Source: a virus. From it: DNA of 38,502 nt. Numbering within the stretch: the stretch's first letter is position 1; the number at the start of each line of letters is the position of its first letter. Below, in pieces: positions 1-38,502 of the stretch. The stretch lies in IMG/VR virus record IMGVR_UViG_3300045988_053169, positions 1-38,502 of that record; one strand, written 5' to 3'. Under the pieces are notes generated by a model that was not told the DNA's origin, made no database searches, and was given only the letters and a program-made list of their open reading frames with translations. The translations under genes and the position numbers were made by a program.

Positions 1-99
1 CTTTTTTTTGGCATGGACGACCCAGGCAAGGTAAAGTCGATCAAAATGCCGTTTGGTTACATCGGCATTGCGTGGTTTGAGGAGCTTGACCAGTTTGAC
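1..99. repeat. Terminal duplication, identical to 38404..38502. Marks a circular or circularly permuted genome, or an assembly overlap.
   Basis: Compared base by base: 99/99 identical. Confidence 0.95.
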
Positions 100-960
100 G
101 GCGAGGAGCAAATCCGCAACGTGGAGCAATCCTGCTTGCGCGGTGGTGATTGGTTTATTACCTTCAAGTCCTTCAATCCGCCCGCAATGGCGCGAAACTG
201 GGCGAACGGCTACGCGCTCAAGGCCCGCGACGGAAAGCTGGTGCATCACAGCACATACAAAACAACGCCGGTGGAGTGGCTGGGCGAACGCTTTTTGGCG
301 GATGCGGAATACTTGGAGCGCACAAACGAAACAGCATACCGGCATGAGTATTTAGGCGAGGTTGTCGGCAGCGGAACAGCCGTATTTGAAAATCTGCGAA
401 TTGAAAAAATCACCGATGAGCAGATTGCCGGCTTTGATCGTATCAAGCGCGGTGTGGACTGGGGCTGGTACCCTGACCCCTGGGCGTACAACGCAATGCA
501 CTATGACGCGGCACGACGAACACTGTACATCTTTGACGAGTTGACGCGGAGACGCACGGCCAACCGCGACACGGCGCAGCTGCTGCTGGATAGAGGTTTG
601 ACGCGAGAGGACAAGGTTTGTGCAGATAGCGCAGAGCCAAAATCCATCGCCGACTATAACAAGTACGGAGTAAAGACGTTCCCGGCCCGCAAGGGGCCAA
701 AATCCGTTCGTTACGGCACAAAATGGCTGCAAATGCTGGCGGCAATCGTGATCGACCCGGAACGTTGCCCGGACACAGCAAAAGAGTTTAGCGAGTACGA
801 GTACGAGCGCGACGCAAAGACCGGCGAGGTGCTGGAGGGGTATCCAGATATCAATAACCACCATATCGACGCAGTGCGGTATGCGATGGAGAGCACAGCG
901 GGCAAGGCCGGAGACGCGGCAGAAAAGCCGTATAAGAGCATTTTGACGCAAGGGTGGTGA
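1..960 (+). CDS. terL: Terminase large subunit, C-terminal part. The 5' part is at 38104..38403; the gene is split by linearisation of a circular sequence.
   Basis: The frame is open from base 1 (LFFGMDDPGKVKSIK...) and continues the 38104.. ORF in phase through the 99-bp duplicated end. Joined length is 419 codons, PBSX/XtmB-like. The portal gene follows. Confidence 0.9.
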   Translation, partial: LFFGMDDPGKVKSIKMPFGYIGIAWFEELDQFDGEEQIRNVEQSCLRGGDWFITFKSFNPPAMARNWANGYALKARDGKLVHHSTYKTTPVEWLGERFLADAEYLERTNETAYRHEYLGEVVGSGTAVFENLRIEKITDEQIAGFDRIKRGVDWGWYPDPWAYNAMHYDAARRTLYIFDELTRRRTANRDTAQLLLDRGLTREDKVCADSAEPKSIADYNKYGVKTFPARKGPKSVRYGTKWLQMLAAIVIDPERCPDTAKEFSEYEYERDAKTGEVLEGYPDINNHHIDAVRYAMESTAGKAGDAAEKPYKSILTQGW

Positions 961-2336
961 ATATCATCAAGTATTATCAGGACCTCTTAGAGGTGGGCGA
1001 GGACGAGCGCCAGCGGATGGATTTTGTGCTGAGCGCAATCCACGAGTATAAAAGCAGTGATGGATACCGCCTTGCGCAGGATGCGCGGCTCTACTACACC
1101 GGCGAGAATCCCACGATCAACCGGTATGAGAAAATCGTCTATGACTTCAAGGGCATGGCGCACCGGGATATGTACACAGCCAACCACAAAATTGCGTCAA
1201 AGTTCTTCGGGCGCGTGGTTGACCAAGAGGTATCGTATCTGCTGGGCAATGGCATCACGTTCAGCGAGGACAGCACAAAAGATAAATTGTGTGATTGCTT
1301 TGATGAGGATATGCAGGATGCAGCGCGCGAGGCTCTTATTAGCGGTCAAGCGTTTGTTTTTTGGAACTACGACCACACGCAGGTTTTTACCGCCGAAGAA
1401 TTTGCGCCGCTATACGACGAAGAAAACGGTGCTCTGATGGCAGGCATCCGCTTTTGGCAGATTGACGAAAGCAAGCCGCTGCGTGCTGTGCTGTATGAGG
1501 TGGATGGATACACGCAGTACATCAAGCGCAAAGACGGCGAAATGCAGGTGCAGCAGCCGAAGCGCCCGTACAAGCTCAAAGAGCGCCACAGTGAGGCGGA
1601 CGGCACAGAAATCTATGCGGGCGAGAATTACCCATCTTTCCCGGTCGTGCCGCTTCGGAACGGGAAATTCGCGCGGAGCGAGATGCAGGGCCGCCGAAAC
1701 ACAATTGACGCGCTGGATTTGGCCAGCAGCAACATGGTCAATAACGTGGACGAGGGAAACTTGATCTACTGGGTTTTGACCAACTGCGGCGGCATGGATG
1801 AGCTGGACGACGCGCAATTTATTGAGCGTCTGAAAACGACCCATGTCGCCCATGCGGACGGTGACGAGGGCGCGAAAGCAACACCTCAGAGCATAGAGGC
1901 CCCATATGCGGGCACACAGCAGACCATCGACATGCTGACAAAACGGCTGTATGACGACTTCCAGGCGTTCGACAGTTCGGCCGTGTCCGCCGGGAATCAA
2001 ACGGCGACGGCAATTAAAGCCAGCTATGTTCCGCTTGATCTCAAATGCGATAAGTTCGAGGCGTGTGTGACGCGGTGCATCAAGGGCCTTCTGGCGGTTG
2101 CTGGAATCGACGATGAGCCGACATATACACGTAGCAAAATCATCAACGCGCAAGAGGAAATGCAAACCCTGATGCTGGGAGCGGCCTACTATGATGATGA
2201 ATACATTACAAAAAAGGCGCTCACGCTGCTTGGCGATGCAGACCAGTACGAAGAGCTGATGAGGCGGAAAGCGGCGGAAGAAATCGACCAGAGTATGATG
2301 CAGCAAGAGGGGCTGATGGGCAATGCCGAAGCCTGA
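954..2336 (+). CDS. Portal protein (SPP1 gp6-like)
   Basis: 460 aa with a GTG start overlapping the terL stop. N-terminal motif YYTGENPTI. Sits between terL and the MuF gene. Confidence 0.85.
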   Translation: MVNIIKYYQDLLEVGEDERQRMDFVLSAIHEYKSSDGYRLAQDARLYYTGENPTINRYEKIVYDFKGMAHRDMYTANHKIASKFFGRVVDQEVSYLLGNGITFSEDSTKDKLCDCFDEDMQDAAREALISGQAFVFWNYDHTQVFTAEEFAPLYDEENGALMAGIRFWQIDESKPLRAVLYEVDGYTQYIKRKDGEMQVQQPKRPYKLKERHSEADGTEIYAGENYPSFPVVPLRNGKFARSEMQGRRNTIDALDLASSNMVNNVDEGNLIYWVLTNCGGMDELDDAQFIERLKTTHVAHADGDEGAKATPQSIEAPYAGTQQTIDMLTKRLYDDFQAFDSSAVSAGNQTATAIKASYVPLDLKCDKFEACVTRCIKGLLAVAGIDDEPTYTRSKIINAQEEMQTLMLGAAYYDDEYITKKALTLLGDADQYEELMRRKAAEEIDQSMMQQEGLMGNAEA

Positions 2337-3840
2337 TTATGCTCACAAGTGGACGGACAAGCAACTGTCGGCGCTGGAAAAGCGCATTGCGGCAGAGTTT
2401 AAGCAGGCGGCCGAAGAGCTGACGGACACTGTAAACGCCTTCTTTGAGGCGCTTAAAAAGCGTGACGCAGAAATGGCCGCAAAGGCCGAAGCGGGCGAAA
2501 TTACCGAGCAGGCTTACAAGCAATGGAGACTGGCCCAAATCGGGCGAGGAAAACGCTTTGAAGCCTTGCGCGATAAAGTAGCCGAGCGGTACACAAACGC
2601 GCATGAAGTGGCCGTTGCTTACGCCAACGACGCAACGCCTGGAATTTATACGTTGAATCGCAACTATGCCGCATACACGATTGAGCAAGTCAGCGACAAA
2701 GCAGATTTTACACTGTGGGATGAGCAGACGGTGCGGAGGCTGATTGAAGAGCAACCGGGCCTTATGCCGTATTATCCACCAAAGCGTGCATTAAAGCGCG
2801 GCATTGACCTGGAATATGGTAAAAAGCAAATTACAGCCAGTATAACAAGCAGTATTTTGCAGGGCAAAAGCATATCCAGGATTGCGGATGATCTGCAGCA
2901 ACGCATGGAAAACATGAGCCGGGCAAGTGCAATCAGAACGGCGAGAACATCCGTTACAGCTGCGCAGAATGCGGGAAGAATGGACAGTTACCACGCCGCT
3001 GAAAAGATGGGCATCAAGCTGAAAAAGGAATGGCTGGCCACGCTGGACGGGCGCACACGCCACGCGCACGCAATGCTGGACGGCCAGACGGCGGAAACGG
3101 ACAAGCCGTTTCATGTGGACGGCTATGAGATCATGTATCCCGGTGACACAAGCGCACCGGGATATCTTGTATATAACTGCCGCTGTACGCTTATTGCAGC
3201 GCTGGACGATGCGCCAAAAGCCCCGAACCCACTGCGGCGCGCACGTGACCCGGAAACGGGAAAGAGCATACTAATATCAGATATGACCTATGCGCAGTGG
3301 GTAAGCTGGAAGAAGTCTGAAAACCGGTATGTGTGGGATACGTACATCAAAAAAGGCAAAAAACTCTCGTCCGACCGGGCACAATGGGCGGAATACAAAA
3401 GCGTTCTGGGGAAGAATGTTCCCGGCACTCTTGATTCCTTCCAGAATCTAAAATATAATGAGCCTGAAAAGTGGGCACGGCTGAAAACGGATAAACGGCA
3501 AACGGATTTTGTAAATAATGCTCCGTGCGTTACTACACCGAAAAAATTTACGGGGTATTTCCTTAAATTTGGGGCAAAGCACGCGGATCAGTTTTTCAAT
3601 GTCGGGTATACGGAAAAGGATGTTTTGCAGCTGCGGTATGACATTGCACGGCAGTTTGACATGCAAAAAGCGCAAGATTTTAGGAAACTTCAAGATGGAA
3701 GTGAAAAGTTTTCTATGTATATGCAGCTCGGTATTGATGGAAAGGAAAAGAGTTTTTTAGTTTGCTGGATTTCCGAACCGGGCAAAGATAAGCCGAGAAT
3801 AACAACGGCGTATAGAAAGGATGTGCCTAACAATGATTAG
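2323..3840 (+). CDS. Minor head protein (MuF / SPP1 gp7 family) fused to a C-terminal add-on domain of about 190 aa
   Basis: The motif YNCRCTLIA and its position after the portal are typical of MuF. The tail contains the linker AEYKSVLGKNVPGTLDSFQNLKYNEPEKW. The terminal block KFTGYFLKFGAKHADQFFNVGY...FLVCWISEPGKDKPRITTAYR is DUF6883-like from memory. Confidence 0.8.
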   Translation: MPKPDYAHKWTDKQLSALEKRIAAEFKQAAEELTDTVNAFFEALKKRDAEMAAKAEAGEITEQAYKQWRLAQIGRGKRFEALRDKVAERYTNAHEVAVAYANDATPGIYTLNRNYAAYTIEQVSDKADFTLWDEQTVRRLIEEQPGLMPYYPPKRALKRGIDLEYGKKQITASITSSILQGKSISRIADDLQQRMENMSRASAIRTARTSVTAAQNAGRMDSYHAAEKMGIKLKKEWLATLDGRTRHAHAMLDGQTAETDKPFHVDGYEIMYPGDTSAPGYLVYNCRCTLIAALDDAPKAPNPLRRARDPETGKSILISDMTYAQWVSWKKSENRYVWDTYIKKGKKLSSDRAQWAEYKSVLGKNVPGTLDSFQNLKYNEPEKWARLKTDKRQTDFVNNAPCVTTPKKFTGYFLKFGAKHADQFFNVGYTEKDVLQLRYDIARQFDMQKAQDFRKLQDGSEKFSMYMQLGIDGKEKSFLVCWISEPGKDKPRITTAYRKDVPNND

Positions 3841-3991
3841 GGAATTTGACAAAGTTAGAATTATTGCATCTGGGAAAACAGGCGTTGTTGTCGATGTAAG
3901 GAATACAAGTGATACATATTATCTTGTTGAATTGGACGATGACAACGAGATTATTGATTGCACAAAAAGAGATATTGAAAAATACGAATAG
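3833..3991 (+). CDS. Small SH3-like (DUF4926-like) protein, 52 aa. Candidate immunity or partner protein for the MuF C-terminal domain. Not in the supplied ORF track.
   Basis: My own translation gives MIREFDKVRIIASGKTGVVVDVRNTSDTYYLVELDDDNEIIDCTKRDIEKYE. The ATG overlaps the MuF stop and the ORF lies in the same low-GC island. The AGGA is 11 nt upstream, which is weak spacing. Confidence 0.5.
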   Translation: MIREFDKVRIIASGKTGVVVDVRNTSDTYYLVELDDDNEIIDCTKRDIEKYE

Positions 3992-4067
3992 CACAAGCAA
4001 TTCCACTCAATGGAAAACCGCTATTAACCGATGGCGGCTTTTTATGCCCATTTTTAGGAGATGCGCC

Positions 4068-4466
4068 ATGAAATTAACACTTGACGATCACAGCGACGAG
4101 GTGCTTTCGGCCCTTGACGCAGCTATGGCAAGAGGGCTTGAAAAATGCGGGCTTGTGGCAGAGGGGTATGCAAAAAAGCTGTGCCCCGTTGATACCGGCA
4201 ACCTGCGCAACAGCATCACGCACACGGTAGACTCCGGCGAAAAGGCCGCCTATGTTGGCACAGACAGCGAGTATGCCGTCTATGTCGAGATGGGTACGGG
4301 CAAGTATGTGACAGGCGGTAGACCCACCCCGTGGGTTTACAAGGACGCAAAAGGCAATTGGCACATGACGCACGGTCAACGCGCACGGCCGTATATCAAG
4401 CCCGCAGTGGCAGATCACGCGCAGCAATATCAAAAAATTATCAAAAGTGAGCTGGAGGATAAATAA
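4068..4466 (+). CDS. HK97 gp10-like phage protein (neck or tail-attachment family)
   Basis: AGGAG RBS precedes the ATG at 4068. CPVDTGNLRNSI and YAVYVEMGTG are gp10-family-like motifs. Confidence 0.7.
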   Translation: MKLTLDDHSDEVLSALDAAMARGLEKCGLVAEGYAKKLCPVDTGNLRNSITHTVDSGEKAAYVGTDSEYAVYVEMGTGKYVTGGRPTPWVYKDAKGNWHMTHGQRARPYIKPAVADHAQQYQKIIKSELEDK

Positions 4467-4484
4467 TCCTTCGGCTTTTTATTT

Positions 4485-4513
4485 TGCAGCTGTTTAAGGC
4501 AGCTGCATTTTTA
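4485..4513 (+). terminator. Intrinsic terminator
   Basis: tgcagctg / cagctgca 8-bp stem, 7-nt loop, then TTTTTA. Confidence 0.6.
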
Positions 4514-4596
4514 TAAGTTTGGTAAAACGTCGAAGCACTGACGTTTGTATAAATTGCGAATGCCGAAGGACCGGCACCGAAGAAAAGGAGCAAAAG

Positions 4597-5220
4597 ATGG
4601 CAATTACTCGGAAACTGCTTAAAGGTATGGGGCTGACCGACGAGCAGCAGGACACTATCATTGAAGCCCACACCGATACCGTGAACGGCCTGAAAGCGGA
4701 CGTTGAACGCTATAAAGCTGACGCGGAGAAGCTGCCCGCCGTCCAAAAGGAACTGGATGAGATCAAGGGCAAGGGTGAAGGCGGCTATAAAGAGAAGTAC
4801 GAGGCCGAACATAAAGCCTTTGAGACTTACAAGAAGGCCGTTGACACTGAAAAGGCAACCGCCGCCAAAGAAAAGGCAGTGGAAGCCGTGTTGAAAAAAA
4901 TCGGTGTATCCGAAAAGCGCTTGCAGAGCGTGGCGAAGCTGGCAAAGGCTGACGGCCTGCTTGATACGCTGGAACTGGATGAGGACGGAGCTGTAAAAGA
5001 TGCCGACAAGCTGGAAAAGAGCCTGAAGGACGGTTACAGCGAGTACATCACCACCACCAGTACAAAGGGAGCTGACACAGCCACCCCGCCTGCCAACAGC
5101 GGCGGCGCAAAGCTGACGATGGCCGACATCTACAAAAAGGACGAAAAGGGGCGCTATGTCATGGATTATGAGGCGCGTCTGAAGGCCATTGAGGAAAACC
5201 TGAACAACCAGAACACATGA
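4597..5220 (+). CDS. Scaffolding protein
   Basis: AAGGAG RBS. The 207-aa product is acidic, K/E-rich and coiled-coil. It lies immediately upstream of the capsid gene. Confidence 0.75.
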   Translation: MAITRKLLKGMGLTDEQQDTIIEAHTDTVNGLKADVERYKADAEKLPAVQKELDEIKGKGEGGYKEKYEAEHKAFETYKKAVDTEKATAAKEKAVEAVLKKIGVSEKRLQSVAKLAKADGLLDTLELDEDGAVKDADKLEKSLKDGYSEYITTTSTKGADTATPPANSGGAKLTMADIYKKDEKGRYVMDYEARLKAIEENLNNQNT

Positions 5221-5233
5221 AAGGAGCCATGTA

Positions 5234-6172
5234 ATGGCAGCAACTAAAGTTGAAACCCTGACCACCCCCCGCGACAGTCTGCCCAATGTCTACACCAGCG
5301 TGACTGCGCGGGAACTGGACTTTGTGACCCGCTTTGCCGACAACTGGGGCGCACTGCGGGAAATCTACGGCATCATGCGGCCCATCCGCAAGCAGGCAGG
5401 CACCTCGCTGGTGTCTTACACCGCCAGCGTTGCGCTGGAGAGCGGCGCTGTGCCCGCCGGTGCTGTAATCCCCTATAGCAAGGCCACTATCACCCAGGCC
5501 ACAAAGGAAGACATCACCCTGCAAAAGTACGCAAAAGCCGTGCCCATCGAAGATGTGGACAAGTACGGCGCGACAATCGCCGTACAGAAGTCCGATGACG
5601 CTTTCCTGACAAAGCTGCAAAACGAGGTGATGAGCAAATTTTACACCTTCCTGAACACCGGCAGCCTGACCGGCGAGGCTGCCTCCTGGCAGGCCGCTCT
5701 GGCGAAGGCTCAGGGCGAGGTGCTGAACAAGTTTGCCACCATCCAGAAGGACGTGACCGAGGTGGTTGGTTTTGCCAACATTCTCGACGCTTACGACTAT
5801 CTGGGCAGCGCTCAGGTGACCGTGCAGAACGCTTTCGGCCTGACCTACATCAAGAACTTTATGGGTTATAGCACCCTGTTCCTGCTGCCCGCAACTCAGA
5901 TCGCCCGCAACAAGGTCATTGCAACCCCCGTTGAGAACATTGACCTGTATTATGTTGACCCCTCGAGCGAGTTCGCCAGCCTGGGCCTGACTTACACCGT
6001 AAGCGGTGAAACTCCCCTGATCGGCTTCCACGCACAGGGCAACTATGGCACTGCTGTGGGTGAGAGCTTTGCGGTTATGGGCATGGCGCTGTGGGCTGAG
6101 TACCTGGACGGCATTGCGGTCATCACTGTCAATCCTGCTGCAGCTAAGGCCGCCGTGAACGCCAAGGGCTGA
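5234..6172 (+). CDS. Major capsid protein
   Basis: 312 aa with a strong RBS, placed after the scaffold gene, with composition typical of HK97-fold capsids. Confidence 0.85.
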   Translation: MAATKVETLTTPRDSLPNVYTSVTARELDFVTRFADNWGALREIYGIMRPIRKQAGTSLVSYTASVALESGAVPAGAVIPYSKATITQATKEDITLQKYAKAVPIEDVDKYGATIAVQKSDDAFLTKLQNEVMSKFYTFLNTGSLTGEAASWQAALAKAQGEVLNKFATIQKDVTEVVGFANILDAYDYLGSAQVTVQNAFGLTYIKNFMGYSTLFLLPATQIARNKVIATPVENIDLYYVDPSSEFASLGLTYTVSGETPLIGFHAQGNYGTAVGESFAVMGMALWAEYLDGIAVITVNPAAAKAAVNAKG

Positions 6173-6191
6173 TAAAAGGAGGGCAGCGTAA

Positions 6192-6617
6192 ATGCTTGAA
6201 GAATTGATGCGAGAGTGCAAGAACTGGTTTGTCGTACCGGGCGGTGTGCATTTGGGCCGGTTTTCCATCGTCAAAGGCCGCATTTCGCTGCCTTTTCTTA
6301 AATCTGGCCAATACTTTTGGATTGCTGGCAGCGTGTTTAACGATGGGCTGTACCAGTACGGCAGCTGTGTGCTGCAGGATGAGGAGTTCACTGGCGCGGT
6401 GTGGGCACTTGCCGTTCCGGCCGAGTTTGTAAAGCTGGCCGAAGATGTGCAAACGTGGCGCGAAGCCAACGAAAAGGCGGCTCAAAGCCCCTACCAGAGC
6501 GAAAGTTTTGGCGGGTACAGTTACACCAAAGCAAGCGGAAACGCTGCACAAGGCGGCTCTGCGTTGAGCTGGCAAAGCGTTTTTGCCGCGCGGCTGAAGA
6601 AGTGGAGGAAGCTATGA
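6192..6617 (+). CDS. Hypothetical head-tail connector region protein
   Basis: Called on position and on translational coupling (ATGA) to the next gene. No motif recognised. Confidence 0.5.
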   Translation: MLEELMRECKNWFVVPGGVHLGRFSIVKGRISLPFLKSGQYFWIAGSVFNDGLYQYGSCVLQDEEFTGAVWALAVPAEFVKLAEDVQTWREANEKAAQSPYQSESFGGYSYTKASGNAAQGGSALSWQSVFAARLKKWRKL

Positions 6618-6973
6618 GTTTGCTTGACGATTTTGCGCGTGACTGTACGCTGCTGGACAAAACGCGCCAGCCGGACGGTGAAGGCGGTTACACAATCGCA
6701 TGGACTGACGGTGCAACGTTTAAAAACTACTTTGCGCTTGATACGAGTATGCAGGCCCGCGCCGCTGAAAAGCAGGGCGTGACAAGCGTATACTCCGGCC
6801 TTGTAGACAAAGACGTGCCCATCGAGTACGGCGACTTTTACCGCGATAACAGCACCGGCACCACATACCGAGTGACCAGCGACCCGGAAGAGAAAAAGGC
6901 CCCTGAGAGTGCATCCGCCAGTCTGCGGCGGCTTAAATTCTTCACGGCCGAAAGAAAGGACCTGCCGCAATGA
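6614..6973 (+). CDS. Head closure / head-tail adaptor protein (SPP1 gp16-like)
   Basis: 119 aa, ATGA overlap with the previous gene, size and position typical. Confidence 0.55.
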   Translation: MSLLDDFARDCTLLDKTRQPDGEGGYTIAWTDGATFKNYFALDTSMQARAAEKQGVTSVYSGLVDKDVPIEYGDFYRDNSTGTTYRVTSDPEEKKAPESASASLRRLKFFTAERKDLPQ

Positions 6974-7338
6974 CGAAAGGTGCAGCTCTACAGGCTTTTT
7001 TCTCCCGATTTATGGACGCATACGCCAGCAACGCGGTACCGGAGGACGTCACTTTCCCATACTTGACATATGACGCGGTTTTTGATGCATGGGGCGGCAG
7101 CCCTGTCTCATTGAGCGTCAATATGTGGTTTTACACCACCGGCGAAGCCGTACCGAATGCCAAAGTGCAAGAGCTTGCGGAGGCTTTGGGCATCGGTGGT
7201 GCGACTATCCAGTGTGACGATGGTTACATCTGGCTTTTACGCGGCTCCCCTTGGTGCCAGTCGCTGGCAGACGAAACGGATAGAAACATTAAACGGCGGC
7301 ACATCAACGTTACCGCCGATTTTTTATGCCCAAATTGA
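6970..7338 (+). CDS. Neck / tail completion protein
   Basis: 122 aa, overlapping start, located between the adaptor and the major tail protein. Confidence 0.5.
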   Translation: MTKGAALQAFFSRFMDAYASNAVPEDVTFPYLTYDAVFDAWGGSPVSLSVNMWFYTTGEAVPNAKVQELAEALGIGGATIQCDDGYIWLLRGSPWCQSLADETDRNIKRRHINVTADFLCPN

Positions 7339-7347
7339 GGTGATTAA

Positions 7348-7926
7348 ATGGGTAAATTTACCGTAATCCCGCAGGATACCTTTTCGGGGCTGCAGCTGGA
7401 TGCGGGTGTGCTGCTGAAAAAGTTTACTCCCGCCACGCCCGCTGCACCCGCTGACGAGGACATTATCTGCGCAACCACCGGCGGCATCAACGCCACCTGC
7501 GTGCCCACATACAGCGACCTGGGTGAGGACGTGGACAACTGCCCGGCGAACATGAAGGAATTGAAGCACCTGGACAGCTGGGAGTGCAAGATGTCCTTTA
7601 CCAGCCTGGGCCTGAGTGCGAACGCTATCAAGCTGGCTCTGGGTGCTGCAGACATCGGCGACACAACCGCCAGCAAAAAGGACATCGTGACACCCCGGCG
7701 TGACCTGAAGCAGACCGACTTTACAGACCTGTGGTGGGTAGGCGACCGTGCAGACGGCGGTTGCGTGGCAATCCAGATCAAAAATGCGCTGTCTACCGGC
7801 GGCTTTAGCCTACAAACTACCAAAAACGGCAAGGGCCAGCTCTCTGTGGAGCTGACCGGCCACGTCTCCATTGACGCGCAGGACACCATGCCGATGGTCT
7901 TTTACAGCCTTGATGCAAGTGAGTAA
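7348..7926 (+). CDS. Major tail protein
   Basis: 192 aa, immediately upstream of the chaperone pair and the tape measure gene. Confidence 0.75.
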   Translation: MGKFTVIPQDTFSGLQLDAGVLLKKFTPATPAAPADEDIICATTGGINATCVPTYSDLGEDVDNCPANMKELKHLDSWECKMSFTSLGLSANAIKLALGAADIGDTTASKKDIVTPRRDLKQTDFTDLWWVGDRADGGCVAIQIKNALSTGGFSLQTTKNGKGQLSVELTGHVSIDAQDTMPMVFYSLDASE

Positions 7927-7939
7927 GTAAGGAGTAGCT

Positions 7940-8314
7940 ATGAGGATTTTTTCGCAGTTGGGCACGGATGATGCGCTGGACGTGGCGCTGGAAATCACGG
8001 TGCCTGTAACCAACATCGTGCAAGACGAGGCGCTTGCGGCCGAGCTGAAAAAGGTGCTGCCCGCTGGCACACGCAGTGAGGCGGAAGTGATGCGCTTCGG
8101 GCTGGCCAAGATTGCCGCGCTTATGCCGATTTTGCTCAAGGCCCATCGCGCAGACGTGTACGCCATCCTTGCGCCATTTAACGGCCTGACGGCGGAAGAA
8201 ACCGGAAAGCAAAACATCATCACCACCTGCAACCAGGTGCGCAAGCTGCTGCAAGATAAGGATTTTATGGATTTTTTCGCCTCGCTGCGCAGTGCGGAGG
8301 CGCAGAGCGAGTAA
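7940..8314 (+). CDS. Tail assembly chaperone (gpG-like)
   Basis: 124 aa, acidic, located directly before the tape measure gene. Confidence 0.75.
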   Translation: MRIFSQLGTDDALDVALEITVPVTNIVQDEALAAELKKVLPAGTRSEAEVMRFGLAKIAALMPILLKAHRADVYAILAPFNGLTAEETGKQNIITTCNQVRKLLQDKDFMDFFASLRSAEAQSE

Positions 8315-8583
8315 TCCCGGCCCTGACAAAGCTGCCGAAACTGAGGGCACATGCCCTTGTGTCGGCGCTGCCGCACGTGATAAAGGCAGACATGGACGAA
8401 ATTCTCTTTCGCGTCTACATCACAGACACGGCTTTGAGCTTTATTACGGCCATGCAGCAGGGCGGCGAACTCCCCGCCCGCTACTATGATATGATTCACC
8501 CCGCGCCGGAAGAAACCCGCACAGCGGATGAAATCATCGAAAATATGCGCAAAAAACTGCGTGATGCAGGGGGAAAGGGGTGA
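7940..8583 (+). CDS. Tail assembly chaperone, -1 frameshift product (gpGT-like), join(7940..8278,8278..8583)
   Basis: The -1 frame is open from 8260 to 8583. The slippery heptamer T_TTT_TTC lies at 8272..8278. The product ends 4 nt before the tape measure start. Confidence 0.65.
8272..8311 (+). promoter_or_regulatory. Programmed -1 frameshift signal (slippery heptamer plus downstream hairpin)
   Basis: TTTTTTC at 8272..8278. Hairpin 8281..8290 / 8300..8311 has 6+4 bp with a 2-nt bulge and a 9-nt loop. Confidence 0.55.
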
Positions 8584-8587
8584 GAAA

Positions 8588-11125
8588 TTGGACGTTTTCA
8601 ATCTTTGCGCGAAGATTTCGCTTGACTCCAACGAGTACGAGCAGGGACTGGAAAAGTCGAAGAAGGGCCTTTCGTCCTTTATGGACGTTTTTTCCGGCAC
8701 GGTGCTTGGAAACGTCGTCAGTGACGGCTTGCGCAATGTCGCGAGCGGGCTTGTGGACATCGGCAAAAAGGCCACCAGCACGGCGCTTGCAATCGGAAAA
8801 GCATCGCTTGATAGCTATGGAGATTATGAGCAGCTTGTGGGCGGCGTGGAAACGCTGTACTCCGAAACGCAGCTGTCGCTGGAGGACTTTGCGAAGGCCG
8901 CCGGGAAAACCACCGACGAAGTGCTTATGGAGTGGAGCGACCTGACCGCCGGGTCGCGCAAGGTGTGGAACGACGCGGCGGATGCTTATAAAACCGTCGG
9001 AATGTCCATGAATGAATACATGGATACAGCCACATCCTTCGCGGCGGCTCTGGTGTCCAGCTTGGGCGGAGACACAAAAAAGGCCGCTGATATGGCAAAT
9101 ATCGCTATCACCGATATGGCCGATAATGCAAACAAAATGGGCACCAATATGCAGTCCATACAGGACGCATATAACGGTTTTGCGAAGCAAAACTATGCCA
9201 TGTTGGACAACCTTAAGCTAGGCTTCGGAGGCACAAAAACCGAAATGGAGCGCCTTGTGAAAGAGGCATCCACGCTGACGGATGTGCAAAAAAAGCTTGG
9301 CGTAACGGTGGACGGCACCAGCCTGTCCTACTCAAACATCGTTGCTGCGATCCACGTGGTGCAGTCCAACATGGGAATTTTAGGCACCACGAGCGAAGAG
9401 GCCGCAACAACAATTCAGGGCAGCACAGCATCTGTTCGGGCGGCGTGGGAAAACATGCTTGTTTCAATCGCTGCCGCTGATCCTGAGCAAGATGTCGGCG
9501 TGGCCGTTGACAACCTCGTGGAGAGCGTTATTGCGGCCAAGGATAACATTGTGCCGCGAATTCAGGAGATTGTTCCGACGCTGGTTGAGGGCATTTCCGG
9601 GCTTGTGACGCAGCTTGCTCCGTATGTAAGTGATGCAATTAAAGAGCTGGAGCCTACAATCGAGGACGGCCTGCACGCCCTTTTTGATGGACTTGGCACT
9701 GTCGCAACGTCCTTGCAGCCCATCGTGGCGGACACCTTCGATTTTTTGGGCGATGCGATTAAGGACGCGATTGTAAACGCCATTCAGGATTCAGATTTTT
9801 CTTTCCTGCTGGACGCTTTCGACGGCATTAAAAAGGCGGCAGAGGACATTGTGCCGGTTGTCACCGACCTTGCGCCACTTATTGCTACAGTGGGAGCGGC
9901 TACGACCGGCTGGGAAATCGGCAAAGACCTGCAAAATTTGGTCACCGGGTTTGATAATGCAAAGCGTGCGGTATCGTTTTTTGCAAGCGGTGCAACTGAT
10001 GCAGAGGTGGCACAAGCCGCGCTGAATGGCACCCTGCAGGCCTCCCAAGTCGTGGCAGGCCTGCTGACCGGTAAAATCACGCTCATGCAGCTGGCACAGA
10101 CGGCGGCCACAAAAGCACAAACTGCTTTTAATGCGGCAATGTCTGCAAATCCCATTGCGTTGATTGTGGTGGGCATTGCGGCGGTTGTTGCGGGTCTTGC
10201 AGTCCTGTATGCAAAAAACGAAAAATTCCGCGATTTTGTGAACAATATGGTTTCACAAATCTGGGAAAAGGTGCAGGGCGTTGTGGACGCGGTGCAGCCG
10301 TACTTGCAGGCCGCGATGGAATTTATCAAAAACGCAATTTCGGACGTTGTGGAGAACGCAAAACCGGCAGTTGAAGCAATCGGAAACGCATTTGAAAGCG
10401 CATGGAGCCTGATTCAGACGATTTGGAGCGGCGTTGAGCCGTTCTTCACCGGGCTGTTTAACGTGATTGGTGTTCTGGTGCGAACCGTTGTCGGCGTAAT
10501 TGGGGCACAGTTCCAGTTTGCATGGACTTTTGTTTCTGCAATTTGGAGCGTTGCAACGTCTTTCTTTGCGACAATCTGGAATACCATCGCGGGAATTTTC
10601 GCCGTTGTTCAGGCCGTCTTGTCTGGTGATTTCCAGGGCGCTTGGGATGCAATCATGGGCATTTTCGCCACATGGAAAGACTTCTTCATGGGTTTGTGGC
10701 AAGATGTTTGTGACGTATTCTCGGGGGTTTTTGATTTCTTCACATCGGTTGGCGGCGACATCGTGCAGGGCATTAAAGACGGCATTTCCGCTGCTTGGGA
10801 TGGCCTGAAAAAGTTCGTCAGCGGTCTGTGGGATGGTCTGAAAAACATTTTCACCATCAAAAAGAGCGACATTAAAGTTGAGGGCGGCGCAGATGGCAGC
10901 CACGCAGGCGGCTTGGATTATGTGCCTTATAACAACTATGTGGCGAACCTGCACCGGGGCGAGATGGTGCTTACGGCGAAAGAGGCCGAAAACTACCGGC
11001 GCGGTGCTTTCGGTGGAGGTGGCTTTACCGTGCAGCAGACGATTTATGCGGCAAAGCAAAGCCCCGTTGAGCTGGCGGCTTCCACTGCTGCCGCTTTTCA
11101 GAGGGCGAGGTGGGCGCTGGCATGA
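8588..11125 (+). CDS. Tape measure protein
   Basis: About 845 aa. TTG start at 8588 behind AGGGG, with an alternative ATG at 8564. Contains a hydrophobic segment and periodic W/F repeats (AWSLIQTIW..., AAWDGLKKFVSGLWDGL). Confidence 0.9.
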   Translation: MDVFNLCAKISLDSNEYEQGLEKSKKGLSSFMDVFSGTVLGNVVSDGLRNVASGLVDIGKKATSTALAIGKASLDSYGDYEQLVGGVETLYSETQLSLEDFAKAAGKTTDEVLMEWSDLTAGSRKVWNDAADAYKTVGMSMNEYMDTATSFAAALVSSLGGDTKKAADMANIAITDMADNANKMGTNMQSIQDAYNGFAKQNYAMLDNLKLGFGGTKTEMERLVKEASTLTDVQKKLGVTVDGTSLSYSNIVAAIHVVQSNMGILGTTSEEAATTIQGSTASVRAAWENMLVSIAAADPEQDVGVAVDNLVESVIAAKDNIVPRIQEIVPTLVEGISGLVTQLAPYVSDAIKELEPTIEDGLHALFDGLGTVATSLQPIVADTFDFLGDAIKDAIVNAIQDSDFSFLLDAFDGIKKAAEDIVPVVTDLAPLIATVGAATTGWEIGKDLQNLVTGFDNAKRAVSFFASGATDAEVAQAALNGTLQASQVVAGLLTGKITLMQLAQTAATKAQTAFNAAMSANPIALIVVGIAAVVAGLAVLYAKNEKFRDFVNNMVSQIWEKVQGVVDAVQPYLQAAMEFIKNAISDVVENAKPAVEAIGNAFESAWSLIQTIWSGVEPFFTGLFNVIGVLVRTVVGVIGAQFQFAWTFVSAIWSVATSFFATIWNTIAGIFAVVQAVLSGDFQGAWDAIMGIFATWKDFFMGLWQDVCDVFSGVFDFFTSVGGDIVQGIKDGISAAWDGLKKFVSGLWDGLKNIFTIKKSDIKVEGGADGSHAGGLDYVPYNNYVANLHRGEMVLTAKEAENYRRGAFGGGGFTVQQTIYAAKQSPVELAASTAAAFQRARWALA

Positions 11126-11976
11126 GCTTTTTGAGCAAAACTTTTCGATACGTCAACGAGTTGGGGCAGGAGATTGTCTTTGACTATGAGCACGGCTATT
11201 TAATCAGCCTGCCGTCTGGCGTGGACACCTTGTCTGTCAACGTCAACACGGCGCAGGGCATCGGGCAAGTCGGTGCAACGGTGCAAAGCAAAAGCATTCA
11301 GCCGCGCCCTATCACGATCAACGGCAAGGTGGTGGGCGACAACGCGCAGGAGCTTAAAGACGCGCTTATGACGGTGATTCGCCCGGATTTGTCCGGTACG
11401 CTTTACGCTGGGGATTGGCATATCGCGGTGGCCGTTACGGCTTCTCCCGCGATTGGGGCAGCCCCTTTTGGCGCACCGTTTCAGATCGGCCTTACCGCCC
11501 CCTATCCGTACTGGGGCAGCGCCGAAAGCAAGAGCAGCCAGCTGCGCGGCATTGCAAAGAAGTTCCGCTTCCCGTGGAATATGAGCAAAAAATACCAATT
11601 CGGCGCGATTATGGTTCTGCAATACATCGTGCTGCAAAACTTTGGCCAGTTTGATGTGCCTTACACGCTGACGATCACCTGCCTGGGTGAGACTGCTAAA
11701 AATGTGGGCGTTGAGAACATGGAAACGGGCGAATTTTTGCGGCTTGAGAAAACGCTGGTAAAAGACGAGCGTGTGACAATCGAGGTAACGCATGACCGCA
11801 CATATGTGACTTCCAGCGTGGACGGTGACTGCCGGGGCGCTCTGACACTTGAGAGCGACCTTTTCCGCATTCACACCGGTGGCAACGCCTGGAAGCCTAC
11901 AGCCGACAAAGGGCTTGCAAACGTCGAAATGGCGGTGGAATTTGCCGAAGAAAGCGCGGGTGTAACGGTGGTATGA
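11122..11976 (+). CDS. Distal tail protein (Dit)
   Basis: ATGA overlap with the tape measure stop. 284 aa. Position is canonical. Confidence 0.7.
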   Translation: MSFLSKTFRYVNELGQEIVFDYEHGYLISLPSGVDTLSVNVNTAQGIGQVGATVQSKSIQPRPITINGKVVGDNAQELKDALMTVIRPDLSGTLYAGDWHIAVAVTASPAIGAAPFGAPFQIGLTAPYPYWGSAESKSSQLRGIAKKFRFPWNMSKKYQFGAIMVLQYIVLQNFGQFDVPYTLTITCLGETAKNVGVENMETGEFLRLEKTLVKDERVTIEVTHDRTYVTSSVDGDCRGALTLESDLFRIHTGGNAWKPTADKGLANVEMAVEFAEESAGVTVV

Positions 11977-12983
11977 GAATTGAACTCTTTGAGCCGGATT
12001 TGAGCAACCGGCACGAAATCACCCACGCAATCAGCGTCCAATTTAGCGTCAAATATAACGATGTGGGAAAATTTACCATCGTGCTGCCGATGGACGCTTA
12101 CAATATCTCAATTGCAAAAAATGACGCTATTGTGTATCTTGTAGAGCGAAAACTGGCATTTGAAGTGGCCGAAGTGCAGTTTGATGACGAAAATAATCAA
12201 ATCACACTCAACGGCTTTACGCTCAACAACCGGCTGAACCGGCGTGTGGCTGCAACGGCGTGCAATGTGTCAAATGTTGAAAAAGACATCTACGCGGCTG
12301 TAAAGGCAAATCTGCGAGGGTTGCCCATCCTGACCGCTGCTGAAAAAGGGCTGCCGGAGACCACCGAAGCAACGACGGTTTACGGCGAAGAGCTGCTTTC
12401 GGCTGTGCAAAAAATCCTATCCGACGCGGATTTAGGCCAGCGGGCGTTTTTTGACTACAAGTCAAAAACCATCACATGGGAAATCTACAAGGGTGTTGAC
12501 CGCACCAGCGGGCTGAAAGCGGTCTCTTTTGTCGCAGAGCGTGGCACGGCTGCACAGCTGGTGATAGATCAGGATGTGAGCAGCTACAAAAACGTTTGCT
12601 ACTGTACGGCGCAATATGCGGATGGGAGCAAGTGCATTGCAACAGCCGGGCAGGAAACCGGCGAAAACCGGCGCGAGCTGTGGGCAGAATTCAGCGGCGA
12701 CCCGCAAGGCAAGACGGAGACCAATGGCGCCTTCGCCCGCCGGGTGCAGACATATGCCGCTTTGCAGCTGGGCAGCCATCGCAACCGGCAGAGCTTTAAC
12801 CTGAGCGCAGATGCGAGCGAGCTTGGCGTGGCGTATGATATCGGCGATTTAGTGTGGTGCGCTTCACAACGGCACAACGTCAAATTTAAGGCGAGAATCA
12901 CCGGAATGACCTATGCGCAAGACCAGCGGAGCACGTCGATTGGGCTTACAATTGGAGATCCGATTCTTACGGTAATGGGGTGA
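11973..12983 (+). CDS. Tail / baseplate protein (ReqiPepy6 Gp37-like minor structural protein)
   Basis: 336 aa, coupled start, N-terminus MRIELFEPDL...KFTIVLP typical of this family (from memory). Confidence 0.55.
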   Translation: MRIELFEPDLSNRHEITHAISVQFSVKYNDVGKFTIVLPMDAYNISIAKNDAIVYLVERKLAFEVAEVQFDDENNQITLNGFTLNNRLNRRVAATACNVSNVEKDIYAAVKANLRGLPILTAAEKGLPETTEATTVYGEELLSAVQKILSDADLGQRAFFDYKSKTITWEIYKGVDRTSGLKAVSFVAERGTAAQLVIDQDVSSYKNVCYCTAQYADGSKCIATAGQETGENRRELWAEFSGDPQGKTETNGAFARRVQTYAALQLGSHRNRQSFNLSADASELGVAYDIGDLVWCASQRHNVKFKARITGMTYAQDQRSTSIGLTIGDPILTVMG

Positions 12984-12989
12984 TAAAAA

Positions 12990-14630
12990 TTGGCCGAAAT
13001 TAAGAATTTCCCGAATAATTCGGACGAGTATATCGGCGCGGAATACGTGATGAAATGGCTGCACGGGCGCACCAGCGGCGTTTTTGGCGCAGAAAACAAC
13101 CTCGCGGTGACGCTGGACAGCGGTATGACCGTGAAAGTGTCCGACGGCGTGGGCTGGCTGTCCAACAGCGAGGGTGACGGCTCCGTATTTTGGAATGACA
13201 CCAAGAACACCACCGGCGTAGAGCTGAAGCTCACGGCTGCAATTGCGAACGCCGTGAACCCACGCATTGACCGTGTAGTGGTGACGTGGGACACCGTGGA
13301 CTATGCAGCAAAGCCGCGCATTGAGCTGCTGAAAGGCACTCCGGCAGCGTCTCCGGCGGCGCCTACACTTACAAACAACACGCTCAAGCGCCAGATTTCG
13401 CTTGCGCAGATTTACGTCGCCGCTGCTGCAAGCAAGCTCACCAGCGCAAACATCACGGACGAACGGCTTGACAAGTCCGTGTGCGGCATCGTGACTGACT
13501 GGGTGACAGTGGACACCACCACCATGAACCAGCAGTTCAAGGAATATTTGGCGGCAATCCGCAAAGAATTGAGCGATTTGAACGCCGGTACGGCTACAAT
13601 GCTGAAAGCCACATACGACCCGAAGGGCCGTGCGCAAGACATCTTTGCCTATTCCGACTCTCAGGGCGTGCACGTCTACACCCACCAGAAGGTGGGCACG
13701 GTTCACCGGCTGACCGGCAGCGGCGCAAGTGGCCGCGTTAAACTGACCGCCAACGTGGCGGCGGGCGATACAGTGCAGGTGAACGGCAAAACCGTGCCCG
13801 CCTATGTGGGCACAGAGGCCTTTGCCGATGCACTGGCAGGCGAGGCCCTGAGCGGCCGCTGGCTGAGCTTTGTGTGGGACGGTACACAGGTAAATTTTAA
13901 TGGCGGCGGGGGCTTATCCCTCACAAAACTCGCCCTCGCCACTACCGAAACCGGAGACGTAATTTCTGGGAAAAAGTTTTATAGCGGCGATAAATCGCTT
14001 AAAACTGGGGAGATTTTGCCGCGCAACACTGTCGGGCAAAACGGGGCTGTGGGCGCATCCGCCTCCTTCCCAAGCGTCGCGGTTACGCCAGTAGAACGGG
14101 ATACGCAGGCCTACTTAAACACGGACGGAGTGTCCCGCGTTTTTCTAAAGCCGCCGAAAGGCTACTACAACGGCGAAAGCTATGTGGGCGACAGCTACGC
14201 CAGCGTTGCCAGCGCCATTGGCCTGACGGCGGGAAAGCTGGGCGCGGGCGAAACGGTGCTAGACGTTGCCGGGACTTCCCACGCCATGGCGATGTTTGCG
14301 ACCGTGGGGGACAATCGCTGGAGCGGCGGCAGCCCCAACCGGCTCAAGCTGGCCTACACGGTGGGCGGCACCTCCGGCTTCGGCGGCTGGGGATGCTGGC
14401 TTCCAGCCGGTACATATCGGGCGTGCGGAGCTATCGACGGGTTGAAAGGATGCTATATCGCGGACGCTGGCAATCTGGCCACGCGGATTTATAGCGCGGA
14501 ACGAGAATACGCCAGTAGCGTTTGGGGCGGACAAGGCACGTTTACGCTTAATGGCAGCCAGTGGGTGTCCGTTACCAGCGGAAGCACGAGCTACTCAGAG
14601 GATGCAGGCGTTTGCATTTACCGCGTTTGA
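12990..14630 (+). CDS. Tail fibre / receptor-binding candidate
   Basis: TTG start behind GGGGTGA. 546 aa. N-terminus NFPNNSDEYIGAEYVMKWLHG is common in siphovirus tail structural proteins. Confidence 0.6.
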   Translation: MAEIKNFPNNSDEYIGAEYVMKWLHGRTSGVFGAENNLAVTLDSGMTVKVSDGVGWLSNSEGDGSVFWNDTKNTTGVELKLTAAIANAVNPRIDRVVVTWDTVDYAAKPRIELLKGTPAASPAAPTLTNNTLKRQISLAQIYVAAAASKLTSANITDERLDKSVCGIVTDWVTVDTTTMNQQFKEYLAAIRKELSDLNAGTATMLKATYDPKGRAQDIFAYSDSQGVHVYTHQKVGTVHRLTGSGASGRVKLTANVAAGDTVQVNGKTVPAYVGTEAFADALAGEALSGRWLSFVWDGTQVNFNGGGGLSLTKLALATTETGDVISGKKFYSGDKSLKTGEILPRNTVGQNGAVGASASFPSVAVTPVERDTQAYLNTDGVSRVFLKPPKGYYNGESYVGDSYASVASAIGLTAGKLGAGETVLDVAGTSHAMAMFATVGDNRWSGGSPNRLKLAYTVGGTSGFGGWGCWLPAGTYRACGAIDGLKGCYIADAGNLATRIYSAEREYASSVWGGQGTFTLNGSQWVSVTSGSTSYSEDAGVCIYRV

Positions 14631-14647
14631 GAGGGGGGCGAAAACAC

Positions 14648-16468
14648 ATGATTGAGTTACCTGTAACCCTTACATCAACCGGCGGCGCAGTGAGCTTTGC
14701 GTCCCCGGTGCCGTTGGGCTACACCAAAAACAAGGGCGTGTACCGTCTGCTCGTCACTGCCGAAGGCGAGTGGCAGGGCCTGACAATCCGGTGCTTTTGG
14801 CACCTGCCCGGCGGCACTGACCCCGCAAGCAGTCTCGTGCAAGACGGATTTGTGGACGTGCCCGCGAGCGTGACGGCACAGCCCGGCACCGGATGCATCA
14901 CCTTTGAGGGCAGTGACGGCGAAAAGACCGTGACAAGCGCTGACTTGCGGTACAAAGTGGGCAGCAACAGCGGCACGGAGGACGGCACCATGCCTGAGCC
15001 TGGCACTCCTGCGTGGGAGCAGCTGGTGAGCGAGACAAAGGCCAATGCTGACGCGGCAGAGCGGGCAAAAAATGATGCGCAAGCGGCCGCCGAGGGCGTG
15101 AAAACCGCCGCTGCCAAAGCGGACGAAGCCGCACAGAAAGCAGAGGGAGCTGCGCAGAGAGCAGAGGCCGCGCAGAAAGCAACAGAACAGGCCGAAGCCG
15201 CTGCGGCTGAATCCATTGCCGGGGCGAAAGCGGATGCTCTGAGCGCCATCGGCACCAGCAAGCAGAGCGCTTTGGACGAGGTGCAGCAGGCGCAGGAAAC
15301 TGCAACGGGCGCGGTGCAATCCGCGCAAGCTGCCGCTGAATCTGCCGTTGATGCGGCGAAAAACAGCGCCGTGCAAGCGGTGGAGGCGGCCGCACAACCC
15401 GCACTGGACGCGGCGGCGGAATCGGCTGCAAATGCAGAAAAAGCGGCGGCCAGCGAAAAAGCGGCAGCCGACAGCTTGCAAGAGCTGAAAGACGGAATCG
15501 CGTCCGGGAACTTTAAGGGCGAAAAGGGTGATAAAGGCGACACCGGCCCCGTTGGCCCGCAAGGCCCACAGGGAGAGACAGGACCTCGAGGTGAGCAGGG
15601 TCCGGCAGGCGCAGACGGCAAAGACGCGCCGCAAATCGACGATGCCGCAATTTCCACCACATCCCCGTGGAGCAGCAAGCAAATCGTGGACACCCTGTGC
15701 CCGCCGCTGGAAGAAAGCGGCAACCCTGTTGTGTGTTATCCCGTGGCGGGGTATCCGCTTGGCGTGAAAGCGAAGTGGGAACCCGTGCAGGAGGGAAGCG
15801 GAACACCCAGCCTCGAAAACATTCGTCCCATCAAGGGCAGGGACAGCGTGACGATTACCCGGCAGGAGGATAATCAAGTGATTACGCTGACCCTGCCCAC
15901 AACCATCTACGGCGGCGAGGTAGACGCGGTAGCGGGAGAGGGACAGGAGACGAGGAAGTTGGTGACGCTGGACGGGACAGAAACGTGGTACACGTGGGGA
16001 GTCAATGCCTACAATTCTGCTGTTACAGGGTTCTACACATACGGCATCAACGATTACGCCACAACAAATACAGCAGGTATATGTAGCCACTTATACAATG
16101 AAAAGGGTGATGTATGGGGCGGCAGAAATAGTGGCATTGGATTTTCTGCTACAGGCCAAAGTCGCTATTTTATATTTAGCGTGCTCACGGCGACACTGGC
16201 TGATGTCTCAGATAATTCAGCCGCGATTGCGTCGCTAAAGTCCTACCTCGCAGCCCAGTACGCTGCAGGAACGCCTGTGCAAGTCTGCTACAAGCTGGCT
16301 GAGCCGGTGCCTTTTACGGCAACTGGTGGTGGCGAAATCAAGGCGCTGCGCGGAACGAACACGCTTTTGACCGACGGCGACACGCTGACTGTGACAGGCA
16401 GAGAGGACTTAACCCACGCCATCAGCGAGTTGAGAGCGGCGCAAGCCACAGCCACAAAGGAGAAATAA
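14648..16468 (+). CDS. Tail fibre with an Ala-rich coiled coil and a collagen-like segment
   Basis: ATG at 14648. Long A/E/Q/K-rich helical region. Twelve G-X-Y triplets at 15518..15625 (GEKGDKGDTGPVGPQGPQGETGPRGEQGPAGADGKD). Confidence 0.7.
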   Translation: MIELPVTLTSTGGAVSFASPVPLGYTKNKGVYRLLVTAEGEWQGLTIRCFWHLPGGTDPASSLVQDGFVDVPASVTAQPGTGCITFEGSDGEKTVTSADLRYKVGSNSGTEDGTMPEPGTPAWEQLVSETKANADAAERAKNDAQAAAEGVKTAAAKADEAAQKAEGAAQRAEAAQKATEQAEAAAAESIAGAKADALSAIGTSKQSALDEVQQAQETATGAVQSAQAAAESAVDAAKNSAVQAVEAAAQPALDAAAESAANAEKAAASEKAAADSLQELKDGIASGNFKGEKGDKGDTGPVGPQGPQGETGPRGEQGPAGADGKDAPQIDDAAISTTSPWSSKQIVDTLCPPLEESGNPVVCYPVAGYPLGVKAKWEPVQEGSGTPSLENIRPIKGRDSVTITRQEDNQVITLTLPTTIYGGEVDAVAGEGQETRKLVTLDGTETWYTWGVNAYNSAVTGFYTYGINDYATTNTAGICSHLYNEKGDVWGGRNSGIGFSATGQSRYFIFSVLTATLADVSDNSAAIASLKSYLAAQYAAGTPVQVCYKLAEPVPFTATGGGEIKALRGTNTLLTDGDTLTVTGREDLTHAISELRAAQATATKEK

Positions 16469-16471
16469 AAA

Positions 16472-16639
16472 ATGACATATGAGCAAAAACAAGAGGCGAT
16501 TAAAGCGCTAGTGTACGGAGGCACGCCAGAGGCAGCAGCCGATGCAGCGGGCGTACCCGTCGCCTCTTTGGCCGAAATCACGCAGGCTGAAATCGACGAG
16601 GTGTGGGCTGACCTGAAAGAAATGGGGTGGCTGGATTGA
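16472..16639 (+). CDS. Hypothetical small protein, 55 aa (not in the ORF track)
   Basis: AAGGAG lies 9 nt upstream of the ATG. MTYEQKQEAIKALVYGGTPEAAADAAGVPVASLAEI... looks HTH-like. Confidence 0.5.
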   Translation: MTYEQKQEAIKALVYGGTPEAAADAAGVPVASLAEITQAEIDEVWADLKEMGWLD

Positions 16640-16641
16640 GC

Positions 16642-17613
16642 ATGATGGAGGGCGTTGACGTATCCAAGTATCAGGGCACCATTGACTGGAACAAGGTGAA
16701 AGCATCCGGCATGGGCTTTGCGATGGTGCGGCAGGGCTGGATTAACTCGGATGGCAGCATTACCGAAGACCCTTTTTACCGGCATAACATGGCCGGTGCA
16801 CATGCTGCGGGCCTGCATACGGGCGTATATCTGTACAGCTACTGCACGAGCGCAAGCGCCATGAAGGCGGCTGCAAACGCGTGTGTAGCCATGCTGGAAG
16901 GATTTGTGTGCGATATGCCCATCGCTCTGGACTTTGAGCACGCCACGCTGTACAAAAAGTTTTCGCGCACCGCGAACTCGAGCCTCTGCGCAGCCTTTTT
17001 GAGCCGTGTTGAGGAGCTGGGCCGCTACTGCATCCTGTACACCTACAAGTCTTTCGCGGCGGCGTATCTGGACATGAGCGCCCTGAGCCGCTATGACTTT
17101 TGGCTGGCCCACTACACCGCCCGCACCGACTACACCGGCCCCTACGGTATGTGGCAGTACACCAGCAGCGGAAGCGTGCCGGGCATTTCGGGGCGGGTTG
17201 ACTGTAACCACGCTTACAAGGACTATCCGGCGATTATTGCCGGTAAAAAAGAGGAGAGTGACAACGTGAGCGATCTGCTGAAAGTTGGCCCGGTATCGGG
17301 CGGCGACCGCAAGACCATGACGGCCTTGGCGGACAGTCTGGGCCTGCCCCACGAAGATGCGGGCGATTACCTCATCATCGGCCCCGCCAGCGCAGGCGAC
17401 CGGAAGGCGGTGGCCGCAAAGGCTGCCGCTCTGGCGGTGGGCTGCGTGGAGTATGTGCCCGATCCGACCCCTGAACCGGAGCCGGAACCCACGCCCGCCC
17501 CCACTCCGGCCCCGGACAGCGGCAAAGACGACACCGCCGAGCAGCTGGGCCGCATTGAAGCCAAGCTGGACAAGCTGCTGGGCCTGGTGAACCCCAGCCT
17601 GCTGGAGGGCTGA
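16642..17613 (+). CDS. Endolysin, GH25 muramidase with a C-terminal repeat/linker region
   Basis: GVDVSKYQGTIDWNKVKASG is a GH25 signature. Two GPxSxGDRK repeats are followed by a P/E/T-rich linker. Confidence 0.85.
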   Translation: MMEGVDVSKYQGTIDWNKVKASGMGFAMVRQGWINSDGSITEDPFYRHNMAGAHAAGLHTGVYLYSYCTSASAMKAAANACVAMLEGFVCDMPIALDFEHATLYKKFSRTANSSLCAAFLSRVEELGRYCILYTYKSFAAAYLDMSALSRYDFWLAHYTARTDYTGPYGMWQYTSSGSVPGISGRVDCNHAYKDYPAIIAGKKEESDNVSDLLKVGPVSGGDRKTMTALADSLGLPHEDAGDYLIIGPASAGDRKAVAAKAAALAVGCVEYVPDPTPEPEPEPTPAPTPAPDSGKDDTAEQLGRIEAKLDKLLGLVNPSLLEG

Positions 17614-17614
17614 C

Positions 17615-17836
17615 ATGGAGAGCATCATTGTGGCGCTGATCGGCGGCGGCGTGACCCTCATCGGGGTGCTCATCGCCAATGGCAAAACGCAGGCCGTCAC
17701 CGACACCAAGCTGGAGGAGCTGACCCGCGAGGTGCGGGAACATAACAACTTCGCCCGCCGCGTACCGGTGATGGAGGAGCAGATCAAGGTGATCAACCAC
17801 CGAATTGCGGACCTTGAAACCGCAGGAAAGGACTAA
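17615..17836 (+). CDS. Lysis-associated membrane protein (XhlA-like)
   Basis: 73 aa with one N-terminal TM segment plus a coiled coil. Lies between the endolysin and the holin. Confidence 0.5.
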   Translation: MESIIVALIGGGVTLIGVLIANGKTQAVTDTKLEELTREVREHNNFARRVPVMEEQIKVINHRIADLETAGKD

Positions 17837-17838
17837 CC

Positions 17839-18099
17839 ATGGACATTTCGTATCTGTCGGATTACATGATTCCGGTCATCGTGGGCCTGTGCCTGTGCGT
17901 GGGCTATGTGACCAAAAAGTGGGTGAAGGACGTGGACAACAAGTTCATTCCCACCCTGTGCGCCGCCCTGGGCGTTGCCCTGGCCTGCTGGGCCAGCTGG
18001 CCCGCCATCGACGCCGGCACCATCCTGGCCGGCATGGTCAGCGGCCTGGCCTCCACCGGCCTGCACCAGGCGTTCAAGCAGCTGGTGGGCGGGGAGTGA
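17839..18099 (+). CDS. Holin
   Basis: 86 aa with multiple TM segments. The KKWVKDVDNKFIP motif resembles phi-LC3-type holins. Confidence 0.7.
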   Translation: MDISYLSDYMIPVIVGLCLCVGYVTKKWVKDVDNKFIPTLCAALGVALACWASWPAIDAGTILAGMVSGLASTGLHQAFKQLVGGE

Positions 18100-18102
18100 G
18101 CT

Positions 18103-18300
18103 ATGGGCAGCAAATTCGATTTCTGCATGGGCCGGGGCGAGTATGACGACCTGTGCTTTTTGCTCACAGACGACGAGCACGCGGTGCTTGATATGCGTCG
18201 AAGAGGACGCAGAAACGCGGAAATTGCAGCCGAATTAAACGTTAGCGAGCGCACCGTGAAGCGCTATGCTCGAGCAATCCACGACAAAATGAACAGATAA
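18103..18300 (+). CDS. Small LuxR / sigma-70-region-4-type HTH regulator
   Basis: NAEIAAELNVSERTVKRYARAI is a helix-turn-helix motif. 65 aa. Confidence 0.6.
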   Translation: MGSKFDFCMGRGEYDDLCFLLTDDEHAVLDMRRRGRRNAEIAAELNVSERTVKRYARAIHDKMNR

Positions 18301-18304
18301 AAAA

Positions 18305-18344
18305 GAAGCCCGGCGGGAGTGTTTCCCGTCGGGCTTCTTTTTTT
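18305..18344. terminator. Bidirectional intrinsic terminator
   Basis: 14-bp stem gaagcccggcggga / tcccgtcgggcttc with one G-T pair. An A-run lies upstream and a T-run downstream. Confidence 0.75.
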
Positions 18345-18491
18345 GCTTCCGGCATAACCGATGCAAAAAATTGCGCATGTTACAAATACTGCAAGTGTTT
18401 CAATCCACAGCGGCCGGAATTGCTGGCCACCGCGCCACACAAGCGTCCATGTGTGGGGACAACTTCAGTATAGCCCACGTGGGGCGGCTTG

Positions 18492-18863
18492 TCAATATTC
18501 TGGGTGCTCGCGGCCATAAGCCACGCCCTTGTCGTAAACTTTTTTCAGCAGGGCGGCGATCTCGCCCAGCTGCATTGCGCTGTAGCGGTCAAACATCCCC
18601 GCGTCAAGGACGTTTTGAAAGATCGCCTCGCACGTGCTGGGGTACTGCCGCCAGCCGCTGATCTCCTTCGCCTGCTCGAGTTTGAGCACGCGCCGCCGCT
18701 CTTCGGCGCTTAGCCCGCCGGGGCCGTATGCTTCGGCGGTAAAAACATCTTTCGCCGTCAGCTTCCGGCGGTTGTCCACGAGCGGCTCGTCCTCGTCAAT
18801 AAACCAGTCACGGCCGACCCGCCGTGCGGTTTTAAATCCGCCCCGGTAAGCTTTTTGCCGCAC
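18492..18863 (-). CDS. Hypothetical protein with an unresolved start. Candidates are GTG at 18863 or GTG at 18779. Possibly a truncated remnant.
   Basis: The C-terminal 95-120 codons are protein-like with high GC3 (WFIDEDEPLVDNRRKLTAKDVF...LGEIAALLKKVYDKGVAYG). Upstream of about 18864 the same frame becomes S/T/P/R/G-rich junk. No ATG and no clear SD. Confidence 0.35.
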   Translation of the reverse strand: MRQKAYRGGFKTARRVGRDWFIDEDEPLVDNRRKLTAKDVFTAEAYGPGGLSAEERRRVLKLEQAKEISGWRQYPSTCEAIFQNVLDAGMFDRYSAMQLGEIAALLKKVYDKGVAYGREHPEY

Positions 18864-18910
18864 AGTTGGCCGCAAGTCAGGCGGCGCAGAACGAAACTCT
18901 GAAGGCGTAC

Positions 18911-19009
18911 ATGAGCGGACAGCTGGCCTACTACAATCCTCGCCCTGTCCCTGCGTTCCCGGTCCCGGCTCCGTACCAGTACGGTAACTGCTGCGGGTGC
19001 AACGGCTAA
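18911..19009 (+). CDS. Micro-ORF, 32 aa, with a Cys-rich C-terminus (MSGQLAYYNPRPVPAFPVPAPYQYGNCCGCNG). Not in the ORF track.
   Basis: GAAGG lies 5 nt upstream. Third codon positions are G/C-rich, as in real genes here. The frame is open back to 18836, with a TTG at 18866. A terminator follows at 19075..19109. Confidence 0.35.
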   Translation: MSGQLAYYNPRPVPAFPVPAPYQYGNCCGCNG

Positions 19010-19074
19010 AAACCGAATAGCAACTGAATCCAAAGGGGATTCTGTTCAGCCCTGTAGCTGATTTTGCAAGAATA

Positions 19075-19109
19075 AGGCGGTGGGGCAAAAGCTTCACCGC
19101 CTGTTTTTT
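19075..19109 (+). terminator. Intrinsic terminator
   Basis: aggcggtg / caccgcct 8-bp stem, 12-nt loop, then GTTTTTT. Confidence 0.6.
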
Positions 19110-19131
19110 CCATTAGAAAGGAGAAAATTGA

Positions 19132-19554
19132 ATGGCTGAGTATTCGAACAGCAGTATCGTTTCTGTCGCTGCTGGTCAAAACGTGCCGCTGACTGAAACG
19201 GCGGTAGCGGGTAATGGCTGCATTGTGCACCGTGAAGGTGCAGGAATTGTAACCCTGCGAGGGCTTACGAACCAGTGTAAAGCTCGTTTTAAAGTGGGCT
19301 TCGGGGCAAACATTGCTATCCCTACTGGCGGCACAGTGGAAGCTATTACTGCGGCGCTTGCTATCAACGGAGAGCCGCTGAGCAGCGCAACTGCGGCCGT
19401 GACACCGGCAGCAGTAGAAAACTATTTTAATATTTACGTGACGGCGTTTGTGGAAGTCCCGCGTGGCTGCTGCCTGACCGTTGCCGCCGAAAATACAAGC
19501 ACACAAACCGTTTTGTTTGCGAACGCAAACTTTGTGGTCGAGCGCGTGAGCTGA
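19132..19554 (+). CDS. Hypothetical protein, tentatively a C1q/TNF-like jelly-roll similar to the BclA C-terminal domain
   Basis: AGGAG RBS, 140 aa. The pattern NVPL...IVHREGAGIVTL...FKVGFGANIA...LAINGEPL...ENTSTQTVLFANANFVVERV resembles exosporium BclA-CTD-type proteins. This is from memory only. Confidence 0.5.
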   Translation: MAEYSNSSIVSVAAGQNVPLTETAVAGNGCIVHREGAGIVTLRGLTNQCKARFKVGFGANIAIPTGGTVEAITAALAINGEPLSSATAAVTPAAVENYFNIYVTAFVEVPRGCCLTVAAENTSTQTVLFANANFVVERVS

Positions 19555-19566
19555 AAGGAGATCATC

Positions 19567-19944
19567 GTGAGCAAAAAAACACTTTACGCATTGAAAGACA
19601 TGCTGTGCGACGAACTTGAAGAAATCGGCCAAAAAGGCGAAATGTCTGCGGGTGACTTGGAAACCGTCCACAAGCTGACCGATACTATCAAAAACATCGA
19701 CAAAATCACAATGCTGGAGGATGATGGATACAGCCGCGACAGCGACTGGGATGTGTCCATGCGTGGTGGTTATGGGCGCGGAAGCAGCTATGCGCGATCC
19801 AGGCGGCATTATGTGCGCGGACACTACAGCCGAGATGATGGGCGAGAGGCGATGATGCGCCGAATGCAGGACATGATGGACGAGGCGGACGAAAGCGACC
19901 GAGAGATTATCAGCCGGTGCTATGACGCGCTGAAAAATGCCTGA
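19567..19944 (+). CDS. Hypothetical protein (R/G/Y/S/D-rich centre)
   Basis: GTG start behind AAGGAG. 125 aa. Helical ends flank RGGYGRGSSYARSRRHYVRGHYSRDDGR. Confidence 0.55.
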   Translation: MSKKTLYALKDMLCDELEEIGQKGEMSAGDLETVHKLTDTIKNIDKITMLEDDGYSRDSDWDVSMRGGYGRGSSYARSRRHYVRGHYSRDDGREAMMRRMQDMMDEADESDREIISRCYDALKNA

Positions 19945-19961
19945 TGCAGGGGGTGTAGGCC

Positions 19962-20291
19962 ATGTTTGATATGCGAGAGATTGAGGGAGCAATCGCTGAA
20001 CTTGAAAACGGCGATCTTACATACTCGCGCTGTGGCAAGCTGGCCGACCTCTACACCATCCGCCGGGAGCATACGGCACCAGAGAGGCAGCAGGCCGCAG
20101 CGGCAGTGCAGACGGCAAGTGAGATGCCTGCACGGGTACGCGCGTCGGGCAGCAGTGATTTTATGCGGGCCGTTGCAAAGGTGGATTTCAGCGCGGCCCT
20201 GGACGTGCTTGACGAGCTTATGAGCACACTTGAGATTGTGAATCCAAAGGCTTATAAGAGCGTCATGCGGCGGTTGGACGGGCTGAAATAG
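19962..20291 (+). CDS. Hypothetical protein
   Basis: 109 aa. Last ORF before attP. No motif recognised. Confidence 0.55.
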   Translation: MFDMREIEGAIAELENGDLTYSRCGKLADLYTIRREHTAPERQQAAAAVQTASEMPARVRASGSSDFMRAVAKVDFSAALDVLDELMSTLEIVNPKAYKSVMRRLDGLK

Positions 20292-20292
20292 C

Positions 20293-20310
20293 TACGATAT
20301 TTTTACGATA
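20293..20310 (+). repeat. Arm-type repeat TACGATATTTTTACGATA, copy 1 (putative integrase arm site)
   Basis: The exact 18-mer occurs three times in direct orientation flanking the att core. Confidence 0.6.
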
Positions 20311-20322
20311 TTTTTTCCGGCT

Positions 20323-20340
20323 TACGATATTTTTACGATA
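20323..20340 (+). repeat. Arm-type repeat, copy 2
   Basis: Exact 18-mer. Confidence 0.6.
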
Positions 20341-20350
20341 CATTTTCCCG

Positions 20351-20380
20351 CAGTATTTTACAGTATTTAACAGTATAGAC
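20351..20380 (+). repeat. Three helically phased 10-bp repeats (CAGTATTTTA CAGTATTTAA CAGTATAGAC)
   Basis: CAGTAT occurs at 20351, 20361 and 20371, an exact 10-bp period. Candidate binding sites for Xis or an accessory protein. Confidence 0.5.
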
Positions 20381-20386
20381 AAAGAT

Positions 20387-20431
20387 AAAACCACGACATA
20401 ACGCTTTTTTGAAGCTATGTCGTGGTTTTTT
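20387..20431. terminator. Long hairpin / bidirectional terminator
   Basis: aaaaccacgacata ... tatgtcgtggtttt with an inner gctt/aagc helix. A-run on the left, T-run on the right. Confidence 0.6.
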
Positions 20432-20433
20432 AC

Positions 20434-20457
20434 TGGTGGGCCATGAGGGATTCGAAC
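20434..20457 (-). other. attP core, identical in form to the 3' end of a tRNA gene (T-loop, 3' acceptor strand, discriminator, CCA)
   Basis: The minus strand reads GTTCGAATCCCTC-ATGGCCC-A-CCA. The 5' half of the T stem is absent, so this is a fragment and not a gene. Confidence 0.7.
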
Positions 20458-20481
20458 TTTATAATTTGTTCGTCACATCGC

Positions 20482-21615
20482 TTAATTTTGCTCATTTACG
20501 ATATTTTTACGATAATAGTGCGCGTTTAAAGCTCTTGTCGCATCGTCTATGGCCCAAGACTTCGCCTCGGCATACCATTTTTGAGTGGTGGTGATGTCTG
20601 CGTGCCCCATTAGCTCCTTCGCGACCTGCGGGCTTACGTCGCATTGAGTTAGGACGCTGGCGAACTCATGCCGGAGCTGGTGCGCCGTGAAATCTGGGGC
20701 GGGCAAGTGCTTGTAAACGGTTTTGCCGTGCTTGTCCTTTTTCCCCGCGCTGGTCACTCTGCCGCTATCGTGGGTGCAGCCTATCTCCGCGCAGTATCTG
20801 AGCCAAGCACTCACGTACTTGCTGCTTGTCATGGGGGCGTTGCCGCCGAAAATATAATCATCATCGGCCAGGCCGTCAAGCCTCCCTTCAAGCGCTGCGG
20901 CAAGAGGGGCCAAAATCGGCACTACACGGACTGCGCTCGCCGTTTTCGGTGGCTCTATATGCGGTTGGTTTGAGTGCCATACAACGGCCTTTGTGACGTG
21001 GATTTTCCCGCCAGACAAGTCTCGCTTTTGTAACGCCATGATTTCCCCCAGGCGCAGGCCTGCATACATTGCAAAGGCTGCACACAGGCCGAAACCGTCG
21101 GTGTGCGCCTTTACCTTTTCGATTTCCGCGTCTGTAGGTGCATGCCGTTTCGTTTGCGGCAGCCCCTGCGGAAGGCGGATCAAGTCGCACGGGTTGCGGT
21201 CTCCGTCCATGTTGGTACACCAAAATTGATAGACCAGCGAAATTACTGACCGCTGGTTTGCAATTGTCTTGTATGCCTTGCCCTGGGCGGCCATCTGGGA
21301 CAGGCGGCGTGAAATATCCGTCGTTGTAATCTCCTTCATTCCCGCGCCGCTGAACCAGTCTTTTGCCGCATTCACGGCGCGGCGGTATCCGCGCTGTGTG
21401 CCGTATTTCAGCCGTGGCTCCTTGTAGTCCCAAAACTTATCAGCGACTTCTTCAAACGGCGGCCCTTTTTCGTCCCGGGCTGCTGCTTTTTTTATAGCCT
21501 CGTCCATTTTTGCTTGTGCCTCTTTCACGGTGTGGCCGTAAAAGTGCATTTGCTTGCCGTTTATCATGCGTGTGCGCTCTATCAGGCCATCACTTCGCGC
21601 TTTAGGCCTTGCCAT
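20482..21615 (-). CDS. int: Tyrosine integrase
   Basis: ATG at 21615 behind GAGGTGA. 377 aa. Contains AGLRLGEI (Arg), HQLRHEF (H-x-x-R) and GHADITTTQKWY (catalytic Tyr). Confidence 0.9.
   Translation of the reverse strand: MARPKARSDGLIERTRMINGKQMHFYGHTVKEAQAKMDEAIKKAAARDEKGPPFEEVADKFWDYKEPRLKYGTQRGYRRAVNAAKDWFSGAGMKEITTTDISRRLSQMAAQGKAYKTIANQRSVISLVYQFWCTNMDGDRNPCDLIRLPQGLPQTKRHAPTDAEIEKVKAHTDGFGLCAAFAMYAGLRLGEIMALQKRDLSGGKIHVTKAVVWHSNQPHIEPPKTASAVRVVPILAPLAAALEGRLDGLADDDYIFGGNAPMTSSKYVSAWLRYCAEIGCTHDSGRVTSAGKKDKHGKTVYKHLPAPDFTAHQLRHEFASVLTQCDVSPQVAKELMGHADITTTQKWYAEAKSWAIDDATRALNAHYYRKNIVNEQN
20497..20514 (+). repeat. Arm-type repeat, copy 3 (inside the 3' end of int)
   Basis: Exact 18-mer on the other side of the core. 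Confidence 0.6.
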
Positions 21616-21620
21616 GATCT

Positions 21621-22193
21621 TCACCTCGCATATTCGTTGCGGCCCAGATGAGCCGCGCTTTTCCCGGCGTTGTAAGCATTTTTCAGATTCTCCAGGCACG
21701 GCGGGGCCGTCTCTGGCTCCACCAGTTCGCCTGTGCCTTCCTCGAGGGTGTAGTTGTCCAGTATCAGCCCGCACACTGCGGCCCGGCTGCGCATGGTGCA
21801 GTGCGCATTTGCCACATACTCGTCAAGCATGGAGGGCCAGTCGCTCCCGTGCGCGCCGAAGATTAAAAAGGCCAGCTTGTCCACCTCGCCCGGCGGGCAG
21901 TCCGCAAGGTACTTAAAAAGCCCGTTGCGCCGCTGCTCCACATCTGGGTGGCTGCCCTCAAAATCTGCGTACAGTTCCGGATGTATCAGCCGCAGGATGT
22001 CCCGGAAGCAGTTCATGCCCAGCACGCGATACCACATAACAAATTCGTTCAAGTTCGGCGTGGACGTGCCTTTTTCCCAGTTTCGCACGGTCTGCTTGCT
22101 CTTTCCGAGCATTTCCGCGATTTTTTCCTGGCTCAATCCGGCTTTTGTTCGCGCATTGTACAACAAATCTGCAATTCTTCTATCATTGTTCAC
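21621..22193 (-). CDS. XRE-family HTH regulator with an uncharacterised C-terminal domain, co-oriented with int and 5 nt upstream of it
   Basis: LSQEKIAEMLGKSKQTVRNWEKG is an HTH motif. 190 aa. Confidence 0.8.
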   Translation of the reverse strand: MNNDRRIADLLYNARTKAGLSQEKIAEMLGKSKQTVRNWEKGTSTPNLNEFVMWYRVLGMNCFRDILRLIHPELYADFEGSHPDVEQRRNGLFKYLADCPPGEVDKLAFLIFGAHGSDWPSMLDEYVANAHCTMRSRAAVCGLILDNYTLEEGTGELVEPETAPPCLENLKNAYNAGKSAAHLGRNEYAR

Positions 22194-22553
22194 AAAAACA
22201 CCTCCTTCTCAAATATCTTGTGGGTTAAAAAACATCACTTTTCGGCGTCATTTAGTACGTTTTGCTTTCTTTTTGTGACAACGTGTTAGTGTTATCATAT
22301 ACGCGAAGGATTGGTAAAAAGATGCCTGCAGGCCATTTTCCGACCGGCTTTTTACCAGCACGATGCTACTGTATAAGCACGAGGTACGCACTATGCACGG
22401 ACTACCAAGGCCCGCAAAGTCACATCATGGGCGGAAGAGACAAACCGGTGGAAAACGCACATACAAAGGACGGGCAGCCACACCACTGCGTAGCTGCCCG
22501 ATCACCTGACAGCCCTTGTCATCCGGCGGGGCAGCAGAAAGGGGAAATGCGTA

Positions 22554-22691
22554 ATGACACAAAACAAAAGCCAAGACATTGATTATTTGCGAAAATTAGC
22601 ATTAAAATGCTTAAAGCGGCTCTCCCCCAAAGAAGCTATTGATTTGTACATAGATATAAATAATAGGGTGCAAGATGAGGGGCAAAATTGA
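22554..22691 (+). CDS. Possible 45-aa ORF (not in the ORF track)
   Basis: AAGGGG lies 9 nt upstream. MTQNKSQDIDYLRKLALKCLKRLSPKEAIDLYIDINNRVQDEGQN is helical-looking. It converges on the repressor gene stop. Confidence 0.3.
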   Translation: MTQNKSQDIDYLRKLALKCLKRLSPKEAIDLYIDINNRVQDEGQN

Positions 22692-22694
22692 TTT

Positions 22695-23126
22695 TCATTT
22701 TTTCACCAGCTTTGCGGATGCAGCCGCAATGAATTGTATAAGCTCTTCATCTGTAGCTTCTGTTTTAATCCATTTTTCCACATCATCTTTAGTAAGCTCA
22801 TCAGCCTTTTTGGCTGGTGAGCTTTTTTCTTGCATTTTTTTAGCCAGTGCCACAGCCGCAGCAAGCGTTTTTACATCTTCCGGCACATCTTTGTACTGAT
22901 CGTCAACCGTTTGGCTGTCATCGCCTTTTAAATATTGTACCGTTATCGGCCTGCCGAGCTTTTCGGTAAAGTATGAGGCTAAAATTTCAAGATTTATGTC
23001 TGTGCATCCGCCACCTTTCTTCCATCGAGACACTGTCGGCTTGGAAAAACCGGCATCAACCGCAATTTGAGATGGTGAACTTCCAAGCTCTTTGCACAGT
23101 TTTACATAAGCATTATAAAAATTCAT
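22695..23126 (-). CDS. CI-like repressor (XRE HTH)
   Basis: SPSQIAVDAGFSKPTVSRWKKG is an HTH motif. 143 aa. Divergent from the cro-like gene. Lies in a lower-GC module. Confidence 0.75.
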   Translation of the reverse strand: MNFYNAYVKLCKELGSSPSQIAVDAGFSKPTVSRWKKGGGCTDINLEILASYFTEKLGRPITVQYLKGDDSQTVDDQYKDVPEDVKTLAAAVALAKKMQEKSSPAKKADELTKDDVEKWIKTEATDEELIQFIAAASAKLVKK

Positions 23127-23158
23127 AATTTCACACCTCTGCTTCTGTGCAAGTTGCT

Positions 23159-23324
23159 AAAGTTTACAAAATTACCAGAAAATGCTTTACAGTAAACGCA
23201 AACCTTGCTATACTGTACTTGTTGGTTACGAAAGTTTACCAAGTAAACAATCTGAGGTATAGCAAAGCCAGGCAACTTGTTATAGATATTCTGCAATTTC
23301 ACTATAACACAGTTAGTAAACTTT
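23159..23324. promoter_or_regulatory. Operator-like repeat cluster (AAAGTTTAC / GTAAAC half-sites)
   Basis: AAAGTTTAC occurs at 23159..23167 and 23231..23239, and inverted at 23316..23324. Palindrome GTTTAC-caa-GTAAAC at 23234..23248. An extra GTAAAC at 23192..23197. Confidence 0.45.
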
Positions 23325-23352
23325 TGCAACCGCAAAGCGACTACAGCGGCAA

Positions 23353-23388
23353 TAAAAAAGCTATCTACTGTCCGTTAGTAGATAGCTT
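23353..23388 (-). terminator. Intrinsic terminator acting on leftward transcription
   Basis: Perfect 12-bp stem 23358..23369 / 23377..23388 with a 7-nt loop. A6 on the plus strand gives U6 on the minus-strand RNA. Confidence 0.7.
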
Positions 23389-23653
23389 TATCCCAAAGTT
23401 TTTTACCAGAACAAGCTTGCAACAGAGAAACCGACCAAGGTTCTTTATGATCGAGCAAGCACACGATGCCTTGTGTGATGCAAATTCTCTGTTTGCAAAA
23501 CGGACTTGCAATTCTTTGGGCTTGCCGTAACCTTTGGCAGTTTTGGGACTGCCGTATAGCCATACGCGTTACGCAATTTCTTTAGTCTGGAACGGGCATA
23601 ATCAAAAGTTTGGTCAAGGCCGACCTCACTCCCTTTCTGCCATATCTATGGCA
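23353..23653 (-). ncRNA. Predicted non-coding transcript of about 300 nt (or attenuated leader) between the promoter and terminator above
   Basis: Bounded by a promoter and a terminator. No ORF with an SD. Contains several hairpins, two of them with complementary 7-nt loops. Confidence 0.4.
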
Positions 23654-23659
23654 ATCCAG

Positions 23660-23688
23660 ATTATATCAGACATTGCCGCTGTAGTCAA
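23660..23688 (-). promoter_or_regulatory. Near-consensus sigma-70 promoter, leftward
   Basis: The minus strand reads TTGACT (23688..23683), a 17-nt spacer, then TATAAT (23665..23660). Confidence 0.6.
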
Positions 23689-23715
23689 ATTTTTTTACAG
23701 ATTGGGGGTGGAAGA

Positions 23716-23928
23716 ATGCCTGAAAAATGGACAGGCCAGCTAATCGGGCGGATGCACAACTACAGTGTAACCTATGACGATTTGAGCAAAAAAATGGGAA
23801 TCACCAAAGGCTACATCAGCCAAATACTGAATTGCTATCGCCGCCCACCGAATGCTCAGCAGCGGTTCGAAGCCGCCGTGAACGAGATTATTGTTGAACG
23901 GCTTGAACAGAGCGAGAAAGGAGAATGA
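23716..23928 (+). CDS. Cro-like HTH protein
   Basis: GGGGGTGGA RBS. KKMGITKGYISQILN is an HTH motif. 70 aa. First gene of the rightward operon. Confidence 0.7.
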   Translation: MPEKWTGQLIGRMHNYSVTYDDLSKKMGITKGYISQILNCYRRPPNAQQRFEAAVNEIIVERLEQSEKGE

Positions 23929-24665
23929 AATATATGGGAGATTTGAAAATCTGGGAGAATCCCGAATTCGGCACGCTGCGCGTGATCGAGCAGGACGGCG
24001 AGCCTTGGATGGTTGGTAAAGATGTGGCGCAGGCGCTGGGGTACAAGGATACAGTGAATGCCTTGAAATCCCATGTTGACGATGAAGATAAAGATAGGTG
24101 GCAAATCACCACCCAGTTTGGATCAAAAGAAACGGTCATCATCAACGAATCCGGCCTGTACAGCTTGGTACTGTTCAGCAAACTTCCCACCGCCAAGAAA
24201 TTTAAGCGCTGGGTCACCAGCGAGGTGCTGCCGAGCATCCGCAAATCCGGCGGGTATATCGCCGGGCAGGATCAGCTTACCCCCGAAGAGCTGATGGCGA
24301 AGGCCCTGCAAGTGGCAAACAAGACACTGGCCGAGAGGGAAGCCCGCATTTCCGCGCTGACCGTGCAGAACACCATCATGGCCCCGAAGGCCGAATACTT
24401 TGACGAGCTGGTTGACCGCAACACGCTCACCAGCTTCCGGGATACGGCCAAAGAGCTTGGCATTAAGCCCAAGGCTTTTGTGGAGTGGCTGCTAGATAAG
24501 AAATTTATCTTCCGCGACCAGAAGGGCAAGCTGATGCCCCGCGAAGGCAAGGGCGACGGCCTGTTTGAGGTAAAGGAAGCCAAGAACGACAAGACCCAGT
24601 GGAGCGGAGTTCAGACGCTTGTAACCCCGAAGGGCCGGGAAACATTCCGGCTGCTCTACTTATAA
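23925..24665 (+). CDS. Antirepressor (BRO-N domain plus phage antirepressor C-terminal domain)
   Basis: FGTLRVIEQDGEPWMVGKDVAQALGY...INESGLYSLVLFSKLPTAKKFKRWVTSEVLPSIRKSG is a classic BRO-N sequence. Confidence 0.85.
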   Translation: MKYMGDLKIWENPEFGTLRVIEQDGEPWMVGKDVAQALGYKDTVNALKSHVDDEDKDRWQITTQFGSKETVIINESGLYSLVLFSKLPTAKKFKRWVTSEVLPSIRKSGGYIAGQDQLTPEELMAKALQVANKTLAEREARISALTVQNTIMAPKAEYFDELVDRNTLTSFRDTAKELGIKPKAFVEWLLDKKFIFRDQKGKLMPREGKGDGLFEVKEAKNDKTQWSGVQTLVTPKGRETFRLLYL

Positions 24666-24684
24666 AGAAAGGAGTGGAACGCAC

Positions 24685-24879
24685 ATGGATTTGCCGATTT
24701 TGCTTAGCACCGTCGAGCTTACGACGGTCAACAGCCTGGTGTTTGCGGCGTATCAAAACGCCGTGAAGCGGCAGGACGAAACGGCGGCGGCCGTGCTTGA
24801 CGGGGCACTTGAGAAGCTGCAGCGCGAGCTTGCTGGCCGTTTGCAGGCGCAGGACGTGGAGCTGAAGGAGGTGAACTGA
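24685..24879 (+). CDS. Hypothetical protein
   Basis: 64 aa, placed within the operon. Confidence 0.5.
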   Translation: MDLPILLSTVELTTVNSLVFAAYQNAVKRQDETAAAVLDGALEKLQRELAGRLQAQDVELKEVN

Positions 24880-25098
24880 ATGAACCGGCTGCGGGAACTG
24901 CGGGAAAACGCGGGGTACAGCCAGTGCAGCCTTGCGGCCCGGCTGGGGCTTACCCCGCCCACCATCAACCGCTGGGAGCGCGGCAGAGCTTGCCCCCGAC
25001 TGCAAAACCTTAAAAAGCTGGCCGACCTGTACGGGGTCAGCGTCCGCGACCTGAAGGAGGCGGTGCATTATGGCGAGGGAGCGGGAAGGTTACCGTGA
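24880..25098 (+). CDS. XRE-family HTH protein
   Basis: YSQCSLAARLGLTPPTINRWERG is an HTH motif. Confidence 0.7.
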   Translation: MNRLRELRENAGYSQCSLAARLGLTPPTINRWERGRACPRLQNLKKLADLYGVSVRDLKEAVHYGEGAGRLP

Positions 25099-25279
25099 TG
25101 CTCTGGAGCGTGTACGGCGCGAAGCGTCAGGCGAGCTTGTAAGCGTCGAGGAGGCCGCCCGGATTGTATACGGCGCTGACCCGCACGGCCCCCGGAAGGT
25201 CACAAAGCTGGCCGGATGGATAGGCTCTGGCCGGGGGAAAAGGATACCGGCGACGGCGCTTGCGCGACAGATTTGCTGA
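25070..25279 (+). CDS. Hypothetical protein, possibly a DNA-binding (Xis/MerR-like) protein
   Basis: 69 aa. VSVEEAARIVYG...RIPATALARQI is weakly HTH-like. Confidence 0.45.
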   Translation: MAREREGYRDALERVRREASGELVSVEEAARIVYGADPHGPRKVTKLAGWIGSGRGKRIPATALARQIC

Positions 25280-25727
25280 GCGACGGAGAGGCGAAGCTTT
25301 GAGAGGCGCAGCCAAGCATGGGATCTGATTAGCGAAGCAGGGGATATGCAATTTACCGCGAAGCTATGGCAATGCAATGAGTAGCAAAGGAATGGCAGTG
25401 CCGCGAGCTGCAACGGATACGCGAGGCGATGATACGCGGTGGAGTAGCTGGGCCTTGCACTGCAATGATACGCCAAGGAAACGCATTGAGAAGCAACGCG
25501 GCGGCAAGGAATAGCTTTGCTCGGCAAAGGCGAGGCATGGAGCCGAAGGGCCAGGCAACGCAAAGGCTGGGACAGGCTTCGCTTCGCACCGCAGCGGATA
25601 TGCAAAGCAAGGACTTGATTGGCAAAGGCGATGAGTGGCCGGGAAAAGCAGCGGATAGGCAATGAGAGGAAATGCCACGGCGCCGAGAGGCTTTGCAATG
25701 TGTTGGAAAAGCTATGATTTGCTGAGC
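25270..25727 (+). repeat. Purine-skewed degenerate-repeat non-coding block bounded by the 12-bp direct repeat GATTTGCTGAGC (25270..25281 and 25716..25727)
   Basis: Hand count for 25281..25740 gives about 64% purine and about 15% T. All three minus-strand frames are open over about 25367..25678. The plus strand has stops in every frame. Recurrent GGCAAAGGCGA, GCAGCGGATA and GATAYGC words. Confidence 0.7.
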
Positions 25728-25780
25728 AGTGGAGCCGCAAAGAAAACGAAACAAACACAATAAAAACGGAGGATTTAACG

Positions 25781-26437
25781 ATGGGGAAAATTTTGAAAAT
25801 CAGGCTTACTCTGCTGAACGAGGCACTGGGGAGCCAGCCGAGCAGCCCCGACATCCATGAGGACTACATCGCCAGTAAGGCCCCGACGGCCGACCTGACC
25901 GCCGAGGAGGTGGCCAACATCAAGGCACAAAACGCCGAGGATAAAATCACGGTGTTTTACAAGCAGGCCGACGGTACCCCCATGCTGCTTGACTATCAGG
26001 TTAAAGGGATGTTTAAGGACAGCTGCAAAATGCTGGCGAAAGCCGGTAAGGCCGGGTACCCCGGCGGCAAGGCTTGCGCGGCTATCAAGGCGTACAAGCA
26101 GGCTATCGACGGGTTGCTCTTTGTGGAGCCGTGCGAACTGCCGTTTGAGCTGCACGGCCTCAAGATGGATTACTGCGTCAGACCGCTGCGAGCGTCTACC
26201 CCGATGGGCGAGCGCGTCAGTATCGCAAAAAGCGAGACCGTCCCGGCGGGCAGCACACTGGAATTTGAGCTTCGGCTACTTGATCCGGCGCTGGAAAAGA
26301 TGGTGAAAGAGTGCCTTGATTACGGTATGATGCGCGGCCTTGGCCAGTGGCGCAACAGCGGCAAGGGCCGCTTTGTGTGGGACTTGCTGGACGCAAGCGG
26401 GGCCGTGATCGGCGGGAATAACGAATTTGAAGAGTAA
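25781..26437 (+). CDS. Conserved-looking hypothetical early protein with a C-terminal glycine-rich loop (GLGQWRNSGKGRF)
   Basis: GGAGGA RBS. 218 aa. N-terminus KILKIRLTLLNEALGSQPSSPDIHEDYIASKAP. Confidence 0.7.
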   Translation: MGKILKIRLTLLNEALGSQPSSPDIHEDYIASKAPTADLTAEEVANIKAQNAEDKITVFYKQADGTPMLLDYQVKGMFKDSCKMLAKAGKAGYPGGKACAAIKAYKQAIDGLLFVEPCELPFELHGLKMDYCVRPLRASTPMGERVSIAKSETVPAGSTLEFELRLLDPALEKMVKECLDYGMMRGLGQWRNSGKGRFVWDLLDASGAVIGGNNEFEE

Positions 26438-26448
26438 GGAGGCAACCC

Positions 26449-26724
26449 ATGCTGTATGAATTGAACCATTACGAGGCGATGACCTTGCAGGACGCCTGTG
26501 TGGCGGCCCAGTGCCGGGCGGAGGAAAACGCCGAATCTGCCGAGCGCTGCGCGAACGACCCGCACTTGCCGGAGGCCGAGCGCGCCAGCGCGGCCCGGGT
26601 GGCCAAGTGGTACCAGGAGCGGGCGGCCGCCTTTGAGGCCGTCAGCAAGGCACTCGACGAGGGCCGGGAGATCACCACCCTGGCGCAGGCCAAGGAGGCG
26701 CTGGCACGATGGTTTTTTGGCTGA
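26449..26724 (+). CDS. Hypothetical protein
   Basis: 91 aa, helical and acidic. Confidence 0.55.
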   Translation: MLYELNHYEAMTLQDACVAAQCRAEENAESAERCANDPHLPEAERASAARVAKWYQERAAAFEAVSKALDEGREITTLAQAKEALARWFFG

Positions 26725-26864
26725 GCCTGCTGCCCTGGCTGTGTCTGGCAGCGCTGATCTGGTACACCGTGCGGTGCGTGGCAGCCGACCGCAAGCCGCG
26801 CATGGAGATCGTGGTGCCCCTGATGCTGCTGCCGTGGGTGCTGGCAACGTGGGGGGAAGTGTAA
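26709..26864 (+). CDS. Small membrane protein, 51 aa, two TM segments (not in the ORF track)
   Basis: AAGGAGG lies 10 nt upstream. The product is MVFWLSLLPWLCLAALIWYTV...VVPLMLLPWVLATWGEV. Confidence 0.5.
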   Translation: MVFWLSLLPWLCLAALIWYTVRCVAADRKPRMEIVVPLMLLPWVLATWGEV

Positions 26865-26866
26865 CC

Positions 26867-27040
26867 ATGCAGAGATACGCAATTGTAGTTTACGACAAGC
26901 GCAATGGCGATGTTTTCACCACGGTATTCCAGGCGGAGGACGGCACTGCCGCTGTGGCCGCCATGAACCGCAAAGACTGGGGCACCAGTTTAAGGCCGCT
27001 GAGCCTGATCCTGCTGCCGAAACCCGGCAGTGAGAAATAA
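26867..27040 (+). CDS. Hypothetical protein, 57 aa
   Basis: ATG behind GGGGGGAAG. It forms the tail of the longer R/P-rich track ORF 26498..27040, whose upstream part I reject. Confidence 0.45.
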   Translation: MQRYAIVVYDKRNGDVFTTVFQAEDGTAAVAAMNRKDWGTSLRPLSLILLPKPGSEK

Positions 27041-27055
27041 CAGGAGGAAAACACC

Positions 27056-27358
27056 ATGATGGAAACTTACATCTTTGTACAGAAAAAGGCCGCCCCGGCT
27101 GGAACCCAGAGCGACCTGCAAAGTGCCAAAGCTGACGGCCATGGCACTGCCACTATCTTACCCCACCGCCTGCCCCGCGTCAACTGGGGCGGTATCTTCG
27201 GCGGCCTGCTTGGCACCCTGGCCGCTGCGGCCGTGTGGGTGCCGGTGGCCTACGCCCAGCGTGGCTACTGGGCCGTTGGCGGCGAAATCTTTTTGATCGG
27301 CCTTGCGGCTGGTTTGGGCGCATGGATGGGAGGCGGTGGCGATGAAAACGGTGTTTGA
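27056..27358 (+). CDS. Membrane protein (two TM segments, Gly-rich)
   Basis: AGGAGG RBS. The product contains GGIFGGLLGTLAAAAVWVPVAY and IFLIGLAAGLGAWMGGGG. Confidence 0.55.
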   Translation: MMETYIFVQKKAAPAGTQSDLQSAKADGHGTATILPHRLPRVNWGGIFGGLLGTLAAAAVWVPVAYAQRGYWAVGGEIFLIGLAAGLGAWMGGGGDENGV

Positions 27359-28592
27359 GCAAATGGAGGAGCAAAATGCGCACGCAAATATCGAGTGGTT
27401 TCGTACTATGCAGCAAATGCCGCACGACTGGAAAATCCGCCACGCGGAGGAAGTGGCGCGCTCTTACTATGCCGCTGCGAGAGAGCAAGGCCTCAACTGC
27501 CATGTGTGCGTCGGCGGTCTTGACAGCATCACGCTGCACTACTTTTTGGAGGAGATCGGCGTGAGCGTACCGTGCATAAGCTGCTCTACGTTGGAGCAAA
27601 GGGGTGTACAAGCGGTGCATAAGCGCATATCTGCCGAGATGGAGGCAAGCTATGCTGATTGGGAGCACCGAAACGGGGCGCTCACGCCCGCTGAGATTGA
27701 CGCCTTACCAGAGGACGAGCAACCGGCGGAACGGGAGTTGCTGGCACGCATCCCAAGCAAGCCGGAGTTTGTGTTTTTACGCCCACTCAAGAGCAAAGTG
27801 GACGTGATAAAGGAGTTCGGGTGGCCGTTGCTGAGCAAGGAGATTGCTTATAAAATCTCGCTGCTGCAAAATCCAACGGATAAAAATGTAACCGTGCGTC
27901 ACTCAGTCATCACCGGCGAAACCGGCCCATATGGCGGGAATCGCTCCGGCAGCCGCGTGAAACTAAGCCAAAAGTGGCTCTTAAAATTCGGCGGTGCAGA
28001 CTCTGAAGGTGCTGCTCTTGGCTATCAAGCGGCCCCCTTTAAGGTGAGCGACCGATGCTGCTACTACCTCAAAGAGCGCCCTGCCGAGATTTGGGCTAAA
28101 GAGCACAAAAGCGTACCGTATGTCGGGCTGATGGCATCCGAGGGCGGGCGCAGGAAAAAGTCCCTGATGATGCACCTTTGCAATTATTGGGGCAAAAGCA
28201 CAACGCGCAGTGCGCCATTTGCGATATTCTCGCGGCAGGATCTCTTACAGCTTGCGCTTGACCTTAACGTTCCGGTCCCCGCCGAGTACGGAGAGATTGT
28301 GCGCGACCCGGACGGAACGCTCCGCACGACTTTGGCACAGCGCACCGGCTGCGAGATGTGCGGATTTGGAATCCAACTCGAACGCCGCCCACACCGATTT
28401 GACCGACTGCGTGACGAGAACCTGAAAGCATGGGACTTTTGGATGCATCACGTGATGCAGGACGAGACCGGCCAATGGTACGGATGGGGCCGCGTTTTGG
28501 ATTACATCGGCGTAAGCTGGGACAGCGCACCGGGTGAAATCCCCGGTCAGTTGAGCCTCTTTGACAAGGAGGCGGCGAACCATGAAGTGTGA
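27342..28592 (+). CDS. PAPS-reductase-family (PP-loop ATPase-like) protein
   Basis: 416 aa. VCVGGLDSITL is PP-loop-like and KVSDRCCYYLKERP matches the CC..LK motif of phage PAPS-reductase-like proteins. Confidence 0.75.
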   Translation: MKTVFEQMEEQNAHANIEWFRTMQQMPHDWKIRHAEEVARSYYAAAREQGLNCHVCVGGLDSITLHYFLEEIGVSVPCISCSTLEQRGVQAVHKRISAEMEASYADWEHRNGALTPAEIDALPEDEQPAERELLARIPSKPEFVFLRPLKSKVDVIKEFGWPLLSKEIAYKISLLQNPTDKNVTVRHSVITGETGPYGGNRSGSRVKLSQKWLLKFGGADSEGAALGYQAAPFKVSDRCCYYLKERPAEIWAKEHKSVPYVGLMASEGGRRKKSLMMHLCNYWGKSTTRSAPFAIFSRQDLLQLALDLNVPVPAEYGEIVRDPDGTLRTTLAQRTGCEMCGFGIQLERRPHRFDRLRDENLKAWDFWMHHVMQDETGQWYGWGRVLDYIGVSWDSAPGEIPGQLSLFDKEAANHEV

Positions 28593-28755
28593 TATGGATT
28601 GCGCGCACTGCAAGCGGCCCGCAAAGAAGTGCCATGGTGGTAACTTCCACACGCCGTATACCGACCGCGAATGTTTACCGGCTCGAAAACCCCACGAGGG
28701 GCCAACACCCGAATTTCTTCCCGCGATGAATCGGTGCGGGAAAAGAGTCAAATAA
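28582..28755 (+). CDS. Small Cys/His-rich protein, 57 aa
   Basis: AAGGAGG RBS. MKCDMDCAHCKRPAKKCHGG... Confidence 0.45.
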   Translation: MKCDMDCAHCKRPAKKCHGGNFHTPYTDRECLPARKPHEGPTPEFLPAMNRCGKRVK

Positions 28756-28765
28756 AGGAGAAAGA

Positions 28766-29698
28766 ATGAGCATTACTAAAGTAAAAACGGCGAACCATGA
28801 AGAGTGGAAGGAGCTACGAAGCCACTACATCGGCGGCAGTGATGCGGCTGCCGTTGTTGGGTTAAATGCCTTCTCGTCCCCCTATGCGCTGTGGGCCGAG
28901 AAAACCGGCAGGGCGCCCGGATTTGCGGGCAATCTTGCAACGGAAGTCGGCACATATCTGGAAGATTTTGTGGCCCGCAAATTTGCTGCCGTGACGGGAA
29001 AGAAAGTGCGCAACTGCAACATGAGCTTTTTCAACAGCGCCTATCCGTGGGCAATTGCAAACATTGATCGCGAAATCGTGGGCGAGGACGCAGGGCTTGA
29101 AATCAAGACCACGTCCGAGATGAACCTGAAGAAGTTCAAAAGCGGCGAATACCCAGCGAATTACTATTGCCAGTGTGTCCACTACATGGCCATGACCGGC
29201 AAGAAGCGCTGGTATTTGGCGGTACTGATCGGCAACCGGGAATTCAAGTGGTTCACCATTGACCGTGACGAAGCCGAGATTGCCGCCTTGATGGGCGCAG
29301 AATCGGACTTTTGGGAGCATGTGAAAAACGACACGCCGCCCGCTGTTGACGGCACACAGGCCACCACAGCCGCCCTGGCGACCATCTACGCAGAGAGCAA
29401 CGACAGCACGGTTGACTTGTGCGCCTATGCCGCCGCGCTAAACCGTTATCAAGAAATCGGGGACAGTATCAAGGCGCTGAAGGCGGAGCAGGACGAATGC
29501 GCCAACCTGGTGAAAGAATTCATGGGCGCAGCTTGCGGCGGTGAGTGTGACGGCTTCCGCGTGTCGTGGAAATCCAGCACACGGCGCACGTTTGACAGCA
29601 AGCGCTTTGCGAAAGAAAACCCGGACATTGACTTGTCTGACTACTACAAAGAAACGTCCGTTCGTACATTCAGAGTAACAGAAAGCAAAGGAGAATAA
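28766..29698 (+). CDS. YqaJ-like recombination exonuclease (PD-(D/E)XK)
   Basis: HYIGGSDAAAVVGLNAFSSPYALWAEKTG is a YqaJ signature. Paired with RecT. Confidence 0.85.
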   Translation: MSITKVKTANHEEWKELRSHYIGGSDAAAVVGLNAFSSPYALWAEKTGRAPGFAGNLATEVGTYLEDFVARKFAAVTGKKVRNCNMSFFNSAYPWAIANIDREIVGEDAGLEIKTTSEMNLKKFKSGEYPANYYCQCVHYMAMTGKKRWYLAVLIGNREFKWFTIDRDEAEIAALMGAESDFWEHVKNDTPPAVDGTQATTAALATIYAESNDSTVDLCAYAAALNRYQEIGDSIKALKAEQDECANLVKEFMGAACGGECDGFRVSWKSSTRRTFDSKRFAKENPDIDLSDYYKETSVRTFRVTESKGE

Positions 29699-29702
29699 CA
29701 TC

Positions 29703-30509
29703 ATGGCAAACATCATCCAGAAGCAGCAGTCCGAAATGAAGCAGCCCGAGAAGAAGACCATGCAGCAGTACATCAAGAGCATGGAAGGCGAGATTGCAAA
29801 GGCGCTGCCGTCCGTCATCACGCCGGAGCGCTTCACGCGCATTGTTCTTTCGGCGATCTCCGTCAATCCGAAGCTTGGGAGCTGCACACCGGCAAGCTTT
29901 TTGGGCGCGATGATGACCAGCGCCCAGCTGGGACTTGAGGTCAACACCCCGTTGGGGCAGGCATATGTCTTGCCTTACAGCAACAAAGGCGTTCTCGAGG
30001 CGCAGTTCCAGCTTGGGTACAAGGGCCTGATTGATCTCGCATATCGCTCCGGAGAGGTTGAGGTCATTCAGGCGCATGTTGTCCATGCAAATGACAAATT
30101 CGAGTTTGAGTATGGCCTTAATCCCAAGCTTGTGCACAAACCTGCGAGCGCTGACAGGGGCGATCCGGTAAGCGTATATGCAATGTTTAAGACCAAAAGC
30201 GGCGGCTTTGGCTTTGAGGTCATGAGCATGGACGATATCCGCAAACACGCTGCAAAGTACAGCAAGGCGTATGGCAGCAGTTTCAGCCCCTGGAAAACCA
30301 ATTTCGACGAAATGGCGAAAAAAACCGTGCTGAAGCGTGTGCTGAAGTATGCGCCGTTGAAGTCCGATTTTGTTCGGGCCGTTGCGCAGGATGATGTCAT
30401 TAAGAAGGCCGTTTCGGACGACATGTATTCCGTGCCGAGTGAAACCATCATCGAAGCAGAAGCTGAAGAAATCAAGGTTGACCCCGAAACCGGCGAAATC
30501 GTGGACTGA
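29703..30509 (+). CDS. recT: RecT single-strand annealing protein
   Basis: TPERFTRIVLSAISVNPKL...SFLGAMMTSAQLGLEVNTPLGQAYVLPY is a RecT signature. Confidence 0.9.
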   Translation: MANIIQKQQSEMKQPEKKTMQQYIKSMEGEIAKALPSVITPERFTRIVLSAISVNPKLGSCTPASFLGAMMTSAQLGLEVNTPLGQAYVLPYSNKGVLEAQFQLGYKGLIDLAYRSGEVEVIQAHVVHANDKFEFEYGLNPKLVHKPASADRGDPVSVYAMFKTKSGGFGFEVMSMDDIRKHAAKYSKAYGSSFSPWKTNFDEMAKKTVLKRVLKYAPLKSDFVRAVAQDDVIKKAVSDDMYSVPSETIIEAEAEEIKVDPETGEIVD

Positions 30510-30525
30510 AAGGAAGGTTTGAAGG

Positions 30526-30957
30526 ATGAACAAAGTCATTTTGATGGGCCGACTGGTGGCAGACCCTGATACCCGGCAGACGCAGGCAGGAGGGCTTGTG
30601 TCCCGGTATCGTCTGGCGGTTGACCGGCAGCGCGGCAAAGACGGCCAGCGCGAGGCCGATTTTATCAGCTGTGTGGCGTTCGGCAAGAGCGCAGAGTTCG
30701 CAGGCAAGTTTCTGCACAAGGGGATTAAAATAGCGGTGGAAGGCCATATTTTGACCGGCAGTTATGAAAAGGACGGGGTGAAGCACTACACCTTTGACAT
30801 CATCGTGGAGCGGCAGGAATTTTGCGAAAGCAAAGGCGCTGCGGCACCTGCTCCGGACGCACAGCGGCCTGCATATGCTGCACCAGCTGCACCGGTCGCA
30901 CCCGCTGGAAATGATGATTACACGGTGATTGACGACAACGAGGACCTGCCTTTTTGA
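30526..30957 (+). CDS. ssb: Single-stranded DNA-binding protein
   Basis: MNKVILMGRLVADPD is an OB-fold start. P/A-rich tail with a DDNEDLPF tip. Confidence 0.9.
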   Translation: MNKVILMGRLVADPDTRQTQAGGLVSRYRLAVDRQRGKDGQREADFISCVAFGKSAEFAGKFLHKGIKIAVEGHILTGSYEKDGVKHYTFDIIVERQEFCESKGAAAPAPDAQRPAYAAPAAPVAPAGNDDYTVIDDNEDLPF

Positions 30958-31316
30958 TGGGCGTGTTGATCACAATCCCATTCCGGCTGCCCGGCGCAAA
31001 TGAGTACATCGCCGCTTGCCGCCGGAACCGGTACGCGGGAGGCAAGTTAAAAGCCGACTACACGCAGGCGGTGGCCCTCTACTTTCGGGGGCTGCCACCC
31101 GTGCAGGGGCCGGTAAAAGTCCGCTTTACGTGGCACGAGAGGACACGGAGGCGGGACAAGGACAACGTGGCCTTCGGCAAAAAATTTGTGCTTGATGGGA
31201 TGCAAGCGGCGGGATTCTTGCCGAATGATAATAACCGCTGGGTCGTAGGTTTTGAGGATTGTTTCGTCTACGACGGGCGGGACGGAGTGACAGTGGAGGT
31301 GATTGAAAATGAATGA
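30954..31316 (+). CDS. rusA: RusA-like Holliday junction resolvase
   Basis: 120 aa with RRDKDNV...KFVLDGM...LPNDNN acidic catalytic motifs. Confidence 0.7.
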   Translation: MMGVLITIPFRLPGANEYIAACRRNRYAGGKLKADYTQAVALYFRGLPPVQGPVKVRFTWHERTRRRDKDNVAFGKKFVLDGMQAAGFLPNDNNRWVVGFEDCFVYDGRDGVTVEVIENE

Positions 31317-31692
31317 TAATATGTGCGAAAAGTGCAAATACAGAGACGAGTCTGCGTTCGGCCCGCCTTGCATTGTTTGCAAGTACTCGTACCCGGCAAA
31401 TTCCGATTCCTACGTTTTTAATGGCAGCCATTTCATCCCGGCGGAAAGTAAATTCACCCCGGAGGACGGCGAAAACGAAGAAGTAGATCACCCCGCCCAC
31501 TATGCGGGCAAGTACGAGTGCATTGACGTGATGGTGGATGTATTCGGCCCGGAATACGTCCAAGCCTTTTGCTTGTGCAACGCATTTAAGTACCTGTGGC
31601 GCTGCAAAAAGAAGCACGAGACACCCGAAGAGGACGTTGAAAAGGCGGTTTGGTACTTGCAAAAGTACCTCGAATTGGGCGGCGACGCATGA
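31303..31692 (+). CDS. DUF3310-family protein with an N-terminal Cys cluster
   Basis: HPAHY...ECIDV...NAFKYLWRCKKK...DVEKAVWYL matches the DUF3310 pattern (from memory). Confidence 0.65.
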   Translation: MKMNDNMCEKCKYRDESAFGPPCIVCKYSYPANSDSYVFNGSHFIPAESKFTPEDGENEEVDHPAHYAGKYECIDVMVDVFGPEYVQAFCLCNAFKYLWRCKKKHETPEEDVEKAVWYLQKYLELGGDA

Positions 31693-31880
31693 AGCCGGGC
31701 TTTTGGGTGAGCTGGCGGCACCTGGGCAGCCTCAAAAAAGCCCGTTTCGACACCGCCGAAGAGAGAGCCGCCTTTGTGCGCACGTGGCTTAGAGACGGCA
31801 AACCGGCCCTGTGGGAGACGAACTCACGCGGGCAAAGGATTATCAGGAGGGACCGCAATGAAAGTACTGATCGCGTGTGA
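31689..31880 (+). CDS. Hypothetical protein, 63 aa
   Basis: ATGA coupling to the upstream gene. Weak RBS. Confidence 0.4.
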   Translation: MKPGFWVSWRHLGSLKKARFDTAEERAAFVRTWLRDGKPALWETNSRGQRIIRRDRNESTDRV

Positions 31881-32544
31881 AGAATCGCAGACGGTGTGCA
31901 TAGCTTTCCGAGAGCGTGGGCATGAGGCTTACAGTTGCGACATCCAAGAGCCGTCCGGCGGGCATCCTGAGTGGCACATCCTAGGCGATGCGCTCAAGGC
32001 TATCGAGGGGGGGCAAGTGACCACCATGGATGGGCAGACGCATGACGTGGGGCGGTGGGATATGATTATTGCTTTCCCGCCCTGCACCAAAACCAGCAAC
32101 GCCGGAGCGCGGCACTTGTATAGGGGCGGCAAGCTCAATATCAAGCGGTATTATGATGGCTTGTGCGGCAAAGCGCTGTTTTTAGCTATTTGGGCAGCGG
32201 ATTGTGAAAGAGTTGTGATTGAGAATCCGACGCCGAGTAAAGTCTTTGAGTATCCAGAGCCAACCCAAGCCATACAGCCCTATCAATACGGGCACCCGTT
32301 TAGCAAAAAAGCCTTGCGGTGGGAGCGTGGCGTCCAGCCGTTGGAGCCGACCAATATTGTTGAGCCAACAGCAACATGGTGTCCTAGCGGAAGTTACAGC
32401 CATAAACACGGAGAACAGCACAAAGGTATGTTTACCACAGATAGAGCGAAAAACCGTGCAAAGACCTTTCCCGGTATCGCCAAAGCTATGGCGGAGCAAT
32501 GGGGAGAATACAAGCCCGGGGCAACCCGGGCGGGAAGGAGATAA
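31858..32544 (+). CDS. C5-cytosine-methyltransferase-like protein lacking a recognisable motif I
   Basis: AGGAGG RBS. AFPPCTKTS is like the motif IV PC and VVIENP is like the motif VI ENV. The N-terminus MKVLIACEESQ replaces FxGxG. Confidence 0.55.
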   Translation: MKVLIACEESQTVCIAFRERGHEAYSCDIQEPSGGHPEWHILGDALKAIEGGQVTTMDGQTHDVGRWDMIIAFPPCTKTSNAGARHLYRGGKLNIKRYYDGLCGKALFLAIWAADCERVVIENPTPSKVFEYPEPTQAIQPYQYGHPFSKKALRWERGVQPLEPTNIVEPTATWCPSGSYSHKHGEQHKGMFTTDRAKNRAKTFPGIAKAMAEQWGEYKPGATRAGRR

Positions 32545-32545
32545 C

Positions 32546-32929
32546 ATGAACATGCAGGAAATGATTTATAAGGAAGGCAGGATTCCACCGGTACGGCTGG
32601 CGGATGGAGTTTATCGCGGCGTACCGTTTTACGTTCTGAGCTTAGGCACGCACCCCTGCGCTTACGTTGACATTGCGCCGCTGGGATTACACGCGATCAA
32701 TGAGCGTGATATTGATTGCCATGGAGGTATTACATATCACCGCGACTATCTGGCAACGGTTGACCACAAAGGAAATTTCTTGGGGTGGGACTACGCACAC
32801 TGTATGGACTATTCCGGAGATCTCCAGTTTCTGGATCTCGGGTACAGTAAGAGGTGGACAACCAAGGAGATGGTAGCTGAATGCAAAAACGTGATCGACC
32901 AGATTGTGGGGAGGACTGACAATGGCTAA
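32546..32929 (+). CDS. Hypothetical protein
   Basis: AAGGAG RBS. 127 aa. Confidence 0.55.
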   Translation: MNMQEMIYKEGRIPPVRLADGVYRGVPFYVLSLGTHPCAYVDIAPLGLHAINERDIDCHGGITYHRDYLATVDHKGNFLGWDYAHCMDYSGDLQFLDLGYSKRWTTKEMVAECKNVIDQIVGRTDNG

Positions 32930-33488
32930 AGCGGCGGTACTTATCAGCATCCGCCCAAAGTGGTGCGAAAAGATCGCCAACGGCGAAAAGACCGTCGAGG
33001 TGCGAAAGACTCGCCCGAAACTGGAGACGCCGTTCATGTGCTATATCTACTGCACAAGCGGTAGGCCCGATCTGAACATTCCTATTTCGCCGGAACGTTT
33101 GATGCAAGACTACTTAGATACGGGGTCGATGAAATCACTGAACTGCCCGCTGGGAAATGGTAAGGTCATCGGCGAGTTTACCTGTGAGCGGATTTACAAG
33201 ATTGACAAGGATAGTACGGATTTTCTTTTTAAGGCTGGGGGGCTATCCGTTTACAAGCAAGCTGCCGAAGAAAAGTGCGGCCTGCGTGTGGCTATGACAG
33301 ACGATGAGTTGCACGGCTATCTTGGACATTGTCAGGGCTACGGCTGGCACATCTCCGACCTGCGCATCTACGACGCGCCACGCGAACTGAGCGAGTTTAC
33401 CGGTCTACGCGATACGAGGTTCGGTGCAGCCCCGTATGGCATCAAGCGCGCACCACAGAGCTGGTGCTATGTGGAGGAATTAAGATGA
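32922..33488 (+). CDS. ASCH (PUA-like) domain protein
   Basis: VLISIRPKWCEKIANGEKTVEVRK is a typical ASCH N-terminus. Confidence 0.65.
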   Translation: MAKAAVLISIRPKWCEKIANGEKTVEVRKTRPKLETPFMCYIYCTSGRPDLNIPISPERLMQDYLDTGSMKSLNCPLGNGKVIGEFTCERIYKIDKDSTDFLFKAGGLSVYKQAAEEKCGLRVAMTDDELHGYLGHCQGYGWHISDLRIYDAPRELSEFTGLRDTRFGAAPYGIKRAPQSWCYVEELR

Positions 33489-33676
33489 CTGACTACATCA
33501 CTTTTGCCCAACTGGCTGACGCTCTGCGCCGCTGCGGGAATGGCCCCACTGTCGCAGACTGCAAAGGCTGCGCCTTTTATCGCGGGCCGGACATGTCTTT
33601 GTGCATCCCAGAAATGACGGCGAGGGCGGCGCAGGTGATTGAGCTGTTTGCGGCGGAACCGCGGGAAGGAGGTTGA
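33485..33676 (+). CDS. Hypothetical protein, 63 aa
   Basis: GGAGGA RBS with ATGA coupling. Confidence 0.45.
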   Translation: MTDYITFAQLADALRRCGNGPTVADCKGCAFYRGPDMSLCIPEMTARAAQVIELFAAEPREGG

Positions 33677-33680
33677 TAAA

Positions 33681-34460
33681 ATGGCAGAAACGGGTGGTAA
33701 AAGGTACTACTGGCTCAAGCTGCAAGATGACTTCTTCAAAAGCAAGCGCATTAAAAAGCTGCGCAAAATCGCCGGAGGTGACACGTACACCATCATCTAT
33801 CTCAAAATGCAGCTTTTGGCAATGAAAAACAACGGCGTGTTGGAGTATACCGGGCTAGAGCAAACCTTTGCCGAAGAGCTAGCGCTCGATCTGGACGAAG
33901 AGCCTGAAAATGTCAGGGTAACGATAAAGTTCCTCTTGTCGTGTGGCCTCTTGGAGACCAACGATAACGTGGAATATTTTGTTCCGTATGCCGTTGAAAA
34001 CACCGGATGTGAGGGCGCGGCGGCAAAGCGAATGCGCGAAATGAGAGCAAGAAAAGCGTCACAATGTTACGCAGATGTTACGCCAGCGTTACAGGAGCGT
34101 TACGGAGAGAAAGAGATAGAGATAGAGACAGAGATAGATAATATATATACTCCGGTTGTGACACACCTGAATGAAAAAGCTGGCACAAAATACAGAGCGA
34201 GTGGCGCGAAAACGCAGAAAGTTATCCATGCAAGAGTAGCGGAAGGATTTACGTTGGATGACTTTATTGCGGTGATCGACAAAAAGACAGCTGAGTGGAT
34301 GGGCACCGAGTGGGAGAAGTTCTTGCGGCCGGAAACGCTGTTCGGGCCGAAGTTTGAAAGCTACCTGAACCAAAACACCACGAAGAAGGGAGAACCGCAA
34401 AATGACGGAATGGAAGGAGCTGGCGCTGCCAACGCGTATCAAGTCGGGACGTGGGTATGA
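33681..34460 (+). CDS. Phage replisome organiser (N-terminal domain plus conserved phage C-terminal domain)
   Basis: YYWLKLQDDFFKSKRIKKLRKIAGGDTYTIIYLKMQLLAMKN and a C-terminal DDFIAVIDKKTAEWMGTEWEKFLRPETLFGPKFESYLNQ. Confidence 0.8.
   Translation: MAETGGKRYYWLKLQDDFFKSKRIKKLRKIAGGDTYTIIYLKMQLLAMKNNGVLEYTGLEQTFAEELALDLDEEPENVRVTIKFLLSCGLLETNDNVEYFVPYAVENTGCEGAAAKRMREMRARKASQCYADVTPALQERYGEKEIEIETEIDNIYTPVVTHLNEKAGTKYRASGAKTQKVIHARVAEGFTLDDFIAVIDKKTAEWMGTEWEKFLRPETLFGPKFESYLNQNTTKKGEPQNDGMEGAGAANAYQVGTWV
34066..34150 (+). promoter_or_regulatory. Putative origin of replication inside the organiser gene linker
   Basis: Four GTTAC(G/A) iterons with an exact 11-bp period (34066, 34077, 34088, 34099), then a (GAGATA)n-like tract and ATAATATATATAC. 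Confidence 0.5.
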
Positions 34461-35271
34461 AGCCCTTACCCCTCAGCAATACGAAGAGCGCAAAGCTAGC
34501 GTTTATAATGCGTCTGCCGGGCATCTGGATGCGGTGGACGGTTACACCTGCGACATTTGCAAAAACCGGGGCTACACGGCCGCAGTAAAGTACAACGAGG
34601 CTTTTGGCTACTACTACGAGGCGCTTGTGCCGTGCAAGTGCCAGCGGGTGCGGGATGCGCTTCGGCGGCTGCAGGCGTCCGGGCTGAAAAACGTGGTTAA
34701 AGATTTTACATTTGACCGGTACGAGGCGGCCGCCGAATGGCAGCAGCGGCTGAAAGACAAGGCAGTGCAGTTTTGCAAGGACGATGCGCACACCTGGATT
34801 TTTATGGGCGGGCAGAGCGGCGCAGGCAAGACACACCTCTGCACGGCCGTAACAGTGCATTATATCCGCAAAGGCAAAGAGGCGAGATATATGCTGTGGC
34901 GGGACGAAATCGCCCAAATCAAGGCCATTGTGACGGACTCAGCGGCATACGCGGCACGGATGGACGCGCTGAAGAAAACTCCGGTGCTGTACATTGATGA
35001 CCTTTTCAAGGGCGGCCAGGGGGAAGGCGGTCAATTCCGCGCCCCCACAGAGGCCGACATCAAGGCGGCATTTGAGATCATCAACTACAGATACAACAAC
35101 CCAGATTTGATTACGATCATCTCGAGCGAGCGCACGATTGGCGAGTTGAGCCAGATCGACGAAGCTATCGCAGGACGGATTGCAGAGCGCGCAAAGGCTG
35201 CCGGGTACTGCCTGAGCATCAAGCGCGCCCAGGGCCGAAACTGGCGACTGAAAGACATTGAGGAGGTGTGA
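34402..35271 (+). CDS. DnaC/IstB-like AAA+ helicase loader
   Basis: Walker A GGQSGAGKTHL, Walker B VLYIDDL, N-terminal Cys cluster, AAGGGAG RBS. Confidence 0.85.
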   Translation: MTEWKELALPTRIKSGRGYEALTPQQYEERKASVYNASAGHLDAVDGYTCDICKNRGYTAAVKYNEAFGYYYEALVPCKCQRVRDALRRLQASGLKNVVKDFTFDRYEAAAEWQQRLKDKAVQFCKDDAHTWIFMGGQSGAGKTHLCTAVTVHYIRKGKEARYMLWRDEIAQIKAIVTDSAAYAARMDALKKTPVLYIDDLFKGGQGEGGQFRAPTEADIKAAFEIINYRYNNPDLITIISSERTIGELSQIDEAIAGRIAERAKAAGYCLSIKRAQGRNWRLKDIEEV

Positions 35272-35273
35272 GC

Positions 35274-35681
35274 ATGACGGCACGGGAGTACGTCAAACAG
35301 CTGGAGCGTATCGACATCCTGATAGCAAGCAAGGCAGCCGAAAAAGCCCGCTGGGAGGCCCTGGCGCTGGATACAGGCGCACGGCAGTCCGGCGACAGGG
35401 TGCAAGCAAGTGGGAACCAGCAAAAAATGGCTGGTGCGGTGGAAAGCGCGGTGGACATTGACGCCGAAATCGCCAGCTTGCAGGCACAGCGGCACAAGAT
35501 CACAAAAACACTCGAAAAGCTGCAAGTAGACGAGTTTTGGATGCTTAACGCCGTATACGGCAAGCATGTCTCCATTGGTCAGGCAGCGTGGGAGCGCGGC
35601 AAGTCTTACAGCTGGGCGCGGGCGCTGCACAACCGCGCGATGGAAAACCTCGAAAAACTGCTGAATGGCTATATAGTTTAA
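35274..35681 (+). CDS. DUF1492-type sigma-region-4-like protein, putative late-gene regulator
   Basis: REYVKQLERID...SGNQQKMAGAVE...KSYSWARALHNRAMENLEKLL matches the streptococcal-phage DUF1492 pattern (from memory). Last gene before the late region. Confidence 0.6.
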   Translation: MTAREYVKQLERIDILIASKAAEKARWEALALDTGARQSGDRVQASGNQQKMAGAVESAVDIDAEIASLQAQRHKITKTLEKLQVDEFWMLNAVYGKHVSIGQAAWERGKSYSWARALHNRAMENLEKLLNGYIV

Positions 35682-35724
35682 TTACATTTGTATACGAGAT
35701 GTTACGTACTGCGAAAAATAACGC

Positions 35725-35753
35725 TAGACAGCACAAAAACAGGGTGTTATAAT
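35725..35753 (+). promoter_or_regulatory. Candidate sigma-70 promoter
   Basis: TAGACA, a 17-nt spacer, then TATAAT preceded by TGT (extended -10). Confidence 0.45.
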
Positions 35754-35772
35754 AGAAGCAGTGAAGAAGGAA

Positions 35773-35806
35773 AGCGCCCGGCGGCATTGCTGCCCGGCGC
35801 TTTTTT
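35773..35806 (+). terminator. Intrinsic terminator
   Basis: agcgcccggcgg / ctgcccggcgct GC-rich stem with one mismatch, followed by T6. Confidence 0.7.
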
Positions 35807-36095
35807 AGTCGGGTGGCGTGTGATATGCCAGCGAGCAGGAAGCGATCTTTGTGCAGTTCGTTTGCGCCCTGCTTGTCAAATAGCGTCCTCCCTGCGGCGG
35901 TGTACTCGGTGCATCGCCTATGGCATACACACCGACACTTTGCCATAGCAGGCGGCATTGTAGCCTGCTTTCACGGGCTTTGTGAGGCTGGTACCCAAAT
36001 CAAAGCTAAAGGTTTTGTTCCCCGTGCCGTGTGGCGGGTAAGTTCACACGGGCGGCCCTACACGCAAAGTAGGAGGGGCGGAAACGCCCCAATAT

Positions 36096-36171
36096 GCCGT
36101 CATAGCTCAGTTGGCAGAGCGGCTGCCTTGTAAGCAGCAGGCCGAGGGTTCGAGACCTTCTGACGGCTCCA
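36096..36171 (+). tRNA. tRNA-Thr (anticodon UGU) with encoded CCA
   Basis: Folded by hand. Acceptor GCCGTCA/TGACGGC, D arm GCTC-AGTTGGCA-GAGC, anticodon arm GCTGC-CTTGTAA-GCAGC, T arm GAGGG-TTCGAGA-CCTTC. Confidence 0.9.
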
Positions 36172-36229
36172 AAGCCGATGACCCGGTAAAAAATCCAGCT
36201 TGGACGCAAGGTGGAGTTCCCGGCAGGCA

Positions 36230-36273
36230 CCCCCGCGCGCCTCTCTCTGATGCGTACCATGCGGGGCTTTTTT
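36230..36273 (+). terminator. Possible weak terminator between the two tRNAs
   Basis: ccccgc / gcgggg 6-bp stem with a 24-nt loop, then CTTTTTT. Confidence 0.35.
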
Positions 36274-36275
36274 AT

Positions 36276-36349
36276 TGGGCTGTAGCCAAACGGCAAGGCA
36301 CGGGACTTTGACTCCCGCATTGCAGGTTCGACCCCTGCCAGCCCAACCA
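36276..36349 (+). tRNA. tRNA-Gln (anticodon UUG) with encoded CCA
   Basis: Folded by hand. Acceptor TGGGCTG/CAGCCCA, 3-bp D stem GCC/GGC, anticodon arm CGGGA-CTTTGAC-TCCCG, T arm GCAGG-TTCGACC-CCTGC. Confidence 0.9.
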
Positions 36350-36423
36350 ATGGGTGAGCCGGGCACAGGATAAGCTCGGAGGGCGGGACGCGCTTTACGG
36401 CGCAAGGGGTTTACAGACAAAAA

Positions 36424-36451
36424 AGCCTACACAGATAGTGTGGGCTTTTTT
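36424..36451 (+). terminator. Intrinsic terminator directly upstream of the first late ORF
   Basis: agcctacac / gtgtgggct 9-bp stem with one G-T pair, 5-nt loop, T6. Confidence 0.65.
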
Positions 36452-36470
36452 ATTTAGTGGAGGGTGCGAA

Positions 36471-37058
36471 ATGAACATTGTACAGAAACGATTATCCGAA
36501 ATCACGCCATATGAAAAGAACGCGAAGAAGCACGACAAGACACAGATTGACAACGTTGCAGAAAGTATCCGCCAGTATGGGTTTGTGCAGCCAATCGTGA
36601 TTGATCGTGACGGCGTGATCGTCATCGGACATTGCCGCGCGCTGGCGGCGAAGAAGCTGGGCATGGAAAACGTGCCTTGCGTCTGCGTTGACGAGTTGAC
36701 AGAGGAGCAGGTCAAGGCGCTGCGGTTGGTCGATAACAAGAGCAACGAGAGCGATTGGGACTTTGACCTGCTGTCGGTGGAACTGCCGGGGCTTGACCTG
36801 TCGGATTTTGACTTTGACTGGGGGCTGCGGGACGAGCTAGACGATTCCGTTGTCGAGGATGATTACGAACCTGTTTTACCGGCAGAGCCTAAGAGCAAGT
36901 TGGGCGATGTGTACCAGATTGGAGACCATCGCCTTATGTGCGGAGACAGCACGTCTTTGACAGACGTACAGAAGCTCGTGGGGGGGGGCACAAATGGATT
37001 TGCTGCTCACAGACCCCCCGTACAATGTGGACTATCAGGGCACCGCCGGGAAGATTAA
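36471..37058 (+). CDS. ParB-like nuclease domain protein that runs into the start of a DNA methyltransferase domain and is then thrown out of frame at a G9 tract
   Basis: GGAGGG RBS. ITPYEKNAKKHDKTQIDNVAESIRQYGFVQPIVI is ParB/Srx-like. GDHRLMCGDSTSLTDVQKLVGG is the first strand of the MTase fold. After 36988 the translation is junk until the stop at 37058. Confidence 0.7.
   Translation: MNIVQKRLSEITPYEKNAKKHDKTQIDNVAESIRQYGFVQPIVIDRDGVIVIGHCRALAAKKLGMENVPCVCVDELTEEQVKALRLVDNKSNESDWDFDLLSVELPGLDLSDFDFDWGLRDELDDSVVEDDYEPVLPAEPKSKLGDVYQIGDHRLMCGDSTSLTDVQKLVGGGTNGFAAHRPPVQCGLSGHRRED
36980..36988 (+). repeat. Homopolymeric G9 tract
   Basis: Counted in the sequence: g36980..g36988. G8 would fuse 36471.. 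to 36994.. in frame (VGGAQMDLLLTDPPYN). Confidence 0.9.
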
Positions 37059-37665
37059 GAACGACAATATGGAGGATACGGCATTCAGGCGTTTCCTGAC
37101 AGATGCATTCTCCAATGCGGCAATGGTCATGAAGCCCGGTGCTCCGTTCTACATCTGGCATGCAGACAGCGAGGGGTATAACTTTCGCGGTGCGTGTAAA
37201 GACGCAATGCTGCGTGTACGGCAGTGCCTGATCTGGGTAAAGAACTCCCTTGTGATGGGGAGACAGGATTTCCAGTGGAAACATGAGCCCTGCCTGTACG
37301 GTGAGAGCGAAATTGAAGATGACGCGCACGAGCCTTGCCTTTATGGATGGACGGAAGGCAAGAAGCACTACTTCTTCAAGAACCGCAGACAGACAACTGT
37401 ACTGAATTTCGATAAGCCTGTCAAATCTGCAGAGCATCCGACTATGAAGCCGATTAAGCTGTTTGATTACCAGATGCAGTGCTCCAGTAAGCCGGGTGAG
37501 AATGTTCTCGACCTGTTTGCTGGCTCGGGCACAACAATTATGGCAGCGGAGCAGAATGGCAGACACGCCTTCTGCATGGAGTATGATCCCAAGTATGCCG
37601 ATGTAATTATTGATCGCTGGGAAAAGTTCACGGGCAAAAAGGCGGTGCTTCTGCATGACGATTGA
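36994..37665 (+). CDS. N6/N4 DNA methyltransferase (DPPY type), C-terminal portion of the split ParB-MTase
   Basis: DLLLTDPPYNV (motif IV) and VLDLFAGSGTT (motif I) give a beta-class order. Confidence 0.8.
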   Translation: MDLLLTDPPYNVDYQGTAGKIKNDNMEDTAFRRFLTDAFSNAAMVMKPGAPFYIWHADSEGYNFRGACKDAMLRVRQCLIWVKNSLVMGRQDFQWKHEPCLYGESEIEDDAHEPCLYGWTEGKKHYFFKNRRQTTVLNFDKPVKSAEHPTMKPIKLFDYQMQCSSKPGENVLDLFAGSGTTIMAAEQNGRHAFCMEYDPKYADVIIDRWEKFTGKKAVLLHDD

Positions 37666-37810
37666 AGAGGCAAAAGCGATTATCGCCAAGACAAACAGCC
37701 CGTACTTGAAGCGGGACATGGAAAAGTTTATCAAACGCCAAAAGAAAAAGGAGGGCGTTTATGGCAAGAACAGGACGCCCTCGGAAAGAAATCGATCAAA
37801 ATCTGTTTGA
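37655..37810 (+). CDS. Hypothetical protein, 51 aa
   Basis: ATGA coupling to the MTase stop. Weak RBS. Overlaps the terS start. Confidence 0.35.
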   Translation: MTIEEAKAIIAKTNSPYLKRDMEKFIKRQKKKEGVYGKNRTPSERNRSKSV

Positions 37811-38093
37811 GAATCTGTGTGGTATCCAATGCACAGAGGCGGAGATTTGTGTAGCGTTGGAGTGTAGCGAGGACACTATAAACCGCTGGTGTAAACGGAC
37901 ATATGGCGCAACTTTTGCGGACACATATAAAAGCAAAAGCCAGAGGGGGAAATCCAGCCTGCGGCGGATGCAGTTTAAGCTGGCCGCAAAGAACGCAAGC
38001 ATGGCAATTTGGCTCGGGAAACAGTATCTTGGGCAGAGAGACGAACCCGAACAAGTAGTTGAAAGCGGGGTGCAGATCATTGACGACTTATAA
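37761..38093 (+). CDS. terS: Terminase small subunit
   Basis: AAGGAGG RBS. N-terminal HTH (GRPRKEIDQNLFENLCGIQCTEAEI). RRMQFKLAAKNASMAIWLGKQYLGQ is typical of terS. Confidence 0.8.
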   Translation: MARTGRPRKEIDQNLFENLCGIQCTEAEICVALECSEDTINRWCKRTYGATFADTYKSKSQRGKSSLRRMQFKLAAKNASMAIWLGKQYLGQRDEPEQVVESGVQIIDDL

Positions 38094-38103
38094 ACTATCT
38101 GAT

Positions 38104-38502
38104 ATGGTTTCGCCCTGTTTTGCAGACGTGCACCGGCAAATCAAGGCCGGGAACGTTAAAGAGCTGCTTGCGAAGGGCGGGCGCGGAAGCACAAAGTCCA
38201 GCTTTGTGAGCATCGAGCTTATCCTGCAGCTGCTCAAGCATCCGCAATGCCATGCGGCGGTATTTCGCCGGGTTGCAAATACTTTACGCACAAGTGTATA
38301 CGCTCAGATTGTATGGGCGATTAACGAGCTGGGGCTGCACGATAGGTTCAGATGCACAGTGTCCCCGATGGAATGCACCTATTTGCCGACCGGGCAAAAG
38401 GTGCTTTTTTTTGGCATGGACGACCCAGGCAAGGTAAAGTCGATCAAAATGCCGTTTGGTTACATCGGCATTGCGTGGTTTGAGGAGCTTGACCAGTTTG
38501 AC
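38104..38502 (+). CDS. terL: Terminase large subunit, N-terminal part. It continues at base 100 via the duplicated end.
   Basis: My own translation from the ATG at 38104 gives MVSPCFADVHRQIKAGNVKELLAKGGRGSTKSSF..., with Walker A GGRGSTKS. An alternative TTG start at 38080 overlaps terS. Confidence 0.9.
   Translation, partial: MVSPCFADVHRQIKAGNVKELLAKGGRGSTKSSFVSIELILQLLKHPQCHAAVFRRVANTLRTSVYAQIVWAINELGLHDRFRCTVSPMECTYLPTGQKVLFFGMDDPGKVKSIKMPFGYIGIAWFEELDQFD
38404..38502. repeat. Terminal duplication, identical to 1..99
   Basis: 99/99 identical. Confidence 0.95.

Follow-up and report, generated by a model that had tools for sequence, protein, structure and literature searches.

In colicin D, colicin E5 and the CdiA-CT tRNases, a C-terminal RNase that varies is joined to a delivery portion that is conserved, and the immunity gene is placed directly downstream. 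In colicin E operons the immunity gene also has a constitutive promoter, located within the toxin gene, and in CDI and Rhs loci allele-specific pairs are exchanged by recombination; these loci also hold orphan toxin–immunity modules, reportedly described by Poole et al. in 2011. Among phages, the MuF toxin concept dates from 2017 (Jamet et al., BMC Biol 15:75, PMC5576092), with a reported range limited to temperate phages and a catalogue that comprised nucleases, metallopeptidases, ADP-ribosyltransferases and RelA-like domains. Experimental work is known for two MuF toxin types, an ADP-ribosyltransferase (EFV of Enterococcus faecalis V583, cited in PMC5576092) and adenosine 3'-pyrophosphokinases (PMC12226406). 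The closest described system is that of Pham et al. (bioRxiv 10.64898/2026.08.28.747851, 29 Aug 2026), who found BECR-Tox3/DUF6883 domains with a downstream DUF4926, often fused to Phage_Mu_F, and interpreted this association as toxin–immunity; the experiments of that preprint validated BECR-Tox2, not BECR-Tox3.

The locus described here lies in a window of 38,502 nt (the whole stretch of viral DNA that was analysed, IMG/VR record IMGVR_UViG_3300045988_053169) and is a genuine instance of a kind of system that others have described; as the general concept is published, its value is incremental. The toxin–immunity reading draws upon a comparison of ~185 related loci, in which tail–partner linkage was counted over 105 loci with a DUF6883 tail, and the N-terminal portion of the head protein (hereafter the chassis) was compared across 80 viral contigs (L106-L185; chassis 76-94% identical) that carry other tails or none. 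The gene occupies a head module, with terminase and portal upstream and gp10-like, scaffold and capsid genes downstream. A tyrosine integrase, an HTH repressor and a Bro-N/ANT antirepressor are also present in the window, and the phage is therefore taken to be temperate; as one part of the joint explanation that we consider the probable one, it would be a temperate, siphovirus-type phage from gut Oscillospiraceae/Clostridia.

An earlier note, made from the sequence without database searches, had taken the first 300 or so residues of the tail-bearing reading frame for an ordinary MuF/SPP1-gp7 head protein on the strength of the motif NCRCTLIA. The motif is present, and the assignment is borne out by Phage_Mu_F (Pfam PF04233; residues 169-291, nt 2827-3195, E 7e-19) and by PHROG 115 'minor head protein' (E 3e-41), while the TIGR01641 (SPP1 gp7) score of 38.6 bits falls just below the cut-off of 39.65; IMG labels the gene 'SPP1 gp7 family putative phage head morphogenesis protein'. 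The C-terminal continuation was likewise read correctly, as both the linker and the terminal block quoted in that note occur in the translation (Table 1). ORFs on the minus strand around the cassette are short, and an Rfam scan of both strands over 3000-4600 returned no RNA family; plus-strand genes are favoured because the plus-frame dN/dS, measured for the small ORF, is 0.19, a value that reflects purifying selection.

Table 1. Features of the MuF locus in the window, ordered by start position.
Feature	Position	Strand	Basis
MuF-toxin gene, 505 aa: chassis, linker and DUF6883/BECR-Tox3-type tail	2323..3840	+	ORF, Pfam matches
Conserved MuF chassis, residues 1-330	2323..3312	+	76-94% identity across 80 contigs
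Linker, residues 331-384, common to some other tail types	3313..3474	+	Alignment, HMM, PHROG
Exchangeable low-GC cassette: linker, tail and small ORF	3313..4015	+	Homology breaks, GC dip
Putative promoter-like TTGATT-17 nt-TATAAT within linker coding sequence	3431..3459	+	Consensus scan
Tail, helical half (residues 385-449), pre-alpha region with His420	3475..3671	+	AF2 model, conservation
Tail, four-stranded beta-sheet half (residues 450-505), Arg492/Thr495/Arg498 on last strand	3672..3837	+	
Putative ribosome-binding site of small ORF, GAAAGGA, in MuF gene end	3815..3821	+	11 nt before ATG 3833
Small ORF, 52 aa, SH3-like barrel, inferred cognate immunity	3833..3991	+	AF2, Foldseek, linkage
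Terminator-like hairpin and U-run, conserved right flank	4010..4045	+	Scan; -14.4 kcal/mol, z -3.6
HK97-gp10-like head-tail gene, conserved right neighbour of cassette	4068..4466	+	Pfam PF04883

On the left, DNA homology to relatives with alternative tails ends at 3312-3323, or at 3416 in two contigs (L106 and L108) that have part of the linker in common with the window, and on the right it restarts at 4016 or 4068. These borders coincide with a dip in GC content, which supports the reading of the interval as an exchangeable cassette. Over 3301..4020 the computed value is 294/720 (40.8%), against the 301/720 counted by hand in the earlier note; with a window mean of 54.6% and a chassis at 53.5%, the dip lies ~3 sd below the mean (720-nt windows, sd 4.5%), and the sole other equally low island in the window is found at ~22.2-23.4 kb. 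The suggestion that the cassette was horizontally acquired holds in so far as it is swapped among related chassis with its borders at the GC dip, but not as a recent event: every cassette of the clade is equally AT-rich, and low GC is thus a trait of the module that is not explained by this phage having acquired it recently.

The content of the cassette varies widely on this one chassis. Thirty of the 80 contigs are tail-less, and these have no small ORF either, the HK97-gp10-like gene following MuF directly. The remaining 50 carry tails that fall into 10 clusters, nine of them without the DUF6883 core, and most alternative tails are accompanied by a small downstream ORF of their own that differs from that of the window. 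Such a distribution is at odds with the idea, allowed for in the earlier note, that the tail is a structural extension present in most orthologous MuF proteins. Among the alternative tails are metallopeptidase-like HExxH and JAB-like HxHP domains; most have no Pfam match. In L106, L108 and L109 the tail HMM matches nothing but linker positions, and matches to PHROG 21033/115 also fall in the linker. About ten effector domains at this hot spot are unannotated.

The isolated 121-aa tail scores 27.4 bits against DUF6883 (PF21814), a marginal match at a cut-off of 27 that spans residues 403-498 and drops to 23.4-25.6 bits when the tail is scanned inside a longer sequence; 15/16 tail homologues also match the family (best E 1.3e-7). 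The DUF6883 pattern that the earlier note had named for the terminal block is thus recovered by the profile search. No informative match came from PDB chain sequences, whether the query was the tail, its profile or the small ORF. Among Pfam models at E<=1 the tail matches DUF6883 only, and no other BECR-family model was reached by HMMER; the models scanned may include PBECR1-5. In an AF2 model (pLDDT 82) the tail consists of helices at positions 25-28 and 47-60 followed by strands at 67-71, 77-85, 92-100 and 108-114, an order that would fit the pre-alpha, alpha and beta1-4 topology described for the colicin-like BECR group; pLDDT near His420 is low (53-61). A Foldseek comparison of this model with the PDB produced weak matches and no significant BECR match; the best were NTF2-like folds (TM ~0.4), MqsR (3hi2_B) stood at rank 10 and one chain from a Salmonella toxin-antitoxin complex at rank 18. 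The best structural matches in BFVD were the C-termini of other phage minor capsid proteins, and polyvalent-protein domains also appeared among them.

Across 54 unique cores, His420 (codon 3580-3582), Lys408, Lys415, Arg438 and Asp440 of the helical half and Arg492, Thr495 and Arg498 of the last strand are at least 95% conserved. A His in the N-terminal helix with a Thr/Ser at the C-terminus is the PBECR/colicin D signature (Iyer et al. 2017, J Bacteriol 199:e00245-17, PMC5512222), and conserved His420, Thr495 and Arg492 fit this colicin-D-like BECR RNase pattern. The tail is probably an RNA-cutting toxin domain. The earlier remark that the activity of the domain is uncharacterised stands to the extent that the preprint validated BECR-Tox2 only, but DUF6883 has by now been computationally assigned to the BECR ribonucleases (bioRxiv 10.64898/2026.08.28.747851).

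The small ORF that the earlier note had found outside its gene track, beginning 8 nt before the MuF stop, is present in the sequence and overlaps the TAG (3838-3840) accordingly. An alternative upstream ATG would give an ORF of 56 aa (3821..3991); the start at 3833 is favoured because homologues begin MI[RKNE]E[FY]D. In public gene sets, including a RefSeq member, the ORF is called as 'hypothetical protein'. For this ORF 86 assembly-collection blocks were listed, and 22 contigs that carry it were examined; the family comprises 259 matches in at least 233 clusters at 50% identity. A tblastn search of plasmids and phages with the tail and partner ORF gave one match only, an unannotated fecal phage contig (MT837981.1) with the same pair.

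Its predicted structure is a barrel of five strands (AF2, pLDDT 96) that resembles HspQ (5ycq, TM 0.86) as well as KOW, Tudor, CAP-Gly and SH3 folds. Of the pattern named for this protein in the earlier note, SH3-like DUF4926, the fold is borne out by the model, but the family is not: neither the window ORF nor six close and distant partners match DUF4926 (PF16277) at E<=1. Only 7/111 family representatives match it weakly (best E 1.3e-3), 35/111 match a generic MSSS SH3 model, and a precomputed Pfam domain was found for 0/120 of the small-ORF family matches listed. In OP018674.1, the presumed counterpart of an Enterococcus phage gene labelled DUF4926 (PMC12590732) scores only weakly on DUF4314, and the terms DUF4926 and SH3 are absent from the text of PMC5576092. 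Either a distant or strongly diverged kinship with DUF4926 or mere analogy, as an SH3-like immunity protein of separate origin, may account for the small protein; barrels of the SH3 type are binding folds of a generic kind.

Linkage between tail and partner is strict. Behind the DUF6883 tail, a small-ORF family member is encoded in 105/105 loci, starting between -17 and +5 nt of the tail-gene stop (overlaps of 4-17 nt, gaps of at most 5 nt), and is missing from 79 of the 80 chassis loci, all 79 being without a DUF6883 tail; the one remaining contig, L185, has both. In the neighbourhood survey that had been proposed, tail and small ORF therefore do travel together, and with the unrelated tails found on close chassis and the co-replacement seen in one further locus, the layout of a polymorphic toxin and its immunity gene is upheld. 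This further locus, L186, is 97% identical to the window in nucleotide sequence up to 3671, beyond which the sheet half (GC 38.5% in the window) and the small ORF are both replaced. Divergence of the small ORF follows that of the sheet half (partial correlation 0.64) more closely than that of the helical half (0.21), and no discordant pairs were seen. All module divergences are correlated through common ancestry (chassis–tail divergence r 0.72), and so the co-variation argument rests mainly on the partial correlation and the one clear recombinant lineage. From these sequence comparisons we infer that the sheet half would be the immunity-specificity surface.

Within the linker, TTG and TATAAT of the promoter-like element include third codon positions, and these are 95-100% fixed among 20 loci with <95% nucleotide identity, even as the amino acid at the -35 varies; over all codons, mean third-position fixation is 0.55 and only 4% reach 0.95. 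The L185 version of the element is TTTACA-17-TATAAT, and the alternative cassette of L106 and L108 has TATAAC. At the other end, the terminator-like hairpin sits just inside the point where homology restarts (4016), and substitutions in L007 and L008 preserve its stem. No in-frame start codon occurs between the promoter-like element and Met447 ('FDMQ'), so that a transcript from the element would give the small protein and no active toxin. The element, itself putative, would transcribe the small ORF in lysogens.

Copies of the tail that are truncated at the 5' end and retain the small ORF are found beside host genes in bacterial chromosomes, on contigs of up to 685 kb. In L008 and L010, DNA homology to the window does not begin before 2873 and the copy lies between host genes, and it is this which rules out that cluster members of 306-311 aa are alternative gene calls of intact phages. 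Several truncated copies are altered at conserved residues (R438W, D440N), and the sequences suggest toxin decay with immunity retained rather than an active toxin–antitoxin pair. The MuF region is included in 98/107 of the tail-containing reading frames, and the split form of L011 and L012 is due to an in-frame TAG. The arrangement also departs from a stand-alone type II toxin–antitoxin layout, the toxin domain having no start codon of its own and forming the C-terminus of a virion protein.

Taken together, it is reasonable to postulate, with somewhat more confidence than doubt, that the locus encodes a MuF polymorphic toxin, in which an injected DUF6883 RNase is paired with an SH3-like neutraliser and the cassette is exchanged between phages. 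By analogy with SPP1 gp7, the chassis would take the protein into the capsid beside the portal, from where the MuF-tail would enter the next host together with the DNA. The ~120-residue DUF6883/BECR-Tox3 domain, joined to the chassis by the ~55-residue linker, would then be an endoribonuclease of the colicin D type that needs no metal and probably cuts tRNA or some other stable RNA, with His420 of the helical part and Arg492/Thr495/Arg498 of the last strand as candidate catalytic residues. The 52-aa protein, presumably coupled translationally to the MuF gene, would bind the beta-sheet half and block the tail, and would thereby shield the producer while virions are assembled, as well as lysogens that meet incoming toxin. 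The cassette (~3313-4015) would be exchanged by recombination among related phages, and a smaller specificity unit of sheet half and small ORF (~3672-4015) would also be exchanged within DUF6883 cassettes. The ecological role may lie in competition, the lysogeny decision or counter-defence.

A more elaborate version of this proposal is possible, and we put it forward only tentatively. The pair would constitute a nested 'moron' expressed in lysogens, in which the internal promoter, written in synonymous positions of linker codons, and the terminator would let the prophage make immunity protein only while the toxin is silent, specificity is swapped by means of the sheet half and its partner, and the truncated copies serve as orphan immunity reservoirs. 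If true, this would amount to a capsid-delivered analogue of CDI/colicin dynamics in gut Oscillospiraceae, with an immunity family outside current Pfam models.

The same RNase and inhibitor could instead serve counter-defence or host takeover, the RNase arriving with the DNA and cutting host RNAs that restrict the phage, such as CRISPR RNAs, defence-system RNAs or tRNAs, with the small protein guarding the producer only late in infection. Such a role was proposed by Iyer et al. (PMC5512222) for PBECR domains fused to MuF and portal proteins, and the HExxH and JAB-like HxHP tails, typical of polyvalent early effectors, as well as the polyvalent-protein domains among the BFVD matches, are consistent with it. 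We nevertheless regard it as rather unlikely. A dedicated, co-varying inhibitor with allele-specific swapping is the hallmark of kin-discriminating toxin–immunity systems, MuF toxins are confined to temperate phages, and neither the lysogen promoter-like element nor the truncated copies that keep the small ORF would have an obvious purpose.

Two other explanations are, in our judgement, each very improbable. The tail could be a non-toxic structural or nucleic-acid-binding extension, for instance a BECR domain that has lost activity and keeps hold of an RNA or of the DNA end, with the small protein as a chaperone or a head/neck component. There is precedent in the MuF-C BECR domain of phage Mu, for which a lack of activity, and perhaps RNA binding, is predicted (PMC5512222); phage structural modules often contain small barrels of the SH3-like kind, and the locus is situated inside a head morphogenesis operon, between MuF and the gp10-like connector gene. 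Yet neither tail nor small ORF is needed for assembly, given that 30/80 very close relatives are without them, and unrelated enzyme-like domains fill the same position in others; the conservation of the putative catalytic His/Thr/Arg set (at least 95%) also speaks against an inert extension, and co-replacement of particular sheet-half and partner alleles is not expected for a generic chaperone. The other explanation dispenses with virion delivery, the pair being a prophage-resident toxin–antitoxin, abortive-infection or addiction module that is fused to MuF and acts in the lysogen. The BECR fold is common to toxins of the RelE/MqsR type, the promoter-like element and terminator-like hairpin flank the distal tail and small ORF in the manner of a moron, and truncated copies persist with the small ORF in bacterial chromosomes. 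Against this, the promoter-like element would yield the small protein only, the truncated copies include R438W and D440N changes, and intact phages always make the toxin as the C-terminal part of a virion protein.

MuF toxins are considered common in the human gut, yet experiments are known for the ADP-ribosyltransferase and pyrophosphokinase types only. With a DUF6883/BECR-Tox3 example it would be convenient to ask whether a capsid protein delivers an RNase, how lysogens keep their immunity and how specificity is re-assorted; the present locus has clear borders, a pair of natural alleles whose backgrounds are nearly identical, a His/Thr/Arg set that does not vary and a partner of just 52 aa. 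It also flags a large family of SH3-like small proteins, named 'hypothetical' wherever a name was seen.

In comparison with known systems, the locus agrees with the MuF polymorphic toxins of PMC5576092 in its PF04233 N-terminus, its position in a temperate phage of Firmicutes type among the packaging and head genes, its variable C-terminal extension with a small ORF of <150 aa directly downstream and its abundance in the human gut; it departs from the 2017 catalogue in that most alternative tails on this chassis are without any Pfam match. It shares with the EFV and pyrophosphokinase MuF toxins a MuF chassis, and its tail would, like theirs, be an enzymatic toxin domain that an immunity protein can counteract; the toxin chemistry is different. 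The DUF6883 match and the conserved residues on the pre-alpha region and beta4 are those of BECR-Tox3 (bioRxiv 10.64898/2026.08.28.747851), and the modelled topology would fit it, although, unlike at the BECR-Tox3–DUF4926 loci, the partner in the window has no Pfam DUF4926 match. PBECR domains fused to MuF or portal proteins were likewise proposed to be packaged and injected, but the discussion there treats them as effectors of counter-defence that have no immunity genes of their own (PMC5512222). DUF6883 excepted, the tail of the window has no HMMER-level similarity to the Pfam models of the BECR family. With respect to the colicins and CDI systems, delivery would occur via the phage capsid and not via a receptor/translocation domain or a secretion system. 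To our knowledge, none of the ImmD, ImmE5 and CdiI folds is like a 52-aa SH3-like barrel, and PDB sequence searches detected no similarity of the tail or small ORF to colicin/CDI-type proteins. The organization would nonetheless be that of the colicin and CDI loci, with a modular toxin, a downstream immunity gene, allele-specific exchange of the pair and 5'-truncated copies that keep the immunity gene, and the element at 3431-3459 parallels the internal immunity promoter of the colicin E operons.

The locus is best read as a MuF polymorphic toxin. It lies in a complete 38,502-nt IMG contig whose left side carries terminase, portal, MuF, gp10-like, scaffold and capsid genes, with a GH25 endolysin, a tyrosine integrase, an HTH repressor and a Bro-N/ANT antirepressor further along; the window is a temperate siphovirus-type phage, and its relatives are found in Oscillospiraceae/Clostridia MAGs and in viromes of the human gut. 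The long ORF and the small one overlapping it are present as the earlier note described, and assignment of the former to the MuF / SPP1-gp7 head proteins is borne out by matches to Pfam Phage_Mu_F (residues 169-291, E 7e-19), SPP1-gp7 and PHROG minor-head-protein models. The MuF TAG stop at 3838-3840 leaves an 8-nt overlap, and GAAAGGA sits 11 nt 5' of the small-ORF ATG at 3833. At a second variable site downstream, three related contigs (L003, L106, L107) carry ~430 nt extra; a 127-aa PF25682 Phage_VG64 gene, called between the gp10-like and scaffold genes in L002, L003 and L006 and lacking in the window, is probably located there.

Features of the MuF locus and of two further variable or low-GC regions
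Feature	Position	Strand	Remarks
MuF-tail gene	2323..3840	+	ORF, 505 aa
Candidate promoter	3431-3459	+	sigma-70-like motif TTGATT-17-TATAAT, within linker coding sequence
Small ORF	3833..3991	+	ORF, 52 aa; second possible ATG at 3821
Terminator-like hairpin	4010-4045	+	hairpin and U-run 3' of small ORF; -14.4 kcal/mol, z -3.6
Second variable site	4483-4498		between gp10-like and scaffold genes
ORF in second low-GC island	22695-23126	-	143 aa; no Pfam match

Beyond the conserved MuF part of the protein (the chassis, residues 1-330) and a linker (331-384) lies the tail (385-505), in which the earlier note recognised a DUF6883 pattern. That recognition holds: against PF21814 DUF6883 (cut-off 27) the isolated 121-aa tail reaches 27.4 bits, and 23.4-25.6 bits when scanned inside longer sequence, and 15/16 homologues match the model. 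In an AlphaFold2 model built from 16 homologues (pLDDT 82), a short helix is followed by a lower-confidence segment with His420, then by a long helix and by four antiparallel strands. As modelled, the tail would share the 'pre-alpha + alpha + beta1-4' order of the colicin-like BECR RNases in a preprint that renames DUF6883 BECR-Tox3 (bioRxiv 10.64898/2026.08.28.747851). Among 54 unique tail cores, K408, K415, H420, R438, D440, R492, T495 and R498 are at least 95% conserved; the PBECR/colicin-D active site is described as a His located on the N-terminal helix together with a C-terminal Thr/Ser (Iyer et al., PMC5512222). Foldseek comparison of the model with the PDB did not confirm the fold: all matches were weak, NTF2-like ones first, with MqsR and a Salmonella toxin-antitoxin complex chain among the others, and PDB sequence searches with the tail were empty. 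BFVD has its best matches, at TM 0.5-0.64 and 14-22% identity, in a 316-aa 'zinc-binding metallo-peptidase' and in two 'minor capsid proteins' (473 and 497 aa), and the tail fold therefore recurs on distant phage proteins, MuF-type ones among them.

The small ORF had been taken for an SH3-like DUF4926 protein; the predicted fold agrees with this, and the family is not borne out by the Pfam model. It is predicted to form a five-stranded SH3-like barrel (pLDDT 96) with a TM of 0.86 to HspQ, and KOW, Tudor and CAP-Gly domains match similarly; neither the window protein nor six partners of diverged tails matched Pfam DUF4926 at E<=1. Of 111 family representatives, 7 give weak DUF4926 matches (best E 1.3e-3) and 35 match a generic MSSS SH3 model. 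A precomputed Pfam domain is found on none of the 120 matches listed, and the names among the relatives listed are 'hypothetical protein' (a RefSeq entry included) and, in one virome record, 'NifZ domain'. We conclude that the small ORF has an SH3-like fold in the DUF4926 position and is not a DUF4926 member by the Pfam test, though it may be a remote relative. Its family is large, with 259 matches at 90% clustering and at least 233 clusters at 50%; the median dN/dS of the small ORF is 0.19. The partners take a short form (51-56 aa, the window type) and a long form (62-68 aa), in which a conserved KGVPGGW...W stretch is inserted between strands (alignment A3 columns ~40-55); an invariant Cys (C43 of the window protein) and E33/D21 are common to both.

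Tail and small-ORF family occur together in 105/105 tail-relative loci, the small ORF starting -17 to +5 nt from the stop codon and usually overlapping the tail gene by 4 or 8 nt. The chassis, examined in 80 viral contigs in which it is 76-94% identical to window residues 1-300, bears a variety of tails: 30 copies stop right after the MuF domain, with the gp10-like gene next, and 50 are extended, the extensions forming 10 clusters of which one (L185) is of DUF6883 type. Only this DUF6883-tailed contig among the 80 carries the small-ORF family, and a different small ORF stands behind most other tails. DNA homology to these relatives stops at window 3312-3323 (3416 where part of the linker is shared) and restarts at 4016 or 4068, bounds which match the extent of a GC dip. 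Three of the other nine tail clusters are HExxH types, two are HxHPxG (JAB-like) types and several have no recognisable motif. Examples of these nine lie in L113:~4490-5240, L117, L148, L155, L143, L130, L107 and L106, and some of their partners are Cys-rich. Pfam recognises almost none of the nine; one is weakly anthrax-LF-like, and one partner is DUF7675.

The GC content drops from ~54% to 38-44% over ~3300 to ~4050, and an exact count of 294/720 (40.8%) for 3301..4020, lower than the window's 54.6% average by ~3 sd, upholds the low-GC cassette (linker, tail and small ORF) of the earlier note; the small ORF itself stands at 32.7%. A recent gain by the window phage is not upheld, since all cassettes of the clade are low in GC (0.37-0.49 vs 0.52-0.61 for the chassis), and low GC therefore marks the module. 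The sole other low-GC island (~22200-23400, 40-44%) lies in the lysogeny-switch region, with the HTH repressor on one side and the antirepressor on the other.

One natural recombinant bears directly on the pairing. Contig L186 is 97% identical in nucleotides to window 3196 to 3671, a stretch taking in the MuF end, the linker and the tail's helical half, His420 included. Past the break, identity is 47% in the sheet half (residues 450-505) and 35% in the partner, which here is a 68-aa long form. This allele is the majority form within the window protein's own 90% cluster. In 58 unique triples, small-ORF divergence tracks that of the sheet half (r 0.83, and 0.64 as a partial correlation controlling for the helical half) and not that of the helical half (partial r 0.21); in no pair do similar sheets go with dissimilar partners, or dissimilar sheets with similar partners. 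Shared ancestry raises all of these correlations (chassis-tail r 0.72), and the L186 recombinant is therefore the stronger argument. Judged from these comparisons, specificity may be exchanged as a unit of sheet half and partner. Exchangeable tails, invariable linkage and co-replacement together support the toxin-immunity layout first proposed, DUF4926 membership excepted.

Two further elements bear on how lysogens might be immune. In 20 loci of <95% nucleotide identity, the third codon positions making TTG and TATAAT of the promoter-like motif are 95-100% fixed, and the -35 residue varies (F/L/V/I) while its codon ends in T every time; over all codons mean third-position fixation is 0.55, and 4% reach 0.95. 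In-frame start codons are absent from the stretch between the motif and Met447 (in 'FDMQ'), so that a transcript from the motif would mainly yield the small protein. In lysogens this putative promoter could drive the small ORF on its own. The hairpin shows stem-preserving substitutions in other loci; it sits mid late operon, before the gp10-like gene, in a flank common to other cassette types. Read as expression signals, motif and hairpin would look like a moron placed within a late gene, and the candidate promoter would recall the constitutive immunity promoters that lie inside colicin E genes. Alternatively, these features could reflect a conserved recombination anchor.

MuF-tail genes also occur in 5'-truncated form (306-315 aa, starting at the M198 equivalent; proteins P0286-P0297), accompanied by the small ORF and the gp10-like gene, on contigs of up to 685 kb and with both alleles. 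Copies at L008:1952-3541 and L010:1493-3054 adjoin host genes (MutY-like, M23 peptidase). Several of the truncated genes bear R438W or D440N, changes at tail positions that are conserved elsewhere. These chromosomal copies resemble orphan toxin-immunity modules. In two contigs from different samples (L011:3869-3871; L012), an in-frame TAG falls at the codon of window Ser332, exactly the chassis/linker junction, splitting a 331-aa MuF from linker and tail, called as a 126-aa gene with a TTG start; this could be a sign of decay, of read-through or of a free form of the toxin.

We consider the following mechanism reasonably probable. The chassis would be a low-copy, portal-associated head protein, and the tail would pass into the next cell together with the DNA; this domain would most likely be a metal-independent endoribonuclease belonging to the colicin-D-like BECR group. 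The SH3-like protein, presumably translationally coupled to the MuF-tail gene, would bind the sheet half and neutralise the enzyme in lysogens as well as in the producing cell. Roles proposed for such toxins are competition or the lysogeny decision (Jamet et al., PMC5576092) and counter-defence (Iyer et al., PMC5512222). The architecture of the locus is that of the MuF polymorphic toxins (PMC5576092); MuF-fused BECR RNases have been predicted (PMC5512222), and the MuF-DUF6883-DUF4926 trio has been described computationally (bioRxiv 10.64898/2026.08.28.747851). The window locus is a further example of this already described kind of system, unsurprising to a specialist yet a clean experimental entry point, and what is added here beyond the literature consulted is a partner family outside the Pfam DUF4926 model, the putative exchange of sheet half with partner, the candidate internal promoter and the 5'-truncated chromosomal copies.

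Follow-up and report, generated by a model that had tools for sequence, protein, structure and literature searches.

A predicted gene for a FuFi-1-class structured RNA in the repressor/Cro switch region of a viral genome

We identified a predicted gene for a structured RNA of the FuFi-1 class within the repressor/Cro switch region of a virus. The gene lies on the minus strand of the window, by which we mean the whole stretch of 38,502 nt that was analysed (IMG/VR record IMGVR_UViG_3300045988_053169). It is about 300 nt long with predicted ends at ~23653 and ~23354, and a strong predicted promoter of its own suggests that it is transcribed independently. The ~150 related phage and genome sequences compared carry FuFi-1 in the same place, the repressor/Cro switch of prophages of gut Clostridia, directed toward a repressor gene on the same strand. 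The FuFi-1 family itself is known already; sequence comparison adds the switch context and the extra leader, P0 helix and 5' domain. FuFi-1 is among the few bacterial RNA motifs conserved and complex enough to point to a demanding biochemical function, and its repressor/Cro placement in temperate phages of human-gut and rumen Clostridia offers a testable lysis–lysogeny role for an orphan motif. It also raises the question of whether loss or misfolding of the RNA alters prophage induction or lysogenisation.

The Rfam match and the extent of the unit

The original prediction had described a free-standing promoter-to-terminator unit in the CI/Cro region and proposed an Rfam search of it. That search returned FuFi-1 RNA (RF02986) at 118.6 bits, about twice the gathering score of 59.6 (E = 2e-25), with model positions 1–175 of 175 aligned to 23574–23355, and we assign this segment to the already described FuFi-1 class by its sequence and alignment. 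Within the unit, no Rfam family besides FuFi-1 scored at or above its gathering score, and the C4 covariance model gave no match at the gathering threshold in the whole window, nor at E values up to 1 within 23100–23750. Alignment to the model recovered the layout of the family, with P1 around the hairpin P2 and its conserved CCAAAAC loop, a three-way junction of P3, P3a and P3b, and the conserved linker GGUAAA-AA-UUUGG; the rho-independent terminator expected at the 3' end of a FuFi-1 RNA was found as a 13-bp stem followed by U6. The invariant FuFi-1 columns of the window copy are common to 33 homologues. The motif was published as an orphan with no function proposed by Weinberg et al. 2017 (PMC5737381), whose main text reports no gene association; there, FuFi-1 RNAs were found not to self-cleave, were judged to lie rarely in potential 5' UTRs and were classed as likely having a "sophisticated biochemical function". 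The elements of the unit are as follows.

23688–23660, minus strand: predicted promoter of the RNA (–35 TTGACT at 23688–23683, 17-nt spacer, TG-extended –10 TGATATAAT at 23668–23660)
23653–23638, minus strand: hairpin UGCCAUAGAUAUGGCA at the 5' terminus, where the transcript is predicted to start
23636–23582, minus strand: conserved 5' leader from family comparison, absent from the Rfam model
23636–23629, minus strand: SD-like AAAGGGAG, conserved across the family
23617–23602, minus strand: near-invariant leader element UUGACCAAACUUUUGA, from family comparison
23617–23582, minus strand: TTG-initiated 11-codon micro-ORF MTKLLIMPVPD, its NUG start conserved across the family
23590–23586 / 23410–23406, minus strand: outer helix P0 joining leader (CCAGA) and linker, from covariation
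23574–23355, minus strand: FuFi-1 core
23573–23568 / 23531–23526, minus strand: P1, from alignment to the FuFi-1 model
23553–23536, minus strand: P2 hairpin, from the same alignment
23549–23542 / 23397–23390, minus strand: pseudoknot 1 between the P2 apical loop GUCCCAAA and the linker UUUGGGAU, from compensatory variants
23524–23520 / 23416–23412, minus strand: P3, from alignment to the model
23511–23493, minus strand: P3a hairpin UUGCAA-GUCCGUU-UUGCAA, from alignment to the model
23505–23499 / 23376–23370, minus strand: pseudoknot 2 between the P3a loop GUCCGUU and the terminator loop AACGGAC, from loop complementarity
23492–23485 / 23429–23422, minus strand: P3b with a 55-nt insert, from alignment to the model
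23410–23390, minus strand: conserved linker UCUGG-UAAAAAAC-UUUGGGAU, which holds the 3' strands of P0 (23410–23406) and pseudoknot 1 (23397–23390)
23389–23354, minus strand: intrinsic terminator with a 13-bp stem (23357–23369 / 23377–23389), loop AACGGAC and U6

The leftward promoter read earlier as TTGACT, 17 nt and TATAAT was found again on re-reading. Its –10 hexamer lies at 23665–23660 and is preceded by TG, and with 11 of 12 matches it is the best sigma-70 match between 22400 and 24200. The position of the promoter is kept in 82 of the 92 unique homologous upstream regions, where the –10 ends 37–43 nt before the conserved NUG, and the best promoters of the homologues score on average 10.4 of 13, compared with 7.6 in shuffled sequences. 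A short hairpin occupies the same 5' place in homologues with different sequences, for example GCCC-GUUA-GGGC and AUGCC-CUUA-GGCAU. The conserved predicted promoter and terminator together support the reading of the region as a free-standing unit.

Homologues were gathered with an nhmmer profile and scripts, and ~150 homologous loci were compared; the first collection pattern, GGTAAANAANTTTGGGA, was dropped as too unspecific, most of its 120 matches being coding sequence. A blastn search against GenBank phages gave no match for the unit of the window or for one long-form relative. Compared with the FuFi-1 model, the window copy carries the 55-nt insert in P3b and its transcription unit extends ~80 nt further on the 5' side (5' hairpin, SD-like element, invariant leader motif and P0), while most relatives have an additional covarying 5' domain of ~130 nt; the window copy, which has no such domain, is a short form, and the predicted RNA of the long forms measures ~370–400 nt. 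An Rfam search with this upstream domain returned nothing but FuFi-1. The leader motif is followed by a FuFi-1 core in 132 of 142 instances, counted in viral contigs and the loci collected earlier. By these comparisons, RF02986 covers only part of the RNA and lacks the 5' hairpin, the invariant leader, P0 and the ~130-nt 5' domain, an incompleteness that matters for structural and biochemical work on the class.

The conserved fold

The base pairs of P0 covary in the family, as CCAGA/UCUGG, CCCGG/CCGGG, CCCUU/AAGGG, CUCUU/AAGAG and CCCUUGAU/GUCAAGGG. Pseudoknot 1 is found in four compensatory variant types across the family, the observed pairs being CCAAA:UUUGG, CCAGA:UCUGG (24 loci), CUAAA:UUUAG, UCAAG:CUUGA and CCCAAAG:CUUUGGG. 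An alternative pairing of CCAAAC in the leader with UUUGG in the linker was rejected, as the leader stays constant at loci where the linker and the P2 loop change together (L330, L288).

The two mutually complementary hairpin loops that first drew attention to the region are exact complements and correspond to pseudoknot 2. In 61 of 65 unique homologues, among which 27 distinct terminator loops occur, this pairing is complete, whereas non-cognate loop pairs taken as a control were fully complementary in 279 of 3,954 cases. Judged from these sequences, the P3a loop and the terminator loop form a conserved kissing interaction. Some details of the original prediction needed correction: the second of the two hairpins had the right sequence but lies at 23493–23511, 10 nt from the reported 23483–23501; a further hairpin given as 23538–23555 is P2, at 23536–23553; and the others belong to the variable P3b insert. 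The perfect hairpin followed by six U was found with a stem of 13 bp where 12 bp had been stated. In the opposite direction the stem is followed by UUUA alone, which makes it a weak terminator of rightward transcription. The sequence comparison indicates that the terminator hairpin is part of the conserved fold and is held there by the pseudoknots. The unit has a folding z-score of –3.7. The structure derived by comparison was not recovered when the single sequence was folded by minimum free energy, and for this reason the structural claims rest on covariation.

Setting in the lysogeny switch and possible roles

The neighbourhood of the unit in the window contains the following genes and candidate promoters.

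22695–23126, minus strand: gene for a CI-like repressor of 143 aa, co-oriented with the RNA, which lies 227 nt upstream
23186–23214, plus strand: candidate rightward (lytic) promoter by sequence match (TTTACA, 17-nt spacer, TATACT, TG-extended), with a predicted transcript start at ~23221
23301–23329, minus strand: candidate promoter of the repressor gene (TTGCAA, 17-nt spacer, TATAGT, TG-extended), downstream of the RNA terminator
23716–23928, plus strand: Cro-like gene, 70 aa, divergent from the RNA promoter
23925–24665, plus strand: Bro-N/KilAC antirepressor gene, divergent from the RNA promoter

The gap between the CI and Cro genes is 589 bp long (23127–23715), as reported before, and the operator-like repeats are present at 23153–23170, 23224–23242 and 23313–23331. 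The direct Pfam HTH signal of the 143-aa CI-like protein is weak. By BLAST it falls into a cluster of 65 neighbour proteins, of which 62 are encoded downstream of FuFi-1 on the same strand, and HTH_26 was found in 21, HTH_3 in 20 and Phage_CI_repr in 5 of the 45 unique downstream proteins. A same-strand ORF of at least 90 aa is present within 700 nt downstream in 59 of 63 unique loci; most of these ORFs encode Cro/CI-type HTH proteins, and the distance from the unit to cI is 120–400 nt across loci. Other neighbours in the family include Bro-N/KilAC or Rha antirepressors, DUF739/HTH_26 cro-like genes and an ImmA-like peptidase, and family-wide the unit stands at the margin of the prophage immunity switch. 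FuFi-1 has been described from Firmicutes/Fusobacteria hosts; every genome in which we matched the same RNA belongs to the Clostridia, among them Lachnospiraceae, Oscillospiraceae, Eubacterium, Ruminococcus and Jingyaoa, the last with locus L240 on contig NZ_JACRSZ010000022.1 of Jingyaoa shaoxingensis NSJ-46. For a few loci the prophage setting is not obvious, as for L225, which adjoins rplM, and L200, which adjoins a PLD gene. In a second common layout, the place between terminator and cI is taken by a small cro-like gene whose end is at the terminator, the RNA being convergent with cro, and some loci have a reverse-strand gene between the unit and cI.

We found no promoter directly upstream of cro. 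The sole credible rightward promoter, at 23186–23214, lies beyond the terminator of the RNA and face-to-face with the candidate repressor promoter at 23301–23329, so the predicted cro/antirepressor transcript crosses the whole unit in antisense. This agrees with the original prediction, in which rightward transcription out of the operator region would yield RNA antisense to the unit from end to end. Of 36 unique loci that share this layout, 24 have an opposite-strand promoter scoring at least 10 of 13 in the gap from terminator to cI; the mean in shuffled sequences is 8.3. The geometry of the window favours the first option of the original prediction, a cis-antisense regulator. The FuFi-1 RNA would be made in the lysogen in the direction of the repressor; every cro/antirepressor transcript would collide head-on with the FuFi-1 transcription unit and would carry in its 5' leader ~300 nt complementary to the RNA. 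In this way FuFi-1 could put a second lock on the lytic operon, by polymerase collision together with sense–antisense pairing, its compact knotted fold giving stability and probably a binding surface for some partner. We put this forward tentatively, as the best explanation of the whole but one that we hold to be somewhat less likely than not, and two observations weigh on it. Antisense alone leaves unexplained why sequence and both pseudoknots are conserved among phages with unrelated cro/antirepressor genes, and the second layout counts against the lock, as the RNA there is convergent with cro and not inside its leader. A simple sar-like antisense RNA does not need a doubly pseudoknotted fold with invariant unpaired nucleotides.

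These same features, the multistem junction, the two pseudoknots and the invariant unpaired nucleotides, would suit a trans-acting RNA that binds a host or phage protein or a small molecule, as a decoy, scaffold or anti-defence agent, and whose proximity to cI reflects co-inheritance of a module expressed in lysogeny. The stable 5' hairpin and terminator are consistent with this, as is the leader motif UGACCAAACUUUUGA, which stays the same in relatives with altered pseudoknots, a behaviour that a recognition site or seed would show. The main text of Weinberg et al. (PMC5737381) likewise rates a sophisticated biochemical function as likely for FuFi-1. Such a role, however, would need no strict synteny or orientation relative to cI, and a search for complementary targets of the leader motif in the rest of the window gave nothing beyond near-matches at chance level. 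We regard a trans-acting RNA as possible but on balance doubtful.

The second option of the original prediction, a cI leader, is kept alive by the constant same-strand place of the unit upstream of cI, at the short distance given above. The unit would be an attenuated leader or a P_RE-like transcript for the repressor, in which the folded RNA sets passage through the terminator; the sensor could be the fold itself or ribosome loading on the SD-like/NUG leader, and read-through would run through the operators into cI and, in the second layout, also antisense through cro. In lambda, P_RE occupies the equivalent position relative to the repressor, and the conserved SD-like element and NUG at the 5' end fit a leader as well. 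In several lineages, among them the L121/L123 group (CUUAUGUUU) and L151 (GUACUUUCC), the hairpin is followed by a poor U-tract, and read-through is plausible in these. Against this, the two pseudoknots tie the terminator hairpin into the conserved fold and leave it no apparent antiterminator rival, inspection of a few sequences by eye having shown no conserved competitor pairing for the terminator stem, and cI has its own promoter-like site past the terminator. With FuFi-1 also rarely in potential 5' UTRs according to the main text of Weinberg et al. (PMC5737381), we consider an attenuated leader unlikely. A broader scheme, in which FuFi-1 with its leader and 5' domain would be the sensor and effector of the lysis–lysogeny decision across a large set of prophages in gut Clostridia, seems to us more doubtful still: the knotted RNA would sense a ligand, a protein or ribosome loading and set the balance of repressor versus cro/antirepressor, and a lineage-specific inverted repeat around the unit would serve as an RNA clamp insulating the lytic leader.

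The region had been described as having neither a Shine–Dalgarno sequence nor a credible ORF. This does not hold for the conserved AAAGGGAG and the TTG-initiated ORF at 23617–23582, although the variation of the latter suggests constraint at the RNA level. The SD-like AAGGAG/GGAGG stands 6–11 nt ahead of the NUG, the start codon itself varies between TTG, ATG, GTG and one CTG, and a variant in L191/L159 with six nucleotide changes keeps frame and length intact; these observations would suit a real product in the form of the micro-protein MTKLLIMPVPD, with the structured RNA as its 3' UTR. The variants, however, fall mostly on first and second codon positions without an excess of synonymous changes: CTT is never CTC, CTA or CTG, yet TTT, ATT and TGT occur. 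The Y/Y transitions of GYUCYC fit base pairing, codons 9–10 lie in or beside helix P0, and in the long forms changes in the stop codon are matched by compensating ones on the other strand of a helix. The ORF also ranges from 10 to 36 codons among relatives and is frameshifted in L192. The variation thus fits RNA-level constraint better than coding, and the micro-protein appears highly improbable as the real product. The 62-codon ORF at 23375–23563, already doubted in the original prediction, was rejected as a gene since its frame is not conserved among relatives: it is lost by indel in L054 and L080 and meets a stop after 2 codons in L023.

The unit is flanked by a perfect inverted repeat with two arms.

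23339–23353: left arm GACTACAGCGGCAAT of the 15-nt inverted repeat, directly after the terminator
23672–23686: right arm, overlapping the –35 hexamer and spacer of the RNA promoter

No further close copy exists in the window. The idea that the unit is a mobile or invertible cassette within this repeat, inversion of which would point the strong terminator at the cro transcript, draws on the perfection of the repeat (~2e-4 expected by chance in 650 nt by our own estimate), on equivalent repeats of 12–30 nt at the same two positions in ~30, or about half, of 62 unique homologous loci, and on the tyrosine recombinase (integrase) gene 2 kb from the unit, but is barely credible given that all repeat-bearing loci with enough flank show one orientation relative to the cI-like gene, that half of the family has no repeat, and that the repeats are lineage-specific around a conserved interior, the reverse of typical terminal repeats. 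Three readings of the repeat itself were set aside: an inverton, as the opposite orientation was seen at no locus; an antisense promoter, as no –10 stands at the right spacing; and an RNA helix in the lytic transcript, for which the mismatches were mostly transitions but the tally was not significant. With shared events removed, our count came to ~8 mismatches that G·U pairing would allow in the antisense RNA and 3 that it would allow in the sense RNA, plus 5 transversions.

Comparison with known systems

The resemblance of FuFi-1 to sar, C4 and aimX is by analogy only. Like P22 sar and lambda oop/P_RE, the predicted FuFi-1 transcripts run leftward in the direction of the repressor from a promoter of their own and would overlap a predicted early lytic transcript, and their place relative to cro and cI resembles that of lambda P_RE/oop. 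The sar and oop RNAs, at 69–77 nt, are short and simple hairpins that lack conserved tertiary structure. FuFi-1 is ~300–400 nt long, has two pseudoknots and is conserved in phages whose targets are unrelated; in place of a short simple hairpin constrained only by its target, we found a multistem junction and two covarying pseudoknots in ~300 nt, and the Rfam scan gave no sequence or family relationship of the unit to sar or oop.

The C4 RNA of P1/P7 and the CI RNA of P4 are, like FuFi-1, immunity-region RNAs with variable complementary loops on a kept scaffold, and the operon that they control, or in the case of FuFi-1 would control, includes an antirepressor gene, here Bro-N/KilAC. Pairing of the variable loops with target mRNA sites determines heteroimmunity in C4 and CI, and C4 is processed from the leader of the operon; the variable loops of FuFi-1, in contrast, pair with each other inside one RNA, and FuFi-1 has its own predicted promoter and terminator. 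The arbitrium aimX is a non-coding RNA of a temperate-phage decision module under control of the AimR/AimP peptide system. FuFi-1 is similarly an RNA inside a decision module, but neither aimR- nor aimP-like genes are present here, and the two RNAs are alike in neither structure nor sequence.

Among RNAs of its own kind, FuFi-1 can be set beside three other complex motifs which, in the main text of Weinberg et al. 2017, share terminator-ended folds that are rarely in 5' UTRs and have no assigned function. Particular protein domains were reported there as neighbours of those three but not of FuFi-1; the comparison of loci here adds such a neighbour, a downstream gene on the same strand for a Cro/CI-type HTH repressor.

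An RNA of the FuFi-1 family in the CI–cro gap

The minus-strand unit between the CI-like and cro-like genes is a new instance of an already described RNA family, FuFi-1, and forms a conserved, doubly pseudoknotted RNA gene with its own predicted promoter and terminator on the repressor side of prophage switches. A search with the Rfam covariance models, suggested with the original prediction, returned RF02986 (FuFi-1 RNA), which matched 23574–23355 on the minus strand over the whole model, at 118.6 bits, the gathering score being 59.6 (E = 2e-25). The ends of the unit in the window are as follows.

Predicted ends of the RNA unit
23683–23688, minus: −35 TTGACT of the promoter, followed by a 17-nt spacer
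23660–23665, minus: −10 TATAAT, with a preceding TG
23357–23369 / 23377–23389: terminator hairpin, perfect over 13 bp, with T6 following on the minus strand

The promoter was as originally predicted and is the top sigma-70 match within 22400–24200 (11/12), the terminator hairpin is one base pair longer than the 12 bp first described, and the 589-bp gap and the operator-like repeats (23153–23170, 23224–23242 and 23313–23331) were also found. The fold of the predicted 301-nt transcript beat 100 of 100 shuffles (z = −3.7). The observation is confirmed and its interpretation partly supported.

FuFi-1 was first described by Weinberg et al. 2017 (PMC5737381) and is named in no other paper found in the literature searched. 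That publication states that a potential 5′ UTR location is rare for motifs of its group, that self-cleavage is absent for FuFi-1, and that a gene association is given for three motifs, FuFi-1 being outside those three. For comparison, scans with the conserved pattern of stem P2 gave 78 stretches in IMG/VR and 91 in GTDB genomes, the latter a mixture of real and chance matches; all real ones came from Clostridia MAGs or isolates (Lachnospiraceae, Oscillospiraceae, Eubacterium, Ruminococcus and Jingyaoa shaoxingensis NSJ-46). The third scan used the leader motif and gave at least 120 matches. With an nhmmer profile made from alignment A1, about 100 FuFi-1 cores were recognized in the first sets and at least about 150 overall. 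Among GenBank phages, nothing similar to the unit was detected at blastn sensitivity.

Pseudoknots and the extended leader

The loop of the terminator, AACGGAC, can pair at every base with GUCCGUU, the loop of the UUGCAA-GUCCGUU-UUGCAA hairpin of stem P3a. The pairing of two loops had been foreseen; the second hairpin lies at 23493–23511, ten bases to the right of its original placement. The suggested kissing loop is a conserved pseudoknot of 6–7 bp, fully complementary in 61 of 65 unique RNAs with 27 distinct terminator loops, and only 279 of 3954 noncognate loop combinations are fully complementary. In three viral contigs (L129, L141 and L162), the two loops are mismatched and of two different types, each matched in close relatives (L121, L123); these contigs look like natural recombinants without the kissing interaction, or assembly chimeras.

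The second pseudoknot joins the apical loop of P2 to the linker immediately 5′ of the terminator (GUCCCAAA 23549–23542 : UUUGGGAU 23397–23390, minus, in the window) and shows the compensatory variants CCAAA:UUUGG, CCAGA:UCUGG (24 loci), CUAAA:UUUAG, UCAAG:CUUGA and CCCAAAG:CUUUGGG. Leader and linker are also joined by P0, a short outer helix (window: CCAGA 23590–23586 : UCUGG 23410–23406), which covaries likewise (CCCGG/CCGGG, CCCUU/AAGGG, CUCUU/AAGAG and CCCUUGAU/GUCAAGGG).

The 5′ start of the unit lies well upstream of the Rfam boundary. The promoter score averaged 10.4/13 across unique upstream regions (shuffles 7.6), and in 82 of 92 of these the −10 ends 37–43 nt ahead of a conserved NUG. 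After the promoter come a short 5′ hairpin, an SD-like AAGGAG and the near-invariant UUGACCAAACUUUUGA; this leader is tied to FuFi-1, as the core follows it in 132 of 142 instances among the matches listed. In most relatives, about 130 nt between leader and P1 form an extra domain, in which three helices covary (e.g., L137:3550–3819 and L123:4431–4697, both minus). Since no Rfam family covers this domain, the FuFi-1 model appears to represent only the 3′ two-thirds of a larger RNA. The window has the short form without the domain, and its P3b carries a 55-nt insert. In L334 (10703 onward, plus), no FuFi-1 core accompanies the invariant leader motif, TTGACCAAACTTTTGA..TTGCC; what comes after the motif there is a small hairpin, then an SD and a protein-coding ORF (MLDNTQIKILTLIKSNGG...).

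The leader can be read as an SD, a NUG and a peptide (MTKLLIMPVPD, 23617–23582, minus), and its translation, or the loading of ribosomes on it, is possible: the SD is correctly spaced, the start codon varies among TTG, ATG and GTG, and the diverged variant in L191 and L159 keeps the frame and length. Against selection on the peptide, however, the conserved codons lack synonymous variants (CTT is replaced solely by TTT, ATT or TGT), the common C/U changes in GYUCYC are those tolerated by pairing with G, codons 9–10 lie within or beside P0, TAA/TGA/TAG variation in the long forms is compensated on the opposite helix strand, and the length ranges from 10 to 36 codons, with a frameshift in L192. 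From these patterns, we conclude that the leader is probably constrained at the nucleotide level, not as a peptide. The claim that the interval holds no credible ORF or SD therefore needs amending for the SD and the 11-codon NUG ORF, and probably stands as to coding constraint; the 62-codon ORF (23375–23563) is not conserved and was rejected as a gene.

Gene context and the bracketing repeat

The window is a prophage, and its switch region is arranged as follows.

Genes and repeat arms around the unit
20482–21774: tyrosine integrase
21621–22193, minus: XRE HTH (HTH_3) gene, 190 aa, between integrase and CI-like gene
22695–23126, minus: CI-like gene
23339–23353: left arm of inverted repeat, immediately past the terminator
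23672–23686: right arm of inverted repeat, on the −35 and spacer
23716–23928, plus: cro-like gene
23925–24665: Bro-N/KilAC antirepressor gene
24880–25098, plus: HTH_3 gene, 72 aa, downstream of the antirepressor

The two further HTH_3 regulator genes flank the switch. In 59 of 63 unique loci with sufficient flank, an ORF of 90 aa or more follows the RNA on the same strand within 700 nt. BLAST clustering put the CI-like protein of the window in a group of 65 neighbor proteins, 62 of them encoded downstream of FuFi-1 on the same strand, and 45 unique downstream proteins matched HTH_26 (21), HTH_3 (20) and Phage_CI_repr (5). Assigned with a crude ORF caller, the loci show two layouts: in type I, that of the window, a divergent cro-like gene begins a few bases past the −35 of the RNA and an operator/promoter region separates the terminator from cI; in type II, the stretch from the terminator to cI is occupied by a small DUF739/HTH_26 cro-like gene that ends at the terminator, and the terminator is more symmetric.

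Units without an adjacent CI-like gene occur in Acetatifactor and Lachnospiraceae MAG contigs, beside rplM (ribosomal protein L13; L225) and a phospholipase-D-family gene (L200), and may be prophage remnants or nonphage copies. Two tRNA genes (36096–36168 and 36276–36346, plus) lie inside the prophage; the equivalent region of a close relative, L054, has abiF RNA Rfam matches barely over threshold (13403–13439), and L054 also has a type II hammerhead at 1255–1318.

The inverted repeat, perfect over 15 nt and without a third copy within the window, brackets the whole promoter–RNA–terminator unit. Equivalent repeats of 12–30 nt, with lineage-specific sequences, occupy the same two positions in about half of 62 unique loci, and no repeat-bounded unit was seen in inverted orientation. 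Mismatches slightly favor a helix in the rightward (antisense) transcript, not significantly. The repeat might act as a clamp in the RNA of the lytic leader or as paired protein sites, or be a scar of recombination; an antisense promoter was rejected.

Possible roles in the switch

Judging from the layout of the window, rightward transcripts from about 23221 would cross the unit antisense on their way to cro and the antirepressor. Their polymerases would face the strong head-on promoter of the RNA, and any surviving transcript would be complementary over about 300 nt to an abundant RNA, so that the unit could serve as a second lock on the lytic operon. We propose this cis-acting lock tentatively. 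As it leaves the conserved fold unexplained, an additional partner, be it a protein, a ligand or a ribosome, is likely. Action purely in trans seems doubtful, and an attenuated, P_RE-like leader for cI still less probable. As far as checked, the published main text has neither the switch context nor the enlarged architecture nor the bracketing repeat, and these open the function of FuFi-1 to direct testing.

Among 36 unique type I gaps, promoters scoring at least 10/13 were found in the cI direction in 26 and in the opposite direction in 24 (shuffle mean 8.3). The stretch immediately ahead of cro gave no promoter match in the window, whose two candidates are the following.

Candidate switch promoters
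23329–23301, minus: repressor (cI-direction) promoter
23186–23214, plus: lytic promoter

The two stand face-to-face, their predicted transcripts overlapping by about 70 nt, and the same spacing recurs in the homologous loci L080 and L023. Such a predicted convergent pair is like the switch of coliphage 186/P2 and unlike that of lambda, where the promoters are back-to-back.
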